64,000 bases of DNA from Deltaproteobacteria bacterium. Lineage in GTDB: Bacteria > Myxococcota > Kuafuiibacteriia > Kuafuiibacteriales > Kuafuiibacteriaceae. This document shows, piece after piece, positions 1 to 64,000 of this stretch. A model generated the notes under the pieces. The model did no database searches, had not been told where the DNA came from, and saw only the letters and a program-made list of their open reading frames with translations. The stretch covers positions 128,001-192,000 of the forward strand of contig JAVJQW010000043.1 in assembly GCA_040218735.1 (NCBI GenBank). Reading direction: 5' to 3'. The first letter of the stretch is position 1, and every line of letters starts with the position of its first letter. The position numbers and the translations under genes were made by a program.

Positions 1-1544
1 AACTCGCCGTCGTCGGTGCGGTCGACGTTCGTCGCGACCTGGAAACGCTCCACCGGCTCGCGTCCCGTGTCGATCACGAGCGTCGCGGTGCGGTTGTACG
101 TCTCTTCGACGAGGAAGTCGTAGCTGACGCCGTCGCGATCCTCGAGGTCGAACTCACCCGGGCTGAAGAACAACGCCTCGGGCCGCGCCAAGAACTCCTT
201 GATGAGGTCCGCGTTCACGTCTTCGTTCGACATCGAGATCAACACCGAGCTCCCCGCTCCGCTCGGCGCCAGCGTGAAGACGCGGTTGCCGTTCTCGTCG
301 AGCTGCCCGCCGTCGTCGACCGTCAGCGTCCCCACCGTGCGGAACGTCCCGCCCCCGAGCGGTGCGTCTGGGCTCGGCGACGCCGCCCACTGCATCATGG
401 TGATCGACGGGTTCACGAGCTCCACCGCCGAGATCCCCGTGTTCACGAACCGGAACGCCATCCGCACCTCACCGCGCGACGTCTTCTCTTCGTTGATCTG
501 CGTGTCGCGTCGGTACTCCGACGAGGTCCGCGTCGCCGACTGCGATGACGCCGTGGTGAGCGTCGTCGACGTGGTGTTCACCGTCTCCGGCGTCGCGTCC
601 GCACACAGCTCCGTGTCCGAGAGGCCCGTCGCCTTCAGCACGGAGCCGGCCGCCTCACCGACCAACCCGACCGTCTCCTTCAGCGCGTTCGGATTGTCCT
701 TGTCGAACTTCACCTCGCCGCCGCTCTTCGCGGAGTCACACGCCGCGGACCGACCGAGCTCGAGCGCCTTGCCGCCGAAGAACTTGAGCGCGCCCGCCTT
801 GCTGAACTCGAGGTCGTCGAAGAACCCTTCGCCGCCGGAGGAGGCCGCGGTCGTGACCGCCGTGCTCTCCATGTCGCTCCGCTCGGTCGAGCTGGAGTTC
901 GTCGTCGAGTAGACGCTCCCGTATTCGACCTCGCTCCGATCGCCGGTCAGGTATTCGACGCGAAGTCGGATGTCGATGTCGCCAGCCGACACCATGTCGA
1001 GCTGCGGGATCTCGGCGACGCGCGGGTCGCGGTTCGTCACGTCGCGCTCCTCGCGGTCGTCGAGCCCGTCCCCGTCCGTGTCCGCGAGCGTCGGCGACGT
1101 CCCCGCCGCGACCTCCGCGCCGTCGAACAGCGCCGCGACGGGGAGTGTGGTGTCGTCCTCGTCGAGCGCGTCACCGTCCGAGTCGACGCTCGAGAGGTTC
1201 GACCGGTAGCGGTACTTCTCCTCGAAGTCATCGAGCTGGTCACCGTCGGTGTCCGCGAGCGTCGGGTCACTGCGCTCCGCAAGCTCGATGTCGTCGGTGA
1301 GCCCGTCGCCGTCGGTGTCGGCGAGGGTCGGGTCCGACACGACCTTGCGCCGTGTGACGAACTCGGCGCCCGCCGCGAGGCCGTAGCCGAGCTCGTCCAC
1401 GACGACCTCCCAGCCGGCGAGCTCGATCGCATCGGTGAGCCCGTCGCCGTCGGTGTCGACGGTGGCCGGGTCGTTCGCGCCGCCGCCGCAGGCGAGCGCG
1501 AGCGCAAGCAACAAGAAGGTCGGAGTGGTTCGGGTGATCTTCAT
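1..1544 (-). CDS. Lipoprotein with Ca-binding DxDGDG repeats and a protective-antigen/binary toxin B-like region (partial, 3' end runs off the window)
   Basis: Manual translation from ATG at 1544: MKITRTTPTFLLLALALACGGG (lipobox), then DTDGDGLTDAIELAGWEVVVD, SDPTLADTDGDGLTDDIE and further repeats, DPRVAEIPQLDM, and Ser/Thr-rich STTNSSSTERS...GEGFFDD. Open to the window edge, so absent from the ORF track. GAGG lies just upstream. Confidence 0.75.
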   Translation of the reverse strand, partial: MKITRTTPTFLLLALALACGGGANDPATVDTDGDGLTDAIELAGWEVVVDELGYGLAAGAEFVTRRKVVSDPTLADTDGDGLTDDIELAERSDPTLADTDGDQLDDFEEKYRYRSNLSSVDSDGDALDEDDTTLPVAALFDGAEVAAGTSPTLADTDGDGLDDREERDVTNRDPRVAEIPQLDMVSAGDIDIRLRVEYLTGDRSEVEYGSVYSTTNSSSTERSDMESTAVTTAASSGGEGFFDDLEFSKAGALKFFGGKALELGRSAACDSAKSGGEVKFDKDNPNALKETVGLVGEAAGSVLKATGLSDTELCADATPETVNTTSTTLTTASSQSATRTSSEYRRDTQINEEKTSRGEVRMAFRFVNTGISAVELVNPSITMMQWAASPSPDAPLGGGTFRTVGTLTVDDGGQLDENGNRVFTLAPSGAGSSVLISMSNEDVNADLIKEFLARPEALFFSPGEFDLEDRDGVSYDFLVEETYNRTATLVIDTGREPVERFQVATNVDRTDDGE

Positions 1545-1555
1545 CCTCGAACCGG

Positions 1556-1581
1556 GTGCGAACGCAGCCCGTTTCGTGGCA
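1556..1581 (-). promoter_or_regulatory. Putative ECF sigma promoter TGCCACGAAAC-N10-CGCAC upstream of the PA-like gene
   Basis: The identical 11-mer plus CGCAC at the same 10-nt spacing recurs at 3405-3430, upstream of the anti-sigma gene. Confidence 0.55.
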
Positions 1582-1612
1582 CGCCGTCGGCGATTTTTTT
1601 CGCGGTCTGTGG

Positions 1613-2647
1613 TCAGGCGGCGCGGGCGCGCAGGACCGCGGCCTCGCGGAGCACCAGGTCCGTGCGTTTGTAGTCGGTCACGAGGTCGACGAAGAGGCGG
1701 TCGGAGCCTGCATCCCGCGGCCGCATCCCGGTGGGGAGCAGCTCCGCGACGAGCAGCTTGTCCTCCCAGCGGCGCAGGAAGTCGTCGGCCGCGTAGACCT
1801 CGCCGCTCTGTCCGTCGACGATGAACGTCTGGTGGATCGATGCGTCTGCGCCGACGCTGCGGTGCGGCGTCACCACGTTGAGCAGGTGGCACGTCTTCGT
1901 GCCGTCCGCGTCGATGCCTTCGAAGGACAACACCGCACGTTCGCCCGGTTGGAGCTCCGCGATACGGTCGCGCAGCGACGCCGACACGCCGCTCCGCTCC
2001 GCGACGGGGGAAAGCCACCGATGATCGAAGTCGTCCGCGAACCCGGTCGGGACGCTCGCCCACATATCGGACTCCTTGGACTGGAAGAGCTCCACGGCAT
2101 CGCGCGGATGCCCGAGCCGATTCGCCACCTCCCAGATGGAGTAGTCCCGGGCGTTGTGCCGGGCCATGACGCGGATCGCGGGGAGCTCGGCCACGGCGCG
2201 CATCGCCGCCTCGACCTCCGTCGTGCCTCGGGAGAAGTCGGCGCTCCGCAGCGCTTCCACCGCCGCGGTGATCGTCGGGCGCCCTGCGTCGATGAGCGCT
2301 TCGAACGTGACCCGTTCGTCGCGGAGCGCGATCAGGTCCGGGTTCGTTTCGTCGGCGTCGATCAACTTCGCGAGCACCTCGGGGTCCGCGAGCTCGGCGG
2401 CGACGCCCGCGTCGTCATCCGCGTACGCGTCGAGCCGTTCGCCGCGCGCCACCGCCGCCCCGAGCCCTGCGAGGCGCTGGTCGACCGCGATCGAGCACTC
2501 ACTGCAGTTGTGCGTGGAGCGCTCCGGGTTCACGAACAACTGATTGGAGCCGAGCGACGAATAGACGAGCGCGAGCTGCTCTTCGAGTGTGCGTTCGTCG
2601 TCGAACCGCCGTGCGACGAGCTGAGGGATCTGCCCCGGGCTCCGCAT
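1613..2647 (-). CDS. Papain-fold toxin-like protein (Tox-PL / glutamine deamidase-like)
   Basis: Motifs HNCSECSIAVDQRLAG, CHLLNVV and FIVDGQSG match the NCxxC...H.xNV...DxQxG pattern of Tox-PL domains. No signal peptide. Confidence 0.65.
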   Translation of the reverse strand: MRSPGQIPQLVARRFDDERTLEEQLALVYSSLGSNQLFVNPERSTHNCSECSIAVDQRLAGLGAAVARGERLDAYADDDAGVAAELADPEVLAKLIDADETNPDLIALRDERVTFEALIDAGRPTITAAVEALRSADFSRGTTEVEAAMRAVAELPAIRVMARHNARDYSIWEVANRLGHPRDAVELFQSKESDMWASVPTGFADDFDHRWLSPVAERSGVSASLRDRIAELQPGERAVLSFEGIDADGTKTCHLLNVVTPHRSVGADASIHQTFIVDGQSGEVYAADDFLRRWEDKLLVAELLPTGMRPRDAGSDRLFVDLVTDYKRTDLVLREAAVLRARAA

Positions 2648-2734
2648 GTTTGGCGGGCTGCGTTGGCCGTAGTCGGTTCGGTGCTCGGGGCCTCCCGCGA
2701 GGCGCGTCAGGTCGTGGGGCGGGGCGGGTCTGTC

Positions 2735-3388
2735 TCACCGAACTCGGAGCGGGATCCTCGCAACGACCTCCCATTCGGTCGCGAGCTCCAGCTCCAGCAA
2801 CCCCGGTTGCAGCACCCCCGCGTCGACCTCGACGATCAGCGGCGCCTTCTCGGGGCGTTTCACCGATGCGGTCCACACCGCGCGGTCCCCGGCGCGCAGG
2901 GTCGCGACGAACGACGTCGCGCGCACCGTCGACTCGAACGTGACGACGAACCGCACCGGGCCGCCGCCGTCGATCACCTTCGGAGCGGCGTCGGCGCGGT
3001 AGGTGTTCGGGGCGAGGTTCACCATGGTCGGCTCCTTCGGGAGCACCACGAGCGCGACCACCGCCGCGGCCGCCGCGAGCCCGAGCACGCCGAGCCACTG
3101 CCACTTCGCTCGCGGGGCCTCGCGGGGACGCGCGTCGGCGCGACCCTCCAACGCCTCCGCGAAACCGAGCTCGTCCGCCCACGCGCGCTCGTCCTCGATC
3201 TTCTTCGCGACGATGGCCCGTTCGTCCGCCGGGAGCGTCCCGTCGCGGTAGGCCTGCACGAGCTGAGACCGCAGCGCACGCACGGCGTCTTGGGTGTCGT
3301 CGGCCAGGAAGGCGGCCTCCTCGACCGCATCGTGATCCTCGGGGGACAGCCGCCCGAGGACATAGGCGCGCAGTTGTTCGGGGTTCAT
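2735..3388 (-). CDS. Putative transmembrane anti-sigma factor
   Basis: N-terminal YVLGRLSPEDHDAVEE anti-sigma-like helices without Zn ligands, a central TM segment WLGVLGLAAAAAVVALVVL and a beta-rich C-terminal domain. Overlaps the sigma stop by 4 nt (ATGA). Confidence 0.7.
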   Translation of the reverse strand: MNPEQLRAYVLGRLSPEDHDAVEEAAFLADDTQDAVRALRSQLVQAYRDGTLPADERAIVAKKIEDERAWADELGFAEALEGRADARPREAPRAKWQWLGVLGLAAAAAVVALVVLPKEPTMVNLAPNTYRADAAPKVIDGGGPVRFVVTFESTVRATSFVATLRAGDRAVWTASVKRPEKAPLIVEVDAGVLQPGLLELELATEWEVVARIPLRVR

Positions 3389-3999
3389 GGCGTCTCACCC
3401 TCCTGTGCGTCGCCGCCTTGTTTCGTGGCAGATGTTTCGTCACGAAGTCGTGATTCGATGCACCGCTTCAGGCGAACCCTGAGACGCGCCGCGCGACTCC
3501 TCAGGTTCACCTCGGTGAGGCCGAGGTCCTCCGCGAGCGCGCGACGGTGTCGTGTCTTCTCCCGCCCGACGAGCCCCCGGTGGTATTCGAGGAGCACGCG
3601 CCGTTCGGCGTCGTGCATGCCTTCGAGGCAGCCGTCCATCGCGGCGAGGAGGCGCTCGCGCTCTGCGGCGTCATCGTCCTCGCGCACGGACGGCGTGCCG
3701 AGCGGCTTCGTCCGCTGGTCCTCGCGGCTCGCCTCCAGGGCGACGAACCGCGCGACGCCCAAGACGTAGCGCAGCGGATCGGGGTGCTCGACCTCGAGCC
3801 CCTCTTCCAGTTTTCGCGCGACGCGGTCGAGCGTCTCGTCGGCGAGCGCGGGGGGATCGGCGAGCGCGCGGCACTCGAAGAGCGTGACGAGGCGATCGTG
3901 CACGCGTCGGTACGCGTCGCCGACGGACTCGTCCGGACCGCGCCCCAGCATGTCGGCGAGCGCGCGCCACCGATCCGCGTCCAGCGTGCCCGAGGCCAC
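3385..3999 (-). CDS. ECF-type RNA polymerase sigma factor
   Basis: Region 2-like LADETLDRVARKL and YVLGVARFVALE; region 4-like CLEGMHDAERRVLLEYH...LAEDLGLTEVNLRSRAARLRVRLKRCI. Confidence 0.8.
   Translation of the reverse strand: MASGTLDADRWRALADMLGRGPDESVGDAYRRVHDRLVTLFECRALADPPALADETLDRVARKLEEGLEVEHPDPLRYVLGVARFVALEASREDQRTKPLGTPSVREDDDAAERERLLAAMDGCLEGMHDAERRVLLEYHRGLVGREKTRHRRALAEDLGLTEVNLRSRAARLRVRLKRCIESRLRDETSATKQGGDAQEGETP
3405..3430 (-). promoter_or_regulatory. Putative ECF sigma promoter inside the 3' end of the sigma gene, driving the anti-sigma gene
   Basis: TGCCACGAAAC-aaggcggcga-CGCAC followed by the RBS AGGAGG and the ATG at 3388. A related half-site GTGACGAAAC lies immediately upstream. 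Confidence 0.55.
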
Positions 4000-4050
4000 G
4001 GTGTCGTCTTGTCAGAGGATCGGACCTGCGCACAACATCTGTCCCGAGAG

Positions 4051-6714
4051 ATGCCCGCTGCCCGGTGGATCCTGCTGGCGCTCGCGCTAGCGGGGTGCCG
4101 CGAAGCGAAGCGTGCGCCGCCCGACGCCGGGATCGAGCTCGTACGGACCTGGTCGGGCCGGCTGAGCGGGTCGCAGCCTCTCCACCTGGACGTCCCGAAG
4201 GGCGCCGCCGTGGAGGTGGTGGTCGAGCAGCGCAGCGCCGACGTCGCGCTGGTTTGGGGGGGCGAGCGGATCGACCGTGTCGCGGGGCCCCGAGGCGACG
4301 AGCGGTGGGGCGGGCGCGCCCCGGACGGTGTCTTCGTCCTCGAGAAGGCGCACCCGAGGTTCGACAACGGCGAGGTGCGTCTTCACGTCGTCACTGGGAC
4401 ACGCGCGGAGGCCCGCCTGGAGCTGCACCGTGTGCTGCGCGCCTACGAGACAGGCACCGCGACCGTCGCCGCGTCGTGGCGTGCGCCCGACGACGAGACG
4501 GAAGCGGAGCTCACGCTCGCGGAGGCGGTGTGGCGGTGGGAACGTCGCGAGGTCGAGCTCGCGCAAGCTGGATTGCAGAGCGCGATCGAGCGCGCGAAGT
4601 CACGCCGGGACATCGCCGCACGCGCCCACGCGCGGCTCGGCGACATCGCGTACTTCCTGGGCGATCTGGAGGCGGCCAAGACCCACTTCGACGAAGCGCT
4701 CCGTGGCGCGCTCGCGATCGACGCGGCGACGATCGAGCTCCAGGCCCGCATCGGCGTCGCAGCCGTCCACTCTTCGAAGAACGAACACGACGAAGCGCTC
4801 GCGGTCTTGGAGCACGTCGCCGCGATCGCCGAGGGCGTCGGCGACGACTATTCGCTGGCAATCGCCTACGACCTCACGGGGACGATCTACTTCCGGCTCG
4901 GCGAGTCCCGGCAGGCGCGGAGGTACTACGTCGACAGTCACGACGCGCTCGCGCGTCTGAACGCGACCCAGGCGCAGGGGCGCGTCCTCCACAAACTCGG
5001 GCTGCTCGCGCGGGAGCTCGAAGACGACATCCCCGCTGCGCTCGACGCGTTCGACCGCGCGCTGCCCATGTTGGAGGACGCGAAGAGCGTCGAGGGGGAG
5101 GCGCTGGTACACATCGACCGCGGCCTCACGTGGTTCCTCCGCGGAGAGCGTGACGCCGCGAAGAAGGCGCTCGAACAGGGTTACGCGCTCTCCAAGAGGT
5201 ACCGGATTCAACACCTGCACGGTCGCGCGGCGTGGGGCCTCGGCGTGTTGGCCAACGCCAACGGTGATCACGAGGCTGCGGTCGAGCGCTTCGAGGAGGC
5301 GGTCGAGAAGTTCGACGCCGTGCAGGACGCGATCTACGAGGCGCGCGCCGAGGGCGGGCTCGCGCAAGCCTGGCGCTCGCGGGGCGGCGCGAAGGAGGCG
5401 CTCGAACACGCGCAACGAGCGGTGGCCCTCGCGGAGTCCGTGCGCGCTCGCGTTCGCGCGCCGGACCTGCGGACGAGCGCGTTCGCCGACGTACGTCGGA
5501 CCTACGAGCTCCTGCTGGCGCTGCGAATCGCGACGGGGGCGTCACCGCTCGAGACCCTCCGCGTGAGCGAACGTGCGCGCGCTCGTTCGTTGTTCGAAGC
5601 GCTGCAGCGCGCGCGGGTCGCCGATGTCGCGCTGCGATCCGCGATCCCGGATCTCTCGGTCCCCGATCTCACCCGCCGCCTCGGCCGCCAAGGTGCCCTG
5701 GTCGAGTACTTCCTCGCGGAGCCGCGGAGCTGGGCGTGGGTCGTCGACGCCGACGGTGTTCGTCGCTACGAGCTCGCGGGGCGCGCGAAGATCGAGGCTG
5801 CGGTGCGCGCGTGGCGGGACGCGATCGAGGCGCGAGGCCCGGAGGTCGACGCGCTGGGCGCTCCGTTGTCTGCACTGATCGGCGCACCGCTGGCGAAGGC
5901 GCCTCGGGACCTCTGGATCGTCCCGGACGGCGCGTTGCACTACGCGCCCTGGGCGGCGTTGCCCGACGGTGACGGACGCGCGCTGGTGGAGCAGCACATC
6001 GTACGCCTCGCGCCGAGCGCGGCCTTTGCTTCGCGTCCCGCGAGGCCCATGCCCGAGGCGCCGAGGATCGCCATCGTCGCCGATCCGGTGTTCAGCGCCG
6101 CGGACCCCCGCCTCGAGACCCCCGACCCGGCGGCGGATGTACCCTTCGCGCGCCTCGGGTTCGCGCGAAGTGAAGCCGACGTGATCGCGAGCCGTGCGAA
6201 GGGACGCGCCGATCGATGGCAGGGGGTCGACGCCAACCTCGCGCTCGTCCGCGGAGGCGCGTTCGCGGGGCGGGACATCCTTCACTTCGCGACGCACGCC
6301 GTCGTCTCTCCCACCTCGCCCGAGCGCGCCGCGTTGATCCTGTCGCTGGTCGACGCGGACGGGACGTCACGCGAAGGCGCGCTCACGCTCGCGCATATCT
6401 ACGACCTCCAGCTCGACGCCCGGCTCGTCGTCCTCAGCGCGTGTGAGACCGCGCTCGGTGAGCACGTGCGCGGGGAGGGGCTCCTCGGTCTGGGGCGCGC
6501 GTTTCTGTTCGCGGGGAGTCACTCGGTGGCGTCGAGCCTGTGGCGGGTCGATGACCGCGCGACGTACCAGCTCATGTCGCGGTTCTACGCGGAGCTGCTC
6601 GGGACGCACTCGGACCCGGCTCGGGCCCTGCGCGCGGCGCAACTCGGCCTGCGCGCCGATGAACGGTACACGCACCCTCGTGACTGGGCATCGTTCCTCG
6701 TCGTCGGGCGCTGA
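4051..6714 (+). CDS. Lipoprotein TPR-CHAT (caspase HetF-associated) cysteine protease
   Basis: Start MPAARWILLALALAGC (lipobox), multiple TPRs, and CHAT motifs LWIVPDGALHYAPWAAL, ILHFATHA (His), LVVLSACETALG (Cys), SLWRVDD and HPRDWASF. Confidence 0.9.
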   Translation: MPAARWILLALALAGCREAKRAPPDAGIELVRTWSGRLSGSQPLHLDVPKGAAVEVVVEQRSADVALVWGGERIDRVAGPRGDERWGGRAPDGVFVLEKAHPRFDNGEVRLHVVTGTRAEARLELHRVLRAYETGTATVAASWRAPDDETEAELTLAEAVWRWERREVELAQAGLQSAIERAKSRRDIAARAHARLGDIAYFLGDLEAAKTHFDEALRGALAIDAATIELQARIGVAAVHSSKNEHDEALAVLEHVAAIAEGVGDDYSLAIAYDLTGTIYFRLGESRQARRYYVDSHDALARLNATQAQGRVLHKLGLLARELEDDIPAALDAFDRALPMLEDAKSVEGEALVHIDRGLTWFLRGERDAAKKALEQGYALSKRYRIQHLHGRAAWGLGVLANANGDHEAAVERFEEAVEKFDAVQDAIYEARAEGGLAQAWRSRGGAKEALEHAQRAVALAESVRARVRAPDLRTSAFADVRRTYELLLALRIATGASPLETLRVSERARARSLFEALQRARVADVALRSAIPDLSVPDLTRRLGRQGALVEYFLAEPRSWAWVVDADGVRRYELAGRAKIEAAVRAWRDAIEARGPEVDALGAPLSALIGAPLAKAPRDLWIVPDGALHYAPWAALPDGDGRALVEQHIVRLAPSAAFASRPARPMPEAPRIAIVADPVFSAADPRLETPDPAADVPFARLGFARSEADVIASRAKGRADRWQGVDANLALVRGGAFAGRDILHFATHAVVSPTSPERAALILSLVDADGTSREGALTLAHIYDLQLDARLVVLSACETALGEHVRGEGLLGLGRAFLFAGSHSVASSLWRVDDRATYQLMSRFYAELLGTHSDPARALRAAQLGLRADERYTHPRDWASFLVVGR

Positions 6715-6761
6715 GCGGGTCGAGTAGCGCTGGCGGTGACGGCGGCCTAACATCACGCCCC

Positions 6762-8660
6762 GTGCGACGCCTCGCACCGCTGTTGATGTTCGCGACGGTC
6801 GCGTGTTCGTCGAAGCTCGCGCTGGACGTGCGGCTGACGATGGCGCTGCGTCCCGATCCCTTCGAGGACGTCGCGACCGTCAGACTTCGCGCGCTGGAGG
6901 GGGGCCGCCTGGTCGACGTCGGCGAGGGCCGCTGGGACCAGGGACCCCTCGACCTTCCCACGCTGGTGTCGCCCGAGGCGTCGCGGTTCGTGATCGAGGG
7001 CCTCTCGGAAGACGGGCGTGTGGTCTCTTCCGGCGCGTCGGGTGAGCTCGATCTGCTCACGGCGCCGCCCGAGGAGGGGCTCGACATCGTCTTCACGCGG
7101 GTGGGGGTGCTGAGTGTCCTCGACGATCTGGGCACCCCCCGCATCGGGGGCCGCGTCGTCGAGCTCGACGACGGGACGCTCCTCGTCGCGGGGGGCGTCG
7201 ACGAGAGCGGTTGCGCGCGCGAGGACACCGAGATCTATTCAATGGACGGCGCCCGCCTCGAACGTGGACCGCCGCTGGTCGGAGGTCGCGTCGGTGATTT
7301 CCACCTCCTCGCGCTCGGCGACGCGCGGTCGGTCGTCGTGGGCGGAGAGGCGGCGCCGGGTTGTGGTGAGGCGGTCGCGGCGAGCGATGTCGTGGTGTTC
7401 GATGGCCGCTCGGCGCGCCGCGTCCAGGCGCCTGGGTTCAACCTTCGTGGTGCGAGCTACGCGGTCTCGTCGGCGACGGAGATCGCCGCCGCCGGCGGGG
7501 AAGGGGACATCGTCTCGCGCACCGAGGTGCTCCGCCTCGACCTCGGCTCGGAGTCCGTGCGGTCCATCGGCACGCTGGACGCGCCGCGCGCGTGGGCGCA
7601 GGGCGTCGTGGTGTCCTCGGGGCGCATCGCGCTCCTCGGGGGACAGGCGCAGCGCGACGCGGCGACGGCGCTCGACTCCACGTCCGTGTTCGTCCCCAGC
7701 CGTGGTGCGGCGCTCGACGAGCGCATCGGTCTGGGGCGTCCGCTCATTGCGCCGGCCGCGTGGCGCACGGTGGCCGGCGGCGTCGTCTACGCGGCGGGGC
7801 GCTCCGCGACCGGTGAAGGCCACGCCGAGGTTCGGATGTTGGTGGTGAAGACCGAGCGCGACTTTCCGCTGGGGGATTCGACGTTGGTGACGTCGGTGTC
7901 GTCGACGGTCTCGGACGGGCGCTTCGTCGATGTCGGCGACGGGAGTGTGTTGCTCCTCTCCGACGAGCGCGCCTTCTGGGTGCAGACGTTACCGCGACGC
8001 GCGCGCTCGCTCGACGCCGAAGGGGCCGCGCTCCTCGGCGGAGGGCGTGTCGCCGACGGACGTGTCGTCCTCCGCGCTCGCGACGGTCGTTACTTCTCGT
8101 TCAACCCGGGGCTGTCCGTGCTCGGCGTGCTCGCGCGTCAGGGTCGGCTCGCCGTCGACGAAGGCGAAGTGCTCGATGGTGTCGGCATCGGCGTGGTGCC
8201 GCGACGCCCGGACGCTTGGCAGCTGACGACCGAAGGTTTGGTCGTGACCCAACCCGATGCGCTCGAAGGTGAGGTGCGACCGAACGAGTGGGCGGTGTTT
8301 GCGCAGGACACGCAGCTCGACTTCGAGGTCGCGTTCGACATGCGCCTCACGGCGAATGCGCGCGCGGCGCTGCTGTTCGGTCTCGAGGATCAGCGCTTCG
8401 ATCACGTCGTGCTCGGGGCACGAATCTCGGCCCATCGTCAGGACACGATCCTCGACTGCCCGACCGTCGAACGCCCCGAGCTGGCGAACGGCGCGTTTCA
8501 CCGTATTCGGGTGACGCGCTCCGGCGAGACGATCACCGTCGCCGTCGACGGCGCCAACGTGTTCGGCTGCGCGTTGCGTTCGCCGCGCGTGGGGCGATTG
8601 GCGCTCGGCGGCGTGTCCGGCGTGGTGGCGTTCGATCGTGTCGCGTTCGAGGCGCTGTGA
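6762..8660 (+). CDS. Kelch-type beta-propeller lipoprotein with a C-terminal ConA/DUF1080-like domain
   Basis: Lipobox TVAC; Kelch-like repeats (LDDGTLLVAGG, SSGRIALLGG); C-terminal FHRIRVTRSGETITVAVDG...GVVAFDRV. Confidence 0.65.
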   Translation: MRRLAPLLMFATVACSSKLALDVRLTMALRPDPFEDVATVRLRALEGGRLVDVGEGRWDQGPLDLPTLVSPEASRFVIEGLSEDGRVVSSGASGELDLLTAPPEEGLDIVFTRVGVLSVLDDLGTPRIGGRVVELDDGTLLVAGGVDESGCAREDTEIYSMDGARLERGPPLVGGRVGDFHLLALGDARSVVVGGEAAPGCGEAVAASDVVVFDGRSARRVQAPGFNLRGASYAVSSATEIAAAGGEGDIVSRTEVLRLDLGSESVRSIGTLDAPRAWAQGVVVSSGRIALLGGQAQRDAATALDSTSVFVPSRGAALDERIGLGRPLIAPAAWRTVAGGVVYAAGRSATGEGHAEVRMLVVKTERDFPLGDSTLVTSVSSTVSDGRFVDVGDGSVLLLSDERAFWVQTLPRRARSLDAEGAALLGGGRVADGRVVLRARDGRYFSFNPGLSVLGVLARQGRLAVDEGEVLDGVGIGVVPRRPDAWQLTTEGLVVTQPDALEGEVRPNEWAVFAQDTQLDFEVAFDMRLTANARAALLFGLEDQRFDHVVLGARISAHRQDTILDCPTVERPELANGAFHRIRVTRSGETITVAVDGANVFGCALRSPRVGRLALGGVSGVVAFDRVAFEAL

Positions 8661-8756
8661 CCCTCGATGCAGGTCGATGTCGGATAGTTTGCGAGCGCCC
8701 GTGCACTTTTGGGGCACCTCGACCATGCAAATGCCTCAGTTTGTGACGTTTGCTAG

Positions 8757-8779
8757 GATAAACGCGAATTCTGTTTATC
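8757..8779. promoter_or_regulatory. Inverted repeat GATAAAC-N9-GTTTATC in an AT-rich intergenic region, putative transcription-factor site
   Basis: Perfect 7-bp arms about 45 bp upstream of the NtrC-family gene, in one of the few AT-rich stretches. Confidence 0.4.
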
Positions 8780-8822
8780 TCACCTCGCGAATACCTCTGG
8801 ACCCTGGGAATCTAGACATCCG

Positions 8823-10196
8823 GTGTCCGTGGCCGATGCGGCAGCGCGAAGCGATGCTTCGCCCCCACGTGTCCTCGTGGCCGAGGACGACGAGCGCCTC
8901 GCGCGGCTCGTTGCTGCGCGTTTGGTGCACGGTGGCTTCGAAGTCGACTGCGTTTCGGACGGGTTGGCTGCGCTCGAAACAGCGCGTCAGCATACCCACG
9001 GGATACTCGTCCTCGACTATCACCTGCCGAAGCTCGACGGCATCGGCGTGCTCGAAGCGCTCGACGGTCTCGAGGATCGCCCCGCCGTCATCTTGATGTC
9101 TGGTTTCCTCGACGTCGAGCAGACGTTGGAAGCCCTTCGCCTGGGCGCCGCCGAGGTGTTGGAGAAACCGTTCGACCCCGCGCGTCTTTGTGAGGTGGTG
9201 CGATCGGTCGAGCTGCGCGCCAATGACGCGACGCAGGATCTCGTGGCCGACGCGAGCGTCGAGTACTTCGGCGCGTCTGCGCACGCGCGTGCCGTTCGTG
9301 ATCACATCGTGGCCGTCTCGCAATATCCGGAGCTCCCGGTGTTGATCGTCGGTGACACGGGCACGGGCAAGGAGGTCGTCGCGAAGTCGATCCACGCGAT
9401 GCGCGACGGCGACGATCCGTTCGTCGCGATGAACTGCGCGGCGATCACGGACGAGCTGTTCGAGAGCGAGCTCTTCGGTCACGAGGCCGGTGCCTTCACC
9501 GGCGCCGGCGCGCGTCGCGTCGGTCTCCTGGAATCCGCCAAGGGCGGCACCGTCTTCCTCGACGAGATCGGCGAGATGCCGCTGACGCAGCAAGCCAAGT
9601 TGCTGCGCGTCCTCGAGGACCGATCGTTCCGCCCCGTGGGCTCGAACCGCGAAGTGCCGCTCCGCGCACGAATCGTCAGCGCGACGAACCGCGACGTGTC
9701 GGGGGAGCAGCCGGGCGTGATGCGATCCGATCTGTTCTTCCGGCTCGCCGGGTACACGATCCGGCTCGAGCCGCTGAAGACCCGACGCGAAGACATCACG
9801 GTCCTCGCCGAGCGGTTCGTTCAAGACTTCATCAAGCGCTATGCGTCGTCCGATCGTGAGCTGTCCGCGCTCGCGCTCGACGTGTTGCGAATGCACGACT
9901 GGCCCGGCAACGCACGTGAGCTCCGCGCGGTCATCCAGTTCGCGTGCATCCTCGCGACGGACGGCGTCATCGGCGTTCGGCACGTCATCGAGGCCCTGCG
10001 TTCTCGCGGGGTCACGAAGACCGCGGCGACGGCGGAGCCCACGGATCGCGGTGACGTCGGGCTCCGCGAGATGGAACGCCAGCGGATCGCCACCGTGTAC
10101 GCGGAGTGCCGCGGCAACGCGAGCCGCGCCGCCCGCAAGCTCGGCATCCCGCGCTCCACGCTCCGCGACAAACTCGAGCGGTACGGCATCAGTTAG
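8823..10196 (+). CDS. Sigma-54-dependent response regulator (NtrC family)
   Basis: REC domain (VLVAEDD, LDYHLP), AAA+ (GDTGTGKE, ESELFGHEAGAFTGA, FLDEIGE, WPGNAREL) and a Fis-type HTH. Confidence 0.95.
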   Translation: MSVADAAARSDASPPRVLVAEDDERLARLVAARLVHGGFEVDCVSDGLAALETARQHTHGILVLDYHLPKLDGIGVLEALDGLEDRPAVILMSGFLDVEQTLEALRLGAAEVLEKPFDPARLCEVVRSVELRANDATQDLVADASVEYFGASAHARAVRDHIVAVSQYPELPVLIVGDTGTGKEVVAKSIHAMRDGDDPFVAMNCAAITDELFESELFGHEAGAFTGAGARRVGLLESAKGGTVFLDEIGEMPLTQQAKLLRVLEDRSFRPVGSNREVPLRARIVSATNRDVSGEQPGVMRSDLFFRLAGYTIRLEPLKTRREDITVLAERFVQDFIKRYASSDRELSALALDVLRMHDWPGNARELRAVIQFACILATDGVIGVRHVIEALRSRGVTKTAATAEPTDRGDVGLREMERQRIATVYAECRGNASRAARKLGIPRSTLRDKLERYGIS

Positions 10197-10199
10197 TCG

Positions 10200-11228
10200 T
10201 CAGTTCTGCGCGCCGAGCGCCGCGGTCACGCGGCTCAGCTCCAGCCGCTGCATCCCGATCGTCGTGTTGGTGGGCGAGAACACCGACATCACGATGCGGT
10301 CGTTGTTGATACACCGCATGAGGACGACCTGGTCGCGTCGGGTCAGGACGATCTCCTCGACCGTATCGCCGAGATCCATCGTAGCGACCGCCGAGCACTC
10401 CGCTCGGTAGAGCGCGATGACGAGCTGCGCGAGCTCGTCGAGCCCCTCGCAGTCCCCTTCCGACCAAAGGATCTTGCCGGTGTCCGCCGTGATCTCCGCG
10501 ACGGCGTCGGCGCCGTGGGGGAACGGGGCGGTGAAGTCGCGGGCCTCGTTCAGCTCCAACCCCGACTCGTCGCGAATGCGCATCGACTCCATGATGAGGA
10601 AGCTCATCGACGTATCGATGGTCTGCTCGCCGGAGGCGAAGAGGCTCGAGATGGTGATCGCCGGTGCGTTCCAGCCGATGATCTCGAGCGCTGCGGCTTC
10701 GCCGACCTCTTCGCCGAGTTTCGCGTGGATCAGCGCGCCGTCACGGATGTGGAGTCGGCCGCGGCGCTCGCCCGACTGCACGGTCAACGTGCAGGTCTTC
10801 CGCTCCATCTCGATGATCTGGAGGAACGAGGCGAGGCTGATGTTCCGAACGTGTCCGCGCACGCCGCGCGCGACGGCTTCGAGCAGACGCTCCAGCACGT
10901 TCGGAATGTCGAGCGGCTTCGTGAAACACTCGATCGCCCCGAGGCGGTCGAGCCGCTCCACCGACGCCTGGTCCGGGAAGCCGGTCATCGTGAACACCGG
11001 GACGTGCGGCGCGTTCGACACGATCCACGCGAGGAGCTCGAAGCCGTTCATGCCCGGCATCTGCAGGTCCGTGAGCACCAGATCGACCGGCGTCGACGCG
11101 AGGAGCTCCAACGCCTGCGACCCGTCGGTCGCCGTCACGACCGAGAGATCGCTTCGACGCACCGACAACGTGCGCGCGAGCGCTCGCAGCTGCGCGGGGT
11201 CGTCGTCGATGAGCAACAGACGCGTCAC
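10200..11228 (-). CDS. Response regulator with REC, DUF4388/PATAN-like and roadblock-like C-terminal domains
   Basis: REC (LLIDDD, TDLQMPGMNG, KP); GHVRNISLASFLQIIEMERKTCTL...GALIHA (DUF4388); C-terminal DTVEEIVLT...IGMQRLEL resembles roadblock. Confidence 0.8.
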   Translation of the reverse strand: MTRLLLIDDDPAQLRALARTLSVRRSDLSVVTATDGSQALELLASTPVDLVLTDLQMPGMNGFELLAWIVSNAPHVPVFTMTGFPDQASVERLDRLGAIECFTKPLDIPNVLERLLEAVARGVRGHVRNISLASFLQIIEMERKTCTLTVQSGERRGRLHIRDGALIHAKLGEEVGEAAALEIIGWNAPAITISSLFASGEQTIDTSMSFLIMESMRIRDESGLELNEARDFTAPFPHGADAVAEITADTGKILWSEGDCEGLDELAQLVIALYRAECSAVATMDLGDTVEEIVLTRRDQVVLMRCINNDRIVMSVFSPTNTTIGMQRLELSRVTAALGAQN

Positions 11229-12220
11229 ACGCCGTCCCCCCGAGGTAAGTAGAAAGCGAACGACGCGCCGCTGGTCGTCGGCTCCAACGTCAACGCACCG
11301 CCGAGGCTCTCGGCCGCTTCCTTAGCATTCGTGAGCCCCAGGCCCGTACCCTGTTCACGCGTCGTGAAGAACGGAAGGAATATCGATTCACGCAGCGGCG
11401 CCGGAATGCCGGGGCCGTCGTCGACGACGCGGACGCGAACGAATTCCGTGTCGGGGATGTCGGGGAGCGGCGCGCGCTCCGCTTGCACGTGCACGTGGGT
11501 CGCGTTGCTCGAAGCCTCCGCGGCGTTCAGCAGGAGGTTCACGAGCACCTGCTCGATCGTCAGCGAGTTGCCCCGCACGCAGTCGGCGTCGTCCGCGACG
11601 TCGATCGTCAGCTCGTGTTCAGCCTTGTGGTAGACCGCGCGCAAGAAGCCCGACGCGCGGTTGAGCGTCTCGCGCAGCGACACCGGCACCGAGACCGTCG
11701 GGCCGAGTCGGGCGTAGTCGAGGAGCCCGTCCACCGTCCCCTGCAACCGCCGCGTCGCGGCCACGACGTCCTCGGCCGTGTCGCGCACCTGCTCGGGCGA
11801 GAGCGAGCCTGACGCCACGGCGAGGTAGTCCGCGCTGTACATGATGTTCGCGAGGGAGTTGCGAAGGTCGTGGGCGATGCTCGCGACGAGGCGACCCGTC
11901 GCCTCCAGGCGCTGGCGATGGAGGCGCTTCGAGGTCTCGACGTGTTTGTCCGAAATCTCGTTCATCAGGAGGAGGTAGTCGTTGCCCGTGCGATAGCGTG
12001 TGCAACCGAGTACATCGAGGCACTCGCGCGAGCGCCACTCGATGGCGTGACCGACCGGGACACGCTCCAGGGAACGCCACAGATCCGATGGCAACGGCCC
12101 GGGGACGTCGTCGATCGCACCGAGGCGGATGAGCATGTCCCGGCCCATCGGCGTCCCCGCAATCGCATGCCCCGCCCGCGAGCACAACGCGAGCGGCGCT
12201 TCGATGCGTTCGAAGTCCAT
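11225..12220 (-). CDS. Cytoplasmic sensor histidine kinase
   Basis: H-box SIAHDLRNSL, N-box NLLLNAAEA, G boxes DDGPGI and FFTTREQGTGLGL. No TM segment. Start chosen at MDFERIEAP. Confidence 0.88.
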   Translation of the reverse strand: MDFERIEAPLALCSRAGHAIAGTPMGRDMLIRLGAIDDVPGPLPSDLWRSLERVPVGHAIEWRSRECLDVLGCTRYRTGNDYLLLMNEISDKHVETSKRLHRQRLEATGRLVASIAHDLRNSLANIMYSADYLAVASGSLSPEQVRDTAEDVVAATRRLQGTVDGLLDYARLGPTVSVPVSLRETLNRASGFLRAVYHKAEHELTIDVADDADCVRGNSLTIEQVLVNLLLNAAEASSNATHVHVQAERAPLPDIPDTEFVRVRVVDDGPGIPAPLRESIFLPFFTTREQGTGLGLTNAKEAAESLGGALTLEPTTSGASFAFYLPRGDGV

Positions 12221-12358
12221 CGCGACCCATGAACACAAGATTCGTTCCCGTCGATGCCGGCGGAGGATCGTCGCGGGAGGTGGCGGATACCGCCACCGGA
12301 TCGGCGGCATTCGCCAGGTCCCGTCGGCGCGGTGTGACCGGCGGACGTGTTCGCGGTG

Positions 12359-12374
12359 TGGCCCACCCGTTGCA
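12359..12374 (+). promoter_or_regulatory. Putative sigma-54 (-24/-12) promoter of the roadblock gene
   Basis: TGGCCCACCCGTTGCA has the exact GG-N10-GC spacing and a TTGCA -12 box, 40 bp before the start at 12415. Confidence 0.6.
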
Positions 12375-12414
12375 CTTCGGCTGATGCACACCCGATTCGA
12401 GGAGGAGAACGAAC

Positions 12415-12777
12415 GTGGCCAATATCAATGAATCGCTCACCAACGTCCTAGAGCTGGATGGCGCCATGGGCGCGTGTGTCGTCGACAGCGGCAGCGGGAT
12501 GATGCTCGGGGCTCAAGGCGGTGGGCCCGTCAACCTCGAGGTCGCGGCCGCCGGGAACACGGAGGTCGTCCGCGCGAAGCGCAAGACGATGAACGCGCTC
12601 GACCTGAACGACGACATCGAGGACATCCTCATCTCGCTGGGGCGTCAGTACCACCTCATCCGTCCGCTCAGCCGCAACAACGCGCTGTTCATCTACCTCG
12701 TCCTCGACAAGAACAAGGGGAACCTGGCGATGGCGCGGATGAAGCTCGCCGCGATCGAAAAGGAGATGGTGCTGTAG
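12415..12777 (+). CDS. Roadblock/LC7 (MglB-like) protein
   Basis: LDGAMGACVVDSGSGMMLG, AAAGNTEVVRAKRKTM, IEDILISLGRQYHLIRPL, NLAMARMKL. Strong RBS GAGGAGGAG. Confidence 0.85.
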   Translation: MANINESLTNVLELDGAMGACVVDSGSGMMLGAQGGGPVNLEVAAAGNTEVVRAKRKTMNALDLNDDIEDILISLGRQYHLIRPLSRNNALFIYLVLDKNKGNLAMARMKLAAIEKEMVL

Positions 12778-12794
12778 CGCCGCGCAGGTAGCGC

Positions 12795-14153
12795 CTAGCT
12801 CGGGGGCTTCGCGAGCCCGTGTTTGCGGAGCAGCCCGCGCAGGTGCTTGCGATCCATCGACGCCAGGCGCGCGGCCTTGCTGATGCTCCCGTCCGCGCGC
12901 GCCATCAACCAACCCAGATAGCTGCGTTCGAAGTCGTGCTCCCAGCCCTGTTTGTGCTCGGAGAACGAGCGCTCCGGGTCGAACACCAGCGTCTGTTCGA
13001 GGGACGGCCCTTCGAACATGTTGTCCGCCGTCGGCAACATGAAACGCGCGACGCCATCGCCCGTCGCCGCGAGCCACAGCCCCCGTTCCACGGTGTTCTT
13101 CAGCTCGCGGACGTTGCCGGGCCAGTCGTGTGCGAGGAGGCTGTTCACCTCGTTGGGATCGATCCGGGCGCGGTGACCGGTGCGCTCCGCGAAGGCGGCC
13201 ACGAACGCGTCGATCAGCAGCGGGATGTCGTCGCGTCGCTCGCGGAGCGGCGGCATTCGAATCGGCACCACCGCCAGGCGGAAGTAGAGATCCTCGCGGA
13301 ACCGACCGCGCTCGACCTCTTCCTCCAGGTCGCGCTTCGTCGCGGCGACGATGCGGACGTCGACCGAGATCGTGCTGCCGCCACCGACGCGTCGAATCTC
13401 CCGGTCGTCGATCGCCCGAAGCAACTTGGGTTGCACGTCGAGCGGGAGCTCACCGATCTCGTCGAGGAACAGCGTGCCGCCCTTGGCGCGCTCGAAGGCG
13501 CCCTCGCGTGACTCGTCGGCGCCGGTGAACGCGCCGCGCTCGTAGCCGAACAGCTCGGCCTCGATCAGCGAGGGCGCGATCGCCCCGCAGTCGAGCGGGA
13601 GGATGCCGCGGTCCTTGCGGCTCGACGCCTCGTGAATCGCGTTGGCGAGGACGTCCTTGCCGGTGCCCGTCTCGCCGAGGAGCAGCACGGTCGCGTCGGT
13701 CGGCGCGATCGCCTCCACCACGCCGAACACCTCGCGCATCGGCAGCGACGCGCCGCGCGCACGACCGAAGTGGTCCGCCGTCGACGGGAGCACCGTGGTC
13801 ACGTCGGACTCGTCCGACAGCCGGAGCTCCACGTCGCCAAGCGCGAGCGTCGAGCCGGGCTCCAACACACCCTCGTGGACGATTCGGCCGTTGAGGCGCG
13901 TTTGCCCGCCGGAGCGATCCGTCACGCGGATGCCCGAGTTGTCGGTCATGACCTGCAGCTCGGCGTGGTCGTCCGCGACCCCCTCCAGCACGATCGTGTT
14001 GCGGTCGTCCGCGCCGATCGTGAAGACCCGACGCGCGACGTCCAGGACCAGCTCTTCGCCCTTCTTGGGGCCGGTCAGCACGATCAGCCGCGGGTGCTCC
14101 AGGCGGATCCGCTGCTGCACGAACGCCGTCTTCGGCCCGGACTTGGCCCCCAC
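12795..14153 (-). CDS. FHA-domain sigma-54-dependent transcriptional activator
   Basis: N-terminal FHA-like beta domain, then [36 protein letters not shown] and an HTH. Confidence 0.92.
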
Positions 14154-14236
14154 GCTGAGACGCTACCACCGACCGCGACCCCGCCAAAGATCTGCGCATC
14201 ACGCCCAGGCTTGGCCGGTCCGACCCGGGCTGCTAG

Positions 14237-15802
14237 ATGCCAGGAGCTGTGGTCGACGTCCTCCTCGTCAACCCCTACGTGCTCTCGCGCCACGAGCCGC
14301 GCAAGGCGTCGTACCGTCCGTATCCGCCGATCGGGCTGATGTACCTCGGCGCGGTGCTGCGCGAGCACGGGTACTCCGTCGAGATCTACGACGGCACCTT
14401 CGAGACGTCGCCGGATCAGATCCGCGCTCGGCTCCGGACCGGTCCGCGCCCGCGCGTCGCCGGCATCTTCGCGATGAACTCCTTCCGCGACGACGCCCTC
14501 GCGACGATCGAGCTGCTGAAGGAGCAGGGCGTTACGGTGCTCGCCGGCGGGCCGGACCCGTCGATCTACGACGAGGAGTACCTCGCCGCAGGCGCCGACG
14601 TCGTGGTGCGCGGGGAGGGCGAAGTCGCGATCCTCGAGATCCTCGACGCGCTCGACCTCCGGCCGGGCGGGAGCGACGACCGGCGCGCGGACGTCGAGCG
14701 CCTCGATCGGATCCTCGGTGTGTCGCGCCTCGACCGCGATGCGAAGCTCGTCCGTGTGGAGGACCGGCCGGCGTCCAAGACGATGGACGACCTGCCGATG
14801 CCCGCGTACGACCTCGTCGATCTGCCGCGCTACGTGAGCGAGTGGCGCCGCGTGCACGGGTACGCGTCGATTCAGTTCATGACCTCGCGCGGGTGCCCGT
14901 TCTCCTGCACGTGGTGCGCGCGGCCGATCTTCGGACGCAAGTATCGGCAGTACTCCCCCGAACGCGCCGTCGACGAGATCGAGCACCTCGTCAACACCTA
15001 CGGCGTCGACCACCTCTGGCTGTTCGACGACACCTTCGTCGTGCGGCGCGCGTGGGTCGAAGCGTTCTGCGACGCGATCGTCGAGCGCGGCGTGAAGATC
15101 CGCTGGGAGTGCCTCGCCCGCGTCGACCTCACCGACGAACCGCTCCTCGTGAAGATGAAGGCGGCGGGCGTGGAGCGCATCAACTTTGGCTTCGAGTCCG
15201 GCTCGCAACGTGTGCTCGACCGCATGAAGAAGGGCACGACCGTCGAGGACGCACGCCGCGTCGCCGACGCCATGCATCGCCTCGGCATCACCATGGGCGG
15301 CTACGTGCTGATGGGGTACCCGGGCGAGGAGTGGGGCGACATCGAGAAGACGATCGACCTCGTCACCAGCATCCAGCCCGTCGACTACTCCACCAGCGTC
15401 GCGCTGCCGATGCCCGGCACCGAATTCTTCACCCTCGTGCGCGACATGATGCTCGCCGACAACGACTGGGCGAAGGAGGACGCGGACGCCGTCATCTGGG
15501 ACTCGCCGTACTCGCGCGGCTTCTACCGCCTCGTCGAATCGCTGATGCACGCCGAGTACGACCTCGGCCTCGAGTTCTCCGTCCGCCGCTACGTGAAGTC
15601 GAAGGTGCTGCGCGGGATGCTCGGCGCGATGCGCGTCGCGACCACCAAGCGCGGTCGCCTCGACAGCTACCGCGGCGACCGTTTCCGCGGCTGGGAGGGG
15701 ATGCGCACCGCCGAGAAGTCCGCGCGTCACCGCGCCGGTCACCGGCGGCGCGCGGAGCGGGAGCGCGAGGAGCGCAAGGTCGCGCTGAAGGTCATCTCGT
15801 GA
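14237..15802 (+). CDS. Cobalamin-binding radical SAM protein
   Basis: YPPIGLMYLGAVL and GGPDPS...VVRGEGE (B12-binding domain); TSRGCPFSCTWC (CxxxCxxC); FGFESGSQRVL. Confidence 0.92.
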   Translation: MPGAVVDVLLVNPYVLSRHEPRKASYRPYPPIGLMYLGAVLREHGYSVEIYDGTFETSPDQIRARLRTGPRPRVAGIFAMNSFRDDALATIELLKEQGVTVLAGGPDPSIYDEEYLAAGADVVVRGEGEVAILEILDALDLRPGGSDDRRADVERLDRILGVSRLDRDAKLVRVEDRPASKTMDDLPMPAYDLVDLPRYVSEWRRVHGYASIQFMTSRGCPFSCTWCARPIFGRKYRQYSPERAVDEIEHLVNTYGVDHLWLFDDTFVVRRAWVEAFCDAIVERGVKIRWECLARVDLTDEPLLVKMKAAGVERINFGFESGSQRVLDRMKKGTTVEDARRVADAMHRLGITMGGYVLMGYPGEEWGDIEKTIDLVTSIQPVDYSTSVALPMPGTEFFTLVRDMMLADNDWAKEDADAVIWDSPYSRGFYRLVESLMHAEYDLGLEFSVRRYVKSKVLRGMLGAMRVATTKRGRLDSYRGDRFRGWEGMRTAEKSARHRAGHRRRAEREREERKVALKVIS

Positions 15803-16824
15803 AGGCGATCGTCGAGCGTGTAATCGAAGGCGTCGCGCGTGCGCGCGCACCGAAGGAGCCGCCGGTCCCCGCGGGCCCGATCGTCGACGGCCGCGACAAC
15901 CTGGAGCGACCGGCCTGTCCGCTGTGCGGCAACACCCGCGCGAAGCCGCTGGTCGTCGCGCGCGACACCTGGGTCGAGGGGCACGACACGTACTCCGTCG
16001 TGCGGTGCGAGGTCTGCGCGCACCGCTACACGACGCCGCGCTTCAAAGAGGCGTGTAAACACCTCGCCTTCGAGGGCGACTACCCGTTCTACACGCGGGC
16101 GCGCGAGGTCCGCGGCGGCCGGCGCGTGGATCGTGCCGAGGCGCGTCGGCCGTTCGAAGGCCGCGCGGATCGGCTGCGCGCGACGACGTCCCAGGCGGGG
16201 CGTGTCCTCGACATCGGCTGCGGCGACGGCTTCTTCCTCGACGCGATGCGCGTGCGCGGATGGTCGGTCGTCGGGACGGACGTCGAGGCGGACGTGGTGT
16301 GGCACGCCAACGAGGTGCTCGACATCGAAGCCTCCGTCTGCGACCTCGAGCGCGACCCGCTCCCGGAGGGACCGTTCGAGGCGGTCACGATGTGGGGGGT
16401 CCTGCAGCTGCTCTACCGTCCGCAGCGCGCGCTGGAGCAGGTGCGACAGCTCCTCACGGACGACGGGATCCTCGCGATCGGCGTGTCGAACATCGACAGC
16501 ACGGGCGCGCGGCTGTTCGGGCCCCGCTGGCGGGGCCTCGGGGTCCCTCGGCACCTGTCCCACTTCACGCCCAACACCCTGGAGCGCCTGCTGGCGTGGT
16601 CGGGGTTCGAGGTCGTGCACGTGCACCACGAGACGCCGCGCTGGATCGTCGCGCATTCGGCGGATGACGCGCTCGTGGGGCCTGCGTCGCGCCTCGCGAA
16701 GGCGGCGTTGGTCCCGGCGCTCGGTGTGGCCGGGCGCACGCGCTACGGGGACACGATGGAGGTGTACGCCCGTCGTATTTCCCAGTCGGGTTCGCACGCC
16801 GCTACAATGAACGCGACGCCGTGA
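15799..16824 (+). CDS. Class I SAM-dependent methyltransferase with an N-terminal Zn ribbon
   Basis: CPLCG...CEVCAH, VLDIGCGDG, PRHLSHFTPNTL. The GTG start overlaps the upstream stop (GTGA). Confidence 0.85.
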   Translation: MKAIVERVIEGVARARAPKEPPVPAGPIVDGRDNLERPACPLCGNTRAKPLVVARDTWVEGHDTYSVVRCEVCAHRYTTPRFKEACKHLAFEGDYPFYTRAREVRGGRRVDRAEARRPFEGRADRLRATTSQAGRVLDIGCGDGFFLDAMRVRGWSVVGTDVEADVVWHANEVLDIEASVCDLERDPLPEGPFEAVTMWGVLQLLYRPQRALEQVRQLLTDDGILAIGVSNIDSTGARLFGPRWRGLGVPRHLSHFTPNTLERLLAWSGFEVVHVHHETPRWIVAHSADDALVGPASRLAKAALVPALGVAGRTRYGDTMEVYARRISQSGSHAATMNATP

Positions 16825-18038
16825 ATCTCATCGCGCTCGCCATCCCGGCCTTCTTCCTGTTCATCGCCATCGAGCTGGTGGCGGCGAAGGTGATGAAGCG
16901 CGACGTCTACCGGTTCAGCGATTCGATCGCGGACCTGTCGTGTGGTGTCACGCAGCAGGTCGTGACGGTGTTCCTCGCGCTCGTCACGGTCGCCGGCTAC
17001 AAGACGCTTCAGTCGAGTTTCGGCTACTTCGAGATCCCGACCGACGCGTGGTGGGCGTGGCTGTTGTGTTTCCTCGGCGTGGACCTCTGCTACTACTGGT
17101 TCCATCGCCTCAGCCACGAGATCGCGTTTCTGTGGGGCGCGCACGTGGTGCACCACCAGAGCGAGGAGTACAACCTGACTGTCGCGCTACGGCAGTCGGC
17201 GTTCCAGCCAGGCTTTTCGTGGCTGTTCTATCTGCCGCTCGCGTTGCTCGGCTTCCCGCCGCTGATGTTCTTCACGGTGGCGGCGCTCAACACGCTCTAT
17301 CAGTTCTGGATCCACACGCGACTCATCGGGCGCATGGGTCCGCTGGAGTGGATCATCAACACGCCGTCGCACCACCGCGTGCACCACGGGCGCAACGCGC
17401 AGTACATCGACCGCAACCACGCCGGCTCGCTGATCATCTGGGACAAGCTGTTCGGGACGTTCGAGCCGGAGGGTGAAGAGGTCATCTACGGCGTGAACGA
17501 CGCGATCGATAGCTACAGCCCCATCTGGGCGAACTTCCACTACTACGTGCACACCTGGCGCCGCGCGCGTGCGTTCCCGCGGGTGTGGGATCGCGTGAAG
17601 GTCTGGTTCATGTTGCCGGGCTGGACGCCCGAGGGTGTCGCGAAGGCCGAGGGCCGCGCGCTCACCGAGCCGAAGTACGACCCGCCCGCGGAGCGCCGGA
17701 CGATTGGCTACGTGCTCGGGCAGTTCGCGTTGTTGGTGGGGCTCACGGTCGGCTACTTGTTCTTGCGCCCTTCCGAGGTCGGCTGGGCGCCGAAGATCCT
17801 GCTCGGCGTCTTCATCGTCTTGTCGGTCACGACGTTCGCGGGCCTCCTCGAGTCGCGCCGCTGGGCGCGCACCGTGGAGCTGCTGCGCCCGACCGTGCTG
17901 GTGATCGGCGCCGTGGTGTTCGTCCCCGACGCGTACGTCGCGGTGGAGTACGCCGTGCCCGCCGTGCTGTACGTGGTGCTGAGCGCGGTGGTGTTGCTGA
18001 CCCGCCGCGGTGAAGCCGCGGCGACCGTACGGGCTTAG
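16821..18038 (+). CDS. Sterol desaturase / alkylglycerol monooxygenase-like membrane di-iron enzyme
   Basis: His boxes YYWFHRLSH, AHVVHHQSEEYNL, FWIHT and TPSHHRVHHG; multiple TM segments; long C-terminal TM extension as in AGMO-like proteins. Confidence 0.88.
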   Translation: MNLIALAIPAFFLFIAIELVAAKVMKRDVYRFSDSIADLSCGVTQQVVTVFLALVTVAGYKTLQSSFGYFEIPTDAWWAWLLCFLGVDLCYYWFHRLSHEIAFLWGAHVVHHQSEEYNLTVALRQSAFQPGFSWLFYLPLALLGFPPLMFFTVAALNTLYQFWIHTRLIGRMGPLEWIINTPSHHRVHHGRNAQYIDRNHAGSLIIWDKLFGTFEPEGEEVIYGVNDAIDSYSPIWANFHYYVHTWRRARAFPRVWDRVKVWFMLPGWTPEGVAKAEGRALTEPKYDPPAERRTIGYVLGQFALLVGLTVGYLFLRPSEVGWAPKILLGVFIVLSVTTFAGLLESRRWARTVELLRPTVLVIGAVVFVPDAYVAVEYAVPAVLYVVLSAVVLLTRRGEAAATVRA

Positions 18039-19203
18039 GAACAATGCCGTTCACTTGGCAGACGGACATGCCTCGAGCTCCCAGCAGGCGGCGAGGGGAC
18101 GCCTCGAGGTAGGGCAGCGCGCCGGCGCCGCGGAGCGACTCGTCCCTCGTGCGCCGTTTCGCCGGGCTGGTGAAGGCGGGGTCCGCGGAGCGCAGTGCTC
18201 CGAAGGAGGGCCGCGCTCTCGAACACCGGCTGGTATCGCTCTCACGAACTGCCCTCCGCGCGTGACGGCGGCGTCGGATGCGTTTCACGCCGAGGACGCT
18301 CGGGACACGCGCCTTGCCTAGGCGGGTAGAGCGGCGCTCGTGAATCCTGCGAGCGATGAAGGCGCGACCCAACACCTCCCGCGCCGCGTGAAGGTTGTGC
18401 GCGCGACATAGCAATCGCAGCTCGCCGACTACGCTCTTGGCGCCTAGCGCCCGCCCGCCGACATGATCGAATTCGAGGTTCGACCGTTCGCTGCATCGCC
18501 GACCGTCCGAGCTCACGTACGTGCACTGCGCGCCGTCGCGCTCCACCACCGCGCGCCGCGTCGCCGCCGAGACGTACGCTGCGCCCGCGGGCGCATCCTC
18601 GGCGGGTCTCGATCGCGGACGACTCGTCTTTCCGTTCTTTCTCCGCTCCAGCTTCTCAACGTAGAGCGCGAGCGCCGCTTCGAAGATCTCCCCGATGTCC
18701 GTCCCGGGCGGGGTGAGCTCCTTCGCGCGATCCAAGAGCGCCTTCGCTTTGGCGCTCCCGTCGAAGTGAAATGCGAACGTGCCCGGCGTCGCGGCCTCGA
18801 CGCGGTCTTCGGAGCTCTTCGCGCCCGGGAACTCGGTGGCGATCAGCATCTCGATCTCCGCCTTGGACTTGTTCCGCGCTTGCTCGACGACGCTGTGGGC
18901 GTTGTCGTCGTTCATGAACTTCGAGAGCTTGGCAACGCCGGTCATGTGCAGCTCCCCGGACGCGAGCAGCGGGAACACCTCGGGCACCCGATGCGCCGCG
19001 CGCACCACGGCGACGCGCCGGCACGCCTGGTCCTCGGTCAGCCCGAGCCCCTCCACGCAGAACCGAAACAGCGAGCTGAAGCCGCGCTCGACGTACAGCT
19101 TGCGCCGCTCGATCTCCGCCATGAACCGAAGCGCCTGGACACCGCTCTCTCGCTCCGTTCGCAGCGCATCGCGAAGTCCGCTCAAGAGATCGTTCTGGTT
19201 CAT
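17827..19203 (-). CDS. HNH endonuclease (DUF222-like N-terminus); C-terminus probably degenerate
   Basis: AEIERRKLYVERGFSSLFRFCVEGLGL, GELHMTG, VSAATRRAVVERDGAQCTYVSSDGRRCSERSNLEFDH...LRLLCRAHN. The ORF tail runs antisense into the neighbouring gene, suggesting loss of the native stop. Confidence 0.8.
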   Translation of the reverse strand: MNQNDLLSGLRDALRTERESGVQALRFMAEIERRKLYVERGFSSLFRFCVEGLGLTEDQACRRVAVVRAAHRVPEVFPLLASGELHMTGVAKLSKFMNDDNAHSVVEQARNKSKAEIEMLIATEFPGAKSSEDRVEAATPGTFAFHFDGSAKAKALLDRAKELTPPGTDIGEIFEAALALYVEKLERRKNGKTSRPRSRPAEDAPAGAAYVSAATRRAVVERDGAQCTYVSSDGRRCSERSNLEFDHVGGRALGAKSVVGELRLLCRAHNLHAAREVLGRAFIARRIHERRSTRLGKARVPSVLGVKRIRRRRHARRAVRESDTSRCSRARPSFGALRSADPAFTSPAKRRTRDESLRGAGALPYLEASPRRLLGARGMSVCQVNGIVPKPVRSPRLHRGGSATPPRSAPRTARRARRTPPRRTRRGRTPRRRSPARSGAAAPRCAPSGATRGGPRTS

Positions 19204-21158
19204 GCAAGACAGGTTGCAAGCGCTGGACCCCATACATCGAAGATATCATCGACCCCTTCAGACGCGATTCGCCGTGCCCCGAGGATGACAGTCCGAGATC
19301 CGCGTAGACGCATCGCTCGGACCGTCAGCGCCCAAAGTCGACTCGAAGGTCAAAAAAGGTCGAAACGCACTGCGTTCGTCGACCAGAGGGCCCGGACAGG
19401 GCCTCGAAATCCGTCAACCCCCGAGAAAGAAAAAGAACGACCGCAAGTCAACTTGCGCGCCCCATCTGGCCATTTCCCCGTACCCAGCCGGCGAACCTCA
19501 CACGTGCATCGTAGCCCCGACCGGCGCCGGCGCACGGAACCGCCGCACCGAACGGCCGCACCGAACCTCCGCACCGAACCGCCCCACCGAACGGGCGCAC
19601 CGAACCGCCGCACCGAACCTCTGCACGGAACCGGCGCACCGAACCGCCAAACCGGAACAGCGCAGCGAACCGCCGCACCGAACGTCCGCATCGAACCTCC
19701 GCATCGAACCTCCGCACCGCACCGCCGCACCGAACCGGCGCATCGAATCTTGGCATCGAACCGGCACGCGCAGGCGGCGCACGGAACCGGCGCTTCGAAC
19801 CGCGACACCGAACGGGCGCACCAAAGCGGCGCACGGAACCTCCGCACCGAACCTCCGCACCGAAGCGGCGCGCCAACCGGCGCACTGAACCTCCGAACTG
19901 AAGCGGCGCACGGAAGCGGCGCACCGAACCGAACCGGAACGCGCAGGCGGCGCACGGAACCGGCGCTTCGAACCACGAAATCGAACGGGCGCACCAAAGC
20001 GGCGCACGGAACCTCCGCATCGAACCGCCGCGCCGAAACGCCGCGCCAAACCGCCGCATCGAAGCGCGCACACCGGCGCACGGAACCTCCGAACGGAAGC
20101 GGCGCACGGAAGCGGCGCACCGAACCGAACCGGCACGCGCTGGCGGCGCACGGAACCGGCGCACCGAACCGCGGCATCGAACGGGCGCACGGAAGCGGCG
20201 CACGGAGCGGCGCGCGGAACCTCCGCATCGAACCGCCGCATCGAACCGCCGCATCGAACCTCCGCACCGAAACTCCGCACCGAAGCGGCGCGCCAAACCG
20301 GCGCGCCAAACCGGCGCACTGAACCTCCGAACGGAAGCGGCGCACGGAATCGGCGCACCGGACCGAACCGGAACGCGCAGGCGGCGCACGGAACCGGCGC
20401 TTCGAACAACGACATCGAACGGGCGCACCAAAGCGGCGCACGGAACCTCCGCATCGAACCTCCGCACCGCACCGCCGCACCGAACCGGCGCATCGAAATT
20501 CGGCATCGAACCGGCACGCGCAGGCGGCGCACGGAACCGGCGCTTCGAACCGCGACATCGAACGGGCGCACCAAAGCGGCGCACGGAAGCGGCGCGCGGA
20601 ACCTCCGCACCGAACCTCCGCGCCGAACCGCCGCACCGAATGGGCGCACCAAAGCGGCGCACGGAACCTCCGCATCGAACCGGCGCACGGAAGCGTCGCT
20701 CGGAAGCGTCGAACCGTCTCCCCAAACCGTCTCACCGAACCAGCGCGGCATCGAGCGACCCTCCTTGCACGAAGCGAGAACCTTCGAGCCCCGTGAGCGA
20801 CGAAGGGATGGCCGCGGCGCGCGGGCCTCCGCGGGATCCAATCTGGCGTCTCCAATGACGGCGAGGCTCCGGCCGTCCCTCGCCAACAGAAGGCCGGACC
20901 GCACCTCCGACTTCGGCCGGAAGCCTTCTGTGACTCGTTTCGCAATCTTCCCCCAGGAGCGTTCGATGCAGTCCCGGTTCGCTTCGATATTCGGGCGTAT
21001 CTCATCAGCGAGCGGGGCAGTGCGGCCGTCGCGAATCGGGAGGGCGCCTGTGCGTCCCGATTGCCAACCGCCCCAACGCTCTCCGCTACGCGCACGGCGA
21101 ACGGGCGAAGGCAGGGCCCGCCAGGTGGACCAAGTCACCCCGAGCCGATCACGGCATT
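18043..21158. mobile_element. Putative inserted element (HNH gene plus minisatellite) between two convergent genes
   Basis: Bounded by the 8-bp inverted repeats AATGCCGT (18043-18050) and ACGGCATT (21151-21158). Atypical, largely non-coding content. Confidence 0.35.
19527..20739. repeat. 13-bp degenerate tandem repeat (minisatellite), roughly 90 units, with higher-order blocks
   Basis: Units such as CCGGCGCACGGAA, CCGCCGCACCGAA, CCTCCGCATCGAA, CGGGCGCACCAAA and GCGGCGCACGGAA. An 11-unit (143 bp) block is repeated at 19696-19838 and 20446-20588. Confidence 0.95.
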
Positions 21159-21813
21159 ACGCAGACAGACGCGCCGGCAACGAAGCCGGGGTGTTGGCGC
21201 GCGCGCCGTCGCGCTCCAGCAGCACGTTCGACCCTGCGCCGCAGCCGATCACCGAGCGCATGGTGTCTTCGACCGACGCATCGATCTCCTCCACGCGATC
21301 GGGCGGGAGGTGGAAGATGTTTCCCGAGGTCGGGTTGGGGCCGGTCGGGACGAAGACCGAGTACCAGCCGTTGCGGTGGCGGTCGGTGACAAACGCGGTC
21401 ATGAGCGCGTCGCCGTAGGGGCGGACCAGCGCGACGGAGGTGAACGGTGACTTCTCGCGCCCGATGAGCTGCACGATCGTCTCCTTCACGAGCCGGTAGC
21501 CGGGGATGCCGTGCAGGATCTTCATCTCCAGGGTTTCGTGCAGGAACCGACCGAGCTGCGTTCGGACGATCACCCCGGTCAGGAAACACGCGGCGACCAT
21601 GACCGCGAGCACGACGATGATCGCGACGTACTCACGGAGCTCGGTCCGCGCGACGAGGACGTTCGTGAAGGGGCGGACGATGGTGCGTAGCAGATCGAAG
21701 ACCCACGCGCCGACCGCGAGGAGGACGCCGATCGGGAGCAGGACGCCGACGCCGCCGAGGAGAGAGGTGCTGAGGAACGAGCGTGCGCGACTCACTCGAT
21801 CAACGGTGGTCAC
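21157..21813 (-). CDS. DUF502 family membrane protein
   Basis: Two TM segments, IPGYRLVKETIVQL, VFVPTGPNPTSGNIF. Exact start uncertain. Confidence 0.85.
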   Translation of the reverse strand: MTTVDRVSRARSFLSTSLLGGVGVLLPIGVLLAVGAWVFDLLRTIVRPFTNVLVARTELREYVAIIVVLAVMVAACFLTGVIVRTQLGRFLHETLEMKILHGIPGYRLVKETIVQLIGREKSPFTSVALVRPYGDALMTAFVTDRHRNGWYSVFVPTGPNPTSGNIFHLPPDRVEEIDASVEDTMRSVIGCGAGSNVLLERDGARANTPASLPARLSA

Positions 21814-21864
21814 CGATTCTCGGGCGTCACCCCCCGCGTTCGATCTCACGCCCAACGCAGGGCG

Positions 21865-23742
21865 TCACGGCGTGACGTTCAGCGTGACGTCGTTCGCGAC
21901 CGACGCCGAGAGGACCACGCCGTCGACGGTGACCTCGACGGCGTCGTTGGCGCGGCGCGCCGAGAAGGCGGGCGCGTCGTCGAGCGTGAGCGCGGTAACG
22001 AGGAGCCCGCGGTCGATCGTCTGGCGGAGGACGACCGTGTCGCGCGGGATCGCGACGCGGTTCGTCGGGTAGGTGAAGCCGAGGAGCGAGGGGTCTTCGC
22101 GTCCGCGTGCGACGGTGAGGGAACCAGACGTTGCACTGCCGTCGCGGATCGTCACGCGCACGCCGTCCGCTGCTGCGACGAGCGCGTCGCCGGCGTCGCG
22201 GGTGCTGAGCGAGGCACCGAGGTGAAGGTACCGCGTGAACGTTCGCGGCGCGTTCGCGGCGACGTCGTCGACGATCACCAGCGCTTCGTTCGGGCGGTAG
22301 AACCAGAAGCGTCGGTGCGTGACGCCCTGCGCGAGCAGCAGCGGGTTGTCGGCGACCAGGACGTACCACCCCGCCGCCTCGGCGCCGCCCACGAGGCCGC
22401 TGCCGTAGGCGTCTTCGTCGGTCGCGCCGAACTCCGAGTCGTCGACGGTCAGCACGCTGTGGGCGCGCGTCGACAACGCGTAGTCGCGTCCCGGCTCGCC
22501 GGGGTAGTAACCGTAGCGGCCTGTGTCGCTGATGATGCGGACGCCGCGCTCGAACCACGCGAAGGTCCCGTCGTCGCGTTGTTTGTGGACGCGCGAGTGG
22601 AACTGCGCGGTGACCGCGAGGAGCGAGTCGCCGTCGCGCGCTACGCCGTAGCCGGTCCGCTCGAACGTCGCGAGGCCGTTCGGGGGCGGTGCGTCGAGGA
22701 CGACGTCCGGTTGTGGCGCGATCCGGTGGGAGTCACCGAACTGGACGAGGTCGCCGTCCGTCCCGACGAGCCACATCCCGGCGTCCCGTCCGCGTTCGAA
22801 CAGCTCTTGGAGCTCGGGGGCGAAGCGGCGCGCGCGTTCGAGATCGCGAAGGACGAGGAAGTGGTACCAAGGCGTGTGCTCGCGGAGGAGCGCCTCCTCA
22901 CCCAGCAGCACGAACGCGAGCGGTGTGATGCGTTCGGCGGCGGTGCTTCGGTACGTCGCGGCGCGCGGCAGCATCGGGAGCTGGAGCGCGAGGAGGCCCA
23001 AGCCGACGTCGTGGGTCGCGGCGAGGTTCGTGAGCGCGTAGCGCGCGGTGCCCTCCTCGAGGAAGTCGCCGTGGAAGACCATACCCTCCCAGAGCACCGC
23101 GGCGTCTTCGGGGGTGAGGACGCCGTCCATGACCCCGGCGCGGAAGATGTACGCGAGGTAGGCCGCGCGGAACGAGACGGCGGAGCCGTTCCAGGCGAAC
23201 TCACTCTGGCCTTCGAAGGGGGTTCGGTAGGTCTCGATCCAGTCGACGGCCAGCGCGATCGCGAGCGGGAGGCCATCTGGGTTCTTTCCCGTCGCGTGTC
23301 CGACGAGCAGCGGCGCGAGGCCCCACCACGCCTGGAGGCCGAGGCGGTAGACGCGATCGTTGAACGGATCTTGCTCCCAGTCGAAGGGGAGGGTGAGCTC
23401 GATCGGGAGCCCGAGCAGGACGGCGGTGCCGGCGACGGCGTCGTCGATCTCTTGGTCCGTGTACGTGAGGCTCGGGACGAAGAGCGGCTCGGGGGCGCCG
23501 AGGGCGCGGATGTCGGCGAACGCGTCGTCCCCGGAGAAGTCCGGGATGGGGAGCGTCGGGCCGGGCGGCGGCTCGAAGGTCGGCGGCGTGGGGCCGGGCG
23601 GCGGCTCGGACACGGGGTTCGGCGCCGGCTCGGGCGCACGACACGCCACGAGCAGCATCGACAACACCCAGCCGGTCGATCCGCGCACGCCTCCAAGACG
23701 ATGACGGCTCGGCGCGGTCTTTGTCACGGTCCTGCGGCGCAT
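21865..23742 (-). CDS. Heparinase II/III-family polysaccharide lyase-like lipoprotein
   Basis: LLVAC lipobox, Pro-rich linker, EHTPWYH, QFGDS, HKQRDDGTF, SDTGRYGY, STRAHSVLTVD. The true start is probably downstream of 23742. Confidence 0.8.
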   Translation of the reverse strand: MRRRTVTKTAPSRHRLGGVRGSTGWVLSMLLVACRAPEPAPNPVSEPPPGPTPPTFEPPPGPTLPIPDFSGDDAFADIRALGAPEPLFVPSLTYTDQEIDDAVAGTAVLLGLPIELTLPFDWEQDPFNDRVYRLGLQAWWGLAPLLVGHATGKNPDGLPLAIALAVDWIETYRTPFEGQSEFAWNGSAVSFRAAYLAYIFRAGVMDGVLTPEDAAVLWEGMVFHGDFLEEGTARYALTNLAATHDVGLGLLALQLPMLPRAATYRSTAAERITPLAFVLLGEEALLREHTPWYHFLVLRDLERARRFAPELQELFERGRDAGMWLVGTDGDLVQFGDSHRIAPQPDVVLDAPPPNGLATFERTGYGVARDGDSLLAVTAQFHSRVHKQRDDGTFAWFERGVRIISDTGRYGYYPGEPGRDYALSTRAHSVLTVDDSEFGATDEDAYGSGLVGGAEAAGWYVLVADNPLLLAQGVTHRRFWFYRPNEALVIVDDVAANAPRTFTRYLHLGASLSTRDAGDALVAAADGVRVTIRDGSATSGSLTVARGREDPSLLGFTYPTNRVAIPRDTVVLRQTIDRGLLVTALTLDDAPAFSARRANDAVEVTVDGVVLSASVANDVTLNVTP

Positions 23743-23818
23743 CCGGCCCCTCGGGGAGGCGAAACCAACGATGAGGAAAAAGAGTTCCCACGGATTTGGT
23801 CGGTGGGGTCACACCGGC

Positions 23819-24973
23819 ATGACGCTCCGATTCCCCGCTCTCCTGCTGTTCAGCGCCCTCGCGGCGTGCGGCGGTCGCACGCCGATGACCGACCTCACCA
23901 TGCCCGCCGGCGAGGACGAAACGACGGTGACCACGTCGCGCTCGGCGCTGCGCTCTCCGGTCGTGGCGATCGACACCAGCGGTCGCCGGATCCTCGCCGC
24001 GATCGACACGGTGGCCCGCTGGCCGACCTTCGTGGAATCCGACGGCCTGGAGGTCCCGTTCCCTCGCCTCGCGGGGGTGGAGGGGGAGACGACGGATCTC
24101 GCGATGGTGGCCGGGCCGAACGGGCTCGTGCACGCGGTGTGGACCACGGGGCGCGCGCTCTACTACGGCCGCCTGCATCCGGACGGCGCGGGCCGCAGCG
24201 AAGCCGTTCGCCGGCTGCAGGACGAACGCGCGTCGGCGCCGACGCTCGCCGTCTCGGATTGGGGTGACGTGTTCATCGTGTTCGTCGATGGGCACATCTC
24301 GCGCGAGCCGAACATCTTCGTGTCCACGTACCGCGGCAGCGTGGAGCAAGGCTTCGCGGGGCCGATGCGGGTCATGCCCGAGTGCTGCGACACGTGGACC
24401 GGCGACGCGTGGTACGCGAGCATCGGCACCGTCCGCTACGACGGCGGGCTCGTGCGCTTCGGGTACAGCTGGGGTGACCAGGGTGGCGGCTGGTCGTCCT
24501 ACGTCGAGCAGGGGCGCGGCTTCTACGAGTACGGTCGCGTCGAGAGCGCGGGGTACGCGGACCACGCCGGGGCGATCATGCCGCCGGGGCTCCCGGGGCT
24601 CCTCACGCTCAACCTCGAGCAAGACCGCTTGCAGCTGACCTCGTTCGGTCGTGTCCCGCAGCCGACGACCGTGCTCGAGGCGCCGGGCCTCGGGACAACG
24701 CACGTCGCGCAGGACGAGGTCGGGCAGAAACACGTCGTCGTGACCGAGATGAGCGACGAGCGGCGCGACATTCACTACCTCCGCGAGTACGAGGCTGGCC
24801 GGTGGTCGAAGCACATCCTCGTCGGCGCGGCGCTGGACCAGACCCTGGAGCTCACGCCGCGAGCGGGCGGGCTCGTCGTGACGGATACGCGTGTCTACGT
24901 CCCGTACACGGTCTACGACGCGGATCGCGAGCCGGTCTCGATCGCGGTGGCCGACTTCCGCAAGGCGAAGTAA
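23819..24973 (+). CDS. Lipoprotein, beta-propeller-like (BNR-type) hypothetical
   Basis: MTLRFPALLLFSALAAC lipobox; repeated GxVHAVW / GDVFIVF / GQKHVVV blades. Confidence 0.7.
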   Translation: MTLRFPALLLFSALAACGGRTPMTDLTMPAGEDETTVTTSRSALRSPVVAIDTSGRRILAAIDTVARWPTFVESDGLEVPFPRLAGVEGETTDLAMVAGPNGLVHAVWTTGRALYYGRLHPDGAGRSEAVRRLQDERASAPTLAVSDWGDVFIVFVDGHISREPNIFVSTYRGSVEQGFAGPMRVMPECCDTWTGDAWYASIGTVRYDGGLVRFGYSWGDQGGGWSSYVEQGRGFYEYGRVESAGYADHAGAIMPPGLPGLLTLNLEQDRLQLTSFGRVPQPTTVLEAPGLGTTHVAQDEVGQKHVVVTEMSDERRDIHYLREYEAGRWSKHILVGAALDQTLELTPRAGGLVVTDTRVYVPYTVYDADREPVSIAVADFRKAK

Positions 24974-24982
24974 CGAAGAGCC

Positions 24983-25465
24983 ATCGACAAGGACGCGCTC
25001 ACGCAGCTCTACCGGGAGTACGGCCCGGTCGTGTATCGCCGGGCTCGGTTCCTCCTCGACAGCGACGAGGAGGCCCGGGATGCGATGCAGGAGGTCTTCC
25101 TGCGCGTGGCGCGTTCCCATGACACCTTCCGGGGCGACGCTCCGGTATTACACTGGATGTATCGCGTGACGACGAACCTGTGCCTCAACCGACTGCGCCA
25201 AGCGAAGCGGCACCCGGTCGTGCACGATCCGGAGGCCGTGCGGCGGCTGACGATCGACGCCGACGATCCGGCGGATCGGCAGGCGGTGCTGTTCGTGTTG
25301 TCGCGGTGCGACGCGCTCACGCAGTCGATCGCGGTGCACTACCACCTCGACGGGATGAAGATGGAGGAGGTCGCCAGCGTGGTCGGATGCTCGCGCAAGA
25401 CGGTGGGCAAGAAACTCGCGGCGTTCTCGGAGCGCGCACGACGGTTGTTGGAGGACGCGCGGTGA
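24983..25465 (+). CDS. ECF RNA polymerase sigma factor (apparent non-canonical ATC start)
   Basis: IDKDALTQLYREYGPVVYRRARFLL, EARDAMQEVFLRV, WMYRVTTNLCLNRLR, MEEVASVVGCSRKTVGKKL. Confidence 0.88.
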   Translation: MDKDALTQLYREYGPVVYRRARFLLDSDEEARDAMQEVFLRVARSHDTFRGDAPVLHWMYRVTTNLCLNRLRQAKRHPVVHDPEAVRRLTIDADDPADRQAVLFVLSRCDALTQSIAVHYHLDGMKMEEVASVVGCSRKTVGKKLAAFSERARRLLEDAR

Positions 25466-26121
25466 CGGAGCACCTGAGTGACCTCGCGCTCGACGCGCTG
25501 AGACGGACCGGCGTCACGGACGGCGCTGACCACCTCGAGACCTGCGCGCGCTGTCGTTCGCGACAGGCGGCGCTCGCCGCAGAGGACGCGGTCTTCGAAG
25601 CGCGGTTCGTGCCGGAGCAACTCGCGGTCGACACACTCGCGGCCGCGGAGCGTCCGGTGCGTCGGTGGTGGCCGCGGATCGCCGTGGCGGCGGCTGCGTT
25701 TGCGGCGGTGGTGTTCGTGGTGTGGCCGCGCGGGACGGACGTACGGACGAAGGGCGCCGCGGACGTGGTCGCGCTTCACGTGTTGGACGGCGATCGCCGC
25801 GCGCCGGTGCTGGGCCCCGTCGATCCGCGCGCGCGCCTCGCGGTGCAGGTGCGCGGCCCCGGCTTCGCGCGGGTGCTCTGGGGCAGCTCCCCGGGCCGGT
25901 GGGATGCGCTGTTCCCGGCCGCCGACGCGAGGGCCTGGCGGGTAGAGGCGAACAGCTGGCTGCCGAACGAGGTGGTGCTGGACGGGGCCCCCGAGACCGA
26001 GGCGCTTGCGGTCGTGGTGTGTGACGAGGCGTTTTCGGACGCCGTCGCGCGCGAGCGGTTGGAACCGAACGCCGAGCTCGACGGCTGCCGAGTACAGCGG
26101 GTGACGATCGAGAAGCGATGA
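25462..26121 (+). CDS. Zinc-binding (ZAS) transmembrane anti-sigma factor with a DUF4384-like periplasmic domain
   Basis: EHLSDLALD...HLETCARC (HxxxCxxC), TM IAVAAAAFAAVVFVVW, VRTKG motif. Coupled to the sigma gene by GTGA. Confidence 0.8.
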   Translation: MTEHLSDLALDALRRTGVTDGADHLETCARCRSRQAALAAEDAVFEARFVPEQLAVDTLAAAERPVRRWWPRIAVAAAAFAAVVFVVWPRGTDVRTKGAADVVALHVLDGDRRAPVLGPVDPRARLAVQVRGPGFARVLWGSSPGRWDALFPAADARAWRVEANSWLPNEVVLDGAPETEALAVVVCDEAFSDAVARERLEPNAELDGCRVQRVTIEKR

Positions 26122-27653
26122 GACGCTGGATGCTCATGGCGAGCGTCGCGACGGCGGCGCTGGCGACCACCTCGACGGCGCGCGCCTCGGACGCGCGGGT
26201 GGGCATCTTCGTCGGCAGCAACGGCGCCCCGTCGGGGCGGTCGCCGCTCCTCCACGCGGAGGCCGACGCCGCGCGCATGCGTGACGCGTTCGTGGAGCTC
26301 GGCGGGATCGAGCCGCGGGCCGCGCACCTCATCCGCGGGCCGGACGCCGAGCAGATCCTCGCGATGATCGAGCGCGCGGGGCGCGGCGCGAAGATGCTCG
26401 TCTTCTACTACTCGGGGCACGCCGACGAACGCGCTCTGCTCCTGGAGGGGTCGCAGCTTTCCTTCGCCGATCTCACGGAGGCGCTGGAGGCGACGGGCGC
26501 GCAACTCAATTTGCACATCGTCGACGCGTGTCGATCCGGAGCGCTCACGCGGAAGGGAGCGTCGCTCGGCGATCGACTCCAGCTCGCAGCGGAGGAGTAC
26601 GGCGAAGGCAAGGTCGTCATCACCTCCAGCGCCGAGTGGGAAGACTCGCTGGAGAGCGACCGCCTCGGCGGCTCGTTCTTCACGCTCCACATGGCGACGG
26701 GGCTCCGGGGCGCCGCCGACGCGGACGCCGACGGACGCGTGACGCTCGACGAGGCCTATCGCTACGTCTACGGGCGTACGGTCCAGAGCACCCTCGCGAG
26801 CGGCGGCGGCGTGCAGCACCCGACCTTCCGCTACGATCTCTCCGGGCGCGGCGACCTCACGCTCACCTGGCCCAACCGCGCGCGGGGAGTACTTCGGTTC
26901 CGCGACGGCGACTACGCCGTGACAGAGGCGGTCACCGGGCGCCTCGTCGCCGAAGTCGCCACGCCGGGCGCTGCGATCGGTCTCGCGCCGGGGCGCTACC
27001 ACGTCGTGCGCCGCGCGCGCGACGCGTTGTTCTCGGGCCACGTCGAGATCGCGGCCGGGTCGGACGTCCGGGCCGAGGACATACTCGAGGAACGCACTAC
27101 GTACGCGCGGCTGGTGCGCAAGGGCCGCCCCGACGGTCCGGTGCTCTCCCACGCGTTGCGCATGCAAGTTGGCTTGCGCGGCCGCATTGCTTCGGGGCTG
27201 GAGGCAGCGCCGATGTTTCGTGTCGGCTACGAGCTCGTCCTGCCGTGGCTCTCGGTGATGCCGTACGTCGGCGTGACCACGTCCGTCGGCTTCGACACCC
27301 CGCGGCTCTCGTACCGGACCAACGAGCTCGGCCTGGGGATGCTCGTCAGCCGCGCCATCGACTTCTCCTACGTCACGCTGCGCGGCGGCCTCGGCGCGGA
27401 GCTGGTGCGTCTCGCCCAGTCCGAAGCCGAGGGCCGCGAGCCCGACCGGCGCAGCTGGGGCCCCGCGTTCGTCGCGCACGTCGCGGTCGAGTCGGCGCCG
27501 ATCGCGGACGTCGTCACGTTTGCGCTCGTTACGGAGGCGTCGCTCTACGCGTATGCGTCGTCGGAGGCGACGGTCGCTCCCGACGTCGAGGAGGGGGCCA
27601 TCGTCACGCGTCCCACCTATCGCGCTCTGCTCGCGCTGGGGTATCACTTCTGA
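26118..27653 (+). CDS. Secreted caspase-like (peptidase C14) protease with a C-terminal outer-membrane beta-barrel-like domain
   Basis: Signal peptide; LLHAEADA; FYYSGHA (His); IVDACRSG (Cys); ESDRLGGSFFT; ADADADGRVTLDEAYRY; amphipathic beta strands ending in LGYHF. Confidence 0.88.
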   Translation: MRRWMLMASVATAALATTSTARASDARVGIFVGSNGAPSGRSPLLHAEADAARMRDAFVELGGIEPRAAHLIRGPDAEQILAMIERAGRGAKMLVFYYSGHADERALLLEGSQLSFADLTEALEATGAQLNLHIVDACRSGALTRKGASLGDRLQLAAEEYGEGKVVITSSAEWEDSLESDRLGGSFFTLHMATGLRGAADADADGRVTLDEAYRYVYGRTVQSTLASGGGVQHPTFRYDLSGRGDLTLTWPNRARGVLRFRDGDYAVTEAVTGRLVAEVATPGAAIGLAPGRYHVVRRARDALFSGHVEIAAGSDVRAEDILEERTTYARLVRKGRPDGPVLSHALRMQVGLRGRIASGLEAAPMFRVGYELVLPWLSVMPYVGVTTSVGFDTPRLSYRTNELGLGMLVSRAIDFSYVTLRGGLGAELVRLAQSEAEGREPDRRSWGPAFVAHVAVESAPIADVVTFALVTEASLYAYASSEATVAPDVEEGAIVTRPTYRALLALGYHF

Positions 27654-28315
27654 TGATGCGTCGGGTCGTGCTCTTTGTGTCGCTGCTCGCGGCCTGCGGC
27701 GATCCGCTCGTCACGGAGCAGTACGCCGGGACGCCGACGTTCGAGATCGCGGGCGCCATCGTGCAGGCCAACGCGCGTATCCCGGCGAGCCACGGTGTGG
27801 CGAGCGCGCGCCTGTTCTGGATCGGCGCCGCGTCGTTGGACGGCGAGCAACCCGCCGAGCTCGGCGCCGGGTTCGCGGAGTTCTCGATGACGCTGTTCGA
27901 CCCACCGCCCCCCGCGGCGGCGGCGTTCTCGGACCGCGTCGACGTCGGGACGCTCGGCATCGCGGTCGTCGCGGTCTACGCCGACACCAACGACGATGCG
28001 CTCTTCGATCCCGAGGTCGACCGGCTGCTCGGCGCGAGCGCGCAGCACGTCGTCGTCTACACCAGCGACGGCGTCGACGCCGAAGACCCCGCGCACGCCT
28101 TCCTCGGCGCGTTGGAGCGCGGCTACCACGTCTTCGAGCACGACCGCGCGAGCACCTGCCGGTTCGTGCTCGCCGCCGACTGTGCGCCCGAGGGCGGCCT
28201 CGTACGCAGCGAGGACACCGGCGACGTGACGCTCACGCTGTGGGCCGAGCCGGGCGACGTTCAGGTCCCGGCGCCGGCGTTGGACGCCGACGTCAGCATC
28301 TGGTCCGCGCCGTAG
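27653..28315 (+). CDS. Lipoprotein, hypothetical
   Basis: MMRRVVLFVSLLAACGDPLV lipobox; YADTNDD Ca-loop-like motif. Coupled to the caspase gene stop. Confidence 0.75.
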   Translation: MMRRVVLFVSLLAACGDPLVTEQYAGTPTFEIAGAIVQANARIPASHGVASARLFWIGAASLDGEQPAELGAGFAEFSMTLFDPPPPAAAAFSDRVDVGTLGIAVVAVYADTNDDALFDPEVDRLLGASAQHVVVYTSDGVDAEDPAHAFLGALERGYHVFEHDRASTCRFVLAADCAPEGGLVRSEDTGDVTLTLWAEPGDVQVPAPALDADVSIWSAP

Positions 28316-28350
28316 GCCGCGGGCCGGGCGAATCGCGTAGAGTAGGGCGC

Positions 28351-30054
28351 ATGGCTCGCCGCGCCGCGCTCCTGTCGCTCGCCTTCGCGCTCGCCTGCGC
28401 CAACCCCGAAGAGGAGGAGCCCGTGCGACGCGACGCCGGCCCGGACCGCGACGCGGGTCGCGTGCGCGATGGCGGCCCACGGGATGGTGGCGCGCGCGAC
28501 GGCGGTTCGCGCGACGGCGGTTCGCGCGACGCCGGCTCCCGGGACGGTGGCGAGCTCGTCGTACCCGTGAGCCTCGCGTACACCGCCGCGGATGAAGTCG
28601 GCCTCCGCGCGCTCTTCGTGACCGCGTCCTCGACGACCAGCTACGAGGTCACGCCGACGCTCGCGGGCGGTCCGACGATCGACAGCAAGGGGGGCCCGAC
28701 CGGCTCTGGGGTCTTCGGCTTCGAGTGGATCGAGTATGGCGACGGCCTCATCTACGAAGCGCAGCAGGACACGTACGACCGCCGCGAGATCTACTTCGCG
28801 TTCCACCCGAACGCGCGCTCGGAGCGCGTGACCTACAAGCAGAGCCGCAGCGACGCCGACGGTCCGACGAGCGGGTTCGGCCTCTTTCCGACGGGGCGGT
28901 GGCACTACTTCTATCAAATCGATCAGAGCCGGACGAACTTCTACATCCGGCACTCGGGAACCTCGACCGCCTCACGTCGACTCAACCGCGGGACGGTGCT
29001 GGGCCTCTCGATCTCCTCGGCCGACTACGTCGCGTACCAGGACATCGTCGTGGGCGGCCCGAGCGACGATCGGGATCTGTGGGTCGCGTCGCCGAGCGCG
29101 GAGCCGTTCCGCGTCAACGCCGGCGCCAACGTCGGCTTCGGGGGCTCGATGGCGTGGGCGCCGGGCGGGCGCGAGATCGCGTACAACGCCGACGAGAGGT
29201 TCAGCCGCGTCTTCGAGCTGTATCGCTACGACGTCACCTTCGGCGGCGCCGGCGCGCGGGAGCTGATGTTCTCACCGATGCAGGCGAACGCGGACGTCAC
29301 CGTGGGCCAGGGGTCGGTCCAGTACTCGCCGGCCAACACCCATCTCGCGTATCTCGCCGACGCCGACACCGACGAGCTCGTCGAGCTGTACGAGATCGAT
29401 CTCACCGAGTCGCCGCCGCGTACGCAGCACAAGATCAGCGGCGTGTTCACGGCGGGCGCGGACGGCGTGGACCGCTTCGACTACAGCCCGGACGGGACCT
29501 ACGTGGCGTACGTCGCGGACGTCGACACCCTAGGGCTCGGAGAGCTGTACGTCGCGCGCTCCGGGATGCAGGAGGCGGTACGCATGCACCCCGCGCTCGC
29601 GGCGGGTGAACGCGTCATCGGGGAGCGCTGGCTCGAAGATGACCGCATCGCGTTCATCGTGTTGGGCAACGGCGCCCGCCGCGCTTTCGTCGCGGACCTC
29701 GCGACGTTCCCACCCGGCCCCGCGACCGAGCTTTCGAACCCGCCGTTCCAGTTCGCCGCGGCGAACCGATCGCCGTCCGGCCGCTACGTCGTCTACGTCG
29801 ACGACGCCTCGCCGCGAAACCTGTGGATGACGGACCTCACGGCGACCCCGCTCACGCAAACGATGGTGATCGCGAACGCGACGACATGGTGCTGGAGCTT
29901 CGATGACCAGCTCGCGGTCATCACGCAGCCGGACGGCGGCGACCGGACGCGCCTCGAGCTGATCCGCGACGTCGCGGCGCCCGCGCCGGTGTGGATCCGG
30001 ACGCCCGACGATCTCAACGTGCTGAATTGTAAGTTCGCACCCGAAGGGGAGTAA
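28351..30054 (+). CDS. TolB/PD40-like beta-propeller lipoprotein
   Basis: Lipobox ALAC, RDGG/RDAG linker repeats, and blades WAPGGREIAY, YSPANTHLAY, YSPDGTYVAY, SPSGRYVVY. Confidence 0.8.
   Translation: MARRAALLSLAFALACANPEEEEPVRRDAGPDRDAGRVRDGGPRDGGARDGGSRDGGSRDAGSRDGGELVVPVSLAYTAADEVGLRALFVTASSTTSYEVTPTLAGGPTIDSKGGPTGSGVFGFEWIEYGDGLIYEAQQDTYDRREIYFAFHPNARSERVTYKQSRSDADGPTSGFGLFPTGRWHYFYQIDQSRTNFYIRHSGTSTASRRLNRGTVLGLSISSADYVAYQDIVVGGPSDDRDLWVASPSAEPFRVNAGANVGFGGSMAWAPGGREIAYNADERFSRVFELYRYDVTFGGAGARELMFSPMQANADVTVGQGSVQYSPANTHLAYLADADTDELVELYEIDLTESPPRTQHKISGVFTAGADGVDRFDYSPDGTYVAYVADVDTLGLGELYVARSGMQEAVRMHPALAAGERVIGERWLEDDRIAFIVLGNGARRAFVADLATFPPGPATELSNPPFQFAAANRSPSGRYVVYVDDASPRNLWMTDLTATPLTQTMVIANATTWCWSFDDQLAVITQPDGGDRTRLELIRDVAAPAPVWIRTPDDLNVLNCKFAPEGE
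28428..28551 (+). repeat. In-frame 15-bp-like repeats encoding an RDGG(S/P/A) linker
   Basis: RRDAGPDRDAGRVRDGGPRDGGARDGGSRDGGSRDAGSRDGG; CGCGACGGCGGTTCG occurs in tandem. Confidence 0.8.
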
Positions 30055-30109
30055 CCGCCGAGGGAAACCGTAGGGAAGGTCTCGCCCCGGCCGGCGTACT
30101 CCTACTCCT

Positions 30110-31129
30110 GTGCAAGCGGTGTTCGAGATACGGACCTACTGGCATGGCGACCTCCTGGAGGTTGCCCACACCCCCTCGGCCACGGAGGGGCGCCGCGAGG
30201 AGGGCCCGCTGACGGTCGTCGTCGAGCGGGTCAAACGCACGCTCCCCAGGCCCCTCGCGCTCCCGGCCGACTACGCGTTCGCGCGCGTGCTGTGCCTCAC
30301 GGCCATCGTCGAGCTCGTGCTCTTCGGCGCCTTCCTACTCACGCCGAAGAACGACCTGCTCTACGTGCTCGGAGATGAGCTCGGGACCATGAAGTCGCTG
30401 CCGGGGCCCGACTGGGTCGGTCACACCCGCCACGCGATCTTCGCGGGGCCGTCCGGGACCCCCGACGGCGGCGGCGGCGGCGCTCGACGCCGCGGGCCGC
30501 TCTTGCGCTCTCCGCCCGGGTCGCGAACCTACCAGCGCCCCGAGGTCCCGAAGGGGCTCCTCGCGATGCTCGCGACCTCGAAGGTCGACTCCAAGATGTG
30601 GTCTGCCTTTTCCGTGAGCAGCAGCGGCGTCGAAGGCGGCGTCGAAGCCGGCGTCCTCGGCACGCTGGTCGGCGGCTCCATCGAGAACACCTACGGATCG
30701 GGTGGCCTCGGCCTGCGCGGCACCGGCCGCGGCGGCGGCGGGACCGGCGAAGGGGTCATCGGCCTCGGGTCTGTCGGCGTCATCGGGCGCGGTGCGGGCG
30801 GCGGCGGCGTGGGTTATGGCCGCCTCGGCGGCCTGGCCAAGAAGCGCAAGAAGCGCAAGGACGACCCCAACACCCGCGTCGTCTACTGCAAGGAGATCGT
30901 CGACTTCGTCCTCGAGCTGATGCCCGACGACGGCGACGATCGCCCCTCTCGCGCCGCCCTCTACCGCACCTGCCGCAGCACCGTCGGCACGACCGCGATG
31001 GAAGGCATGACCTGCATCGGCAAGGCGAAGGACGAACACGACGGGCGCATCGAGCTGCTGCTCCGTTGCGGCGACAAACTCCCGAAGCGCTTCAAGGATG
31101 CGCTGAAGAAAGAAGGCATGCGCGAGTGA
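30110..31129 (+). CDS. AgmX/GltG-like Gly-rich membrane protein with an atypical Cys-containing C-terminus
   Basis: N-terminal YWHGDLLEVAH, one TM segment, GSGGLGLRGTGRGGGGTGEGVIGLGSVG typical of GltG/AgmX-type proteins. Confidence 0.55.
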   Translation: MQAVFEIRTYWHGDLLEVAHTPSATEGRREEGPLTVVVERVKRTLPRPLALPADYAFARVLCLTAIVELVLFGAFLLTPKNDLLYVLGDELGTMKSLPGPDWVGHTRHAIFAGPSGTPDGGGGGARRRGPLLRSPPGSRTYQRPEVPKGLLAMLATSKVDSKMWSAFSVSSSGVEGGVEAGVLGTLVGGSIENTYGSGGLGLRGTGRGGGGTGEGVIGLGSVGVIGRGAGGGGVGYGRLGGLAKKRKKRKDDPNTRVVYCKEIVDFVLELMPDDGDDRPSRAALYRTCRSTVGTTAMEGMTCIGKAKDEHDGRIELLLRCGDKLPKRFKDALKKEGMRE

Positions 31130-31132
31130 CGC

Positions 31133-32224
31133 TCACGCGTCGAGCCAGAGGTCGTGCGCCCGGCTGCTGACGGGGGCGACCGTCAGCGTCTGTCCGTCCC
31201 AGACCAACGCCGACTCCGCGAGGTTCACCGTTGGGCACACGTGCTTCGGAACGAGCCGGACCGCGGTGCCGAGCGGGAGCGGCGCCCCGTCGACGCGACA
31301 CGGGAGGTGCTCCTCGCTCGGCGTCAGCGCGGTCAGCTCCGGGTGGTCGAGTACGGCCGCGCACGGATCGCCGGCCGCGGCGTCGATGGCCTTGCTCCCC
31401 GCGTCGAGCGTGAGCATCCCAGGCGCCGGGTGACTCACGACGCGCGCGACCACCTGCGCCGCGGACTCGAAGTCGAGCTCCTCGCAGGTGTCGGTGCGCA
31501 GGTCGTCGTAGACCACCGTGCCCGGTGAGACGCGATGGGCGGCGGACAGCGTCGTGAACGGCTCGTACGTGAGCGCCGCGGCGAACGACGGGGTTCCGCT
31601 CGTGACCAGCTCGGGCACGACGAAGCGCTCTTCGAGGCGCAACATCGTCGCCATCAACGGTTCGTAGGCGGCGCGGCACTGCGCGCGTCGCGCTTCCGTA
31701 GAGCCAGAGTGCACGTGACCTTCGTAGGCGTGAACACCGAGGAAGCGATGTCCGGCCGCGTTCACGATGCGTTCGATGGTCTCCACCCGATCCACCGGGA
31801 CGCCGGTGCGGTTCATGCCGACGTTCACGTCGACGAACAGCCCCAGCTCCGAGGGCACCGCGGAGGCGTGGTCGGCGTCCTCCGTGAGCACCGAGAGTCG
31901 GACGCCCCGGTGCTTGCGCGCGAGTGTGGCGAGTCGTTGGAGCGCCGGTCCCTGGTGCGGATACGCGACGAGCACGTCCGCGCCGTCGTCCACGACCGAC
32001 AGCAAGTGCTGGGCCTCGCGCGTCGTCGCGCACTTGAAGCGTCGCAGCCCGGACGCGTGGAGGAGCTCGAACGTGCGCACCAGCTTCGACGTCTTCACGT
32101 GCGGGCGGAGCCGCTCGAGCCCGGCCATCGCGACGAGTCGATCCACGTTCCGCTGCGCCGCCGTCAGGTCGATCAGGAGCGCCGGCGTGATCACCTTCGC
32201 GAGGGTGGCGTCGTCGAGTTTCAT
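31133..32224 (-). CDS. D-threonine aldolase / DSD1 family PLP-dependent enzyme
   Basis: TPALLID, LRPHVKTSK, KCATTREA, GMNRTGV, HAYEGH, SEEH, PKHVCPTVNL. Confidence 0.92.
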   Translation of the reverse strand: MKLDDATLAKVITPALLIDLTAAQRNVDRLVAMAGLERLRPHVKTSKLVRTFELLHASGLRRFKCATTREAQHLLSVVDDGADVLVAYPHQGPALQRLATLARKHRGVRLSVLTEDADHASAVPSELGLFVDVNVGMNRTGVPVDRVETIERIVNAAGHRFLGVHAYEGHVHSGSTEARRAQCRAAYEPLMATMLRLEERFVVPELVTSGTPSFAAALTYEPFTTLSAAHRVSPGTVVYDDLRTDTCEELDFESAAQVVARVVSHPAPGMLTLDAGSKAIDAAAGDPCAAVLDHPELTALTPSEEHLPCRVDGAPLPLGTAVRLVPKHVCPTVNLAESALVWDGQTLTVAPVSSRAHDLWLDA

Positions 32225-33543
32225 GGGACCTCCGCGAGGTCGATGCCGACCGCGCGTCGCAGATCTTCCTTCGCGACCTCGATGTCGTAGCGCGCCTCGA
32301 CCATCGTGCGCTGCGCGGCGGTCAGGTTGATCTCCGCATCACGGAGCTCGAGCGCCGTGCCGCGGCCCGCTTCGAACAATCCGCGCGCGAGGCGCACCGC
32401 CTCTTCGGCAGCGCGCACGCCGCGCTTCGACAGCGTGTGGATGCGGCGCTGCTTCTCGAGCTGGCCGAGCTGCTCGTCGACGTTGGAGATCGCGCGCCGC
32501 ACGTTGTCGTCGAGTGTCGCGACGAGCTTGCGCAGCTCGATGCGCGCGCGCTGCACGCGGGCGTCGGTGGCGCGGCCTTCGAAGAGATTCCACTGCAGTC
32601 GCAGGCTCGCCGCCGCGAAGTAGTCCTCGAGCGGGTTGCCGAAGAAGATGCTCGCCGTCGGGTTGTTGCGCTGATAGCTCATCTGAATCGCGAGCGTCGG
32701 CCAATAGTCGGCCTTCGCGATGTCGATGTCCTTGGTGGCGGCCTCCATCTCGGCGCGCTGCTGTTCGAGGTCGGGGCGATGGTGCAGCGCTGCCTTCGTG
32801 AGTCGTTCCCGGGCCGGGACGTTGATCGCGACGGTCGACGAGCGTACGGACGCCGTCATCTCGAGCTCGACGCCCGTCTCGGCCGGACGACCCATCTGGA
32901 TGTTCAGCGCTTGCGCGGCGAGCTGCCGGTTCAGGAGGAGGTTCTCGCGCTCGATGAGGTCCGAGGTGAGGTTGCGCTCCGCCGTCGCCACGTCGCGCGA
33001 CGTTCCGCGCCCCACCTCCAAGAGTGTCTTCGCGCGGCCGAGCTGATCCTCCGAGAGCGAGACGCGCTGATCGATCGTCTTGAGCGCGTAGTCCGCCTTG
33101 GCGAGGCTGTAGAACGCGCGCGTCGTCAGGGCGCGCACCTCGTTCTCGATGGAACGCAGCGCAGCTCTCTGACTCGCCTCTACGTCCGACACTCGCGCGA
33201 GCACCTTCCACCACCGGCCGCCGTCGAAGATCAGCTGCTGCGCCGACAGCCCGAGCGAGAGCTGACCGCTCACGTTCGTCGCACCGGCACCGATGACGAC
33301 GGGCTGCCCCGGTTGGGTCACGTTCCCGGCGCCGTTCGCAGAGTTCGTGATGAGCGTGCTCGCGCTCGCCGACATGTCGAGGCGCGGGAGGATCGCCGAG
33401 AGCGCCGTCATGTGCTCGACGTCCACCAGCACGACGTTCTCGCGCGCAACGATCACCGTCGCCGCATGCTCGCTTGCGAAGTCGATGGCCTCGTCGAGCG
33501 TTAGCGGCTGCGCCGCCGTGACGAGCAGCAGAGGGAGGAGCAT
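32221..33543 (-). CDS. TolC-family outer membrane efflux protein
   Basis: Signal peptide, LTLDEAIDFA, QLIFDGG, ALHHRPDL, KADYWPTL, LQWNLFEG, FEAGRGTALELRDAE. Confidence 0.9.
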   Translation of the reverse strand: MLLPLLLVTAAQPLTLDEAIDFASEHAATVIVARENVVLVDVEHMTALSAILPRLDMSASASTLITNSANGAGNVTQPGQPVVIGAGATNVSGQLSLGLSAQQLIFDGGRWWKVLARVSDVEASQRAALRSIENEVRALTTRAFYSLAKADYALKTIDQRVSLSEDQLGRAKTLLEVGRGTSRDVATAERNLTSDLIERENLLLNRQLAAQALNIQMGRPAETGVELEMTASVRSSTVAINVPARERLTKAALHHRPDLEQQRAEMEAATKDIDIAKADYWPTLAIQMSYQRNNPTASIFFGNPLEDYFAAASLRLQWNLFEGRATDARVQRARIELRKLVATLDDNVRRAISNVDEQLGQLEKQRRIHTLSKRGVRAAEEAVRLARGLFEAGRGTALELRDAEINLTAAQRTMVEARYDIEVAKEDLRRAVGIDLAEVP

Positions 33544-34103
33544 CAGCGCGTGATCCAGTTTTCGGCGAACGCGCCGTCCGACGCGACGTCCTCCGGCGCG
33601 CGCCGGTAGTGCGCGGTGAGGAACGCTTCGATGTCGTCCGTGCACACCTCGTCCGCGAGGTACGTCCACTCCCAGGTCACGACCGCGATCGGCTGCGGCA
33701 GCCCGTCGTAGGGCGCGAGGATGTACCGGAACGCGCCGCCGGTGTCCGCCGGGCGGGATGTCGCGAACGTTCGCATCCCGGCGGCGACGTCGTCCGGATC
33801 CCCGGGCGCGTACAAAAACGCCGCGCCGCCGTGTTCCAGGTTGTGGAGCCACCGGTCCGGCCCGAGCTCGGAGTACTCACCCCACTTCGCCCACTGCGGC
33901 CGGTGGTTGCCGCTCGACGGGGGTGAATCGACGTAGTCGATCGGCGTCGGCTCCGAGACGTGTGCGGCGCCGCGGCTGTCCGTCTGCGTGATCGTCCCGC
34001 ACGCCGTCGGGCCGGCGTCGGCGTTCATCGTCGTGTCGTCGTCGGTGTCGTCGCCGCTGCAGCCAGCGAGGACGAGCGCGATCACCAGGCCCCATCGCTT
34101 CAT
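33543..34103 (-). CDS. DUF3105 family lipoprotein
   Basis: MKRWGLVIALVLAGC lipobox; PPSSGNH, WLHNLEHG, PIAVVTW. Confidence 0.85.
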   Translation of the reverse strand: MKRWGLVIALVLAGCSGDDTDDDTTMNADAGPTACGTITQTDSRGAAHVSEPTPIDYVDSPPSSGNHRPQWAKWGEYSELGPDRWLHNLEHGGAAFLYAPGDPDDVAAGMRTFATSRPADTGGAFRYILAPYDGLPQPIAVVTWEWTYLADEVCTDDIEAFLTAHYRRAPEDVASDGAFAENWITR

Positions 34104-34141
34104 CGGCAACAGCGCTAACAAACAACGACGTCGCCGGTAAA

Positions 34142-34885
34142 CTACGGTCGAACGTGGGCGCCGCGGGCGGCGAGGGCCTCGCGCACCTCGCGCACGGTGT
34201 GTTGACCGAAGTGAAAGATCGACGCCGCGAGCACGGCGTCGGCCCCCGCGATCTCGAGCCCGTCGTAGAGGTGGTCGATCGTCCCGACCCCGCCGGACGC
34301 CACGACCGGGACGTCGACCGCGTCGACGACGGCGCGGGTGGTCTCGAGGTCGTAGCCGCCCTTGGTCCCGTCGTGGTCCATCGAGGTCAGCAGGATCTCC
34401 CCCGCCCCGCGCTCGGTGACCTCGCGAGCCCAGGCCAGGCTGTCGACGCCCGTCGGTTTGCGTCCCCCTGCGACGTAGACTTCGCCGCCGCGGGTGTCGA
34501 TCGCGACCACCAGGCACTGCGATCCCACCGCCGCGACGATGCGGTCGATCAGCGTCGGATCCTTCACCGCCGCCGAGTTCACGGCGACCTTGTCGGCGCC
34601 GTGGTCGAGGAGGCGCCGCACGTCGTCGACCTTGCGCACGCCGCCGCCCACCGTCAGCGGGACGCGCACGCGATCCGCGGTGCGCTCCACGGTGTCGTAG
34701 AGCGTGTCGCGCTCGTCCGACGTCGCCGTGATGTCGAGGAAACAGATCTCGTCGGCGCCGTCCTGGTCGTAGCGTTCGGCGCACTCGGCGGGGTTACCGG
34801 CGTCGGTCAGCCCCACGAACTGCACGCCCTTCACGACGCGCCCGTCCTTCACGTCGAGGCACGGGATGATCCGGCGGTAAGGCAT
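34142..34885 (-). CDS. hisF: Imidazole glycerol phosphate synthase cyclase subunit
   Basis: [69 protein letters not shown]. Confidence 0.97.
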
Positions 34886-35598
34886 CAGCGGGTCCGCTGG
34901 ATCGCCGCGCGCAGATCGAGATCGCCGTCGTAGATCGCACGCCCGACGACGACCCCCGCGACGTTCGTGGGCAGCAACGCATCGACGTCTTCGATGCTCT
35001 TCACGCCGCCCGACGCGTACACCGGGATCGACACCGCCGACGCGAGGTCGACCGTCGCCTGCACGTTCACGCCCTTGCCGGTCCCGTCCCGCGCGATGTC
35101 GGTCGTGATGATCCCCGCCGCGCCCGCGTCCGCCACGAACTTGGCGACGTCGAGCACCGTCCGGTCCGAAGCCTCCGTCCAACCCTCCGTGCGCACGAAA
35201 CCGTCGCGCCCGTCGATGCCGGCGAGGATCCGCCCGGGGTGGGCGGCACAGAGCGCCGAGAAGTCGTCGGGCGCCTTCACGATCATCGTGCCGATCATCG
35301 CGAACCGCACGCCGGCCTCGAACAGCGCCTCGACGGCCGCCGCGTTGCGCAGGCCACCGCCGACCTCCACGTCGACCTCCACCGCGTCGACGATCGAGCG
35401 GATGACGTCGAGGTTCTTGGGCCGCCCGTCGAACGCGCCGTCGAGGTCCACGACGTGGATGCGCTCGGCGCCCGCTTCGACGAACGCACGCGCCACCGCG
35501 ACGGGATCCTCGGCGACGGTACGCGTCGAGTCGCGCGCACCTTCGTACAGGCGCACGCACCGGCCGTCCGCCAGGTCGATCGCAGGGATGACGAGCAC
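34885..35598 (-). CDS. hisA: ProFAR isomerase
   Basis: [55 protein letters not shown]. Confidence 0.96.
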
Positions 35599-35605
35599 GG
35601 CGAAG

Positions 35606-37600
35606 TCAGGGGACCTTGTCGAGCTGACAGTCGACGGTCGCCGTGGCCTCCGTCGTCGACGCGAGCGCCCGCACACAGGTCGTGTGGCCTGAAAGCTCGA
35701 ACTGAATCGAGTGCGCCCGGTTGCCTTCGACGTTCTTGAACGTGAACGGCGTCTTCGCCCCGGTGTCCTTCCCGTCCAGGAGGATCTTCGCGCCCGGCGG
35801 CGTCGACGTGAGCGTCACCTCGACCATCGGCGACTGCGACCCCTGCCAGAGCCACACCGCGTAGGCGATCGCACCCACGAGCGCCCCGAGCCCGGCGACG
35901 AAGAACACCAACCCGAGTTTGTCGCTCTTCGGCGCGTCCTCTTCCGCGAGCACCGTCCGCGAGCGCGGCGTCACGTTCTGCGCCGGGTCCTGTTGAATCG
36001 GCGGACGCGCGGGCGTGTGCTGGTGCGGTCGCGGCGGTGAGACGGGCACGCGCCCCTGCCGCGCCTGGTTGGCGGCGTGGACCGCCGGATCCACCGGCTG
36101 CACCGAGACCTCGCTGCTCCGTGGTTTGACCTGGACGCCGGGTGAGTAGTCGTGACGCGCGCGGGCGGCGTTGTTGCGAAGCTCCGCCATCTCCTCCGCG
36201 GAGAGTGTGCCGAGCATGGTCGGCAGCTCGCCGTCGTGCTCCTCCGGGAGCTGCTGGGCGGGCATCTCGAGGTTCGTCGGGCCGTCATCGTCGGCCGCGG
36301 GGTCGTCGTCGAAGAGGCCGCGCACCTGCGACGAGAAGCGGCGCCGCGACGTCCCCGGATTGGTGTAGCCGCTGTGTGCAAGGAAGGCCGGTGCGCCCCC
36401 TTCGGCCGGGTCGCGCATCGGCTCCGGGCTGCGCGATATCTCGACCACGCGATCGCGCTGGCCGCGGGGGAGGGCGTCCGCGCTGGAGCTCTCGTCGATG
36501 ACGACCTGCGGGCGTCGCCGCTCGGGTTGATTCCCCGCGTCCTGCGGGGGCGCGAGGTCTTCGGCGCGGCCCTGGACCATCGCTTCGATGAGGGCGTCGT
36601 CGTCGCCGCGCGCGCGCGCAGCGCGCTCGAGCTCGATGCGGTCCGCGAACAGGTCCGTCATGAACCGCCCGAGCATCGACGTGGGCGCCGGGGTGCGGTT
36701 CTCCTGGAGGAAGCGCTCCAACGCGTTGAGCATCTCCCCGGCGGTCGAGAAGCGATCCCCCGGGGCCTTGCGCATCGCGCGCATGAAGATCTCGCCGAGC
36801 CCGCCCGGGAACTGTGAGTCGATCGAACAGGGGTGGGGCGGATCCTTGTCGAGGATCGCGCGCAGCACCTCCATGTCCGACTCCGCGTAGAACGGGTGCC
36901 GACGCAGCAGCAGCTCGTAGAACACCTCCGCGAGCGCGAACAGGTCGGAGCGTCCGTCGACCTTCCCGCCGCTGACTTGCTCCGGTGACATGTACGCGAA
37001 CTTGCCCTTGATGAGCCCCGCGCGGGTCTGGTGGAGGCGGCCTTCGGCCTTCGCGACGCCGAAGTCGACCAGCTTCACCGTGCCGTCGTAGGTCACGATG
37101 ATGTTCTGCGGAGACACGTCGCGGTGCACGACGTTCATCCTCCGCCCGCTGCGGTCACTGAACGCGTGCGCGTAGTCGAGCGCGTCCAGCGCGCTGCAGC
37201 ACACGCGCACCGCGAGCGGCATCGGCAGCTCCGCGTTGCGACCGTGCAGTCGCGCGAGGAGGTCGCGCAGGTTCACCCCGCGCAGCAGCTCCATCGAGAT
37301 GAAGAGGGAACCGTCCAACTCGCCGAGCTCGTAGATGTGGACGACGTTCGGGTGCCGCAGCTGCGAGGCGATGTTCGCCTCGTCGTAGAACATCTGGACG
37401 AACTCTTGGTCGGACTGCAGCTCGGGGAGGAGGCGCTTGAGGACGACTTCGCGCTCCTGACCGTTCGAGGTCCGCATGCGCGACAGATAGATCTCCGCCA
37501 TACCGCCCGACGCGATGCGTCCGACGATCTCGTAGCGATCCTCCGCAGGAATCGACGTGTCGATGCCGGCGGCGGTCGGTCTGGGGCCTACGTGCGCCAA
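35606..37600 (-). CDS. Hanks-type Ser/Thr protein kinase with TM segment and PEGA domain
   Basis: IASGGMAEIY, VVLKR, VHRDVSPQN, DFGVAK, YMSPEQ; TM; STPPGAKILLDG (PEGA). Confidence 0.93.
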   Translation of the reverse strand: MAHVGPRPTAAGIDTSIPAEDRYEIVGRIASGGMAEIYLSRMRTSNGQEREVVLKRLLPELQSDQEFVQMFYDEANIASQLRHPNVVHIYELGELDGSLFISMELLRGVNLRDLLARLHGRNAELPMPLAVRVCCSALDALDYAHAFSDRSGRRMNVVHRDVSPQNIIVTYDGTVKLVDFGVAKAEGRLHQTRAGLIKGKFAYMSPEQVSGGKVDGRSDLFALAEVFYELLLRRHPFYAESDMEVLRAILDKDPPHPCSIDSQFPGGLGEIFMRAMRKAPGDRFSTAGEMLNALERFLQENRTPAPTSMLGRFMTDLFADRIELERAARARGDDDALIEAMVQGRAEDLAPPQDAGNQPERRRPQVVIDESSSADALPRGQRDRVVEISRSPEPMRDPAEGGAPAFLAHSGYTNPGTSRRRFSSQVRGLFDDDPAADDDGPTNLEMPAQQLPEEHDGELPTMLGTLSAEEMAELRNNAARARHDYSPGVQVKPRSSEVSVQPVDPAVHAANQARQGRVPVSPPRPHQHTPARPPIQQDPAQNVTPRSRTVLAEEDAPKSDKLGLVFFVAGLGALVGAIAYAVWLWQGSQSPMVEVTLTSTPPGAKILLDGKDTGAKTPFTFKNVEGNRAHSIQFELSGHTTCVRALASTTEATATVDCQLDKVP

Positions 37601-37687
37601 GCGGTCAGGTCTCAGTGATAGTCAGGGTCCGAGCGTGACGCAAGGGTGGGCGAGCACTGCCCTGATCTGGGGCACTTGGTCGAGGGT

Positions 37688-38650
37688 TCAAGCCGCGGGG
37701 GAGGCCGCCGGCGGGGCCGCTTGGCCCCCTTGCGGCGCCTGGGCGTAGGCTGCGACCGGCCCCGACAGGAACTTCTCCAGGCGCAGGTTGATCAGCTCCG
37801 GCTGCTCGATCAGGGCCGCGTGGGACCCGCGCGGGATCTCCAGTAGCTCCGCGTTCGGCATTCGCCCCGCCATCTCGACCGACAGGTGCCGCGGCGTGAA
37901 CAGGTCCCGCTCTCCCGCGACGACCAGCGCCGGGCAGCGGATGTTGCCGAGGATGTCGGAGGCGTCGTGCTCCTGCGCCGCGCGCACCATCTCGAAGAAT
38001 ACGCGCACGTCTTGCCGAGCGAGGTGCTCGAGGTACGGGTCGAGGTCGCTCTTGCGACACAGATCGGGATGCACGAGCCCCGACCACCGAGCGAACTGCC
38101 ACATCACCGGCTTGCGCAGGGTCATCCGCATCCCCATCGAGATGAGGTCGGGGATCCGCGACGCGACCGCGTACGCCGCCCGATACACCGTGCGGCCGAT
38201 GCGCGGGTCGATGAACGTGTCCGCGGGGTGCCCGAAGGCCCCGAGCATCGGGACCAACGCGAGCGCTCGGTCGGGGAACAGCCGATAGAACTCGAAGATG
38301 ACCTGACAACCCATCGAGTGGCCGAGGAGCACGGCGCGCTCAATATGGTTGGCGTCCATCACGCGTGCGAGATCGTCCGCGACGCTCGCCATCGTGATGC
38401 TCTCGATGCGGTCGGGGATCCCGCTCGCGCCGTGGCCTCGGTAATCCCAGACGACGACCCGGTGGGTCTTCGAGAAGAACTCACCGACGTAGTCCCAGAA
38501 GAACGTGGAGACGCCGACGCCGTTGCAGCACACGATCGCCGTCGCGTCCGCCGGACCGCCGGCGGCGAAGGCCAGCGGCGTGCCGTCCGCGGCGAGGGTG
38601 GTGCCGGAGGTGCTCCACCATGGAGCACGCTTCTTTGGATAGTCGACCAA
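37688..38650 (-). CDS. Alpha/beta hydrolase
   Basis: WDYRGHGASG, GHSMG nucleophile elbow, GERDLFTP, GSHAALIEQP. Confidence 0.9.
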   Translation of the reverse strand: MVDYPKKRAPWWSTSGTTLAADGTPLAFAAGGPADATAIVCCNGVGVSTFFWDYVGEFFSKTHRVVVWDYRGHGASGIPDRIESITMASVADDLARVMDANHIERAVLLGHSMGCQVIFEFYRLFPDRALALVPMLGAFGHPADTFIDPRIGRTVYRAAYAVASRIPDLISMGMRMTLRKPVMWQFARWSGLVHPDLCRKSDLDPYLEHLARQDVRVFFEMVRAAQEHDASDILGNIRCPALVVAGERDLFTPRHLSVEMAGRMPNAELLEIPRGSHAALIEQPELINLRLEKFLSGPVAAYAQAPQGGQAAPPAASPAA

Positions 38651-38679
38651 GGTCCAGACGCATAGTACAAGGCCGGGCG

Positions 38680-39621
38680 ATGGCCTACTACCTCGTGACC
38701 GGCGGCGCCGGGTTCATCGGCTCGAACCTGGTCGAAGCGCTGCTCGCCCGCGGCGACAAGGTGCGCGTGCTGGACGACTTCTCGACCGGCAAACGCGACA
38801 ACCTCGCCCCCTTCCTCGACCGCATCGACCTGGTCGAGGGGACGGTCGTCAGCCCGGACGACTGCAAACGTGCCGCCGACGGCGTCGACTACGTGCTGCA
38901 CGAGGCGGCCATCCCGTCGGTGCCGAAGTCGATCGAGCTGCCGGTCGAGACCAACCACGCCAACATCGACGGCGTCCTCAACATGCTCGTCGCCGCGCGC
39001 GACGCGAAGGTGAAGCGGTTTGTGTTCGCGGCGTCCTCGTCGGCGTACGGCGACACCCCCACGCTCCCGAAGGTCGAGGACATGACGGGCGCGCCCAAGA
39101 GCCCGTACGCCATCCAGAAGTTCACCGCGGAGATGTACCTCAAGGTCTTCTACGATTCTTACGGCCTCGAGACGGTCGCGCTTCGGTACTTCAACATCTT
39201 CGGGCCACGGCAGGATCCGACGAGCTTCTACTCGGCGGTCATCCCCAAGTTCATCACCGCGTGCATGCGGGACGAGGCGCCCACGATCTTCGGCGACGGC
39301 GAGACCTCGCGCGACTTCACGCACATCGACAACGTCGTCGCCGCCAACCTCCTCGCCTGCTCCGCGGATCCCAAGTGCGCGGGCCAGGTGATGAACGTCG
39401 CGTGCGGCGAGCGCGTCACGCTCAACGAGCTGTCGGAGCTGATCCGCAAACACGTCGGGAGCGGGAAGCCGGCCGTGCACGAACCGGAGCGCGCCGGCGA
39501 CGTCAAACACTCGCTCGCGAGCATCGAACGCGCGAAGGAGCTCATCGGCTACGAGCCGAAGGTCATGTTCGCGGAAGGCATCGAGCGCGTCGTGAAGTGG
39601 TACATGGAGCACGCGTCCTAA
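38680..39621 (+). CDS. NAD-dependent nucleotide-sugar epimerase (extended SDR)
   Basis: VTGGAGFIGS, ASSSAYG, SPYAIQK (YxxxK), LRYFNIFGPRQ, GDGETSRDF. Confidence 0.93.
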   Translation: MAYYLVTGGAGFIGSNLVEALLARGDKVRVLDDFSTGKRDNLAPFLDRIDLVEGTVVSPDDCKRAADGVDYVLHEAAIPSVPKSIELPVETNHANIDGVLNMLVAARDAKVKRFVFAASSSAYGDTPTLPKVEDMTGAPKSPYAIQKFTAEMYLKVFYDSYGLETVALRYFNIFGPRQDPTSFYSAVIPKFITACMRDEAPTIFGDGETSRDFTHIDNVVAANLLACSADPKCAGQVMNVACGERVTLNELSELIRKHVGSGKPAVHEPERAGDVKHSLASIERAKELIGYEPKVMFAEGIERVVKWYMEHAS

Positions 39622-39624
39622 GGC

Positions 39625-40350
39625 ATGAGCGACACCTCGACGGGCACCGGCGCCCTCATCTGCATCCCGACCTACAACGAGGCCGAGAACATCGAGCGAA
39701 TCGTGCCCGCGGTGTTGGACCGCGTGCCCGATGCGCACGTCCTCGTCATCGATGACAACTCACCGGACGGCACGGGCCGCCTCGCGGACGCGCTCGCCGA
39801 CGACAACCCGTCGGTGCACGTGCTCCACCGCGCCGGCAAGGAGGGCCTCGGCAAGGCCTACCTCGCGGGCTTCACGTGGGCGCTCGAGCGCGACTACCAG
39901 TACATCTTCGAGTTCGACGCGGACTTCTCGCACAACCCCGACTACCTCCCGCACTTCATCGCGCTCCTCGATCGCCACGACGTGGTGATCGGCTCGCGCC
40001 GCGTGCCGGGCGGCGGCGTGGAGAACTGGGGCGCGGTGCGCCGGTTCATCTCCTGGGGCGGCAGCCTCTACGCGCGCACCGTGCTCGGGGTGTCGGTGAA
40101 GGATCTCACGGGCGGCTTCAACGGGTTCCGCCGCGACGTCCTCCTCGGCATCGGGCTCGAGAAGGTGAGCACCTCGGGCTACGGGTTCCAGGTCGAGCTC
40201 AAGTTCCGCTGCTTGCGCGCCGGGTACGACGTCGTCGAGGCGCCGATCATGTTCCCGGACCGCGTGCTTGGGAAGTCGAAGATGGGGCCGCACATCATCG
40301 GCGAGGCGATGCTCAACGTGGTGAAGCTGCGCCTCGGCGGCCTGGACTGA
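39625..40350 (+). CDS. Polyprenol-monophosphomannose synthase-like GT2 glycosyltransferase
   Basis: IPTYNEAENI, IDDNSPDGTG, GLGKAY, FDADFSH, GSRRVPGG, DLTGGF. Confidence 0.92.
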   Translation: MSDTSTGTGALICIPTYNEAENIERIVPAVLDRVPDAHVLVIDDNSPDGTGRLADALADDNPSVHVLHRAGKEGLGKAYLAGFTWALERDYQYIFEFDADFSHNPDYLPHFIALLDRHDVVIGSRRVPGGGVENWGAVRRFISWGGSLYARTVLGVSVKDLTGGFNGFRRDVLLGIGLEKVSTSGYGFQVELKFRCLRAGYDVVEAPIMFPDRVLGKSKMGPHIIGEAMLNVVKLRLGGLD

Positions 40351-40357
40351 CTCGGTC

Positions 40358-40678
40358 CTAGTTCATCGGTCGCGTCAGCACGTAGCGACCGTTCTGCAGC
40401 TCGTCGAAGAAGACCCCGAGCATCGGGTGCTCGATCGGCTCGGCCTCGGCGTCGAGCTCCAGGTGGCGCTCGGCGACGTACGTGGTGTGCTGCTTGCCGT
40501 CGACGAGCACGTGGTACCACGGCTTGTCCTTCGGCGGCCGCGAGCGCGCGACCTGGTCGTACCAGTCCTCCGTCCCTTCGAACGTGGGATCGACGGACGT
40601 GATCACCCCCCGGTAGCCGAACTTCAGGTGTTTGATGATCTGACCCGAGGTGAAGCGCGGCGTTTCCATGTCCGCCAT
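40358..40678 (-). CDS. hspQ: Heat shock protein HspQ (YccV family)
   Basis: FTSGQIIKHLKFGYRGVITSVDP, KPWYHVLVD, TYVAERHL, IEHP. Confidence 0.88.
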   Translation of the reverse strand: MADMETPRFTSGQIIKHLKFGYRGVITSVDPTFEGTEDWYDQVARSRPPKDKPWYHVLVDGKQHTTYVAERHLELDAEAEPIEHPMLGVFFDELQNGRYVLTRPMN

Positions 40679-40695
40679 CGCAACACGGCACCGGG

Positions 40696-43359
40696 TCACG
40701 TGTCGACCGGGGCGGTCGGCGGCTTGTGGGTCGTGCGCGCGAGCGCACGTTGCGCTTCGAAGGATCGTGGGTGCGCGCTCGCGAGCCCTTCGGCCATGCG
40801 CATCGCGTCCTCGTCGCGGCCTTGTCCCGCGAGCCAGTCGACGAGCAGCAACCGCGGGACGAGCCCCGCGCCCTCGCCGAGCCAGTCGTCGAGCGTCGGC
40901 CACACCCGTTCGTGTTGCCCGTGGGCGATCGCGGTCTGCACGTAGGCGCGTCGCGCGTTTTCGTCGTCGCGCGGATCCGCGGTGGCCTGCGCGGCCTTCC
41001 ATCCGAGCTCCGCGGCGTCGACCGCGGCGGCGCCGTCACCGAGCACATGATGCGCGGAGGACAGCAGGAAACACGACTCCATGTGCTCCGGGTTCGCTTC
41101 GACGAGCGCGGTGAGCCGAGCGAGCACGCCCCGGACGTCGGCGCGGTGGAGCGCAATGAGCTTCTCCGGATCGTCGCCGGCGGCTTCTCTCGCTTCGTCG
41201 CTCGGCGCCGACAACACGCGCAGCGCGTCGATGAAGGTGTCGACGTCGTCGCCTTCGAGCCCGTCCGCCGCGCGGCGCCCGCGCACCTGCACGCTGATCT
41301 CCTTCGCGGCGTCCTGGATCGGATCGAAGACCGGCTCGGTGACGCCGCCGATCCAAGACCCGGCGGCGCTCAACAGATCCCGACCGCCCCGGATGAACGC
41401 CGACTCGGAGAGCGCCTTCACGAGCTCCGCGCCGCGCTGCGCGCCGACCGCGAACGACGGGTGCCTCAGCACGGTGTCGACGCGCCCCGCCGCCGGGGAC
41501 AGCGGCGGCCAGAAGGTGCTGAGGATGAACGCGCCGTACGCTTCGCCGTCCTCGGTGCCGTAGCCGACGCCCGCGTTGATCACCTGCGGCACCCACAGCC
41601 CGCCCGCGAAGACGTTGCCCCAGCTCTCGCCACCGGGGCCGCCCCACACGCCGAGGAAGTCGACGCCCCCGCCGCCGCTCACGCCGAAGCCTTCGGCGCG
41701 CGAGTAGGAGACGTCGAGCTTGCCGTAGCCGCCCACCGAGAACGCGGGCATCGCGTAGCCGACGAGCCCCTTCTCCCGGCGGCCCGTGGTCGGGTCGGCT
41801 TCGTCGAGGCTGATCCCGCCCATCGCCGAGCCCGAGAAGATGCCGGGCACGCCGACGGCGCCGCCCGCGAGCACGTCGACTTCGAGGCGGTCGAGCCAAC
41901 GGTGTCCGCGCACGGCGTTGACGCCGGCGCGGGTGTCGGCGAGCTCCTCGATGCGCGCGGTGGTCGCCGCGAGCTTCGCGTCGATCGCTGCGAGCTCGGT
42001 CTGCTCCGCCGACGTGAGGTCGGTCGGCGTCTTGTCGTCGAGCAACCGCAGGCGAGCTTCGGTCGCGGACGCGCGCTGCTCCTGGGTCTTGGCGATCAGG
42101 TTCGTGAGCTTCTTACGTTCGAGCGGCAGCGGCTCGCGGCCGAGCACCTCGCCGGTGAGCACCTTCATCAGCGACGCGGTGTCGTCGGCGGCGCGGATGG
42201 TGTCGTGCAGCTCGGGGTGCGCGCCGTGGAGCGTGCCGATCAGCGCTTCCTGCAGTCGGTCGAGCTGAGGGCGTTCGAGCTCGAGCGCGTCGAGCGACGC
42301 GGCGAGGATCGCCACGTGGTAGGGCGCGACGGCGCGGCCCGTCTCGCCGAACGCCGCGATGGGGGCGGCGAGCAGCTCGGTCGGCCAGGTGATCATCGCG
42401 TCGCGGATCTGCTCGAGCTCGGCGGAGGGGTTGCGTGTGAGCTGTTTGTCGAGGCCCGCGATGGTGTCGGCCGCCTCGACCCCGCTCATCAGCGCAAACA
42501 GGCTGCGCACCGTCGGCGGATCCACGCGGGCGCTCGGCGGGTGGTCCGTGTGTCCTTCGAGGAGCGCGTCGCGCAGCGTGACGAGCTCACTCGCGGAGGG
42601 GTCGTGGCGGTGGAGCGCGTAGAGGAGCTTGGGGGCGTCGTCCGGATCCACGGCGCGGCCCGTCGCGCGGAAGCGTTCGATCTGCTCGCCGAAGCGCGCG
42701 TCCGCCCACCGCGCGAAGCTCTCGACGATCGCCCGTTGCTCGACGATGCGCGGCTCGATCGCCGCGAGCCGATCGGCGGCGGTCAGATCGCTGCCGTCGA
42801 ACATCTTGTCGTGCTCGGGACCGTGTCGTGCGATCTCGCGGAGCAACCCGTGTTCGTCTTCGAGCAGCGCGTCGAGCTTCGCCTTCGCCGCCGCCAACGA
42901 CTTAACGACGGGCGGTGTCTTCGGCGTCGTCGCGGACGTCGCGAGGAGGAGCGTGACGATGTCTTCCGCCTTCGGGTTACCGACGTTCGCAGCCTTCGTG
43001 CGGTGCAGCCCCGCGCGTTCAGGTGCGAGGTTCGCCAGCACGTGTTTGCGCAGCGCGAGGAAGTCTCCGCGCGTGAGGTCGGCGCTGCGCAGCGTGAACA
43101 GCAGCGGCGCCGCGCTCGACGGATCCAGCGGCAACCCTGCGGCATGCAGCGCGAGGGCGTCGCCGAGCATCGTCTCGGTCGCGCAGGTGCGCAGCCCCGG
43201 CGGGATGTCGTGTTTCGCGGCGTCGAAGACCCGGGCGCGATCTGCGACGCCCGTGGTCGGCGCGTCGGGTCGCACGACCTGCGAAGTGTTCGCAGGGGCT
43301 TCGGTCACCGCCGCCGTGACGGGGACGGGCGCCCCGACTCTGGTCTTCACCTCGGTCAT
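40696..43359 (-). CDS. Large hypothetical protein: helical N-terminus, coiled coil, Gly-rich hydrophobic core, TPR-like C-terminus
   Basis: Long ORF with host-like codon usage and no recognisable catalytic motif. Start chosen at MTEVKTRVG. Confidence 0.7.
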   Translation of the reverse strand: MTEVKTRVGAPVPVTAAVTEAPANTSQVVRPDAPTTGVADRARVFDAAKHDIPPGLRTCATETMLGDALALHAAGLPLDPSSAAPLLFTLRSADLTRGDFLALRKHVLANLAPERAGLHRTKAANVGNPKAEDIVTLLLATSATTPKTPPVVKSLAAAKAKLDALLEDEHGLLREIARHGPEHDKMFDGSDLTAADRLAAIEPRIVEQRAIVESFARWADARFGEQIERFRATGRAVDPDDAPKLLYALHRHDPSASELVTLRDALLEGHTDHPPSARVDPPTVRSLFALMSGVEAADTIAGLDKQLTRNPSAELEQIRDAMITWPTELLAAPIAAFGETGRAVAPYHVAILAASLDALELERPQLDRLQEALIGTLHGAHPELHDTIRAADDTASLMKVLTGEVLGREPLPLERKKLTNLIAKTQEQRASATEARLRLLDDKTPTDLTSAEQTELAAIDAKLAATTARIEELADTRAGVNAVRGHRWLDRLEVDVLAGGAVGVPGIFSGSAMGGISLDEADPTTGRREKGLVGYAMPAFSVGGYGKLDVSYSRAEGFGVSGGGGVDFLGVWGGPGGESWGNVFAGGLWVPQVINAGVGYGTEDGEAYGAFILSTFWPPLSPAAGRVDTVLRHPSFAVGAQRGAELVKALSESAFIRGGRDLLSAAGSWIGGVTEPVFDPIQDAAKEISVQVRGRRAADGLEGDDVDTFIDALRVLSAPSDEAREAAGDDPEKLIALHRADVRGVLARLTALVEANPEHMESCFLLSSAHHVLGDGAAAVDAAELGWKAAQATADPRDDENARRAYVQTAIAHGQHERVWPTLDDWLGEGAGLVPRLLLVDWLAGQGRDEDAMRMAEGLASAHPRSFEAQRALARTTHKPPTAPVDT

Positions 43360-43453
43360 CCGATTGTCGGGGAGTGTGCGTGGGCGGTCGCGAAGAATCC
43401 ACTCGAAAGAACCCGCGCTGGTCATCCTCCGCCTCGTGACTAACCTCGCCCGC

Positions 43454-44347
43454 ATGGATTGGAACGACGTGCGCTACTTCCTCGCTCTCGCGCGCCTCGG
43501 TTCGGTGCGCTCGGCGGGGGAGGCGCTCGGCGTCAGCCACTCCACGGTGGCGCGTCGCGTCGAGGCCCTCGAAGCCCGGCTCGCGGCGCGGCTGTTCGAC
43601 CGGAACCGCGAGGGTTACCAGCTGACCGACGCGGGGCGGCGCATGGTCGAACGCGCCGAGCGCGCCGAAAAAGAGATGCTCGCGCTCGAACGTGAGCTCG
43701 TCGGGTGCGACGAGAAGCTCGCCGGCCCGGTGCATATCACCTGCTGCGACGCGTTTGTCTCCGACCTCCTGATGCCCGAGCTCGCGCGGCTCTGCACGGC
43801 GTGCCCGGGGATCGAGCTGGGGATGACGACCGACGCGCGCCCCTTCGACCTCAACAAACGCGAGGCCGACATCGCGCTGCGTGTGCTCGCGCTCGGCAAC
43901 GCGCCGCAGCCCTACCTGATCGGCCGGCGGGTCGCGCCGGTGACGATCGCAAGCTACGTTGCAGAAGCGCACCGCGAGCGCCTCGACCCCGGCTTCGGTG
44001 GGACACCGCGCTGGATCGCGTTCGACGACAAGGACACCATGTCGACGGTCGTCGCGGACTCCGGCTTCCCGGACGCGCCGATGTGGGGTGCGCTCGGATC
44101 GATCGAGCTGATGGTCCAGGGCGCGCACGCGGGGTTGGGGATCTGCTTCCTCCCCACCTACGTCGGCGATCGGGAGGCGGGCCTGCGTCGCACGTCGAAG
44201 TCGACGGTTCGCCACATGGCGGACCTGTGGCTCCTCTCGCACCCGGACCTCCGCGACAACGCGCGCTTCGCCGCCGCGCGGGACGCCGTCGTGCGAGCCC
44301 TCGAGCCGCACGCGGCGCTGTTCGCGGGACAGATCAGAGCTTCGTGA
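43454..44347 (+). CDS. LysR family transcriptional regulator
   Basis: MDWNDVRYFLALARLGSVRSAGEALGVSHSTVARRVEALE, LTDAG, DLNKREADIALR. Confidence 0.95.
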   Translation: MDWNDVRYFLALARLGSVRSAGEALGVSHSTVARRVEALEARLAARLFDRNREGYQLTDAGRRMVERAERAEKEMLALERELVGCDEKLAGPVHITCCDAFVSDLLMPELARLCTACPGIELGMTTDARPFDLNKREADIALRVLALGNAPQPYLIGRRVAPVTIASYVAEAHRERLDPGFGGTPRWIAFDDKDTMSTVVADSGFPDAPMWGALGSIELMVQGAHAGLGICFLPTYVGDREAGLRRTSKSTVRHMADLWLLSHPDLRDNARFAAARDAVVRALEPHAALFAGQIRAS

Positions 44348-45560
44348 CGTGCCCCATGAAGAGCAGCGCGCCGGTGCCGCGGTCGCGTAGCGCGTAGATG
44401 AACGGCCGGTCGATCTTCACCGTCACCGTCTCGGGGATCGACACGATCCCCACGCCGCCGCCGGTCGCCGCCGCCGCGACCGTGCCGCGCTCCGACACCT
44501 TGATGACCGCTTCCTGCACGAGCCACGCGAGGAAGAGCTCCCCGGGCGCTCCGGCGATGCCAGAGAGGTCCGCGGCGGCGAACAGATCGACGATCCCCAT
44601 CTTCTGCATCGGCGCTTCGAGTTTGTGCTCGCTGCGGATGTCGAACTTCGGCATCGAGAGGTCGATGTCGACGCCCCGGAGCTCGTCGAGCGTGGCCGTC
44701 AGGCGGTCGGCGTCGAGGGCGGCGTGGAACGCGCCGAAGTCGTTCGGCTCGATCACGACGAGCTCGACCTGGTTGTCGTCGTAGGGGACCGCGACGGCTT
44801 CGTAGTCGTCGCCTTTGACATATCGACCGCGCGAGCGACCGACGAACCCGGCGACCTGCTTACCGTCGAAGTCGATGTCCTCCGCCTCGAACTCGGCCTG
44901 CCACGCGCCGTCGAAGTACACCGCGTTGGCGAGCACGAGCACGATGCTCGCGTCGATGGAGCCGGACTTCAGTAGCTCGGGGATGAGGCCCTCCGTCATG
45001 GCGGAGATCCATTCGTTGATCGCGATGCGGCTCGGCTCCGCTTCGCCCGCGAAGTCCATGAGCGACACGGGCGCGCCGTAGTTCAGGGCGAGGGTGTCGA
45101 GGTACGGCGCGTGGATCGCGAAGCCCTTCTGCGCGAAGAGCTGGTTCACGGAGCGCAGCATGAAGTCACCGCCGTTCGACGACTTGGCGTCCTCGCCGCG
45201 GGACGCGAGCTCGAGGTCGACGCGGTTGAACGCGGCGTGCAGCACGTCGGACGGGAGCGTGTAGTGCATCCCGCTCGCCATCTGGGTCTCGGTGGTGCTC
45301 TTCGCGCCGGCGTAGAGCATCGCCATCACGGCGTCGACGCTGTACGGCGAGACGACGACGTTCTCGTCGAGGGCGTTCGACTTGTAGAGGTCGAGGGCAA
45401 ACGCGGTGCGGTCGTGTGCAAACTGCTTGGTGTCCGCTTCACTGACGGAGGGGGCGAGCTCGCGCTGGAGATCGGATCGTACGAGCTCTCCGGGGGGCTC
45501 GGGGGTCCCGCCGCTGCAGGCGACGAGGAAGAGGAGGAGCAAAGGTGAGTTCCTGTTCAT
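44334..45560 (-). CDS. Serpin family lipoprotein
   Basis: Lipobox LVAC; NVVVSPYSV; LVLANAVYFDGAW; MPKF; hinge and reactive loop SERGTVAAAATGGGVGIVSIP; IDRPFIYALRD...LFMGHV. Confidence 0.93.
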   Translation of the reverse strand: MNRNSPLLLLFLVACSGGTPEPPGELVRSDLQRELAPSVSEADTKQFAHDRTAFALDLYKSNALDENVVVSPYSVDAVMAMLYAGAKSTTETQMASGMHYTLPSDVLHAAFNRVDLELASRGEDAKSSNGGDFMLRSVNQLFAQKGFAIHAPYLDTLALNYGAPVSLMDFAGEAEPSRIAINEWISAMTEGLIPELLKSGSIDASIVLVLANAVYFDGAWQAEFEAEDIDFDGKQVAGFVGRSRGRYVKGDDYEAVAVPYDDNQVELVVIEPNDFGAFHAALDADRLTATLDELRGVDIDLSMPKFDIRSEHKLEAPMQKMGIVDLFAAADLSGIAGAPGELFLAWLVQEAVIKVSERGTVAAAATGGGVGIVSIPETVTVKIDRPFIYALRDRGTGALLFMGHVTKL

Positions 45561-45575
45561 GGCGGACCGGGGAGG

Positions 45576-45590
45576 GCACGACGCGTGCCA
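45576..45590 (-). promoter_or_regulatory. Putative sigma-54 promoter of the serpin gene
   Basis: TGGCACG-CGTC-GTGC on the minus strand with exact GG-N10-GC spacing, 16 nt before the ATG. Confidence 0.55.
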
Positions 45591-45751
45591 AGCGAAGATC
45601 CGGTTGTGCGCGCGCGCATCTTCGGGCCGGCCTGACATGGTTGCCCGGCGGCTCGAGGGGGTCGCGGAATCTGGAGGCCTTGGCGTCGGTGCGTCGTTGC
45701 ACCGAGCCGTCCCGAAAAAGCACCATCGACGCGGCCGCGGGCTGCACCACC

Positions 45752-46393
45752 ATGTCGAAGATGAACGACACTGCCTTGGCCGAAGCGCGCTTTTGGGATC
45801 GAAAGGCGAAGGGGTACGCGAAGAGCCCCATCGCGGACCTCCCGGCTTACGAGAAGAAACTCCTCGTCACCCGTGAGCACCTCCGCCCGGACATGAAGCT
45901 CCTGGAGGTCGCGTGCGGCACCGGGACGACCGCGCTGATTCACGCGCCGCACGTCGCCCACATCCGCGCCACGGACCTTTCGTCACAGATGATCGCCATC
46001 GCGAAGAAGAAGGCGGCGGACGAGGGCGTCGACAACGTGACGTTCGAGCAGGCGTCGATCGCGTCGCTCGACGCGGAGGACGGCGCGTATGACGCGATCC
46101 TCGCGATGAGCATCTTGCACCTACTCGACGACCGGCGCGGGGCGCTCGAGAAGCTGCATCGCCTCCTCGCGCCCGGCGGGAAGCTCTTCACGAGTACGCC
46201 GTGCCTGTCGGACGGGATGGCGTGGGTCGGCTGGATCGCGCCCGTCGCGCGGTTTTTCGGCTTCTTCCCGTACGTGGAGTGTTTCAGCGAGCAGACGCTG
46301 ATGGACGACTTCGCCGCGGCGGGGTTCGAGGTCGACTACAAGTGGAAGCCGGGCCCCAAGAAGGCGCTGTTCACGATCGCGCGGCGCGCTTGA
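45752..46393 (+). CDS. Class I SAM-dependent methyltransferase
   Basis: FWDRKAKGY, LLEVACGTG, DLSSQMI, LAPGGKLFTSTPC. Confidence 0.9.
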   Translation: MSKMNDTALAEARFWDRKAKGYAKSPIADLPAYEKKLLVTREHLRPDMKLLEVACGTGTTALIHAPHVAHIRATDLSSQMIAIAKKKAADEGVDNVTFEQASIASLDAEDGAYDAILAMSILHLLDDRRGALEKLHRLLAPGGKLFTSTPCLSDGMAWVGWIAPVARFFGFFPYVECFSEQTLMDDFAAAGFEVDYKWKPGPKKALFTIARRA

Positions 46394-46424
46394 CCGCGCC
46401 GGCCGAGCCGTTACGTTCGAGTTC

Positions 46425-46856
46425 GTGACCCACGCCCTCCCGAAGGAAGTCGAGCGCCGCGCCCTCGCGCGCGCGACGCGGCGGGCGAAGCTCAAGGGGT
46501 ACGGCCTCATCCTCATCTACGTCGTGATCATGGTGGTCCTGTTTCCTCGGAACGAGATCGGTGTGTTTGGCGTTGCTTGTTCTCTTGGCGGGCTCGTCGT
46601 CGCGGTCCGCCATGTGAAGGCCGCTCACATCCTCGAGCGTGATGGCCCACGTGACCAGCTACACGACGAGACACGCAAGCTCGTGGAGGAGTTCGAGCGC
46701 GAAGCGCTCCGCGCAAGTGCCTTGGAGACCGCGGCCGGATCCGTGTCCGTGTTCAGTGATCCGGCACGCGGCGGTCTCGGCGTTGCAGAGCCGATCGACG
46801 GCCACTTGGCGCTGACGACCCCGGCGGCCCCGAGCAATTGGAGGCCGGGCCCGTGA
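46425..46856 (+). CDS. Small two-TM hypothetical protein, tandem paralog 1
   Basis: Two hydrophobic segments; paralog of 46853..47260. Confidence 0.7.
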   Translation: MTHALPKEVERRALARATRRAKLKGYGLILIYVVIMVVLFPRNEIGVFGVACSLGGLVVAVRHVKAAHILERDGPRDQLHDETRKLVEEFEREALRASALETAAGSVSVFSDPARGGLGVAEPIDGHLALTTPAAPSNWRPGP

Positions 46857-47260
46857 CCCACGCCCTCCCGAAGGAAGTCGAGCGCCGCGCCCTCGCGCGC
46901 GCGACGCGGCGGGCGAAGCTCAAGGGATACGGCCTCATCACGCTCTACCTCGTGCTGATGGGTGGCCTGGTCTACTGGAGCGATGGCTCCGTCTGGATCA
47001 TGCTCTGCTGGACCAGCGGTTTCCTCGTCGCGGCGCGGTACCTGAAGGCGAGCCGCGTCTTGGAGCGTGGTGGTCCGCGTGCGCACCTCGACGCCGAGAC
47101 GCGCAAGCTCCTGGAGCAGATCGAAGGTGAGGCGATCCGCGCCGGGCAGCGCGAGCTCACGGCGGGTTCGCTGTCGGTGTCGTCGGAGCCGACGCGCGGC
47201 GAGCTGTCGGTCACGGAGCCGGTCGAAGGCCACCTCGCGCTGACCGACCGCGAGGGTTGA
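46853..47260 (+). CDS. Small two-TM hypothetical protein, tandem paralog 2
   Basis: First 29 residues identical to paralog 1. The GTG start overlaps the previous TGA. Confidence 0.72.
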   Translation: MTHALPKEVERRALARATRRAKLKGYGLITLYLVLMGGLVYWSDGSVWIMLCWTSGFLVAARYLKASRVLERGGPRAHLDAETRKLLEQIEGEAIRAGQRELTAGSLSVSSEPTRGELSVTEPVEGHLALTDREG

Positions 47261-47261
47261 G

Positions 47262-48266
47262 TCACTCCCAGTCGAACACTTCCGGAAGCACCGCGGTCGC
47301 GACGAACAACGACTGCGACACCGGCGCGCCGATGCGTTTGATGTCGTAGCTCGAGAGTGTGTCCCAGGTGTTGTAGCCGGTGCAGAACGAGTACGCGACG
47401 GCGTAGCCGACCTCCTGCGCGATGCGCGAGGTCTCCGCGGTGAAGTGTTGGTAGCCGCCGACCGGGTAGGCGAGCGACGCCACCGGGCGTCCGAGGCGCT
47501 CTTCGAGGAAGGCCTTGGAGGTCTGCAGCTCCTCGCGTTGCGTCTCGGCGGGGAGCGTCGCGAGGACGCGGTGGGAGTGGGTGTGGCTCGCGATGGTCAC
47601 GAGGCCGTCGTCGCTCAGCGCGCGGAGCTGATCCCAGGTCATGAGCTCGGCGTCCTTCTCCGCGTCGGTCGGGGGCGTGACGCCGAAGGCTTCGGCCATG
47701 CGATCCACGAGGTCCTTCGTGCGGTCGGCCGGTTCGAGCTGCATGCGTTTGTGCAGGCGCGCGATCACGGCGTCGCGGTCCGACAGATCGAACGTCTCGC
47801 CGTCGAATTCGACGTTCGCGCCGCGGGCCTTCTTGGCGATGAACGCGATGACGTCCCACCAGCCGACGTAGCGCTCCTCGATGATGCGCGACGGTACGAA
47901 GAACACCGCCGGCATCCCGTACTTCTTCAGCACGGGGTACGCGAGGTCGTAGTTGTCGCGGTAGCCGTCGTCGAACGTCATCAGCGTCGACAGGCCGGAC
48001 GGGAACTTCTGCGTGCGGAGGCATCGGAGCAAGTCGTCTTGCGACAGCATCGTCGTGTTCTCGGAGAGCCACGCGACCTGCGCTTCGAACTCCGAGACGG
48101 TTGGCCCGAAGACGTCGTCGGCGAAGGGGCTCTCGAAGTCGGGGTCGTCCGGCTTGATGCGGTGCTGCCCGAACACGAGGAGGCGATCGCCGACCGCCTT
48201 GGACGTCACGCCCGCGAGGCCGGTGCGGTAGAGGACATCCGCGAGGAGCTGCTTCTTTCCGGGCAC
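47262..48266 (-). CDS. Polysaccharide deacetylase (CE4)
   Basis: MTFDDGYRDN, LMTWDQL, ASHTHSH, LAYPVG. Confidence 0.9.
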   Translation of the reverse strand: MPGKKQLLADVLYRTGLAGVTSKAVGDRLLVFGQHRIKPDDPDFESPFADDVFGPTVSEFEAQVAWLSENTTMLSQDDLLRCLRTQKFPSGLSTLMTFDDGYRDNYDLAYPVLKKYGMPAVFFVPSRIIEERYVGWWDVIAFIAKKARGANVEFDGETFDLSDRDAVIARLHKRMQLEPADRTKDLVDRMAEAFGVTPPTDAEKDAELMTWDQLRALSDDGLVTIASHTHSHRVLATLPAETQREELQTSKAFLEERLGRPVASLAYPVGGYQHFTAETSRIAQEVGYAVAYSFCTGYNTWDTLSSYDIKRIGAPVSQSLFVATAVLPEVFDWE

Positions 48267-48344
48267 GCCGCGTCATGCTCCCCGTTCGGTCGCCTTCCCC
48301 GCAAGCCCTTGCGAGGGGCCACGGGGCGTGGGAAGGGGAGGCCG

Positions 48345-50087
48345 ATGCGGCAGCCGGGAGGGAAGGTGCTCGTCCTGGACGGCGGTCAGCCCGCGTCGCT
48401 CGCGATCGTTCGTTCGCTCGGGCGGCGCAAGGTCGAGGTCGTGGTCGGGGAGCCCGGCGGGCCGTCCTTGGCGGCGCGGTCGCGGTACGCAGCGCGAAGC
48501 GTGGTGTACACGGATCCGATCCGCTCGCCGGAGGCGTTCGTCGACGAGATCGAGCGGCTCGCGAAGGAGGAGCGGTTCGCGCTGATCATTCCGGTCACCG
48601 AGGACACGCTCCAGCCGCTCGCCGAGGCGCGCGCGCGGATCGAGAAGTGGTCGCCGCTGGCGATCGCGCCGGACGAAGCGTTGGCGGTGGTGACGAACAA
48701 GGAGCGGACGTTCGAGCTCGCCGAATCCCTCGGCGTGCCGATCCCGTCGGGGGTCACGATCACTCGCCTCGAGGAGCTGGACGGCGTCGACCGATCGTTC
48801 CCGTTGGTGTTGAAGCCGAGCCGTTCGATCTCGGAGGGCGACCGCGCGCGCATGAAGGTGGCGTACGCGCACTCCGAGGAGGAGCTCCGTTCGACGGCCA
48901 AGGAGATGCTCGCCGTCGGTCCGTTCGTGCTGCAGAGCTACTTCGCCGGCGACGGCGTGGGTGTGGAGCTGCTCGCGGATCACGGCGAGGTCGTCTACGC
49001 GTTTCAGCACAAACGTCTGCACGAGCTCCCGTTGACCGGCGGCGGGAGCTGCCTGCGCGAGAGTGTGCCGGTGCACCCGGAGCTGTTGCGGCATGCGTCG
49101 GCGTTGATGAAGGCGTTGTCGTGGCACGGCGTGGCGATGGTTGAGTTCAAACACGACCCGGCGACGGACCGCGCGGTGCTGATGGAGATCAACGGGCGTT
49201 TCTGGGGCTCACTCCCGCTCGCGGTCGCGGCGGGCGCGGACTTCCCGTACTTCCTGTTCCGGCTCTACACGGGCGGCGTGCGACCGAACGCCCCCGCCGC
49301 GCGGACGGGGGTGGTGTGCCGCAAGCTCTCGGACGACGTGTACTGGTACGTGCAGGTCGCGAGGCCGACGCAGGACAGCCCGCTGATCGAGTGGCCGTCG
49401 CGCGAGAAGATGTTGAAGGATCTCGCGCTCGCGCTGTCGCCGAAGCATCACTTCGACGTGCAGACGCTCGCGGATCCGGTGCCGGGGTTGTTGGACGCAG
49501 CGCGCACGGCGGGGTGGTTCGGCGAGCGCGTCTTGTCGATCGCGAAGGACAAACTCGACGAGCGTCACCACGCGAAGCTCAGGCGGAGCGGGGAGGTGGC
49601 CGCGCAGGTCGAGGCGGCGCGGTCGGTGCTGTTCCTCTGCTACGGCAACATCAACCGCAGCGCGCTCGCCCAGGTGGTGATGGAGCGAATCCTCGAAGGC
49701 CGCGGCCCGGCGCTCGCGTCGTGCGGCTTCCACCCGGTGGACGGGCGCCCGGCGGATCCGAAGATGGTCGAGGTCGCGCGCGTGTCGGGCGTGGACTTGT
49801 CCGGGTGGTCGTCGCACCAGCTCACCTCGGAGCTCGTCCGCGACGCCGAGATCATCCTCGCGATGGAGATCCGCCACCTGAAGCGCCTCGAGGCCGAGTA
49901 CCCCGAAGCCCAGGGCAAGGCCTTCCTCCTCGGCGCCGCCACCCAGCGCCCGGAGGTCCCGCTGGAGATCTCCGACCCCTACGGCGGCGCCCGCGAGGGC
50001 TACGCCGCGGTGTTCGGGGAGGTGACGACGGCGGTCGAGGACCTGGCGGCGCGAATCGGGGCGTCGAAGGTGCGGTTCGGGGCGTAA
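48345..50087 (+). CDS. ATP-grasp ligase fused to a low-molecular-weight protein-tyrosine-phosphatase-like domain
   Basis: SLAIVRSLGR, PLVLKP, HGVAMVEFK, MEINGRFWGSLPLA (ATP-grasp); C-terminal LFLCYGNINRS...DPYGG. Confidence 0.85.
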   Translation: MRQPGGKVLVLDGGQPASLAIVRSLGRRKVEVVVGEPGGPSLAARSRYAARSVVYTDPIRSPEAFVDEIERLAKEERFALIIPVTEDTLQPLAEARARIEKWSPLAIAPDEALAVVTNKERTFELAESLGVPIPSGVTITRLEELDGVDRSFPLVLKPSRSISEGDRARMKVAYAHSEEELRSTAKEMLAVGPFVLQSYFAGDGVGVELLADHGEVVYAFQHKRLHELPLTGGGSCLRESVPVHPELLRHASALMKALSWHGVAMVEFKHDPATDRAVLMEINGRFWGSLPLAVAAGADFPYFLFRLYTGGVRPNAPAARTGVVCRKLSDDVYWYVQVARPTQDSPLIEWPSREKMLKDLALALSPKHHFDVQTLADPVPGLLDAARTAGWFGERVLSIAKDKLDERHHAKLRRSGEVAAQVEAARSVLFLCYGNINRSALAQVVMERILEGRGPALASCGFHPVDGRPADPKMVEVARVSGVDLSGWSSHQLTSELVRDAEIILAMEIRHLKRLEAEYPEAQGKAFLLGAATQRPEVPLEISDPYGGAREGYAAVFGEVTTAVEDLAARIGASKVRFGA

Positions 50088-50128
50088 GAGTTTTGGCAGT
50101 TGCGCGGCGGCTGGCGTAGCTTGGTGAC

Positions 50129-51043
50129 GTGGCCCTCGTCGATCACATCGCGATCGAGAACTTTAGGTGCGTGGCGCATGCGGAGTTCGACGTGGCGCCG
50201 TTCACGGTGTTCGTGGGCGCGAACGGGTCGGGGAAGAGCAGCGTCCTTAGAGCATTCTCATCCGCCGAAGTGAGAAGACCCGTGAACGGGCGAGATCTTA
50301 CGGCGGCGACGACCGTCGATCTCCTCTCAAATGGAGCGCGGACAACGCTAAGACGAGAGGTAAATGACTTAGAGATGACCGGCATCGCGCCGGACGTCTC
50401 CCTACTTCAGCTAACGCTTGAAGATCTACGGCTTGAAAACGAGGCGAGCGTCGCTGGGCGGTTATCGCCAAGTGGAAACAACCTCCCAAACCTGCTCGCA
50501 TCTCTGGGGCGCGGCAGGCTCGGGCGAGTCGCTCAGCAGTTTTGCCTGCTCGTTCCGATTTATCAGGACATGGATGTTCTCCCGTCTCTCAACATTGGCA
50601 GACACCGCGTCCTCTTCCAGGATCGCTGGAACGAGGACCGCTGGTACACCCAGTCCGAGGTCTCCGACGGCTCCCTCATCATGCTCGCGCTGCTCGCGGC
50701 TTTCGCGCAGCCCCAGCCCCCCGACATCCTCGCGATCGACGAGATCGAGCGCGGCCTGCACCCGTACCTGCTCCAGCAGGTCGTCGCCCTTTGCCGCGAC
50801 CTCGCGGCCGGTAAGCTCGGGCGCCCGGTGCAGGTCCTCGCGGCCACGCACAGCCCGCACCTGCTCGATTTCCTAGAGCCGCACGAAGTGCGCTTCGTGA
50901 CGCGCGATCGCGACACCGGCAACACCGTCGTCACGGCGCCGCCGACGGAGGCGCCGGAGTGGGCGCGCGCGGCGGAAGCGTATCGAGACAGTCTCGGCGA
51001 CCTCTGGCTCAGCGGGGCGCTCGGCGGCACGGTAGGCCGTTGA
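50129..51043 (+). CDS. ABC-type AAA ATPase (AAA_21/AbiEii-like)
   Basis: IENFRC, Walker A GANGSGKS, signature VSDGSL, Walker B LAIDEIERGLHP, H-loop ATHSP, LGDLWLSGALGG. Confidence 0.9.
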   Translation: MALVDHIAIENFRCVAHAEFDVAPFTVFVGANGSGKSSVLRAFSSAEVRRPVNGRDLTAATTVDLLSNGARTTLRREVNDLEMTGIAPDVSLLQLTLEDLRLENEASVAGRLSPSGNNLPNLLASLGRGRLGRVAQQFCLLVPIYQDMDVLPSLNIGRHRVLFQDRWNEDRWYTQSEVSDGSLIMLALLAAFAQPQPPDILAIDEIERGLHPYLLQQVVALCRDLAAGKLGRPVQVLAATHSPHLLDFLEPHEVRFVTRDRDTGNTVVTAPPTEAPEWARAAEAYRDSLGDLWLSGALGGTVGR

Positions 51044-51720
51044 GCGTGGGCGCGGTTCACATCGCCCTGTATGCGGAGGGGGCGCGTGAGCTCATGGGCG
51101 CCGGCGGATGGCCGACGGCGCCGGGCGACGTCCTCCAGGCCGACGAGCTCGGCGCCGCCCATCGACTCCTCGCGCGGATCGTCGCCGCCCAAACGAACCT
51201 CCCCGACGGAGCGATCCGTTTTCTGTCGCCGATTCGCGATCGTCGTGGGCGACAGCTTCGCGGTAGCCTCCTTCACGGCGGAGACCACCTGCGACGCGCC
51301 TTGCTGGCCCACGAGCTCGTGGGGAAGACCAACGACGGACGTCCGTCCGCCGACGCCTTCGTGGTGCTCGTCGATGCCGATGGCGACGCGAGCCGGCACA
51401 CCTCCATCGTCGAAGGCCTCGCGGGGGTCGTGGTGCCCAAGGTCGTCGGCGTCGCCGTTCAGGAGTTCGAGACCTGGCTCATCGCCGACCTCCCCGCGCT
51501 CAACGACGTCCTCGGCACGCAGGTCGACGATCCCGGTCCGCGTGAATCGCTCCCCCCGGGCGGCGCCAAGGCCTTCCTCTTGGACCGCCTCCAGGGCCAG
51601 CGCGAGCAGGACGTCCGGCTGACGCTGGCCGAACGCGTCGACATCGAGGTGGTACGCCAGGTTTGTCCGTCCTTCGACCGCTTCGTGAAGGACCTCTGCG
51701 ATACCCTCTTGGCGCTCTGA
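51040..51720 (+). CDS. DUF4276-like (TOPRIM-like) protein
   Basis: IALYAEG..E, VVLVDADGD, VAVQEFETWLIAD, CPSFDRF. The TTG start overlaps the ATPase stop. Confidence 0.7.
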   Translation: MSVGAVHIALYAEGARELMGAGGWPTAPGDVLQADELGAAHRLLARIVAAQTNLPDGAIRFLSPIRDRRGRQLRGSLLHGGDHLRRALLAHELVGKTNDGRPSADAFVVLVDADGDASRHTSIVEGLAGVVVPKVVGVAVQEFETWLIADLPALNDVLGTQVDDPGPRESLPPGGAKAFLLDRLQGQREQDVRLTLAERVDIEVVRQVCPSFDRFVKDLCDTLLAL

Positions 51721-51829
51721 TCGGGCCGCCCAGAGAACTTTTCGAAGTTCCCCTTGCCCTCGTCCGCCGTCCGCGTTGCAAAGAAGGTCGCGCCCGGAGG
51801 TCCCCGGCGCGTTTTCCCGAGGAGGCTCG

Positions 51830-52075
51830 ATGGCGAGACCGAAACAATCAGGCACGAAACGACAGCGCGAGCGGACCAAGCTCGAGCAGAAGAAGGATCG
51901 CGAGCGCCGCAAGGAGCAGCGCAAGCAGGAGTCCGAGGAGCGGCGCGCTTCGATCGAAGACGGTGTCGACCCCGATCTGGTGGGCATCGTGGCCGGGCCG
52001 AACCAGCCCGACCCGTGGGCGGACGATCGTGACCAGGGCGACGACGCCGAGAACGACGACGAAGAGACGTCCTGA
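51830..52075 (+). CDS. Small highly charged hypothetical protein
   Basis: Strong RBS GAGGAGG; basic N-terminal half and acidic C-terminal half (GVDPDLVGIVAGPNQP). Confidence 0.75.
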   Translation: MARPKQSGTKRQRERTKLEQKKDRERRKEQRKQESEERRASIEDGVDPDLVGIVAGPNQPDPWADDRDQGDDAENDDEETS

Positions 52076-52084
52076 GGCCCGGGT

Positions 52085-52122
52085 GGTCGCGTCCTTTGGG
52101 CCCGCAAGGGCCCGACGCGACC
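52085..52122. terminator. GC-rich hairpin with a GCAA tetraloop between convergent genes
   Basis: GGTCGCGTC-cttt-GGGCCC-GCAA-GGGCCC-GACGCGACC. No U-tract. Confidence 0.5.
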
Positions 52123-52167
52123 GCGCCTGAGCGACCCGCCGGACGAAGGGGCCGCGCCGGCTCTCCG

Positions 52168-53214
52168 CTAGATCGACAGCCGAAGGCCTGCCGCGACGGC
52201 GACCGCGACGTCGTTCAGGCCGAGGTTCACCTGGCCGAACACGTTCAGCGGGCCGAGGTGGATCTGCGCGCCGACCAGCGCGCGGTAGAAGACCGTGTTC
52301 GGTGCGCCCTCTTCGGCTGCGCTCACGCGCGCCGTGCCGACGTCGAGGGTCTGCGTCGTGTCGCGCGGGTCGTCGGCTTCCATCGTCGCGTCGAGGTCGG
52401 CGTTCAGCTTCGCGCCGCCCGACATGAAGTCGACGCCGACGCCGCCGTAGACGGACACGAGCTTCAGGATGGTGATGCCGGTGGTCGCTTCGATCGGGAT
52501 GTTGAACGCCGTCTGTTCGAGTCGGAGCGTACCCGTCGCGGTGGAGCGGATCTCGTACTCCCGCCCGTCCACGCGGATGGGCGCTGCGCTGTCCTGCGTG
52601 TCGGAGAGCGACAGCACCATGCGTGAGATCTCCACGCCCGACGTCAGGTCGATGCCGCGCCACTCGATCACCGCCGCGCTCTTCGGGCGGATGAGCGCGT
52701 ACTGTACGTGGGCGCCGATGTTGTAGAACTCGCCGTCGAGGTCGTTGACGGTCCAGGGGTGGTAGAGGCCGTTCGCGAAGAGCGTGAGGCGCGACAGCCC
52801 GATGATGCCGAGGTTCAGGCCGCCCATCGCGGAGATCTGCGCGCCGGCGCCGGCGCTGAGCACGGTCTGGGGGTTGGTGATGTCGTCGAGGTCTGCGTCG
52901 CCCGACTCCGCGGCGGCCGATATCGCGACGCCGAACATCGCGATCTTCGGGCTCGCCGCGTAGTCGACGCCGAGCCCCTTGTTCGCGAGCGCCTGAGCGT
53001 TCGCCGAGACGCGCAAGAAGTCTTGCACGTCGACGAGGCGATACGCTTCGCGGAAGCGCTGGCGGACGAGCTCCTCGAGTTGATCCTCCGCCACCTGAAG
53101 CTCGTCGCCGAGGACGTCCTTCGCCTGCTGGGTCAGCGTGATCTCGACGTCCTGGGCCGCGGCCGTGGCGGGGAGTGCGGCGAGGAGGAGCGCGATGGGG
53201 AGGCGGAGCTTCAC
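52168..53214 (-). CDS. Secreted/outer-membrane protein, Lsa36-like
   Basis: Signal peptide AAAQD; SANAQALANKGLGVDYA; amphipathic beta strands; ends AGLRLSI. Confidence 0.65.
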   Translation of the reverse strand: MKLRLPIALLLAALPATAAAQDVEITLTQQAKDVLGDELQVAEDQLEELVRQRFREAYRLVDVQDFLRVSANAQALANKGLGVDYAASPKIAMFGVAISAAAESGDADLDDITNPQTVLSAGAGAQISAMGGLNLGIIGLSRLTLFANGLYHPWTVNDLDGEFYNIGAHVQYALIRPKSAAVIEWRGIDLTSGVEISRMVLSLSDTQDSAAPIRVDGREYEIRSTATGTLRLEQTAFNIPIEATTGITILKLVSVYGGVGVDFMSGGAKLNADLDATMEADDPRDTTQTLDVGTARVSAAEEGAPNTVFYRALVGAQIHLGPLNVFGQVNLGLNDVAVAVAAGLRLSI

Positions 53215-53319
53215 GGCGCTTATACTGCCTCAGATCGATGCCGGGCGCGCGTGTGCGCGGACACGGATGAAGCCCGCGATGGGCGTGAATCCCGCACCCC
53301 CCGCGCCGTCGAACCCCGC

Positions 53320-53991
53320 ATGCTCCGCGTCGTGTTCGCCGCGCTCGTGATCGCCGCGCTCCTGTTGCCCCAACGCGCCGAGGCGCTCGACACCACCGGC
53401 TACCGCTGGTTCGGTTGCGAGGTAGGCCTGACGCTGGGCGGCGTAGGCCTGGCGCTCACGCTCCCGCACGTCGGCAAGCTGGAGTCCGACGACCCGAATC
53501 GCTTCGAATCCAACGGCGCCCCGGTCTTCGCCGCGATCGGACTCACCGCGCTCGCGCTCGGCCTGTGCCCCGCCGGGTTGTTCACCGCCGACGCGATCGC
53601 GGAAGCCACCGTGGCGGATCGCGAAGTCGGCTACGGGCTCGCGGGGAGCGGCCTGTCTGCGCTCGGCGGCGCCGCGCTTGGCTACGGGCTCGGCCAGGCC
53701 TTCGACGCGTCATCTACTCAAAAGAACGTCGCCGCAGGTGTCGGCGGCGTGCTCGGCGCGGTCGGCGGCTACCTGGTCGCGGGCCGCGTCGGCGCCGACC
53801 CCGTGATGAACGACTCGATACAGGCCCCGCTCTTCGCGTTCTTCAGCCTGTTCATCCTCACCGGCATCGTCACCAACGTGGTCGTCGCCGCGACCGCAGA
53901 CGAGGGCGCGCCACCGAACCCGGCGCTGCTGATCGCCCCGGCGGTCGCCGGGCTCGGTGGGTTCTATCTGACCGGCGCGCTGACGCGTTAG
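53320..53991 (+). CDS. Gly-rich membrane hypothetical protein
   Basis: Signal peptide RAEA; several Gly-zipper-like hydrophobic helices. Confidence 0.7.
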   Translation: MLRVVFAALVIAALLLPQRAEALDTTGYRWFGCEVGLTLGGVGLALTLPHVGKLESDDPNRFESNGAPVFAAIGLTALALGLCPAGLFTADAIAEATVADREVGYGLAGSGLSALGGAALGYGLGQAFDASSTQKNVAAGVGGVLGAVGGYLVAGRVGADPVMNDSIQAPLFAFFSLFILTGIVTNVVVAATADEGAPPNPALLIAPAVAGLGGFYLTGALTR

Positions 53992-55946
53992 CGCGGGACC
54001 CCGAACTCCGACGGGTCCGCGACCGCGGGCACGAAGACCTCGTCCGGCGTCATGAACTGCTCCATCGACTTTGCGATCCCCACGAGGTGCGTGAAGAGCG
54101 CGTAGTCCTTGCCGACGCCTTCGCGGGCGAAGCGCTCAGACAGGGCGCGGACGCCTTCGGCTTGGAGCACGTCGCTCGGGAAGTCGTCGCGACGCGTGAA
54201 GTCGACGAGGTAGCGGTGCAGCGCGGCGTCCTCTTTCAGGAGCTTGGGGTGGTCGCGGAAGAAGTAGTGCGCCTGCTGACCGCGGCGCGAGGGGAGCTTC
54301 TCCTCCATCTTCCGCTTCGCGAAGTTGAAGACCTCGCGCGCGAACTCGTACGCGGGGTTCGACGTGATGCGGCCCTCCGTGTACGCCCACGGGACGTGCG
54401 CGGCGCGCGGGTGGTGCTCGACGAGCATCTTCTTGTAGACGCGCTGCTGGAAGCGCCAGGCCGCCGGGACGTCCGCGAGGAAGTCGATGAGATCGTAGTC
54501 GAGGAACGGCGAACGGCACGTGCAGAAGTAGCGCTCGATGGCGAAGCTCGTGAACGCGCCTCGGCGTTGGCGGTTCTCCATGTCCCAGACGTTTGCGACC
54601 GCGGTGGGTTCGTCGGCGTCGATCTCGTCGAAGTCGGCGAGGAACGTCGGGTCGCGCGCGGCGCGGTAGCGCCCGTAGAACGCGGGCGTGAAGAGGGCGC
54701 GGAGCCGGTCGTCGTCCTGGAAGAACGCGCGGCCGAGGAGGTCCTGCTTCACCTCTTCGCGCGTCGGCGACAGCATCAGGTTCGGCGTGATGTGACTGCC
54801 CGTCATCGCGTCGCCCGCGGCGCCGTTCAGCATGAAGTGCATCAGCGGCTTGTAGATCGGGTGCCACAGCAACGAGCTCAGCCCGTCGAAGAGGCTCAGC
54901 GCCTCACACCGCCAGATGATCCGATCCACCTGGCTCGAGAAGAAGCCGAACTCGTCCGTGCGCCCGGTGAGCCGCTGATACGTCGCCGCGCCCTCGTCGA
55001 TCAGGCGCTGCGCCTCCGGCTCGATGTAGTGGTGGCGGAAGCCGATCACCTTCGCGAGCTCAGCCGCGTAACGCACGTCGGCGCTCGTCTCGCCGCCGTA
55101 GGTGATCGAGTCGATCGGGAGGTGGCGCGAAGGGATCGTCAGCGCGACGGCGCGGCTGTCGAGTCCGCCCGACAGCGTGATCGCCATGGGGTGCCGGTCC
55201 GCGAGCTTCATGCTGCGCGCCGTGGCCTCCGCGAGGTGGTGCGCGAAGCCTTCGGCGTAGGCGCCCTCGCTCATCGAAGGGCGCCCTTCGTTGAAGCGGA
55301 GCTTGTAGTAGCGATGCTGCCGCACGCCGTCCGAGAGCGCGACGATCGTGCCCGGCGGTATCAGCTCGATGCCGTCGACCCACGTGACTTGCCCAGCGTG
55401 GCCCCCCGCCGACAGCAGCTGCATGAGGCCGACGCTGCCGGGGCTGCTCTTTCGGTTCCGGCCGACGACGACCCCCTTCAGCTCGTTGGCGAACACATAG
55501 CGCGCGCCGTCGTTGGCGAAGAAGAGCAGGCGGCTGCCGTGGCGATCCGTGATCACGTACGTGACGTCGCCGTCGTGCACCACGATGTTCCAGCAGCCGT
55601 TGAGGTGGTCGACGAAGTCGAGCCCGAACGCGCGATAGGCGAGGAGGGCGAGCTGGGCGTCGTCGCCCTTCGGGTCGAGGCCGCGTTCACGGAGCGCGCG
55701 TTTCAGGGGTTCGAGGCCAAGGAGCTCGCCGTCGAGCATCAACCAGACGTCACCGTGGCGCGCCGGCTGCGCGAGGTTGTCCTCGATCCCCGGCAGGACG
55801 TTGCCGCACGCCACGCCGTCGGCCTTCGCCACCCGGCGCTCGAACCCGAACGCCGGATAGTCGACCGCCGTCATCATGCGTTCGAGCGTGGTGTCGAGCG
55901 CCTCGGCGGTGGCGGTCGGATCGTACAGGCCAACGAGGTTCGGCAC
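53988..55946 (-). CDS. Asparagine synthase-like amidotransferase lacking the N-terminal Cys
   Basis: LDGEL, HLNGCW, TDRHGSRLLF, FANELKG, TLSGGLDSR, NGAAGDA, RSPFLDYDL. Confidence 0.85.
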   Translation of the reverse strand: MPNLVGLYDPTATAEALDTTLERMMTAVDYPAFGFERRVAKADGVACGNVLPGIEDNLAQPARHGDVWLMLDGELLGLEPLKRALRERGLDPKGDDAQLALLAYRAFGLDFVDHLNGCWNIVVHDGDVTYVITDRHGSRLLFFANDGARYVFANELKGVVVGRNRKSSPGSVGLMQLLSAGGHAGQVTWVDGIELIPPGTIVALSDGVRQHRYYKLRFNEGRPSMSEGAYAEGFAHHLAEATARSMKLADRHPMAITLSGGLDSRAVALTIPSRHLPIDSITYGGETSADVRYAAELAKVIGFRHHYIEPEAQRLIDEGAATYQRLTGRTDEFGFFSSQVDRIIWRCEALSLFDGLSSLLWHPIYKPLMHFMLNGAAGDAMTGSHITPNLMLSPTREEVKQDLLGRAFFQDDDRLRALFTPAFYGRYRAARDPTFLADFDEIDADEPTAVANVWDMENRQRRGAFTSFAIERYFCTCRSPFLDYDLIDFLADVPAAWRFQQRVYKKMLVEHHPRAAHVPWAYTEGRITSNPAYEFAREVFNFAKRKMEEKLPSRRGQQAHYFFRDHPKLLKEDAALHRYLVDFTRRDDFPSDVLQAEGVRALSERFAREGVGKDYALFTHLVGIAKSMEQFMTPDEVFVPAVADPSEFGVPR

Positions 55947-55997
55947 GCCGCGATCGGATTAACACGACGCCGCGCCGAGCGGTACGCTCCCGGCGTC

Positions 55998-57074
55998 TTG
56001 TCCCTCCCGCTGAAGCCCCCGATCGAACCGATGCTGGCCAAGTTGGTCCGTGAGATGCCCGACGACGCCGAGTTGCTCTACGAGCCGAAGTGGGACGGCT
56101 TCAGGGCCATCGTCTTCCGGGACGGCGACGACGTGTACATCCAGAGCCGGGAGAAGCGGCCGCTGGTGCGTTACTTCCCCGAGCTGGTGGAAGCGATCCG
56201 CGAGCACTTCCCGGAGCGGGTGGTCGTGGACGGAGAGATCGTCATCGCGACCGACGACGGCTTGGACTTCTCCGCGCTGCAACTTCGCTTGCACCCGGCG
56301 AAGTCACGCGTCGAGAAACTCTCCAAGGAGATCCCGACCTCCTTCGTCGCGTTCGATCTGTTGGCCGAGGGGGACGAGGATCTCACGGGTGTCCCCTTCG
56401 AGGAGCGTCGGCGTCGTCTGGAGGCCGCCTTTGCTTCCGCGTCTTCGCCGATTCACGTCACGCCGATCACCGAAGACGTGGAGGTCGCGCGCGACTGGTT
56501 CGCGCGGTTCGAGGGCGCCGGTCTCGACGGCGTCATGGCGAAGAAGCGCTCGCAGATCTACGAGCCGAAGAAACGCGCGATGCAGAAGATCAAACACCGA
56601 CGGACGGTGGACTGCGTCGCGGCCGGGTTTCGGTGGCACAAGAACGGGCCGGGCACGCTGATCGGCTCGCTGCTGCTAGGCCTGTACGACGCGGAGGGGA
56701 ACCTGCAGCACGTCGGCATCACGTCGTCGTTCAAGATGGACTACCGCGAGAAGCTCGTGACCGAGCTCGAACCGCTGCGCGAGGGCGCGCTCGACGCGCA
56801 CCCCTGGGCGTCGTGGGCGGGGGCGGAGGAACACCAGCGCAAGCCGGGGATGGGGAGCCGGTGGAGCGTCGGCAAGGATCTGTCGTGGGAGCCGTTGCGC
56901 GTCGAGCGGGTGATCGAGGTGGCCTACGACGGCCTTCAGGGGCGCCGCTTCCGCCACGCGGCGAGCTTCGTTCGGTGGCGCCCGGACCGCGAACCGGCGT
57001 CGTGCACCTACGCGCAGCTGGAGATCACGCCACCGTTCGAGCTGCAGAAGATCTTCCGCGCTTCCGGGTCATGA
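55998..57074 (+). CDS. ligC: ATP-dependent DNA ligase (LigC-like)
   Basis: PIEPMLAK, YEPKWDGFRA, YFPEL, VDGEIV, FDLL, GAGLDGVMAK, GSLLLGLYD, RFRH...WRPDR. Confidence 0.9.
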   Translation: MSLPLKPPIEPMLAKLVREMPDDAELLYEPKWDGFRAIVFRDGDDVYIQSREKRPLVRYFPELVEAIREHFPERVVVDGEIVIATDDGLDFSALQLRLHPAKSRVEKLSKEIPTSFVAFDLLAEGDEDLTGVPFEERRRRLEAAFASASSPIHVTPITEDVEVARDWFARFEGAGLDGVMAKKRSQIYEPKKRAMQKIKHRRTVDCVAAGFRWHKNGPGTLIGSLLLGLYDAEGNLQHVGITSSFKMDYREKLVTELEPLREGALDAHPWASWAGAEEHQRKPGMGSRWSVGKDLSWEPLRVERVIEVAYDGLQGRRFRHAASFVRWRPDREPASCTYAQLEITPPFELQKIFRASGS

Positions 57075-58343
57075 GGAGCCTCCCCACTCGACCGCGGGGT
57101 CGTAGTCGGGATCCAGCGGCTCCTGCGCCGGCCGAAGCTCCTCCGGGACGTGCTGCAGGTTGATCCGGATCCGGTACCAGACCGTGTGCCGACCCCGATT
57201 CTTGTCGACGAGGATGTCGCGCGGTTGGAGGTGCTCGACCACGTCGGCGTGCCGCGCCTTCCATCGCTCCAGCCCGGCCATCGCGTCGTCCTTCTGTTTG
57301 GCGCGACCGATCTCGATGAGCGGCATGCTCGATCGGCGACGCTTCGACGGCTGCACCCTCGGGGGCTCGTCGCCGCCCTTCGGATAGTGCGGCGGCCACG
57401 GTGCGTCCGTAGCGCCGTCGAGCGCTTGTTCGCTCACGAGCTCGAGCGCCTTGTCCAGGCGGCCGAGCTCGGCGCGCATGTCGCGGTGGACGTTGCCGAC
57501 GTCGCGGATGCGGTCGGGAGCGGTGCGAATCGTGAACGCCTCGGGCTCGTACTCCGCGACCTCTTCCCAGGTGAGTGGCATCGACACCCGCGCGTCCGGG
57601 AGCGGTCGCACCGAGAGCGCGCCGGCGGTCGTCCGGTCCTTGGCGTTCTGGTTGTAGTCGAGGAAGACGCCGTGCCGCTCTTCCTTCCACCAACGGCTCG
57701 TCGCGATCTTCGGCGCGCGGCGCTCGACGTCCCGCGCGATCGCGAGCGCCGACTGCCGCACCTCGTCGAACGTCCACTCGGGGTGAATCGCGACGTTGAT
57801 GTGCATCCCGCGTGAGCCCGAGGTCTTCGGCCACCCGACGAGGCCGAGATCCGCGAGCGCGTCCTTGGTGACGAACGCGACGTCGCGGACCTGCGCCCAC
57901 GACACGCCGGGGACCGGGTCGAGATCGATGCGCAGCTCGTCGGGGTGGTGGAGGTCCTCCTCCGAGACCGCGTGTACGTGCAGCTCGAGGCAACCGAGGT
58001 TGGCGCACCACAGCAGCTGCGCTGCGTCGTGCAGGACGACCTCTTCGGCGGTGCGTCCGGAGGGGAACTTCAGGACGACGGTGTCGATCCACTCCGGGCG
58101 CTTCTTGGGCGCGCGCTTTTGGTAGAACGCCTCCTCCTGCGTTCCGTTCACGTAGCGCTTCAGAACGAGCGGACGGCCGGCCGACGTCTCGAGGGCGGCG
58201 TCGGCGACGGCGAGGAAGTATTGGATGACGTCCCACTTCGTGTAGCCGGCCTCGGGGAAGTAGATCTTGTCGGGGCTCGAGATCGAAACCTCGCGTCCCG
58301 CCACTTCGACCGGAATTCGTTTCTTCGGCATCGCCGCGGTCAT
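57069..58343 (-). CDS. LigD-type primase-polymerase domain protein (Prim-PolC-like)
   Basis: SSPDKIYFP, FYQKRAP, PDELRIDLDP, KTSGSRGMHI, WWKEERHGVFLDYNQNAKDRT. Confidence 0.9.
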   Translation of the reverse strand: MTAAMPKKRIPVEVAGREVSISSPDKIYFPEAGYTKWDVIQYFLAVADAALETSAGRPLVLKRYVNGTQEEAFYQKRAPKKRPEWIDTVVLKFPSGRTAEEVVLHDAAQLLWCANLGCLELHVHAVSEEDLHHPDELRIDLDPVPGVSWAQVRDVAFVTKDALADLGLVGWPKTSGSRGMHINVAIHPEWTFDEVRQSALAIARDVERRAPKIATSRWWKEERHGVFLDYNQNAKDRTTAGALSVRPLPDARVSMPLTWEEVAEYEPEAFTIRTAPDRIRDVGNVHRDMRAELGRLDKALELVSEQALDGATDAPWPPHYPKGGDEPPRVQPSKRRRSSMPLIEIGRAKQKDDAMAGLERWKARHADVVEHLQPRDILVDKNRGRHTVWYRIRINLQHVPEELRPAQEPLDPDYDPAVEWGGSS

Positions 58344-58460
58344 TGTGGCCGGACCCTCGAATTTTTGGCGACTTTCGGGCGAACGCGCCGCTCTCCTCGC
58401 GCCCGGCGGGGGTTTCGGATTTCCTTCAGGTCGGCACGCGGCTTGCGAAACCACCCGCCC

Positions 58461-59270
58461 ATGCGCACGCCACTGATCCTCGCCACCACCGTCCTGCTCG
58501 GTGCCCCCGCCTTCGACGCCTACGCGCTGAGCTGTTTCCCGTGCTCCGAAGTCCAGGCGCCGGCTTCATTCACGGCGCTCCCCGCCAACTTCGAGCTGCG
58601 CGTCCGCGACGTCGACACCGCGCGCCCCACGCTCGAGGGGCCTGGCGATCCCGAGCTGGCCTGCGAGCGCATCGACGATCTCGCGAACCTGTTGTCATGC
58701 CGCGCGACCACGGCGCTGACACCCGGTGCTACGTACACCCTCCGCGATCCCGGCGGCATCGTCGCGGCGCAGGACTTCACGGTCACCGCCGACGAGGACA
58801 ACGTGGCCCCGCCTGCGCCGACGATCGTCTCGATCACGCGCCGTGACCGCGACGATCAGCCGGAGATCGCGGCGGGTGCGCAGCAGGGGATCGACATCGC
58901 GCTGACGGCTTCGGAGCCGACGGACTCGATGTCGATCGAAGTGCAGCTCGCCCCTAACGCGGGGCTGCAGGTCCAGCGCGTCGCGGCGACGGGCGGCACG
59001 GACCCGAACGGTGTCCTTCGAGCGTTCGTCGGTACGACGTTCTGCCAGTGCACCGGCCAGCTCGGGGCCGAGGTCTTTGCGTACGATCTCCAGGTTCGCG
59101 TCCGCCTCGTCGACGCGGCCGGCAACCGCGGTCCGTGGTCGGACACGATCGTCCCCGAGCCGGATCCGGAGGCGAGCGGTTGCACCTGCGCGACGCTCCC
59201 CACGCAGGTGCCGTGGGCCGCGTTCGCGGGGCTGCTCCTCGCCGCGTACGCCGTCGCGCGGCGGCGTTAG
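58461..59270 (+). CDS. Secreted Ig-like protein with a MYXO-CTERM-like sorting tail
   Basis: Signal peptide AYALSC; RLVDAAGNRG; C-terminal SGCTCA...AAFAGLLLAAYAVARRR. Confidence 0.8.
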   Translation: MRTPLILATTVLLGAPAFDAYALSCFPCSEVQAPASFTALPANFELRVRDVDTARPTLEGPGDPELACERIDDLANLLSCRATTALTPGATYTLRDPGGIVAAQDFTVTADEDNVAPPAPTIVSITRRDRDDQPEIAAGAQQGIDIALTASEPTDSMSIEVQLAPNAGLQVQRVAATGGTDPNGVLRAFVGTTFCQCTGQLGAEVFAYDLQVRVRLVDAAGNRGPWSDTIVPEPDPEASGCTCATLPTQVPWAAFAGLLLAAYAVARRR

Positions 59271-59686
59271 CTCGCTTCGGCGCGTTCCTTGAGCCCGTTG
59301 ACGAACGCCTCGAAGGCTTCCGTCATGTCCGGGATCGAGCCTTTGATCATGCCGAGCATGAGGCCGCTGAACGCTTCGTGGAGAACGAACTCGGTCTGCT
59401 CGCCGCGCGATGTGAGGGAGAAGGTTCGCACGCCCTTGAAGAGCCCGAACGGCATCCCGCCGGACCACGTCATCTTCTCGTTCTCGACCAGCTCGGTGAC
59501 CTTCAAACCAAACGCCCGTCCCGGGCTGAGCTTCGAGTAAGCCTTGAGTTTGTTACCCAGCCCGACCTGACCCTCGATCCGATCGCAGTAAGGATCCCAC
59601 TCGGGCCAGTCCTCCGTCTTCGTCACGATGCGCCACACCGTGTCGGCGGGCGCGGCGATCGTTGCTTGGGCTCGAAACTCCATCAT
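59267..59686 (-). CDS. SRPBCC (polyketide cyclase-like) protein
   Basis: TIAAPADTVWRIV..WPEWDP, GLFKGVRTF, EAFSG, GLKERAE. Confidence 0.88.
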   Translation of the reverse strand: MMEFRAQATIAAPADTVWRIVTKTEDWPEWDPYCDRIEGQVGLGNKLKAYSKLSPGRAFGLKVTELVENEKMTWSGGMPFGLFKGVRTFSLTSRGEQTEFVLHEAFSGLMLGMIKGSIPDMTEAFEAFVNGLKERAEAS

Positions 59687-60114
59687 CGACTCCTGACGTA
59701 ATCGGCGAACGCGGGGAGCACGAGGCCCCAGCCGCGTTCGAAGAGGGCCACGCGCTCCGGCCACTGATCGCCCATCGCGGCGGCGGCTTCGGCGTGAACG
59801 ATCTCGACGACGGTGGCGTCGCCGTCTGCGAGGAACTGGACGTCGACCTCCGTCGGTTCGGTGAGCGCGCCCGGGTACCACGTGTACGTGAGGCGGTGCG
59901 GCGGCTCCCAGCGGACGATCTCGCCGAAGAGCTTCTCGCCGCCGTCGCCGCGCTTCGCGACGAAGCGCCCGCCGACGCCGGGCTCCATGACGAGGTGCGC
60001 CCCTTCGGCTTTGTGGCTCGGCGGCCACCACAGATCGATGCGCGCGGTGAAGGTCTCGAAGGCGTGCTCGACGTCGCAGGCGACGGTGACCGAGCGGCGA
60101 AGTGGAGCATTCAT
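59683..60114 (-). CDS. SRPBCC/AHSA1-like protein
   Basis: SVTVACDVEHAFETFT..IDLWWP, WEPPHRLTYTW, TEVDVQF, GWGLVL. Confidence 0.88.
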   Translation of the reverse strand: MNAPLRRSVTVACDVEHAFETFTARIDLWWPPSHKAEGAHLVMEPGVGGRFVAKRGDGGEKLFGEIVRWEPPHRLTYTWYPGALTEPTEVDVQFLADGDATVVEIVHAEAAAAMGDQWPERVALFERGWGLVLPAFADYVRSR

Positions 60115-60437
60115 CGCTTGGACTTCTTTCGTTTGGGGGTCGTGTTCTCGGCGAGGAGCTTGAAGCGGAACAGCGCCTCGTCCCAGAAGGTGTCGAGCCA
60201 CGTGCGGGCCTCCGCGAACCCCGTGCGATCGATCGAGAAAATGTTCCGCGTCCCGTCCGCCTCGTGGGTGACGAGGCGTGCCTCGGTCAGGATGCGAAGG
60301 TGCTTCGACACCGCCGGCCGGCTGATCTCGAACTCCTCGGCGATCTGCTGAACGGAGCGGGGCCCTTCGCCCAGGATGCGGACGATCTCCCGGCGGACGG
60401 GGTTCCCAAGGGCGTCGAAGGCGGCGTCGGCGGACAT
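60111..60437 (-). CDS. ArsR/SmtB family transcriptional regulator
   Basis: FDALGNPVRREIV, ISRPAVSKHLRILTEARLV, WLDTFW. Confidence 0.93.
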   Translation of the reverse strand: MSADAAFDALGNPVRREIVRILGEGPRSVQQIAEEFEISRPAVSKHLRILTEARLVTHEADGTRNIFSIDRTGFAEARTWLDTFWDEALFRFKLLAENTTPKRKKSKR

Positions 60438-60441
60438 GGAT

Positions 60442-60475
60442 CGTAACTCCTTGGTTACGTAACTTCGAGGTAACC
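60442..60475. promoter_or_regulatory. Tandem palindromic operator upstream of the ArsR-SRPBCC operon
   Basis: Perfect CGTAAC-N6-GTTACG (60442-60459) overlapping an imperfect second copy, CGTAAC-N6-GTAACC. Confidence 0.65.
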
Positions 60476-60517
60476 GAACGCGGTGCCGAACGTCAACACC
60501 TGTGGGATGATGGCGGC

Positions 60518-61450
60518 GTGATACGCGCGCTCCTCGTCGTGCTGCTCCTGGTCCCCGCGGCGGCCTACGGCGCCGAGCCGGTCCTGACGTACCTCCGCCC
60601 GGCCGGCAAGGGCTGTGTCTGGATGCGGTACGTCGGGCCGAAGACTCAGGTGCAGCTCGCTCGGGTCGAAGCGCCGTGCGGAGGCGCGCGCTACGCTTGG
60701 TCTCGAGACGGAAAGCAGGGCGCGTTCCTCTCGGGCGACGGCAAGGTCCTCGGTCACGTCGTGTTCGCGAAGCCGGGTGTGAAGCTGCGCGCCGTCCCCG
60801 GACGAGGTCGTGTTCGCGACGTCGGGTTCGAGGGCTCGAGCCTCGTCGCGCTCGTGATGAACCTCGAGGATCACGGCGTCCGCGTCGTGCGCACGAAGGA
60901 GGGCGTCACGCTGGAGCGCGACGGGCAGAAGTACGAGGCGCCCGTCGACGGTGATCCGGGGCTCGCCGAGGCGTTTCGCTGGACGGAGGGCGCGTGGAAG
61001 CGCGTGGAGATCACGCCGAGCACGTGGGGTTGGGATCTCGCGGCGGGCGTCGATGCGCTGGAGATCGGGCAGCGCCTCGGGCCCCGATCTTCGGTATTCA
61101 ACGGTCCGACGAACGGATTCGACGTGATGGACGAGGCGCCGAAGATCGTCGAGGGGATGAAGCCGCCGACGGACGAGCCCGGTCACTGGGCCCGTGTCGG
61201 CGCCGCGTACGTCTGGGCGGAGGACGCCGAGTTTCCGATCCCCGTGGCGCCGCTGTTCGTGGACCGAGGCGGCGCTTTGGAGCCGCTCCGTCTGCGCGGC
61301 GTGAAGGACGGCGAGCCGTTGTCGTTCGACGTCCGCGGTCGTCGGATCCTCGCGCGCAGCGGCGACGGCGTGGCGCACTTCGTCGACCTGTCCGACGCGA
61401 AGTCTGCGTCTTCGATCCCGGGCGCCGTTTCACCGTCGCTGTGGCGTTGA
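60518..61450 (+). CDS. Secreted hypothetical protein
   Basis: Signal peptide AAAYGA; beta-rich; host-like codon usage. Confidence 0.7.
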   Translation: MIRALLVVLLLVPAAAYGAEPVLTYLRPAGKGCVWMRYVGPKTQVQLARVEAPCGGARYAWSRDGKQGAFLSGDGKVLGHVVFAKPGVKLRAVPGRGRVRDVGFEGSSLVALVMNLEDHGVRVVRTKEGVTLERDGQKYEAPVDGDPGLAEAFRWTEGAWKRVEITPSTWGWDLAAGVDALEIGQRLGPRSSVFNGPTNGFDVMDEAPKIVEGMKPPTDEPGHWARVGAAYVWAEDAEFPIPVAPLFVDRGGALEPLRLRGVKDGEPLSFDVRGRRILARSGDGVAHFVDLSDAKSASSIPGAVSPSLWR

Positions 61451-61451
61451 T

Positions 61452-62228
61452 CTACTGAAGCGAACGACGCCGGGGGAGCAGCGCGCGCCAGCCGGCGCGT
61501 TCGTAGTCGACCAGGCGGCCGGAGAGCCAGAAGGTCCCCTGAAGGACGTCGCCGCCGCGCGGCGGACGCTCGATCAGCTCGGGGTCGATCAACACGTCGA
61601 GCTGCGCCGCGTAGGTCTCGAGCTCCGCCCAGTAGAACGGGAGACCGCTGTGGCGGTTCGTGCGGCAGCCCGCGCGCACGACGTGCCCGGTGCAAAGCCC
61701 CATCGCCTCGCGGTCCTCTTCGAACAGGCCCGTCGGGATGAAGCTCTGGCTCGCGAACGGGTGCTCCCGCGTCTGGGCGGCTTCGTAGGCCTCGACGGAG
61801 TCGAAGAGGGCGAGCTCGTGAGCGAACGCCGCGACCTGGACCTGCGCGACGCTCGGCAGCCGCACGCCGGGGTGCGTGCCGAAGTCCGGCGCGTCGAACA
61901 TGAATGGGTAGGCACCCCGCTCGGCGTCGTCGTCCGACGGAGACGCCCAGCCGTGGAAGGCGCCGTCGAGCGCATCGCGCGCGACGCGCTCGGTCAGGCC
62001 GACGCGGAGGCGCGACGAGCCTTCGAAGTGGGGTTGTACACCGACGATGTCGCCGTGGTTGTCGACCTGCATCCAGACCTGTGCGCCCGAGTCGTCCTGC
62101 CAGAGCAGGTAGCGCCCGTGGCGCCCGGCCGAGTGGACGGTCGCGGTAGGGAGGAGACGGTCGACCAGCGCCTCGAGGTGCTCGGCGGAGTCGACGGGGA
62201 GACCGATGGTGGAGAAGTGACTGGCCAT
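61452..62228 (-). CDS. Hypothetical protein (weak DUF3881-like resemblance)
   Basis: MASHFSTIGL...GDVLQGTFWLSGRL; host-like codon usage. Confidence 0.7.
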   Translation of the reverse strand: MASHFSTIGLPVDSAEHLEALVDRLLPTATVHSAGRHGRYLLWQDDSGAQVWMQVDNHGDIVGVQPHFEGSSRLRVGLTERVARDALDGAFHGWASPSDDDAERGAYPFMFDAPDFGTHPGVRLPSVAQVQVAAFAHELALFDSVEAYEAAQTREHPFASQSFIPTGLFEEDREAMGLCTGHVVRAGCRTNRHSGLPFYWAELETYAAQLDVLIDPELIERPPRGGDVLQGTFWLSGRLVDYERAGWRALLPRRRSLQ

Positions 62229-62242
62229 GGTCCGCCCCAAAA

Positions 62243-62257
62243 GCACGGGGCGTGCCA
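62243..62257 (-). promoter_or_regulatory. Putative sigma-54 promoter
   Basis: TGGCACG-CCCC-GTGCTT with exact spacing, 15 nt before the ATG at 62228. Confidence 0.6.
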
Positions 62258-62333
62258 GACGGTGTCTTCGGTCGGGTCCGACGCTCCCTTGGGAGCAACT
62301 TATCTCATCGTCTAAGCCGCTGCGCGCATAGGC

Positions 62334-63857
62334 TCAGGTGAACAGCTCGGGGATGTTGCCGCTCACCTCGCCGAGGGAGTCTCCAGCGTAGCCGGCGCCC
62401 TGCATCGCGGAGATCAGCGCTTGGGCGGGGTGGGCGCCCGCGCCGTCGACGTGTTGCCCGGGGGAGAGGCCGCCGGCGCGCCCGGCGACGAGCACGACCA
62501 TGTTCTCGGTCGAGTGCGTCTGGTTCTCCGTGCTGCCGTCGTTGAGCTGGCGTCCGTGGCCGCCTTCGGGGAGGAACACGATCGCGCTGTTGTCGAGCAC
62601 GGTGCCCGCCCCCTCCTGCGTGGAGGCGAGGCGCTCGAGGAGGTACGCGTAGTGTGAGACGTGCCACTGGAGCACGGTGCTCACCGCGAGCTGACCGCGG
62701 TTGTTGGCGTCGCCGTTGTGCCCGACCTCGTGTTGGTCCGACAGGATCGGCCGCCCCATCATCGTCGTGATCGGGTGGACGTTCATGTGCGACTGGAACA
62801 CGGTGATCTGAAGCGTCGCGACGCGCGTGAGATCGCAGACGAACGCCATGTGGATCAGATCGCACATCAGGCGCGTGCGCTCGTGTTCGTTGCTGTAGCC
62901 GGTGTTGGTCGCGATGTCGCCGGAGCCTGAGCCCGCGTTGTTGCCGCCGATCGCCGGATCCGCGCCCGGGTCTTCGAGCGCCTGACAGGCGCCCGCGTCG
63001 ATCGGGGGCATCATCGCGACCCGCTGTTCGAGCGCACGAATCTCGTCGAAGTGCTGCTCGAGGCGAATGCGATCCGCGGCGCCGACCTGCGCGAGGAGCC
63101 GCTGCCGCTTCGACGACACGAGGTCGAGCACGGACCGCCGCGCGCGGCGTTCGAAGTCGAAGCGCGCCGCCGCCTCGGAGCCCTCCGGGACGAAGCCGCC
63201 GAACAGTGAAGTGAACGCGATCTGCGGGCTCGTCTGCGCTTCGATCCGATCGTTCGCCGCGCGGTACGACAGGTACTGCCGGCCCGCGTAGCTGCTCCCG
63301 GCGAGGTACCAGGACGGCTGCGCGCGGAGCACGAGGGCGTCGATCGTCGCCTGGTTCGCGTTGAGGTTCGCGATCACTTGGTCGGAGGAGATCCCGTTCG
63401 CCCGGAACGAGCCGGACGTCGACCGCATCCCGCTGAGCAACGGACTGCACCCACCGCCGTGGAAGTCACGGAACGCGCCGCCCGGCGGGACGTTGTTCGG
63501 ATCCGTCGAGTTGGGGTCGTACGGGATGCGGAGGTTGGAGACGATGCTGTACTGCTCGCGGACCGTGTCGAGCGGCGTGAGCGGCGTCGTCGAGACGAAG
63601 TCACGCCCCGTCGCTGCGGGTGCGATGAAGTGCCCCTCTTCGGTGAAGTTACGACCGTCGATGCGGTTCTCGTTCTTCGCCCAGTGGTCACCGCCGATCG
63701 ACTGGCCCGCGAACACGATCGCGTAGCGTCGCGGCGCCGTGCCCGCTTGCGCGTACGCGGTGCCGTTGGTGTTCAGCATGCACTCCAGCACCGGGAGCCC
63801 GACGGCCGCGCCCGCGGCGCCGCGGAGGAAGGTGCGACGTTTCATCGAGGTGCTCAT
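62334..63857 (-). CDS. DUF1552 family protein
   Basis: MKRRTFLRGAAGAAVGLPVLECM, SSDQVIA, RRSVLDLV, DRIRLEQHFDEIRALE, AFVCDLTRVAT, EGAGTVLDNS. Confidence 0.9.
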   Translation of the reverse strand: MSTSMKRRTFLRGAAGAAVGLPVLECMLNTNGTAYAQAGTAPRRYAIVFAGQSIGGDHWAKNENRIDGRNFTEEGHFIAPAATGRDFVSTTPLTPLDTVREQYSIVSNLRIPYDPNSTDPNNVPPGGAFRDFHGGGCSPLLSGMRSTSGSFRANGISSDQVIANLNANQATIDALVLRAQPSWYLAGSSYAGRQYLSYRAANDRIEAQTSPQIAFTSLFGGFVPEGSEAAARFDFERRARRSVLDLVSSKRQRLLAQVGAADRIRLEQHFDEIRALEQRVAMMPPIDAGACQALEDPGADPAIGGNNAGSGSGDIATNTGYSNEHERTRLMCDLIHMAFVCDLTRVATLQITVFQSHMNVHPITTMMGRPILSDQHEVGHNGDANNRGQLAVSTVLQWHVSHYAYLLERLASTQEGAGTVLDNSAIVFLPEGGHGRQLNDGSTENQTHSTENMVVLVAGRAGGLSPGQHVDGAGAHPAQALISAMQGAGYAGDSLGEVSGNIPELFT

Positions 63858-64000
63858 GGCGTCGGCTCCAATCGAAGCGCGAAGGCGTCGCTCGCGATGT
63901 GCTCGAGGAGCAGGGTGTCGAAGCGGCCGTGCTCGAGGAACGACGTGGTCAGCTTCGAGATGGCTTCGAATTCCACTGGCTTCAGCGGACGACCCACGGC
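63854..64000 (-). CDS. C-terminal end of a DUF1592/DUF1588/DUF1585-type protein (partial)
   Basis: AVGRPLKPVEFEAISKLTTSFLEHGRFDTLLLEHIASDAFALR. Coupled to the DUF1552 gene, its usual partner. Confidence 0.7.
   Translation of the reverse strand, partial: AVGRPLKPVEFEAISKLTTSFLEHGRFDTLLLEHIASDAFALRLEPTP

Follow-up and report, generated by a model that had tools for sequence, protein, structure and literature searches.

In canonical RIP, represented by RseA, DegS and RseP, a separate periplasm-facing site-1 protease trims the anti-sigma factor before the site-2 cut. In Myxococcus, the anti-sigma factor DdvA has the TPR-CHAT as its own periplasmic domain, and cleavage of the DdvA linker in trans (self-cleavage) is proposed, not shown (PMC11506125; PMC6061681). 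DdvA is degraded by RseP after removal of the periplasmic TPR-CHAT domain; under the tested conditions, catalytic-dyad mutants behaved as the wild type did, and no cleavage is reported (PMC11506125). Type III-E Craspase comprises the TPR-CHAT protein Csx29, Csx30 and a CRISPR-associated sigma factor (PMC10028731).

The locus described here lies at the beginning of a window of 64,000 nucleotides (the whole stretch of DNA that was analysed). It encodes a sigma factor, an anti-sigma factor and a TPR-CHAT protease as separate proteins, together with toxin-like gene products, and is probably a composite of two units, namely a conserved split CHAT sigma switch and lineage-specific toxin-like neighbours. 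The initial annotation was not aware of a description of the combination; as far as CHAT and sigma factor are concerned, DdvA/DdvS is already in print.

Gene layout and assembly

The GC content of the window is about 70%, which results in many spurious ORFs. Genes were chosen among the ORFs by codon-position GC, and the layout obtained agrees with the initial one, bearing out all five genes at their places:

1..1544, minus strand: PA-like lipoprotein, 5' part of the gene (514 of 1086 aa); full gene at L009:10287-13544:-
1613..2647, minus strand: stand-alone papain-fold protein (Gln_amidase/SpvD-like), 344 aa; Gln_amidase sub-threshold, fold matches
2735..3388, minus strand: single-pass anti-sigma factor, 217 aa; zf-HC2, NF052375, TM helix
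3385..3999, minus strand: ECF-like sigma factor, 204 aa; sub-threshold NCBIfam matches, profile match to SigL
4000..4050, no strand: divergent intergenic region from sigma start to CHAT start, 51 bp
4051..6714, plus strand: TPR-CHAT lipoprotein protease, 887 aa; Pfam CHAT, TPR families, lipobox

The run of four genes (ECF-like sigma factor, anti-sigma factor, papain-fold protein and PA-like lipoprotein) is divergent from the TPR-CHAT gene and lies 51 bp away, the arrangement and coordinates being those given initially. The lipoprotein gene (3257 nt coding, outside and inside the window) ends at G000:C17:126287, 1714 nt before the first base of the window; 514 of its 1086 residues were in view of the initial annotation. 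It is followed, outside the window, by a sixth co-oriented gene encoding a 389-aa LRR protein. For the intergenic region between the sigma and CHAT starts, a scan of L009 8900-19000 gave no match to a sigma-70-type promoter. One contig of 8825 nt from an independent run of another study (X2) spans the region from the 5' end of the lipoprotein gene through the CHAT gene with 46 differences, and the gene order is therefore not an assembly artefact.

The sigma, anti-sigma and protease module

The sigma factor has no Pfam match and reaches no curated threshold (Pfam, NCBIfam). Below the NCBIfam cut-offs it matches TIGR02989 (E 1.5e-7) and sigma70-ECF (E 3e-5), and a profile of 12 sequences (A7) matches the ECF sigma factor SigL (E 0.0036). 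Homologs with 30-45% identity (A7) are present in 12 of the 301 genomes of the phylum, the source genome G000 included. The anti-sigma start and the sigma stop share 4 nt, and the anti-sigma factor matches zf-HC2 (23.8 bits, cut-off 22.2) and NF052375 (E 1.2e-7). It consists of N-terminal anti-sigma helices, one TM helix (residues ~96-116) and a periplasmic beta domain of ~100 aa, an organization also found in its homologs (A4/A5). The sequence contains no Cys, so the CHCC zinc site is absent. The pair proposed initially, a sigma factor with a transmembrane anti-sigma factor, is thus confirmed.

The TPR-CHAT protein begins with a lipobox (LALAGC), continues with an N-terminal beta domain of ~150 aa and a TPR superhelix (TPR_12, E 8.3e-19) and ends in a CHAT domain with a His/Cys dyad (Pfam CHAT, E 5.3e-62, residues 600-886). 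Residues H745, H749 and C798 (SAC motif) are invariant in 8/8 homologs, and every CHAT homolog whose start is in view carries a signal peptide or lipobox; the early description as an exported, lipid-anchored protease with intact His/Cys holds. The profile of the CHAT domain matches separase (E 9e-4) and Csx29-type CHAT chains (E 0.13-0.35).

Sigma homologs occur at 13 places outside the window, of which 12 were examined. A TPR-CHAT lipoprotein gene adjoins the sigma/anti-sigma pair at seven of these 12 (L061-L066, L072) and a Peptidase_C14 protein is encoded at one (L068); no caspase-fold gene was found at the other four (L067, L069, L070, L071), L069 being a short contig that ends ~1.3 kb past the sigma gene. 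The loci bearing CHAT or Peptidase_C14 belong to the genera g115 (5 genomes), g7 and g50, besides g1, and synteny is kept across four genera of three families; since a single genus accounts for five of the seven loci with CHAT, only about four lineages are independent. Most of these loci show sigma, anti-sigma and CHAT in that order on one strand. In the window, likewise at L072, CHAT and the sigma operon are transcribed divergently, whereas in most relatives they are co-operonic. Beyond sigma factor, anti-sigma factor and caspase-fold protease, no further gene common to these loci was found. These three constitute a conserved module, and the functional link of CHAT to the sigma/anti-sigma pair suggested initially is supported by this synteny and by the DdvS/DdvA precedent.

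By analogy, the module can be described as a "split" version of the Myxococcus DdvS/DdvA switch, with anti-sigma factor and TPR-CHAT divided over two proteins; its host apparently belongs to the same phylum as Myxococcus, judging from CglD/MtsD-type matches and from the size and GC content of the genome. Both switches encode an ECF-type sigma factor with a single-pass anti-sigma factor and a periplasm-facing TPR-CHAT with a His/Cys dyad, and for both the proposed mechanism is regulated proteolysis with CHAT as site-1 protease, followed by RseP. In contrast to DdvA, the TPR-CHAT is here a separate lipoprotein and not the ectodomain of the anti-sigma factor, which lacks Cys and keeps just the beta ectodomain of ~100 aa. 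PDB searches gave no sequence match to chains named DdvA or DdvS; the likeness therefore resides in architecture and the shared CHAT superfamily, not in a demonstrated close homology. With RseA/DegS/RseP the module shares a single-pass anti-sigma factor whose periplasmic part would be removed by a separate site-1 protease, although the candidate enzyme, a Cys protease of the caspase fold, is lipid-anchored and has a TPR sensor, and is not a PDZ-bearing serine protease. In Craspase, too, the genes for a sigma factor, its inhibitor and a TPR-CHAT protease are linked, with proteolysis taken as the sigma-freeing step, but Craspase is cytoplasmic and RNA-guided by Cas7-11, whereas the module is located in the envelope and has no CRISPR. 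The NCBIfam scores are 11.9 bits for Csx29 (cut-off 300) and 12.7 for CAS_III-E_sigma (cut-off 100), and a PADLOC scan of 12 neighbouring proteins found no CBASS or CRISPR genes.

In the proposed mechanism, the TPR part would sense a protein signal in the periplasm and CHAT would act as site-1 protease on the periplasmic domain or linker of the anti-sigma factor, after which an RseP-type intramembrane protease would complete its removal and the sigma factor would be released.

The papain-fold protein and the PA-like lipoprotein

The second unit would comprise a papain-fold enzyme, a PA-like lipoprotein that has two paralogs in the genome, and the LRR protein. The papain-fold protein, first identified as a Tox-PL-like enzyme, matches Gln_amidase with E 0.0074 (17.8 bits, below the Pfam cut-off of 24.1); Gln_amidase is matched by all members of its family (4/4). 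The fold of its AF2 model (pLDDT 71, pTM 0.73) is common to SpvD, AvrPphB, clippases, C39 peptidases and a CdiA-CT toxin, with VIA Z values of 8.8 to 8brf, 7.6 to SpvD and 7.3 to AvrPphB. The nearest Atlas clusters are Gln_amidase or SpvD, and 21 of 30 feature matches carry the family set of the best match (Gln_amidase clusters); the initial identity as a papain-fold enzyme holds. As in Papain-fold toxin 1/Gln_amidase (PF15644) and the SpvD family, an N-terminal NC..C motif with the candidate nucleophile is followed by a His and an Asp (4/4), and C48, H254 and D278 are invariant in the four members. Unlike PF15644 proteins, the enzyme is a stand-alone protein of 344 aa, not the tip of a polymorphic toxin or phage protein, and has a helical insertion of ~130 aa between Cys and His. 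Its family is also tiny in comparison with PF15644/SpvD: a word-indexed search of 5.8 billion proteins gave two relatives, and three were found among 1.84 billion representatives, the third being a repeat-driven match. The enzyme is genus-restricted; one paralog in G000 (C66) and one copy in a congener (G011) both adjoin a gene for an HSP90-like ATPase.

In the lipoprotein, a lipobox is followed by Ca-binding repeats of the TSP3 type, the PA-like domains 1', 2 and 3, a further set of TSP3 repeats and a C-terminal 7-bladed beta-propeller. Pfam detects TSP3_bac (E 1e-9), Lactonase (E 1.4e-6) and Binary_toxB (E 0.24). Its profile (A1) matches anthrax PA (E 5.3e-5) and C2-II (E 1.5e-3), hhalign against pagA gave a probability of 74.6 (E 2.6e-5), and the best Foldseek matches are CDTb/Ib/PA/Vip1/Vip4 (E 4.7e-8 to 1e-5). 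For the PA-like core VIA reports Z 9.4, with an rmsd of 3.8 A over 259 residues and 16-17% identity. The early comparison with binary-toxin B components is consequently upheld by profile and fold. By sequence, residues 93-187 align with 201-296 of the PA precursor, a stretch that covers Ca-binding domain 1' and the beginning of domain 2, and by fold the match to domains 1'-3 of binary-toxin B proteins (PA, CDTb, iota Ib, C2-II, Vip1, Vip4/Vpb4) extends over model residues 118 to ~620; the profile of the domain 2-3 region alone gave no PA match. A Ser/Thr-rich, low-confidence segment occupies the place of the membrane-insertion loop of PA. In contrast to PA, the protein is a lipoprotein of a diderm host, with extra TSP3 repeats in place of a PA14/PA20 pro-domain, an insertion of ~85 aa with two conserved Cys at the putative hairpin tip in its subclade, and a TSP3 block and 7-bladed propeller replacing the receptor-binding domain 4.

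Relation of the toxin-like genes to the switch

The initial annotation proposed an integrated system in which CHAT cuts the anti-sigma factor and the freed sigma factor induces an A/B toxin, the PA-like lipoprotein translocating the papain-fold enzyme into prey or competitors. Several features are compatible with it: the four genes lie close together on one strand, and none of the short gaps behind the sigma pair (87, 68 and about 50 bp) contains a terminator-like site (4 in the region, 3.1 expected by chance); a near-identical strain sequenced in another study has them in the same order; the PA-like core holds by fold, and by sequence at the domain 1'/2 junction; and the papain fold of the enzyme is related to effector and toxin families. 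The gene-neighbourhood search suggested at that time argues against it, since no papain-fold or PA-like homolog occurs near the sigma gene at the 12 other sigma loci (0/12) and no sigma, anti-sigma, CHAT or papain-fold homolog near the PA-like genes at 16 PA-like loci (0/16). Both toxin-like genes are found together beside sigma/CHAT, among the loci examined, only in the genome of the window; the paralogs in G000 and the congener copy lie in unrelated contexts, the other papain-fold copies adjoining neither a PA-like gene nor a sigma gene. Across the 16 loci no partner gene stays with the PA-like family, its own tandem copies apart, nor was a conserved A-component gene found for it, and PA-like proteins such as Vpb4 are described as able to act alone (see PMC12031524). 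The papain-fold protein, taken initially as the translocated A component, shows no signal peptide, recognisable B-binding adaptor domain or nearby immunity gene. There is thus no evidence that the two form an A/B pair, and the data do not support the toxin half as an element integral to the switch or conserved with it. The integrated reading is weakened and considered quite improbable, although the tight same-strand packing of the papain-fold, PA-like and LRR genes behind the sigma pair also fits a true output operon. In the composite reading, the second unit follows immediately behind the sigma/anti-sigma pair, in its orientation, and therefore may be co-transcribed with it, the papain-fold and PA-like genes being perhaps read from the sigma promoter and recruited to its regulon in G000.

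Two other readings concern the protease. The CHAT lipoprotein could be an output of the switch (an exported protease, with another site-1 protease acting on the anti-sigma factor) or a TPR co-sensor without catalytic role, which would hold or free the anti-sigma ectodomain and leave it uncut. In most relatives CHAT comes last in the sigma/anti-sigma operon, a position typical of autoregulated targets, and the wild-type-like behaviour of the DdvA dyad mutants in the tested conditions, with no cleavage reported (PMC11506125), points the same way. Against it, the invariance of the dyad (8/8 homologs) argues for a conserved catalytic role, and the unrelated caspase-fold Peptidase_C14 at the same place in L068 suggests that protease activity, rather than a TPR scaffold, is the conserved requirement; a role of CHAT as output or co-sensor is rather unlikely. 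Furin removes PA20 from anthrax PA, and CHAT could analogously mature the PA-like lipoprotein by cutting off its lipid-anchored N-terminal Ca-binding repeats, leaving an oligomerisation-competent pore former. The two proteins are each predicted to be lipid-anchored, in one and the same compartment, their genes are 2.5 kb apart, and the extra repeat region preceding the PA-like core (from ~93-118) could serve as pro-piece. This is nevertheless highly improbable, as no PA-like gene is found near any other CHAT of the clade, CHAT is absent near the 16 PA-like loci, and the conserved partners of CHAT are the sigma and anti-sigma factors.

The PA-like lipoproteins form a family worth following as a side result. 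Matches to the core occur in 17 of the 301 phylum genomes, the annotation of the family in public records is lactonase/TSP3 only, and G000 has two further paralogs, one on C39 and the other on C18 beside mreB/mreC/PBP2.

Gene content and order of the locus

The first 12 kb of the window are overlapped by 75 ORFs of at least 60 aa and, because the high GC content of this DNA (~70%) leaves every frame apparently open, genes were selected by means of GC at the three codon positions. In the source genome (an assembly of 11.6 Mb in 70 contigs) this places minus-strand genes from position 1 to ~3400 and on to 3999, and a plus-strand gene at ~4050-6714. The genes named in the initial annotation were recovered as described there, including the divergent starts of the sigma and CHAT genes at a distance of 51 bp.

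Genes at and around the locus (window positions, strand, description)
Start at 1544, leaving the window, minus: PA-like lipoprotein, start only; 1086 aa in full (full gene at 10287-13544, minus, of L009, the DNA around the window start)
1613-2647, minus: papain-fold protein, 344 aa
2735-3388, minus: anti-sigma, 217 aa
3385-3999, minus: sigma, 204 aa
4051-6714, plus: TPR-CHAT lipoprotein, 887 aa
6762-8660, plus: predicted lipoprotein with lipobox TVAC, 632 aa; weak Kelch and laminin-G matches only
8823-12391: NtrC-type sigma-54 activator, response regulator with DUF4388 and histidine kinase, according to Pfam
Outside the window, ~50 bp past the PA-like lipoprotein gene and on the same strand: LRR protein, 389 aa

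The next gene past the LRR gene is tyrS, on the opposite strand. Two contigs of a sequencing run from another study (X2) cover the region: one of 8825 nt reaches from the 5' end of the lipoprotein gene through the CHAT gene with 46 differences, and one of 7378 nt extends over tyrS, the LRR gene and the greater part of the lipoprotein gene. Since contigs from a different study span the gene order, it is not an assembly artefact; the X2 strain is near-identical and does not represent an independent lineage. Metagenomes from sponges, aquaculture, biofloc and biofilms, sequenced in several studies, also contain DNA nearly identical to window 1-6714. NCBIfam returned partial matches to CglD and MtsD, two lipoproteins of myxobacteria, which, taken with the size and composition of the genome, suggest Myxococcota.

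The sigma, anti-sigma and TPR-CHAT module

The TPR-CHAT protein carries the lipobox LALAGC and matches Pfam CHAT (E 5.3e-62) together with several TPR families; its residues H745, H749 and C798 are invariant in 8/8 homologs. Searched against the PDB, the profile of the CHAT domain retrieved separase (E 9e-4) and Csx29-type chains (E 0.13-0.35), and that of the full-length protein TPR proteins only. The sigma has no Pfam match at E <=0.1, and its NCBIfam matches (TIGR02989, E 1.5e-7; sigma70-ECF, E 3e-5) lie below all curated thresholds; a profile of 12 homologs matched the ECF sigma SigL (E 0.0036) and a second ECF sigma (E 0.053) in the PDB. As judged from these profile comparisons, it is a divergent ECF-like sigma. 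Two of its cysteines, C124 and C180, are invariant in 12/12 homologs of the sigma alignment, and a redox or metal role is possible for them. The stop of the sigma gene overlaps the start of the anti-sigma gene by 4 nt. The anti-sigma matches NF052375 of NCBIfam (E 1.2e-7) and, just above the cut-off (23.8 vs 22.2 bits) and at profile positions 6-24 only, zf-HC2; its single TM helix precedes a periplasmic beta domain of ~100 aa that is common to its homologs.

Among 301 sampled genomes of the phylum, 12 (the source genome included) carry sigma homologs (E <=1e-8), at 14 places in all, and ~20 kb were fetched around 12 of the 13 places outside the window (that of G197, a congener of G194, was left out). 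A TPR-CHAT homolog adjoins the sigma/anti-sigma pair in seven of these 12 loci (L061-L066 and L072; the one in L065, missed by tblastn, was recognized from blastp clustering and Pfam), and in L068 a Peptidase_C14 (caspase) protein takes its place. The usual order in the relatives is sigma, anti-sigma and CHAT on one strand, L072 being divergent like the window; CHAT and anti-sigma are separate ORFs there too, and the CHAT homologs bear lipoboxes or signal peptides. Because five of the seven CHAT-bearing loci come from a single genus (g115) and the remaining two from g7 and g50, these and the source genus g1 amount to some four independent lineages, spread over three families. No further gene is common to the sigma loci examined, the neighbours of which are housekeeping or variable.

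Several observations concern individual relatives. In L061 (14267-16018) and L064 (4096-5850), which belong to two related genomes, a gene for a transglutaminase-core protein lies directly after the CHAT gene in convergent orientation. The source genome encodes a paralogous sigma/anti-sigma pair (L067, G000:C66:61500-81400) followed, where CHAT would be expected, by an ORF of 1849 aa without Pfam match; this pair adjoins an HSP70-like, DUF3731 and DUF2760 trio and a YhgA-like transposase.

The closest parallel is DdvS/DdvA of Myxococcus xanthus, an ECF sigma and a single-pass anti-sigma whose periplasmic domain is itself a TPR-CHAT with a His/Cys dyad. In the work on this system, DdvA truncated of its periplasmic domain is degraded by RseP; self-cleavage of the linker by CHAT in trans, set off by a signal, was proposed but could not be shown, and dyad mutants behave as wild type without signal (PMC11506125; PMC6061681). 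In DdvA the protease and its substrate belong to the same polypeptide, and the signal is not known (PMC11506125). As in DdvS/DdvA, an ECF-like sigma is encoded here next to a single-pass TM anti-sigma, and the caspase-type His/Cys dyad of DdvA is conserved in the CHAT protein. Unlike DdvA, however, TPR-CHAT is here a separate 887-aa lipoprotein encoded on the opposite strand, the anti-sigma ectodomain comprises only ~100 aa, and the 217-aa anti-sigma contains zero cysteines, hence no cytoplasmic CHCC zinc site.

A further difference from DdvS/DdvA is that no CBASS or CRISPR defence island adjoins the module. Among 12 proteins around it, PADLOC matches were limited to generic ones of the TPR, kinase and sigma-54 activator types (the RtcR-type matches to the sigma-54 activator probably reflect generic AAA+/HTH similarity), and Pfam identified housekeeping and two-component genes. 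Single-sequence and profile searches of the PDB, in a copy that may not contain them, matched no chain named DdvA or DdvS and, for this reason, the module is described as a putative split analogue of DdvS/DdvA within the CHAT superfamily and not as a shown orthologue. The type III-E Craspase is more distant, being cytoplasmic and RNA-guided, and the module misses its family thresholds by far (NF041237, Csx29, 11.9 bits vs 300; NF041236, CRISPR-associated sigma, 12.7 bits vs 100). In the literature outside subscription journals, the work on DdvA and Craspase was all that was found on separate CHAT proteases beside ECF pairs.

By analogy, the lipid-anchored TPR-CHAT, encoded by its own gene, would act as site-1 protease of the anti-sigma, an assignment that is tentative and falls a little short of an even chance. 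A complex prediction for the mature CHAT protein (residues 17-887, 8-row alignment) and the anti-sigma ectodomain (residues 116-217, 4-row alignment), run without controls, scored 0.00 against a mark of 0.32 and counts neither way. The locus would provide a natural two-protein form in which protease and presumed substrate are encoded by separate genes, so that cleavage can be tested by co-expression with dyad mutants.

The PA-like lipoprotein and the papain-fold protein

Pfam recognized in the PA-like lipoprotein only TSP3_bac, a C-terminal lactonase-type 7-bladed propeller and Binary_toxB (PF03495), the latter at E 0.24 and 12.1 bits vs a cut-off of 25. The relation to B components is carried by profile and structure comparisons. 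A single-sequence search of the PDB retrieved no PA; the profile of residues 1-745 aligned with 12 homologs from phylum genomes (A1) matched anthrax protective antigen at E 5.3e-5, C2-II at 1.5e-3 and, more weakly, Vip1. Alignment of the A1 profile with the natural pagA product by hhalign paired residues 93-187 with precursor residues 201-296 (probability 74.6, E 2.6e-5), a stretch that corresponds to domain 1', which binds Ca, and to the opening strand of domain 2. The AF2 model (pLDDT 66) is confident at 30-190, mostly moderate at 354-735 and below 50 at 200-353. Its best Foldseek matches were all B components (CDTb, Ib, PA, Vip1 and Vip4, E from 4.7e-8 for CDTb to 1e-5), and a structure search independent of Foldseek (VIA) returned Ib (Z 9.4, rmsd 3.8 A, 259 aligned, 17% identity, model residues 118-617) and the PA pore (Z 9.2, model residues 118 to ~620 vs PA 174-595). 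Domains 2-3 are supported at the fold level only, since the profile of residues 345-625 alone matched no PA-family chain in the PDB.

In the model, the low-confidence segment coincides with the position of the PA membrane-insertion loop. By eye this segment is Ser/Thr/Ala-rich and alternating in compact homologs, and in the subclade of the window it holds an insertion of ~85 aa with two conserved Cys; the putative insertion hairpin did not stand out in a calculation of the beta-hydrophobic moment. Neither the profile of residues 345-625 nor hhalign paired this region with PA residue by residue; of its phenylalanines, F460 is invariant and F465 and F477 nearly so in A1, and none of them was placed as a counterpart of the PA phenylalanine clamp. 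In contrast to anthrax PA, the lipoprotein has no PA14/PA20 pro-domain (no PA14 match at E <=10), and TSP3-type repeats directly follow the lipobox.

Matches to this protein (E <=1e-10) were found in 22 of the 301 phylum genomes, 17 of them with the core and five with the TSP3 repeats only. They outline a family of ~1100-aa lipoproteins in which TSP3 repeats and a C-terminal beta-propeller accompany a PA-like core (domains 1', 2 and 3), with relatives at L073-L086, tandem copies in four genomes (G227, G233, G262 and G004, here on contig C2) and two paralogs in the source genome (C39:141255-144440 and, on C18, L011:6874-10134; ~70% DNA identity), one of which adjoins mreB, mreC and a PBP2-type gene. 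In public records, relatives bear no annotation other than lactonase, TSP3 or hypothetical protein. Work on PA-like proteins of Myxococcota was not found in the literature outside subscription journals, that on Binary_toxB being on Firmicutes or unrelated. The family would extend the pore-forming core of the protective antigen type to lipoproteins of diderm bacteria, a point of relevance to the attack of predatory bacteria on the membranes of their prey. One relative (L074, G039:C11:7642-10954) consists of two overlapping ORFs with a break at about query residues 504-522, which a frameshift or a natural split could explain.

For the papain-fold protein, Gln_amidase (PF15644) remained below the Pfam gathering score (17.8 vs 24.1 bits, E 0.0074); the same family was matched at E <=10 by 4/4 members of the papain-fold family, this E being the best among them. 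A single-sequence PDB search gave no match at all, and the AF2 model, built from 4 sequences (pLDDT 71, pTM 0.73), had no Foldseek match in the PDB at E <=0.001. Highest in the VIA search were 8brf (Z 8.8, rmsd 3.4 A, 123 aligned), SpvD (7.6) and AvrPphB (7.3), followed by clippases, ZUFSP and UfSP proteases, C39 peptidases and a CdiA-CT toxin. Of 30 feature matches in the ESM Atlas, 21 had the family set of the best match (Gln_amidase clusters), and an SpvD cluster was among the best three. C48 (in an NC..C motif), H254 and D278 are invariant in 4/4 family members and form a candidate triad, assigned by position in the sequence and not by measured geometry; a helical insertion of ~130 aa separates Cys and His. 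The protein resembles Gln_amidase/SpvD enzymes in a papain-like fold with conserved Cys/His(/Asp).

The family is rare, being present in two of 20 genomes of the order (twice in the source genome, once in G011), with two relatives among 5.8 billion proteins in a word-indexed search and three among 1.84 billion representatives, the third of these driven by repeats. This third sequence (P0003, 4178 aa, matched in 14 stretches) is a repetitive adhesin-like protein and was set aside. The paralog of the source genome (L015, G000:C66:242001-262000) and the copy in G011 (L016, on C58) have the same neighbours, being flanked by an HSP90-like ATPase gene and, across from it, by a convergent gene for another kind of lipoprotein, of the TSP3/PPC type; genes for a sigma, a CHAT or a PA-like protein are absent from the vicinity. 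Mevalonate-pathway genes are found beyond these neighbours.

Association of the module with the toxin-like genes

The initial annotation regarded the five window genes as one system, in which a sigma released by CHAT cleavage of the anti-sigma induces an A/B-like toxin pair. The arrangement at the locus itself is consistent with joint expression: the sigma, anti-sigma, papain-fold, PA-like and LRR genes are consecutive on one strand, with gaps of 87, 68 and ~50 bp after the 4-nt overlap, and the terminator-like sites of the region (4 vs 3.1 expected) include none in the gaps. Given the single strand, the short gaps and the gaps free of such sites, read-through from the sigma promoter into the downstream genes is plausible. 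A sigma-70 promoter scan of the region returned 0 promoters, and no clear ECF-type motif was shared, by eye, upstream of the 12 sigma homologs and the window and in the three intergenic gaps. Control of the downstream genes by the sigma is possible but doubtful.

The comparison of neighbourhoods points the other way for the proposed toxin output. A papain-fold or PA-like relative (E <=1e-4) occurs in 0/12 sigma loci, and a sigma, anti-sigma, CHAT or papain-fold relative (tblastn, E <=1e-3) near the PA-like genes in 0/16 loci, these being 14 fetched loci, some of them short contigs, and the two paralogs of the source genome. Within the loci examined, the toxin-like genes thus do not co-occur with the CHAT/sigma module outside the window, an outcome that the initial annotation itself had listed as refuting its proposal. 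The assignment of the papain-fold protein as A component is not supported either: it has no signal peptide and no adaptor-domain match in Pfam, and no partner gene is conserved next to the PA-like genes in the 16 loci. Ser/Thr kinase genes do lie within ~8 kb of seven of the 16; such kinases are very numerous in these genomes, and their proximity was therefore judged uninformative. Unlike binary-toxin loci, this one showed no adaptor-bearing A component; the only candidate cargo of the PA-like protein is the papain-fold protein, for which this role appears very unlikely.

The proposed system survives in part, with a conserved module and without the papain-fold and PA-like genes as its conserved output. 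The reading judged most likely, and held to be probable, is that sigma, anti-sigma and CHAT constitute a conserved split TPR-CHAT sigma switch and that the toxin-like neighbours are lineage-specific; the locus would then be a Myxococcota-type example of a split module that keeps only three core genes. It is improbable that in this lineage the split switch has captured the PA-like pore-forming lipoprotein, the papain-fold enzyme and the LRR protein as a local output operon. If it had, a periplasmic signal sensed by a caspase-like protease of the envelope would be the sole trigger on which a diderm, and probably predatory, bacterium deploys an anthrax-toxin-like translocase with a cysteine-hydrolase cargo. 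At this locus, the tight, co-oriented packing of suggestive genes was not enough to define a system once neighbourhoods were compared.

On the other side of the module, the gene for the 632-aa lipoprotein (6762-8660, plus), which has no relative in the other sigma loci or the PA-like loci, begins 48 bp past the CHAT stop and may be co-transcribed with the CHAT gene.
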